In this document: positions 1 through 64,000 of the stretch, piece after piece
Numbering within the stretch: position 1 is the first letter of the stretch
How the letters are laid out: each line of letters opens with the position of its first letter
Assembly (NCBI GenBank): GCA_951406725.2
Contig: OX597814.1
Span: forward strand, 46,500,001 to 46,564,000
Direction of reading: 5' to 3'
Length of the DNA: 64,000 nt
Origin: Octopus vulgaris
Taxonomy: Eukaryota
The notes under the pieces: model-generated
Databases searched by the model: none
Told to the model about the DNA's origin: nothing
The model's input: the letters and a program-made list of their open reading frames with translations, nothing else
Program-made: the position numbers and the translations under genes

Positions 1-392
1 GTGTGGTTCAATTGATTACATCCGACGTTATAATTCAAATGCCCCAACCAACAGCGCGCCAAACTCTCACGGAAAACAAATACAGCATTTAGAAATAAAT
101 GCAGCATAATTATAATTAATTAATAAGGGTGAGAGAATTAGATACTCAATTTAATAGTATATTTATTCCACACCAGAGTGGTCTAGTGCTACGAGAAACC
201 TGGATTATTATAATATTTTATAACATATTATAATATTTTCACAAAATAAATATAAGAGAGTGGTCACTATATTGATCACTCCTAGCACCAGTTAATCCAA
301 AAGGTTTCAACCACGAAAATACATGTTCCCATGAAAGCCAGTACGACTGTTAGCTCACACGGACAGGGCAAATAAAAAATAACAAAAATACA

Positions 393-482
393 GATTATTT
401 TGGGACAATTGTTTCGCTATTAATGAATTAAATGTAATATTACTTACAATAATCCATTTGTAGCTCGTCAGCCAAGACTATC
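393..482 (-). ncRNA. Type I hammerhead ribozyme, array copy 1
   Basis: Minus strand: stem I GATAGTCTTGG, core CTGACGA, stem II GCTA...TAGC, GAAAC-AATT-GTC, stem I' CCAAAATAATC. Confidence 0.85.
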
Positions 483-925
483 TGGATGAAATCCACTCAA
501 TCACACGCCAGATTTTACCATAACGATAAATACGCGTGTGGTTCAATTGATTACATCCGACGTTATAATTCAAATGTTCCCCAACCAACAGCGCGCCAAA
601 CTCTCACGGAAAACAAATACAGCATTTAGAAATAAATGCAGCATAATTATAATTAATTACAAGGGTGAGAGATTAGATACTAATTTAATAGTATATTTAT
701 TCCACACAAAGTGGCCTAGTGCTACGAGAAACCTGGATTATTATAATATTTTATAACATATTATAATATTTTCACAAAATAAATATAAGAGAGTGGTCAC
801 TATATTGATCACTCTAGCACCAGTTAATCCAAAAGGTTTCAACCACGAAAATACATGTTTCCCATGAAAGCCAGTACGACTGTTAGCTCACACGGACAGG
901 GCAAATAAAAAATAACAAAAATACA

Positions 926-1015
926 GATTATTTTGGGACAATTGTTTCGCTATTAATGAATTAAATGTAATATTACTTACAATAATCCATTTGTAGCTCG
1001 TCAGCCAAGACTATC
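926..1015 (-). ncRNA. Type I hammerhead ribozyme, array copy 2
   Basis: Same motif as copy 1, 533 bp downstream. Confidence 0.85.
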
Positions 1016-1457
1016 TGGATGAAATCCACTCAATCACACGCCAGATTTTACCATAACGATAAATACGCGTGTGGTTCAATTGATTACATCCGACGTTATA
1101 ATTCAAATGCCCCAACCAACAGCGCGCCAAACTCTCACGGAAAACAAATACAGCATTTAGAAATAAATGCAGCATAATTATAATTAATTAATAAGGGTGA
1201 GAGAATTAGATACTAATTTAATAGTATATTTATTCCACACCAAGTGGCCTAGTGCTACTAGAAACCTGGATTATTATAATATTTTATAACATATTATAAT
1301 ATTTTCACAAAATAAATATAAGAGAGTGGTCACTATATTGATCACTCTAGCACCAGTTAATCCAAAGGTTTCAACCACGAAAATACATGTTTCCCATGAA
1401 AGCCAGTACGACTGTTAGCTCACACGGACAGGGCAAATAAAAAATAACAAAAATACA

Positions 1458-1547
1458 GATTATTTTGGGACAATTGTTTCGCTATTAATGAATTAAATGT
1501 AATATTACTTACAATAATCCATTTGTAGCTCGTCAGCCAAGACTATC
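1458..1547 (-). ncRNA. Type I hammerhead ribozyme, array copy 3
   Basis: Same motif, 532 bp after copy 2. Confidence 0.85.
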
Positions 1548-1940
1548 TGGATGAAATCCACTCAATCACACGCCAGATTTTACCATAACGATAAATACGC
1601 GTGTGGTTCAATTGATTACATCCGACGTTATAATTCAAATGCCCCAACCAACAGCGCGCCAAACTCCTCACGGAAAACAAATACAGCATTTAGAAATAAA
1701 TGCAGCATAATTATAATTAATTAATAAGGGTGAGAGAATTAGATACTAATTTAATCTCTCACCCTTATTAATTAATTATAATTATGCTGCATTTATTTCT
1801 AAATGCTGTATTTGTTTTCCGTGAGAGTTTGGCGCGCTGTTGGTTGGGGCATTTGAATTATAACGTCGGATGTATCACTGAACCACACGCGTATTTATCG
1901 TTATGGTAAAATCTGGCGTGTGATTGAGTGGATTCATCCA

Positions 1941-2031
1941 GATAGTCTTGGCTGACGAGCTACAAATGGATTATTGTAAGTAATATTACATTTAATCTCA
2001 TTAATAGCGAAACAATTGTCCCAAAATAATC
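1941..2031 (+). ncRNA. Type I hammerhead ribozyme, array copy 4 (inverted arm)
   Basis: CTGACGA 1952-1958, GCTA/TAGC stem II, GAAAC 2009-2013, GTC 2018-2020, TTGG/CCAA stem I. Confidence 0.85.
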
Positions 2032-2456
2032 TGTATTTTGTTATTTTTTATTTGCCCTGTCCGTGTGAGCTAACAGTCGTACTGGCTTTCATGGGAAACA
2101 TGTATTTTCGTGGTTGAAACCTTTTTGGATTAACTGGTGCTAGAGTGATCAATATAGTGACCACTCTCTTATATTTATTTTGTGAAAATATTATAATAAT
2201 CCAGGTTTCTCCAGTAGCACTAGGCCACTTGGTGTGGAATAAATATACTATTAAATTAGTATCTAATTCTCTCACCCTTATTAATTAATTATAATTATGC
2301 CGCATTATTTCTAAATGCTGTATTTGTTTTCCGTGAGAGTTTGGCGCGCTGTTGGTTGGGGCATTTGGAATTATAACGTCGGATGTAATCAATTGAACCA
2401 CACGCGTATTTATCGTTATGGTAAAATCTGGCGTGTGATTGAGTGGATTTCATCCA

Positions 2457-2546
2457 GATAGTCTTGGCTGACGAGCTACAAATGGATTATTGTAAGTAAT
2501 ATTACATTTAATTCATTAATAGCGAAACAATTGTCCCAAAATAATC
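2457..2546 (+). ncRNA. Type I hammerhead ribozyme, array copy 5 (inverted arm)
   Basis: Full motif intact; the next copy (2911-2986) has lost the CTGACGA core by deletion. Confidence 0.85.
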
Positions 2547-3261
2547 TGTATTTTTGTTATTTTTTATTTGCCCTGTCCGTGTGAGCTAACAGTCGTACTG
2601 GCTTTCATGGGAAACATGTATTTTCGTGGTTGAAACCTTTTGGATTAACTGGTTAGAGTGATCAATATAGTGACCACTTTATATTTATTTTGAAATATTA
2701 TAATATGTTATAAAATATTATAATAATCCAGGTTTCTCAAAGCGATTAAATTAGTATCTAATTCTCTCAAATTATAATTATGCTGCATTATTATTTGTTT
2801 TCCGTGAGAGTTTGGTGCGCTGTTGGTTGGGGCATTTGAATTATGTAACGTCGGATGTATCAATAACCACACGCGTATTTATAGTTATGGTTAATTGAGT
2901 GGATCATCCAGATAGTCTTACAAATGGATTATTGTAAGTAATATTACATTTAATTCATTAATAGAAACAATTGTCCCAAAATAATCTGTATTTTTGTTAT
3001 TTTTTATTTGCCCTGTCCGTGTGAGCTAACAGTCGTACTGGCTTTCATGGGAAACATGTATTTTCGTGGTTGAAACCTTTTGGATTAACTGGTGCTAGAG
3101 TGATCAATATAGTGACCACTCTCTTATATTTATTTTGTGAAAATATTATAATATGTTATAAAATATTATAATAATCCAGGTTTCTCGTAGCACTAGGCCA
3201 CTTGGTGTGGAATAAATATACTATTAAATTAGTATCTAATTCTCTCACCCCTATTAATTAA

Positions 3262-3635
<374 letters not shown>

Positions 3636-3641
3636 ATAATC

Positions 3642-4784
3642 CTCCGTCTACGTAGGCTCTGTAGTGACGACCATGACTTTGAGACTCAGTCTCAACGTAT
3701 GGCTCACCACTTCACCCTACGTGGATACCCCCTCACCACTATCCACACCGCCCTTGCTAGAGCACGGTCCGTGGACCGTGTATCTGCTCTCTCTCCCCGA
3801 ACCCGCCCTGTAGTCTCCCGCCTCCCTTTTCCCCTCACTTACCACCCCATGACCCTACGTCTCCAACGCACCATTCTTCGAGCTTTCCGTCATCTCCAGT
3901 CCGACCCGTCCACTTCACACCTCTTCCCTAACCGACCCCTCCCCTCTTTCAAACGAGCCCACAACCTTCGGGACCTTTTGGTCCATAGCTCCTTCCCTGA
4001 CCCTACCTCCCAACCCGGCTCGTTCCCCTGCTCCCGCCCACGTTGCCGCACTTGCCCTTACATCTCCAACACCACCCGCCTCACTAGCACCCACCATCGA
4101 CCCTATCCCATCATCCACTCCTTCACCTGCACCTCCAGCAATATTATCTATTGCATCTCTTGCTCTCTCTGCAATTCCTTGTACATCGGACAAACGGGAC
4201 GCCGCTTGGCTGACCGGTTCGCGGAACACCTTCGTGACATCCACCTTGCGAACGACACACCGGTCTCACGTCATTTCCGCTCAACCGGTCACTCCTTGCA
4301 ACACCTATCTGTGTTCGGTTTGTCCTTACACAGAGGCCATCCGGATTCCCGTTTGCGCCGTGAACAGGAATTAATCTTCTCTCTTCGCTCTTATACGCCA
4401 TTTGGTCTCAACTCTCCCCCCTCCTCATCTAACCTCACCCCCCTCCTCACCTATCCTTTCTCCCCCGACCCCTACTTCTTCAGTCCTTCATCCTTTCACC
4501 CCTACTCCCCTTCCCTTCTTCCCTCTTTCTCCCTCCCTCTTCCCCTCCCTCTGCTACCTCACTCCCTCTCTCCCCTTCTCTCTCCCCCTCTCCCTCTTTC
4601 CTCCTTCATCCCCCTCATCCCCTTCCTTCTCCCCCATCCTCTCCTCTCCCCCTTCTCCTCCCCCTCTTCTTCCCCTCCCCTTCTCTCCCCTCTTCTCTCC
4701 CTCCCCCTCTTCTCCTCACTACACCACATGACTTTACACATCACATCACATATGATGTGCCATACTAATACACACACCAACTAA
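3642..4784 (+). CDS. C-terminal part of Penelope-like RT/GIY-YIG endonuclease ORF (homologous part ends ~4415, rest low complexity)
   Basis: [69 protein letters not shown] are characteristic PLE GIY-YIG motifs. Confidence 0.85.
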
Positions 4785-5008
4785 TACCTACTAATACGTA
4801 CTAATACATACTAGTACATACTAATACTTACACCAACCCTATACATACACACGTCCAGACCCCGCATACGCACTTATACTCTCTCACACACACACACACA
4901 CACACCTATACATACCAATACGTACTAATACATACTAATACATACTAATACATGCACCAACCCCATACATACGCACGTCCAGACCAATCTTACGCACTAA
5001 TACTCTCT

Positions 5009-5045
<37 letters not shown>

Positions 5046-5277
5046 ATACATACTAATACATACACCAACCCTATACATACACACATCCAGACCCCTCCCA
5101 CGCACTTTTAGCTGGTCCCTCAACCCGTTTATCAACCCTATTATCTCCCCTTATTTCGCTCTCGCGTCTCATGTTTGATCTTTGACCTCTGGCCGAAATC
5201 AGATCGCCATGTTGATTCGTTAGCTACTGCACGCATTTTTTTCTCTCCTTCTTTCTGTGTTTTTCTCTCTCTGTGTA

Positions 5278-5315
5278 TCTTTCTGTTGAAGAGCGTAGGC
5301 TCGAAACGTTAAAGA
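5278..5315 (+). ncRNA. Minimal type I hammerhead-like motif in the Penelope terminal region
   Basis: TCTTT-CTGTTGA-A-GAGC(GTAG)GCTC-GAAAC-GTT-AAAGA; stems I and II pair, palindromic AACGTT at stem III; core deviates from CUGANGA. Confidence 0.65.
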
Positions 5316-5414
5316 CTTGTTTTATTTATATTTCCTGAGCGCCATACTAATACAATTGTTCGTTTGTTTTCCACCTGCCTTCGTCTTTTGTTTATTTTCA
5401 TAAAGCTTCCCGTT

Positions 5415-6817
<1,403 letters not shown>

Positions 6818-7144
6818 CGGGGACCCTGCCACAGAGACACGAGGCAGATGGACAAACCATCAACACAAAGAAAAGGGATGGACCACGCACCACCTGCCCC
6901 AAAGCGGAGGTACGCAGATGTTGTGCGCGCCACAAACAGCCAACATGATGTTGTCGAAAGAGCAGCTGCTGAGCAACAATCTTTTTTGTGCATGGCACAA
7001 AAGATTGTACAGCAGCTGACCTGGCTTCATCAAACCCAAGCCCGCAGGTGGGACTACCCACTATATACCAGACCACCACAGCAAACAGACACAGGATGGA
7101 CACCGCCGGCAACAACGTACACCTCACCTCGATACTCCTACTGA
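6818..7144 (+). CDS. Probable C-terminal remnant of LINE ORF1
   Basis: Open frame overlapping the start of ORF2 in a different frame; YADVV and QSFL segments followed by a Q/P/T-rich tail. Mostly positional inference. Confidence 0.45.
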
Positions 7145-10092
7145 ACATCAGAGGACTGCAAACACTCAGTAACAGGACAAAGATCCCGTTCCTGAGAGAC
7201 TTTGTTGCATGCAATCAAGCCATATGCATAGCACTTACAGAAACGCACCTGAAACCGGACATAGCAGATGCGGAGTTACACATACCACAGTATGCTGTAC
7301 TACGGACCGACAGGAAAGAAAGGAGTCATGGAGGTGTTGCTATGTACATCCGTGAGGACCTCACACCCCAGGTCCTCTTGTCATACTCAAACTCGGTGTG
7401 TGACACACTAATTGTACATATTAGGCAACTTGATGTAGTTGTGTGTGCTACATATCGCCCTCCAGATGCCCCAAGCCATGTGGGCAAGTTTGAAGACTGC
7501 CTTATAAAAATAGAAGAAATTCTAACCACATTAGAACAACACATAGGTGTGCTTCTTATGGGAGACTTCAATCTGCCCAATGTCAGATGGCCCGAGGGCC
7601 TTTCTCTCCCAGGAATGACAAGATGTGAACGAGGACAGGCGAGGTCCCTCCTGAACCTCACCAACACCCTGTACATGGAGCAGGTAATACTCCAACCAAC
7701 CAGGGCAGGTAACACACTGGATCTCTGCTTCACAAATGACATGGATCTCATCCATAATGTGAAAGTGACACCGACACTACTCTCGGATCACAACATGATA
7801 GAGCTGACCATGTACGGGCCAAAAGAGAGCACGGACATGCAGCCTACAAGAAACCCTCAAAATCTTTCCAGCTTGAACTACCATAAGGCAAACTGGAAAC
7901 AAATTGAGAAAGAGATCCTCAAACAAAACTGGCCTAAATGTCTCTCCTCGCCAGACATCGACGTGAAACTTCAACAATTCATGTCTGTAATGCAAGCCAT
8001 ATGCTACAAATGTGTCCCAGAGAGAAAGGCCACTGTACACAAGAACAAAATCCCCAGAGAGAGGAAAATTTTAATGAGACGGCGTACGAAATTTTCAAAT
8101 CGCCTAAACAAACAGATTGAAAGCAGTGAAAAGTCCCGCCTAAAAATAAAACTGTTGGAAATCGAAAAATGTCTGCAACTCTCCCATGAAAAAGAAAGAG
8201 CAGACAAAGAAGCCTGGGCTATAGAAAACATAAAATCTAACCCCAGAGCTTTCTACAGGTATGCCAAAGAAACAGCTACAGTGCACTGTAGAATAGGGCC
8301 ACTCCTCGAAAAGGATGGCACACTTACAGGAAAACCAATGAGGGTAAGTGAAATACTGAATGAGCAATTCAAGAGTGTTTTCACTCCACCCCTTGGGCAT
8401 CTCCAAATCACCAATCCAACTGACTTTTTTACCACTGCAGATATAAAATCAGAGGCGGCGACGATAGATTACATCGATATAAAGGAAGACGATGTAACCA
8501 AGGCTATAGATGAAATGAAAACAGACTCAGCTACTGGCCCCGATGGATTCCCGGCAATCCTCCTAAAAGCATGTAAGAGAGTCCTAGCAAGACCACTGCA
8601 GTTCCTCTTTCAGAGCTTCCTTGCAGCTGGCAAACTTCCAGGAAAACTGAAGGAAGGTAAAATATGCCCCATTCATAAAGGAGGTAGCAGAGCGGAAGCC
8701 AAGAACTATAGACCTATCTCTCTGACCTCACACATCAGCAAGGTCATGGAACGAATAGTCAGAAGGAAGCTGATCACCTTCCTTGAAGAGAATGACTTGC
8801 TGCCCGACACCCAACATGGTTTCCGACCAGGGAGAAGCTGTTTAACTCAGCTCCTACAACACTATGACTGGGTGCTGAAACGGCTGCTCAACCACTCAAA
8901 TGTGGAAGTGATATATCTCGACTTTGCAAAGGCCTTTGATAAAGTCGATCATGGAATGATATGTCACAAACTGCGTGATCTCAACATAGTTGGAAAACTG
9001 GGAGAATGGCTTCATGACTTTCTGAAGGATAGAAGTCAGGTGGTAGTAGCCAATGGGGCCACCTCCATTAACACACAAATAGTGAGCGGTGTTCCGCAGG
9101 GCACTGTTCTGGGACCACTACTGTTCATAATGGCCCTCTCAGACATGCCCTCAGCCACGCAGAGAGCCACGATCACAAGTTATGCAGATGATACAAAAGT
9201 TTCACAGGCAATACAGAACCCTGAGGACACTAAACACCTGCAATGTGAGCTGGACGAAATATACAAGTGGGCTGAAAAGAATAGCATGCAGTTCAATGCT
9301 GGAAAGTTTCAAGCTTTATACTATCAGCATGCAAAACTGAATGCAATACCCAATGAATACACTGGACCCGGAGAGATTGCAATCCCAGAGGCACAATCAG
9401 TGCGTGACCTGGGTATTCACATGAGTGATGACGCGACCTTTCATGTACATGTTGCTAAACTGACAATGAAATGTAGACGGCTGGCTGGATGGATTCTTAG
9501 AACCTTTAGAACAAGAGAACAAGAAACCATGATGGTCCTCTGGAAGACACTTGTCCTAAGCCACTTTGACTATTGCTCTCAGCTATGGTCACCATCCAGT
9601 GTCAAGTTGATCACAGAACTTGAGGCGATCCAACGAAGCTACACAAAGAAGATAGCCTCTATGCAGAATGTAAGCTACTGGGAAAGACTCAAGAGATTAA
9701 AATTATATTCCCTGGAGCGTAGGCGGGAAAGATATGCCATAATATACATCTGGAAGATCCTGGAGGGAAGTGTCCTGAACTTTGGCATCGAGAGTTACGC
9801 AAATGCCAGAACTGGGCGCCACTGCGTGGTGCCTAGGACTCCAAACCTGCCATCAAGATGTAGGACAAGATACTGTGATAGCCTGGGCTTCCGAGGCCCA
9901 CAGCTCTTCAATATCCTCCCGAAGAACCTGAGAGACCTGCATGGGGTGGATACAGATGTCTTTAAAATGAAGCTGGATCTCTTCCTGTCAGGTGTCCCAG
10001 ATGAACCAACTTCACGGCAGGAGGGGCAGATGAGGGCAGCTGCATCGAACTCTCTCATGCACCAAATAGCAGTTGCTAGAAAGCCTCCATGA
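6988..10092 (+). CDS. LINE ORF2: apurinic-like endonuclease + reverse transcriptase (1034 aa, uninterrupted)
   Basis: APE motifs LNIRGL, ALTETHL, YRPP, MGDFNLP, TLDL, SDH; RT motifs [44 protein letters not shown]. First ATG at 7096. Confidence 0.95.
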
Positions 10093-10185
10093 AGTGAAAC
10101 CAAGTAGCAACACCAAATGGCGGTGCCCCAGCATGGCCACAGCTCATAAGCTGAAACTAGAATCAATCAATCAATCAATCAATCA

Positions 10186-13138
<2,953 letters not shown>

Positions 13139-13418
13139 GAGGCATCCAGCTGTAGAAACACTGCCAGACTTTGGTGCAGCCTCTGGCTTCAGACCAGTTG
13201 GAACCGTCCAACCCATGCTAGCAAGCGGACGCAAACGATGATGATGATATATATAAATATATATATATATATCATCATCATCGTTTAACGTCCGCTTTCC
13301 ATGCTAGCTTGGGTTGGACGGTTCAACTGGGGTCTGGGAAGCCAGAAGGCTGCACCAAGCCCAATCTGATCTGGCAGTGTTTCTACAGCTGGATGCCCTT
13401 CCTAACACCAACCACTCC

Positions 13419-13419
<1 letters not shown>
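13139..13419. mobile_element. Two tail-to-tail short RTE 3'-end / RTE-tailed SINE fragments
   Basis: GGCATCCAGCTGTAGAAAC...CCAACCCATGCTAGC...(GAT)n on + (13139-13248) and its reverse complement (13271-13419); same tail as the RTE at 31712-33050. Confidence 0.8.
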
Positions 13420-13474
<55 letters not shown>

Positions 13475-13711
13475 ACACACATATATATGTATGTATGTAT
13501 ATGTATGTATATGTATATATATATGTATGTATATGTATATATATATGTATGTATATGTATATATATATGTATGTGTGTATATATATATGTATGTGTATAT
13601 ATATATATATATATGTATGTACTATAATATATATATATATATGTGTATGTATATATATATATATATGTGTGTGTGTATATATATATATATATATGTATGT
13701 ATATATATATA
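13420..13711. repeat. (TA)/(TG) mixed microsatellite
   Basis: Direct reading. Confidence 0.9.
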
Positions 13712-14394
13712 ATGTTTGATGTGTTCCTGTGAACTTTACATGTGTAAAAGGTTAGTACATTGTATTGATTTGGTATATCTTTATGTATATATTTACACTC
13801 AGTGTCAAATCTTATGTCCTTCTTTGCAATTTCTAAAGGAAATATTTGCCTACTTTAAGATAGTTAAATAATTTCATTATGTTTCCTGAAATTTATTTTG
13901 TAGCTTCGAATGAATTTTCCACCATTGCTGGGGTTTTTTTCTGGGGTGGTAGTAGTTGTGGGACTAATAAAAAAAAGAACAGTGCAAATTATAATTTCAA
14001 AATTTCACTGAATAATTTCTCAACTTGAAGATAATGTTGAATAAACTACAAGGAAATTTAAGTTTTTGCCAAAGCATAAAATAAAAATTGCCTTCATTTC
14101 AAGTATAAGTATTTAGTATGTTGTAATTTTAGTCCTTATAATCTGTACACAAAATCTTCTTAAATAACATGTGATCAAGTGATGACTCAGAGAATAAAAG
14201 AGGATTAATGATCAATAATAGACAATTATTTCTAATCCTTACCTTTAGGTAATTTACCTTATATTCTAATTAAAATCTTTTTTTATAACCTCCTTTGAAA
14301 GTGAAATTCAGAGCTCTCAGCTTAATAATTTCATAGTTTTCTATTGATAACCTGTACCTATAATGTAAGTTTGATTCATCAGTTTCAAATTTCA

Positions 14395-14557
14395 GAGGAG
14401 GGGATAAGTCGATTGCATTAACCCCAGTGCTCACCTGGTATCTATTTTATCAATCCAAAGAGGATAAAAGGCAAAATCAATCTTGGCAAAATTTGAACTC
14501 AGAACATAAAGATGAATGAAATGCCACTAAGCATTTTGCCCAGCATCCTAATGATTC
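14395..14557 (-). mobile_element. tRNA-headed SINE, diverged copy of the family at 63367-63563
   Basis: Shares AAGTCGATT...CCCCAGTGC...CTGGTA...TTTTATC...GAGGATAAAAGG...TTTGAACTCAGAAC with the 63.4-kb copy. Confidence 0.65.
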
Positions 14558-16485
14558 AAATAATGTTTAGATTGACTTTCTCTGTGAAGATTAATAACAG
14601 TTTGAATACTGTTGAACAGTAACATTTATTTCAAATACTTTTTTCGTATTCTCTGGCTGCTGGTGCACCACAACAATATGGATGTTTTTACTGAAATTAT
14701 TTTGTGTACCTCGTATAGTAAGACCAGTTAATAGTAGAGTGTTATATTGTGAAAATCTTGCTAGTTACTATGGTGTCAACTCTACCTGTCTATCTATCTT
14801 TCACACACACACACACTCTCTCTCTCAACAACAACCTGTCATTTAGAGTGAAAAGCTTTTTTTTAAAGTCTGTTGCATTGTCTATGTGTTGAAAGACATA
14901 CAGAAACACATACACACACACACACTAACAACTAAAACAATATTATACATATACATATAAGTGAGACAGAAAATACAGCTGGTGAATAATGTATGGACAG
15001 ACTTGCACTTAAAATTCCCTTGCTTTCAATCAAAACTTGTTACTTACTATCATGACAACATTCTGTTTATCTATTTTTCACTCCCACTCTTGCTCTCTTT
15101 CCCCCCCTCTCTATTTCTCTCCCAATAACAATTTTTTCTCTCTTCCCTTTCTTCCCCTCCTTCACATATATCTTATAATGAACAGACAGTGATCAACTTG
15201 TCTTTTATAATATAAAGATACAAAAAGTTCAATTGTTATCTTTCCTTAATATTTGAACAACATTTATCAAATATTGTCGATCTCAAGAGGTTTAGCAACA
15301 GCTAAACTTCTTATACAGCTATCATTTTTAATATATATATTTGCATATTTAAATTTCTGAGCAGTCACCATACTTCAGATATTTTGATTGATCTCATTTT
15401 AATGGTTTAAATTCTTTCTTTATTTACTTCAAAGAAAAAAATATATTTTCTTTCTTTTCTTCCTCAACTATAATTGTTTACAAAAAGGTAAAGTGAATTT
15501 GTAGTAACTTTCCCTTCAAAATAAAAAAAATTCAACTCCTCATCTTCATTATTTTTCTTTAAATTATATGGATAAACTTATTTCTCTACTTTACTGATCT
15601 TGTTGACATTTTCTGTGAAAAGGATAGGAATTTTTTTGTTTTGTGTTAATTTCTCAGATTTTCAAATATAAATGATATTTAAAATTATTCCACCAAAAAT
15701 TAGAAAATTATTTATCTTACTCTTCCCTGAAAAAGCATTCAAAGTAAAAAAACTGAACTAACAGCCTTGCATCATGCACCGAAGTCATCAAGTAAGGCTG
15801 TACCTTCTTCATAAATTCACTTAGAAATTTTAACCCTTTTATTAACAATGCACCTGATCTCACCTTTTGGTTCTATGATACAAATTTTCTGCTTGAAAGT
15901 GATCTAAAAAAAAAACTATCCATTAAAATTTCTTGCTAATGTCCCAAACACCAGATTAGTAATGGTATTTATTTGAACTCAGAACGTAAAAACAGATGAA
16001 ATACCACTGAGCATTTCGCCCAGCATGTTAACATTTCTGCCAGTTCGCTGCCATAACTTAAACAAAAATATTGAGATACACATCTTTACATCTCTTCCAT
16101 GTTACTTGTGAAAACCCTGCTCTTGCACAGAGCTCCATCAATCCATGTAAAAGAATTGTGTACTTGATTCTGTATTACCTTTTGTTTTGTTGATTTAAGG
16201 ATTTTCAAAGTTTGCCTCTCCTTGCTACAGGTACTTCATTCATCAAAGTTATATTCAACACAGTGTTTCAATACTTCACATATATTTTTCATGTGGTTGA
16301 TGTTTCTGATTTTTATTTCCCTCAGGCTTTCTCTTTCTGTGTGTCTCTCTCTCCCTCCTTTCCTCGCTCCCTCCCTCCTGCCCTACCTACCTACTGATAT
16401 ATGTATATATATATATGTCTGGGATTACTCATATCAGACGGGTGTGTTCGATTTTTAGTGCTCTCAAATTTAAACCTAACGAAAT

Positions 16486-16569
16486 CTTGGGCTGATGACG
16501 GAAATATTGATAGGAGTATGTATTTCTAGCATCTCTATATCCAACTAATCCAGAAACGGCGTTCTCAAG
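16486..16569 (+). ncRNA. Solo type I hammerhead ribozyme with long stem II
   Basis: CTTGGG-CTGATGA-CGGA...TCCA-GAAAC-GGC-GTT-CTCAAG; stem I CTTGGG/CTCAAG pairs; lies in a ~350-bp block between TA repeats. Confidence 0.7.
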
Positions 16570-16771
16570 TAATCGATGTACGTGTGATCTTTCTTTATTT
16601 TTCCCTCTATACCTACGTGAATTATTTTTGAGTATACCTTGTCTGGGAGACTTTTCTTATAGTAGAGGAAATAGCTAAAATTTTTTGGCTGCTATTTCTA
16701 AAAGTTCAGTGTGTGGTAAAGTAAATTTTTTTACTGAACCCTAATTATATAATATAAAATATATATATATA

Positions 16772-16807
<36 letters not shown>

Positions 16808-17470
16808 CTTCTCTATTGATCTGGCAACCACTGGAATGAGGATACTGGACTGAGGACGATAATAAGACCAGGATATGTCAAGTGTTGTCACTATATACCA
16901 TAGAGCAGGTTGTTGTTCTCTGTGCTGCATTGCTTTTTTTTTTTTTTTTTTTTCCATTTCTAATTAATTCGGACTTTGGTTCATCAAACCAGTTTAAAAT
17001 TACTTTGATTTTGAATTAATTCACTTGATTTCATTTGCGATATTTAAGCATTTTCCATGTTTATCTCTTCTCTTTAAGGATACTGTCTTGATTAACTAAA
17101 ATGATTGCACTCCATTTTGTTAGCACTTAATTAACTCTATATCAATAACTCTATAATAAATAAGTTAGCTTTATTCAATGCTTCTGCAGTGTGATTAAAT
17201 GGGATGCTAAAAGTAGGGAACTAATAAGAAATTAGATATAGAGACAAAGTTAATGTGTGGAAACTTCAGATCACAGTTTGATTGAACAAAGGAAGTCCCA
17301 CATCACATTCTGTTTACTAGTTAGCTTAGGAAGGATGAAGTGGTGAGATAATGTTAAATGTGGCAGAAAATGAATAAGAAATATTGCAGGTTAGTCAGTA
17401 CATGGGAATGGGATCAATTTTGAGCAGCAACAAGTCAGCCTACCATATTTTCTCGTGTGTGTCTGTGTGT

Positions 17471-17830
17471 GGAGGCACAATGGCCCAGTGGTTAGAGCAG
17501 TGGACTCGCAGTTGTAAGATTGCAGTTTTGATTCCCAGAGTGGGCGTTGTGAGTGTTTATTGAGCAAAAACACCTAAAGTTCCACGAGGCTCCGGCAGGA
17601 GGTGGTGGCAAACCCTGCTGTACTCTTTCACCACAACTTTCTTTCACTCTTCCTTCCTGTTTCTGTTGTACCTGTATTGTCACACCTGTATCTCTCCAAG
17701 AACTACGTTAAGGGGTACAGTCTGTGGAGTGCTCAGCCACTTGCACATTAATTTCACGAGCAGGCTGTTCCGTTGATCGGATCAACTGGAACCCTCGTCA
17801 TCGTAACCGACGAAGTGCCATGATGATGAT
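17471..17830 (+). mobile_element. tRNA(Arg)-like SINE (resembles octopus OR-type SINEs)
   Basis: A-box TGGCCCAGTGG, anticodon-arm-like GGACTCGCA, B-box-like GTTTTGATTCC; second copy on - at 52157-52515. Confidence 0.75.
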
Positions 17831-17847
17831 CATCATCGTTTAACTTT

Positions 17848-18701
17848 TGGGTTTCAGTTTTTAATAACTTCCTTAACTTTACAAATAAATGCATGAAATT
17901 TTGATCCAATACAAAGGACATAATGGAAATTAATATGCACAAGTCAAATTTTGCAACACAACTACATCATATACGAAAAATGACATCGCTTAAATAGCAG
18001 CCATTTTCAGATTTACATGCCCGTGCTCTTTCCAAAGCTTTCACCATAACACCCTCAAGAGTTTCAGACCCCACTTCTCTGATTTCTCTATTGATGTTCT
18101 CCTTCAGTTGAACCAAGGTATCCAGTTTGTTAACATAAACCCACTCTTTCAGGTATCCCCCACAAGAAAAAATCCTGGCTAGTCAAGTCTGGAGACTGTG
18201 AAGGCCAGTTGTCATTGCTGTAGTGGGAGATTATTCTCTTTCCAAAGCACTGCTATAGTAACTGCATTGTTTCCTTTGCAGTATGAGCAGTTGCCCCATC
18301 TTGCTGGAACCATGTGTGAGGTCTGCTTTGAATGGCCTTCATGTTCTCCAGACTTGACTAGCCCAGATTTTTTCTTGTGGGGATACCTGAAAGAGAGGGT
18401 TTATGTCAAGAAACCGGAGACCCTGGTGCATCAATAGAGAAATCAGAGAAGTGGGGGTCTGGAACTCTTGGCGGTGTTATGGTGCAAGTTTTGGAAAGAG
18501 CACAGGCATGCGAAAATGAAAATGGCTGCCATTTAAGCAATGTCATTTTTCATATGTGATGTAGTGGTGTTGCTAAATTTGACCTGTGCATATTAATTTC
18601 CATTATGTCCTTTATATGGTATTAAAATTTCATGCATTTATTTGTAAAGTTAAAGAAGTTATTAAAAATTGAAACCCATCAGTGACTTTTGGGACACCCT
18701 G
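17848..18701. mobile_element. Tc1/mariner-derived fold-back (non-autonomous) element
   Basis: ~350-bp inverted arms (17848-18207 vs 18333-18679); the right arm encodes WPSCSPDLTSPDFFLWGYLKERVY (Tc1/mariner C-terminal motif) and ends GGGACACCCTG. Confidence 0.8.
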
Positions 18702-18730
18702 TTATTAATATATATATATATATATATCAG

Positions 18731-18966
18731 CATCATCATCATCATCATCGTTTAACATCCGCTTTCCATGCTGGCATGGGTTGGACAGTTTGACTGAGGT
18801 CTGGCAAGCCAGTGGGCTGCACCAGGCTCCAATCTGATCTGTCAAGGTTACAGCTGGATGCCCTTCCTAACATCAACCACTCAGTGAGTGTAAAGGGTGC
18901 TTTTTACATGTCACCAGCATGGGAGCCAGTCAGGAGGCACTGGTATTGACCAAGGGGGCACTGGCA
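18731..18966 (-). mobile_element. RTE 3'-end / RTE-tailed SINE copy
   Basis: (CAT)n-CGTTTAACATCCGCTTTCCATGCTGGCATGGGTTGGAC...GGATGCCCTTCCTAA. Confidence 0.8.
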
Positions 18967-19149
18967 TATATATATATATATATATATATCTAGCACCCCA
19001 CCCAGCTCAAAACAATATCTGTGTATCGCAATTTCTGGTACACAGATATTGTTTTGCGCTGAGTTGGAGGTGCTAGATTCCCTTGTTCAAAAATATAAGG
19101 ACACAAATCATGTTGTATAGCCAGCTGGAGACAATGTCTCCTGGGGCTA

Positions 19150-19800
19150 AATTACATCAACATTTGTCCTAAACCAGGACTGCCATGTTATGTTGGCAAG
19201 CAATCTTTACTCCAAAGTACTGTTGCTGAATATCTCTCATTGTGAGATTTAAAAATAGTAATTTTCTCGTTAATTTGCAACGAAGCTTCCTTTTTTTTAT
19301 CAGATTCCAAGTCTCTCAACCATATGTGACAGTTGGTAGTATGCATTTATTTTATATTCATATTTTCAGACTCAGTGATAGTAGACTGGAAGATGAAGCT
19401 AGTTTGGCCAAAAAACTGCCACCCTAATCTAATTTTATACTTGATCTTTTCATTCAGTGGTGTTTCTGAGATGTGTTGACTGTAGTGGTTGACACTAGGT
19501 GATTATGATTTCAACAATGCATAAATTGCAATTCAATGTTGTACTATTAGTGATGCTTAAAATGTAATAATTCATCAGAAAGTCAGCTAAGCCAGCAATG
19601 TCTTCATGCATAAATTTCATGTTTATACATGTAGATGTATTGTTTTGTATGTATACAATTAGAGCATTCATTAAAATGTCTTCAAACAACTCGAGGTTTG
19701 TGTATTTGTTTGTTTTGAAATTTATTTGTTTTGCTAATGTGAGGAAAATGTCCAACTGATTGTTGACATCTTGTAAGGGTGTATTGAATTTATTGGCATA
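19150..19800 (-). mobile_element. Highly decayed RTE-like RT fragment
   Basis: Minus-strand translation gives KFMHEDIA (FADDI-like) and NKCILPTVTYG*ETW. Confidence 0.45.
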
Positions 19801-20857
19801 TTACAGGAAGCATTCGACCTTAATAGCCCACCTGTTGTAGTTTAATGTACATTTGAAAAACGTACTAGCATCTGTTTCCAACATATGAATTATTATTTCA
19901 AAATGTGTTAAATTTGAAATGTTGGAGTGGTGGAGGGATGGAAAGAAGGAAAACAGATTGTTAGTGCTGACCTAAAAACCACTTCGTAGTTCATATTCCA
20001 TCATCAGAACAGTGTTGAGTCTATAGCAGAGGCTCTTAAAACTTGATTGCTCAGTATTTGGAGGAGAGCTCAGTTCATCATTGTAAGTAGTGAAAGAACA
20101 TGTATTTCATACTTAGATGATTGTGTGTGTACGTGCACGTGAGTGCGTGCGTGGGTGTTGTCAATACGTACAAGTTTAAAAAACCACTAAATGTTATATT
20201 TTGAGTATTTGAAACTCTGGACAAATTATTTGTACAGAAGTACTTTGTTTACTTTAAGATGAATATAATATATTTTTGAATTTTACATTACATCTTACCT
20301 ATAATATATTTAATTTACAGCTAAGAAGTTGTGTGAACTTTTACCTTTAATCTGTACATAGTGATTTATAGTAGTTGATTTAAAGTGATGTATAAAGCTT
20401 ATGATCGAAATTAATTTAGTAAAGTGTCTTAGAAGTTAAAATTAATCAGAAGAATATGGTCTCTTGATATCATGATGATCATAACTTACTTTAAAATACT
20501 GATTTCTAATAAAGTAAAATTTATAATGATTATTTTGTTTGATGAATTTGAAATTTCCTTTCGTGATAAAAATTGATTGTATGAAGTTTATTTTAAATAT
20601 TTTTCTGAAAATACTTTCTTTACATGTATTTAATTTTTTTCTTTTTAAATGCAGTCCTTTTCTATTGTCATCCTTGTATCTTTATTGTTTAGTTTTATAG
20701 ATACATTTTCTCATATTTTACAAATATAATCTTTATCTATTTTCTCCTTTGTGAATTATAGTCAACATGATAACAAATTAGAAAGTATTTCCCTTGTTAT
20801 TGTTTATTTAGTTATTGTAAAACAATAGTTTATTGAATAACTGTTGTACATATCTTC

Positions 20858-21490
20858 ACCATCATCATCGTCATTATCATTTTCACATCTATTTTCCACA
20901 CTTGCATATGATGGGTAGTTTCTCTTCAGTATTGTGTTTCACCACTTGTTACTATCATCTGACATCTCCTTTGTCATATTCAGTATCCCAACATCAGATT
21001 TCATCTCTTCTGCCCATGTTTTTCTTGGTCTTCCTTCCACTAGGATCTCTCAACACTTATCCAACTGTTATAATCCACACACATTATGTAACTATACTAC
21101 TGTGGTCATACTTCTTGCTTACTACATCTCATTCCTCTTATACACAGTTTTTCCTCTCAGTACCATATTACTTAGGTGCACTAACATCACATATCAAACA
21201 TCCTGTGAAGCAAGCTTACTTCATGTCTCTCCTGCATTTGTACATCCACTGCATTCAATGCCCACATCTCACAACATGCAATGTTGCACTTCATAAACAA
21301 GCATAATACAATCATCATTCATTCAAATACTCAAATAGACAGAATCCCTTTGTCACCAGTAGAGCTACTAGCTCCCTGAACTTTCACCACTCTTTTTTTT
21401 ATTATGTTTACTATGCTTCCATATCACTGTCCTCCACTGCTGATTACATTGCCCAGGTTACAGAAGCTATCAAGTGCATCTATAAAGCAC
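20858..21490 (-). mobile_element. Decayed RTE LINE 3' fragment
   Basis: (CAT)n tail followed by sequence colinear with the RTE copies at 27 kb and 37 kb. Confidence 0.55.
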
Positions 21491-21505
21491 TGCTAATTAT
21501 TCCTG

Positions 21506-21507
<2 letters not shown>

Positions 21508-21590
<83 letters not shown>

Positions 21591-21615
21591 CCTCTCCTCC
21601 CTCCCTCCCTCCCTC
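21508..21615. repeat. (CT)n microsatellite
   Basis: Direct reading. Confidence 0.95.
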
Positions 21616-22441
21616 CTTTCTCCACCCCTACACACTTTTTCCATTGTTTCATGTTTGTTATTAGAATTCTATTGTTTGTTTCAATTGCTGTGGAAGATCA
21701 TAAGATTGGTGGGTCACTGTGTTAGCAATGATTGCTTTCCTTTGAATGAAAGTTGCTTAGATGTTAATTGTAGATCTTATGAACACCCACCCTCACTTAT
21801 AATGTTTTTGCAAGGAATCTTGTTAACTGAACTGCAGTTTCCTAAAGACAACTATTATAGTGGAACGATAACTTGTTAAATCATATCCTCATTAAGTTGA
21901 CATGTTCTCATTTCTATGTCATGCTCAAAAGCAATATGCCATCATAGAACTGCATGAGAAACAATGCATGGCCAAACATGCCAGAGCTGATGATCATACT
22001 CTCCAGATTTTTCTGCTAATTAAATAGTAAAATATATTTTGTTATATTTTGGGATGGTTTTTGTTTTTTTGTTTTGTTTTGTTTTGTTTTTGCTTTGTAA
22101 ATACAGCAGTGAGAAAAATTATGCTAATAGAAAACTGAATAAGCAAAGAAGTCAAAAAGCCAATTGTTGAAACCAGTTCCATTTCTTCTGCCTTTTCAGG
22201 AAACCAGCAGGTTGTACCATCTGTTGATCAACCTGAAATCATTATTACTACTTACTTTGCTCCAGAGATTAATAAAACTGTATATCATTTCTCAAACATA
22301 AATGTTTTTCTTATTTGAAAATTAGGGTCAATCATCAGGCTAACAGATACATATTTTAATTTATGGTAGTGAAATTTAGAGGTCTTGCACCAAAGTTTAG
22401 CGTTTAACAAAGACCTTCAATGTGTGTGTATGTGTCTAAAT

Positions 22442-22490
<49 letters not shown>

Positions 22491-24315
22491 TTGAGTATTT
22501 ATTAACCAATATTTTTTATTTTGATTTCTGTTGTTAGAATGATGTCAAATGCCCAAGTGATTTTTTTCTTTAAGCTAAGTAGCTTCAGGCAACCTTAAAC
22601 ACTAACACGGTCCTTCCTTCACTGTTAACTTAGTAAAATTAATATATCTCTCCTTTCTTTACTTTACCAAAGCTGTTAGAAAATGCAAATGCCTCAAATA
22701 TCAGGTGATTCAACAGCTATAAAATTCATAAAACTTGAATATCTGTATTCCAAATATTCTCTCTCTCTCTCTCTCTCTCCCTCCCTCTACATTTGTGTGT
22801 GTGTGTACTGTTGTTCAAAATTTACCAGTACTCCATAAGAATTCCAGTTAAACAGTTGAAGATTTTTTTGAAAGCATGGACAAGTCATAGTTCTTAATTT
22901 GCAATACTTGTAGGCTAAGCTTATTCTGTTTGTTTTCTTCAACCACCCATATTATTGACTGCTGTAGAAGTATTTATACCATCCAACCTCCTACAGTCTT
23001 CTCTCCACTTGGAATAAGATCCATATCCTCTACTTTCGTCTATTATTCGTAGCACCTGGACTCCCATACAATGATGGGTGTAGTTTACTGTTTCAAGGAT
23101 GAGAGGACTTACTATTTTTTTTATTTTTGTCACTGTCTTTCCATGTGAGGATAGCTCTCATATGGAAAACTACTGACATTTTTTTTTTATGTCTTCCATC
23201 TCCAAATTGGTTGTGTAAAATTTTCATGGTTGTCAGTGGTAGTATATAAAATATTTGCTGTTTTAAAACTTTTCTAGAATCAATGAGTTTGTAATGTTAT
23301 GAGTTAACTTATTATTTCACACTTTGTGCTTTATTTATCATTTGTTAAAAGCATTTTCTTGATGTGGCATTCAAAGGTACATGCTTCATTTACTGATGTC
23401 TTAATATATTTTTTGCATCTTCAATTCAATTTTGAAAGGAAGGATCCTTACAAGATCCTCACAATTAAGCTGGATGTAAATTTTCTATGATGTAAAAGAG
23501 ATACCTGAAATTAAATATATGACATCTAAATTAGAATTGATTGGAAATAAAAGATAGGTACTGAAAATAATTACTTGGTAATTATTTTACTTTTATATAG
23601 TTTTCTGTTTCTGAGCACTCAGTATAGTAGTCAGTTTGTAACAAGCATTTTCAGTTAATGTTTCAAAGCTTGTATCATAGATTTTTAGAAAATATATTAC
23701 CTAACAAATAGTTTTCCTTAAAATGCAGCATATGGAAAACATCTATATTTTCTGAAAATAACAGAATATCTAATAATATAAAAAGTTTTTAAAATTTTAA
23801 ACTGAAACAATGTGTCAACCAAATTTAAAATTCCTCTGAAAATGGAAATGTTTTAGACATTTGATATTAGTAGTATTTCCTTAAACATAAGTCTATTATA
23901 TCTTCATATTACAGTTGCTAAGGCATAGTTGGCAAAGTAATATCAAATTGTTTGGTTGTTTTTTTTTTTTTAGATCTGGTTATAGTAGTAGGTCAAATTA
24001 GATACTGAAGCCTCCGAGTTTACAGTGAGATTTAATATTTTACATGTTTTAACTTGCATGTGAGTAAAATTCATAAAACACTAATTTATGTGAGATTTTT
24101 GACATATGAACAGGAATTTCATTCTTTCAGCATGAAGTTAAATACAAAAAAATCCACTTTTTATTTTGGATTATTTAAAGATAAAGTATTATATTTACAT
24201 TGACTTATGTACTAATTTATATAAAATTACCTAATATATAATTTCATGAAATTGACTTGTATTTTTTTAATTTTGTATTCTTTTTATTTTTGTAGAATTC
24301 TGACATGGTTGCGGA

Positions 24316-62546
<38,231 letters not shown>

Positions 62547-63366
62547 TATTATCTCAAAAAATATTTTTCTTTCTAATCCAAACACTTGAAATGATCACCA
62601 GTTTCTTGAACAATTTCTTATTCATAAACTATAAATAAGTTTCAATCAATAACATAATCCATCACATGTGACTTAGTCTATTCAGTAATAAACAAGTGGC
62701 TTTTTTCCACCTCGTAATTGTAGCTGTAAAAATAATTTTGAGTACATAGTTAGTATATGTTGAAACTATTTTATAGATGTATCTGACATCTTTTTCTGTA
62801 ATTACATTGTTATTGTTGCCTCATAGCTCAGTCATCAATAGGAATTGGACAACAACATAAGTTGTTGTTCAATTCCTGTAGCTCCTTTCCATTCATTCCT
62901 GATATTTTATTTTCATGAAACATCAGAATTTTTACATGCACCTTATATGGTATGATTTTTGTACTGAGAAAGAAACCTTTTTTTTTTTTGTCACTGCAAC
63001 ATGTTCTTTTATTCTGTCATTTCTTGAAACATAACCAGCAAATTATCATTATATTCATTTCCATCATGAATAATACATTGTGTTACACCATTCTAACACA
63101 ATCTGTTATTTCTATAGCCTTTGGTTCTTGATGTAATTCATTATCTCAGCATTACTATCTCTCTATTACTTGATTCCAGCAAAGCAAAACATGTACCCAC
63201 ACCCAAATAGCTGAAAATTTTATTACCTTACCAGACCTAATTCTGTGCTGAGTTGATAAACTCCAAATAGTCAACACCTTGGTGTAACAACCAAGTCCAC
63301 CCTGTTCCATTCTGGCTGCCACTACACTTCTCATTTACATAGATAAGAATATATATATTTCTTTAC

Positions 63367-63563
63367 TACCCACAAGGGGCTAAACATAGAGGGGACAAAA
63401 ATGGATTAAGTTGATTACATCGACCCAGTGCGAAACTGGTACTTTATTTATCGACCCCGAGAGGATAAAAGGTAAAGTCGACCTCGGTGGAATTTGAACT
63501 CAGAACATAACGACAGACGAAATACGGCTAAGCATTTCGCCCGGCGTGCTAACGTTTCTGCCA
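63367..63563 (-). mobile_element. tRNA-headed SINE with a Nin/Meta-type core-like segment
   Basis: Minus strand: TGGCAGAAACGTTAGCACGCCGGG head, GAGTTCAAATTCC B-box, TTTATCCTCTCGGGGTCGATAAATAAAGTACCAG core. Confidence 0.7.
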
Positions 63564-64000
63564 TAGACATAACTTTCATACAAACTCTGCATTTCTAAGT
63601 ATGCAGTTCCTGATATGATACTGGACCTAAGGGTTACTCCCCAGTATCTAACTACATACTTCATAGCTTTACCTACATGATTTCACAACATCTTCACTAC
63701 TTTAATCATTGACAAACAGAAATATTACACCATTTAGTTCAGATATATAAAAATGTGAAACTAACTTAAAACTGTTATTTTGGATTAATTGCCAATAGAA
63801 TATGGATTCAAATCCTTTCAAATGTGATATTTCATAAGAAAAATATTGCCTCTCTGATTCAGTTCATATCTGTTAAGAAGATACTGAATTCCATTTTATT
63901 GTATTTTAATATAGTTTTAACAAATTTAAAAGATAAAAACTAGTAGTAATATTTGATAGTTAATTAAAAATAAAATATCTTTACAAGTAGTAGCCATATA

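Follow-up and report, generated by a model that had tools for sequence, protein, structure and literature searches.

A hammerhead repeat family of Octopus vulgaris with inverted two-armed insertions and two fixed ends

A ∼533-bp repeat in the genome of Octopus vulgaris, each unit of which carries a type I hammerhead with predicted self-cleaving activity, represents a new member of an established class, the non-LTR retrozymes. The value of the family lies in its evidence on retrozyme insertion, comprising a strict pairing of two fixed outer ends (A and B), the absence of stops at the ribozyme cut site and a likely strand-specific editing of the RNA. On balance, the repeat is best understood as a non-autonomous hammerhead element that forms two-armed A/B insertions in (TA)n and is likely copied by the reverse transcriptase (RT) of a Penelope-like element (PLE), probably from a circular monomer. 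The array from which the family was defined lies at the start of the window, a stretch of 64,000 nucleotides of the forward strand of contig OX597814.1 (positions 46,500,001 to 46,564,000; assembly GCA_951406725.2).

Results

Organization of the array in the window

The repeat units of the array are 532–535 bp long, 94–100% identical to one another and have a GC content of 33%. The array does not have a plain tandem layout, but is inverted at positions 1749–1755 to give two head-to-head arms, with the ribozyme on the minus strand in the copies of positions 1–1755 and on the plus strand in those of positions 1749–3266 (Table 1). A sequence-only reading of the same DNA had described a tandem repeat of ∼533 bp with a hammerhead in each unit. 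The repeated units and their motif are real, and it is the layout that differs, being inverted and two-armed and extending ∼1.9 kb past the window. This two-armed anatomy, absent from the earlier reading, is the most informative feature of the array. Unit position 1 is the base that immediately follows the predicted cut. The ∼1.9 kb of the left arm beyond the window add four intact hammerhead cores, which brings the whole arm to seven, and the outer end of this arm is site A (unit position ∼160), which abuts a long (TA)n tract at contig position 46498101. In the right arm, the unit at 2536–2975 shows 13 small deletions against only 4 substitutions, and these deletions are possibly a consensus error within a long palindrome.

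Tandem Repeats Finder gave no call on the array, because its period limit is 500. The unit offers no convincing reading frame, with longest ATG frames of 54 amino acids on the hammerhead strand and 60 on the opposite strand, in agreement with the earlier statement that no credible coding frame is present. A single unit folds far better than shuffled sequences (z of −6.2; 0 of 100 shuffles as good).

Table 1. Features of the array and of its right-hand surroundings (positions in the window).
Feature	Position	Strand	Remarks
Type I hammerhead, intact core	391..484	-	predicted cut after 404 (C17)
Type I hammerhead, intact core	924..1017	-	predicted cut after 937 (C17)
Type I hammerhead, intact core	1456..1549	-	predicted cut after 1469 (C17)
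Type I hammerhead, intact core	1939..2033	+	predicted cut after 2020 (C17)
Type I hammerhead, intact core	2455..2548	+	predicted cut after 2535 (C17)
Sixth hammerhead position (2975)	2906..2988	+	core lost via 12-nt and 2-nt deletions
Left arm	1..1755	-	3.3 units within the window; ∼6.9 units in all
Right arm	1749..3266	+	∼2.9 units; outer end is site B (unit position 290) at (TA)n
Head-to-head junction	1749..1755	.	7 bases common to both arms (unit positions 247 and 259)
Internal copy of site A	2122..2181	+	hairpin, then AU-rich point where A-type arms end
Site B	3240..3266	+	fixed outer end of right arm
(TA)n/(CA)n tract	3263..3635	.	right-hand target
PLE1, 5'-truncated Penelope-like element	3639..5414	+	ORF end with CxxxxCxxC and GIY-YIG motifs, 3' region

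The hammerhead motif

As read previously, the core is complete at five of the six hammerhead positions in the window, and the sixth is deleted. The three stems also match the earlier description, with a further extension of stem I by CAGAT/ATCTG, such that stem I consists of UUGG/CCAA and a second helix, CAGAU/AUCUG. Stem II is long, and stem III, correctly described as short and palindromic, contains two pairs around AAUU and lies inside the palindrome ACAAUUGU, two copies of which can pair at a predicted −7.8 kcal/mol. In the isolated motif the active hammerhead fold lies 5.6 kcal/mol above the predicted minimum. Rfam, which had been named as a check on the array, did not detect the motif: at the gathering score there was no match anywhere in the window, and the 32 matches obtained at E≤5 for positions 1–6000 did not include a hammerhead. 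Matches to miRNA families were rejected as products of the inversion and of microsatellites.

Among 295 copies from 71 loci, picked without reference to the core, the core is intact in 273. Position N7 is free (C in 101 copies, A in 174 and G in 18), and U4C occurs in 12 copies. Conservation of the core in the family does not significantly exceed that of the other columns of the unit (1/12 versus 62/514). Comparison with a sister family, ∼65% identical and discovered beside locus L047, shows that all five pairs of stem I have changed on both sides. Overall, 8 of 16 pairs have changed on both sides among 20 aligned motifs, which exceeds all 500 shuffles and all slid controls, with the 20 motifs representing two or three lineages only. 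The identity of the core among these motifs is by construction, because the rows were picked by core motif.

Size of the family and sampling

The genome that was searched comprises 2.8 Gb in 227 contigs. It contains 2,124 exact uncut cut-site junctions and 834 exact junctions of site B to (TA)n. The earlier view of a young, retrozyme-like family is supported, and the family is dispersed and non-coding. With a narrow search pattern, 228 junctions of site A to (TA)n were counted on the forward strand; only this forward count is usable for A ends, as the reverse count (483) doubles sites. Two samples of loci were studied. The first consists of 37 loci that were picked by similarity and is biased toward length. 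The second consists of 60 of the 72 listed B junctions on the contig of the window, picked by their end alone. Three loci of the second sample, L064, L116 and L118, have an identical flank and differ in copy number by one unit; L116 and L118 were dropped, which leaves 58 independent loci.

Two fixed outer ends and their pairing

The outer ends of the arms fall at unit position ∼160 (A) or 290 (B), 130 nt apart, while the inner ends are distributed over all unit phases. An inverted arm of at least 19 nt is present in 38 of the 58 independent B-anchored loci and absent in the other 20. The end of the opposite arm could be resolved in 36 of these 38 loci, the other two running off the DNA examined, and it coincides with A in 35 cases, lies ∼18 nt past A in one and coincides with B in none. 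Under an independent 50:50 choice of ends, such a pairing would have a probability of 3e-11. The length-selected sample shows the same combination of A and B in 22 of its 25 two-armed loci, with one end shortened in three. The arms of one locus overlap by at least 5 nt in 15/55 junctions, compared with 1.1% in simulations, a difference that may be slightly inflated on the observed side since the overlaps were measured by BLAST. The insertions adjoin (TA)n tracts directly, and judged by this the layout is not of the LTR type.

The sister family has ends that are homologous to A and B. Among its 24 distinct loci, eight are clear A+B insertions, two (L121 and L135) are complex with two A-ended arms each, and the remainder are single-armed or undetermined. 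The hairpin just before A is conserved in the sister family through compensatory changes in 4 of 7 pairs.

Penelope-like elements in the same genome

The Penelope remnant that had been noted beside the array (PLE1, Table 1) is adjacent as stated. The suggested link between the two is not supported, PLE1 having inserted on its own into the (TA)n tract that also holds the array, and having no sequence in common with the unit. PLE1 carries a minimal hammerhead-like motif at ∼5285–5312, followed by a U-rich likeness that is no better than in shuffled sequences (32/200). Its 3' end is the same in 25 loci, and 12 long loci contained no inverted copy of this end. A partnership of PLE1 with the array is thus not supported, on the grounds of no common sequence, a single fixed 3' end and no inverted copies.

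A second element, PLE2, is autonomous, with an ORF of 781 amino acids that includes RT and GIY-YIG domains; a search of PLE2 for a hammerhead found none. PLE2 has short and long 3' ends in (TA)n, ∼35 nt apart, and each of its five two-armed loci combines one short and one long end (46 stretches, several of which overlap). Both PLE1 and PLE2 are young, abundant families with open ORFs, and neither of these two, the PLE families that were compared, shows sequence similarity to the unit. Its insertion anatomy makes PLE2 a candidate helper. Attachment of the repeat to PLE ORFs, which had been named as evidence against a retrozyme, was found at none of the 97 mapped loci. Mobilisation by a Penelope-like enzyme, as proposed in the sequence-only reading, is very likely in view of the A+B pairing and the short and long ends of PLE2, and a two-site insertion of the PLE type is highly probable.

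Variation among units and the template of insertion

Both arms of a locus carry one haplotype: in a comparison of 139 units, substitutions average 0.87 from arm to arm within a locus, 1.45 among units of an arm and 14.5 from locus to locus. The arms cross the ribozyme cut site without a scar. In the end-selected sample, with 114 cut-site crossings, 0/90 arms stop at unit positions 1–3 (upper bound 2.6%), and both samples pooled give no stop at the cut site in 286 crossings. The absence of such stops indicates a template without ribozyme-made 5' ends, i.e., a circle or an uncut multimer. A halt of arms at the ribozyme cut, suggested by BLAST with a one-unit reference, was discarded, as a two-unit reference shows that these arms continue 7–37 nt past the cut. 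Stops at unit positions 519–528 number 5 against 1.7 expected (P 0.03), in one of four intervals considered, and this excess is absent in the second sample.

Variants private to a locus, defined as not present in the 94 sampled loci, occur in one unit in 77 cases, in all covering units in 16 and in some units in 8. Seven of the 16 array-wide private variants occur in both arms. The two main classes differ in spectrum, since 13/16 of the array-wide variants are changes from A/T to G/C and 46/77 of the single-unit variants are changes from G/C to A/T. The pattern of one unit or all units, together with the differing spectra, fits a bottleneck of one monomer at insertion; GC-biased conversion could be an alternative source of the spectrum. 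Other variants are common to scattered units of one array (L024, L029, L030, L037, L104 and L108), or to the first full unit of each arm (L043 and L056), and show that exchange after insertion or a mixed template occurs. Shared variants display an excess of purine transitions (39 versus 16, unpolarised). An inheritance of ADAR edits by new insertions was considered and is not supported, the array-wide private variants comprising 5 A>G and 5 T>C changes. Taken together, these data suggest that the template was probably a circle rather than an uncut multimer.

Evidence from contigs on RNA and editing

The sequencing runs that were compared with the array consist of contigs from other individuals, and their RNA status is a guess. 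In loose ends from two of the runs, every difference from the window is a T>C change on the plus strand; such changes affect 9 of 30 letters in X2 and 10 of 30 in X11. At 80% likeness, run X11 shows T>C at 35 places of the plus strand and A>G at 4; X18, which carries a different organism label, shows 30 and 5. The large DNA-like run X15 has two changes of each kind, and X10 has two T>C and one A>G, hence no T>C excess. The bias toward T>C has P values of 8e-10 (X11) and 1e-7 (X18), to be read with the non-independence of sites on one contig. It is not compositional, because the plus strand contains more A (205) than T (150). A genome search returned 0 matches for the edited motif and 0 for a motif taken from the ends of reads of a relative. 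The cut junction is spanned by one edited contig, and the GAAA core is among the altered sites.

Since T>C on the plus strand corresponds to A>G on the hammerhead strand, the pattern is that expected from ADAR editing, and the strand-specific A-to-G clusters likely represent ADAR editing of the hammerhead strand. If a two-armed array were transcribed and its RNA folded back on itself, editing would be expected on both strands; the one-sided pattern therefore points to the hammerhead-strand RNA itself. Metabolic labelling with 4-thiouridine is another possible source of T>C, judged unlikely across three studies. Editing as such is not new, because transcribed repeats of animals commonly show it in clusters. 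Run X1 contains a single 563-nt contig that closes on itself, a form in which circle and tandem look alike.

Discussion

Proposed course of insertion

In the favoured reading, the arrays would be transcribed on the hammerhead strand, and the transcripts would be cut into 533-nt monomers and closed as circles. A PLE protein, probably a dimer, would nick both strands of a (TA)n target, after which one DNA end would be primed at RNA site A and the other at site B, 130 nt apart. What the DNA itself shows is that every arm extends from a fixed outer end toward the interior over 0.1–13 units, continues past the cut site and stops at a variable point. The two inner ends are joined, often via a few common bases that are visible at the junctions and that may have guided the joining. 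Part of the hammerhead-strand RNA is likely A-to-I edited, including the catalytic GAAA. A more elaborate and more tentative version treats the array as the footprint of rolling-circle reverse transcription: one PLE dimer would use one 533-nt circle, on which the two ends of a cut (TA)n tract are primed at two fixed sites, to produce two multimeric cDNAs that meet head to head, and ADAR, by acting on GAAA, would inactivate the ribozyme in part of the molecules. In this combined form the proposal is a possibility that we put forward with low confidence.

Alternative explanations

An uncut linear read-through transcript might have served as the template instead, with the same two-site PLE priming, a ribozyme that acts elsewhere (in freeing or releasing the RNA) and uniformity of units due to later exchange. 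This agrees with the behaviour of the Anolis PLE, which in vitro has uncut RNA as its main substrate (PMC11167929), and source arrays of 13 units do exist (L029). An uncut multimer would likewise yield no cut-site stops. The sharing of variants among scattered units in several arrays is also in its favour, as is the in-register sharing between arms that is seen at L043 and L056, although the same test fails at L024 and L037. The distribution of private variants over one, all and some units (77/16/8) argues against it, as does the finding that no array contains mixed subfamily haplotypes (139 units). Moreover, a multimer that is competent for cleavage should leave 5' ends at the cut site, of which the 286 crossings contain none. 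A linear uncut template appears less likely than a circle. It is improbable that short insertions came first and that the tandem units arose later by local unequal crossing-over or slippage. Such local amplification has been proposed for retrozyme minisatellites (bioRxiv 10.64898/2026.07.22.740005), and it would account for the different copy numbers of L064, L116 and L118 and for variants common to scattered units; but the two arms frequently hold several units each and keep their fixed ends, arm length varies smoothly from 0.1 to 7.5 units with inner ends at all phases, and the cut junction is already passed by many arms of less than one unit, for which a circular or multimeric template is needed.

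The two remaining alternatives concern the nature of the units and of the inversion. A reading of the units as nothing more than terminal repeats (pLTRs) that belong to an autonomous Penelope-like element is brought to mind by the Xenopus retrozyme families that match PLE ends (bioRxiv 10.64898/2026.07.22.740005), and the 97 mapped loci are part of the family; yet at 0/97 loci does an arm lead into a PLE ORF, and the unit resembles neither PLE1 nor PLE2, so that we consider this reading very improbable. Hardly credible, finally, is the view that fold-back reads created the inversion during assembly. The many small deletions of the right arm in the window speak for it, but arms of one insertion end at different fixed sites and the same end rule is found in the sister family and in the autonomous PLE2. 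In addition, junctions are symmetric in only 4/55 cases and mirrored flanks occur at 1/53 loci, over 119 nt; junctions that are so rarely symmetric and flanks that are not mirrored show that the inversion is not a fold-back artefact.

Significance

For the entry of retrozymes into genomes, PLEs are preferred as helpers, though without proof of this role, and the use of circular templates is a hypothesis (PMC7229834, bioRxiv 10.64898/2026.07.22.740005); the later steps of PLE integration are themselves unsettled (PMC11167929, PMC8557442). The octopus family presents the signature of PLE insertion in countable form, being young and having more than 800 datable ends. Its two start sites are mapped and come with a conserved hairpin, its ends follow a pairing rule, its target is defined, and the frequency of cut-site stops has an upper bound. 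Retrozyme mobilisation thereby becomes directly testable in an assay that combines RNA of 533 nt with a (TA)n duplex and a PLE whose intact ORF comes from the same genome. The ribozyme in animal circles is thought to be blocked by some mechanism (PMC7229834), for which the strand-specific A-to-G clusters are a candidate. If the rolling-circle proposal is true, the arrays would be genomic evidence that ribozyme circles of animals are actual templates of transposition, and one A end with one B end would be a general rule for PLE integration.

Comparison with known systems

Metazoan non-LTR retrozymes of coral, mussel and axolotl have units of 150–450 bp, with cleavage and circles demonstrated (PMC7229834). 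The octopus family resembles them in its non-coding, low-GC tandem units with a canonical type I hammerhead each, in its thousands of copies and in its strongly folded monomer, and the stem III of two pairs and a tetraloop is as in the axolotl HHR_Amex2. It differs from them by a longer unit, mostly inverted two-armed insertions, two fixed ends and a (TA)n target; furthermore, cleavage and circles are experimental in those species, whereas the octopus family is known from sequence alone. The words 'inverted' and 'orientation' do not appear in the main text of PMC7229834.

In vertebrates, consensus lengths of retrozyme families range from 51 to 972 bp (bioRxiv 10.64898/2026.07.22.740005). A unit of 533 nt, regarded as unusually long in the earlier reading, falls inside this range. 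In Xenopus, 24/57 retrozyme families match Repbase elements, 21 of the 22 being PLEs, which are matched at their ends. The same study ties retrozymes to PLEs by co-occurrence and pLTR similarity and leaves the mechanism open. The octopus family belongs to the same class, has a length within the vertebrate range and likewise shares its genome with young PLEs; its link to PLEs comes from insertion anatomy, with no matching pLTR found, while the vertebrate link comes from co-occurrence and pLTR similarity. Inverted two-armed retrozyme insertions and fixed start sites are not described in the main texts of PMC7229834 and bioRxiv 10.64898/2026.07.22.740005, nor in the titles and abstract openings found; the supplements of these papers may bear on the point, and subscription journals lie mostly outside this comparison.

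Known features of PLEs include inverted 5' copies, a tail of 30–40 bp confined to one end and (TA)n targets (PMC8557442, PMC3846280). The PLE protein of Anolis, a predicted dimer, cuts and extends both target strands and initiates at two sites inside the RNA, between which the tail lies; ribozyme cleavage is dispensable in vitro (PMC11167929). The octopus family shares with the endonuclease-positive (EN+) PLEs (Penelope/Poseidon, Neptune and Naiad; PMC8557442, PMC3846280, PMC11167929) a 5'-truncated copy in inverted, head-to-head orientation, an extension restricted to a single end, insertion into AT-rich or (TA)n DNA, two start sites inside the RNA and microhomology at the junctions. Unlike in EN+ PLEs, the octopus unit has no ORF for an RT or a GIY-YIG endonuclease, and both arms can be long multimers. 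The extension measures ∼130 nt in the octopus family and ∼110 nt in the sister family, versus 30–40 nt in EN+ PLEs, and this distance between A and B, far above the length of the PLE tail, is an observation that stands against the main explanation. The pairing of one end of each kind, near strict in the octopus sample that was counted, sets the family apart from the EN+ PLEs.

Variation within the 533-bp family and its sister family

The hammerhead core of the 533-bp family carries a U4C change in 12 of the 295 copies used for core conservation, and this change is common to more than one locus. One unit of the right arm of the window array (window 2536-2975) contains 13 small deletions and few substitutions, and single damaged units resembling it also occur at other two-armed loci. 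These deletions may represent sequencing errors in long palindromes.

A sister retrozyme family, which is about 65% identical to the 533-bp family, is represented by 1,141 candidates, with copies 81-93% identical to the query copy. The sister family is the older one. The triplet of its hammerhead is GUA, and stem II has a U-U mismatch at its base. A further diverged sister-family copy lies at L173:9505-9930.

Other hammerhead motifs

The second type I hammerhead-like motif of the window, at 16486-16566 on the plus strand, is unrelated to that of the array and is present in one copy within the window. The hammerhead-like motif at 26062-26093 on the minus strand probably belongs to a different repeat. 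The DNA flanking the loci contains at least four additional canonical type I hammerhead families, in which stem III is short and mostly palindromic. The genome seems rich in type I hammerhead families.

Neighbouring and related retroelements

PLE1, the Penelope-like element adjoining the window array, is a very young and abundant family, with 149 copies scored at 98-100% and 19,461 candidates. Its frames are open over more than 1,000 aa, it shows a partial-tandem structure, and it has a single 3′ end, placed in (TA)n. A minimal hammerhead-like motif, with UUGAAGA as its first bases, is present.

PLE2, an autonomous Penelope-like family of the same genome, is young and encodes RT and GIY-YIG domains in a 781-aa frame; no hammerhead was found in it. 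PLE2 copies end 3′ at either of two points separated by about 35 nt, and two-armed copies pair one of each. At L213:3110-3260 a tiny insertion of the 533-bp family adjoins a PLE2 copy at its inverted arm, both within the same (TA)n tract.

The non-LTR retrotransposon frame of the window is bordered on both sides by (TA)n, and a fragment related to this element lies left of the array at L021. Nesting of TA-targeting elements in one another is common.

Hammerhead motifs and retroelements in the window and at the fetched loci (L)
Feature	Location	Strand	Description
Second type I hammerhead-like motif	window 16486-16566	+	CUGAUGA core, long stem II, GUU triplet
Another hammerhead-like motif	window 26062-26093	-	
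Additional type I hammerhead families, flanks	L029:9864-9980, L132, L041, L026, L033, L077, L100, L117		
Sister retrozyme family copies	L120-L144		
PLE1 copy	window 3639-5414	+	further copies L146-L181
Non-LTR retrotransposon	window 6973-10092	+	uninterrupted frame of 1039 aa with RT and AP-type endonuclease domains
PLE2 copies	L183-L228
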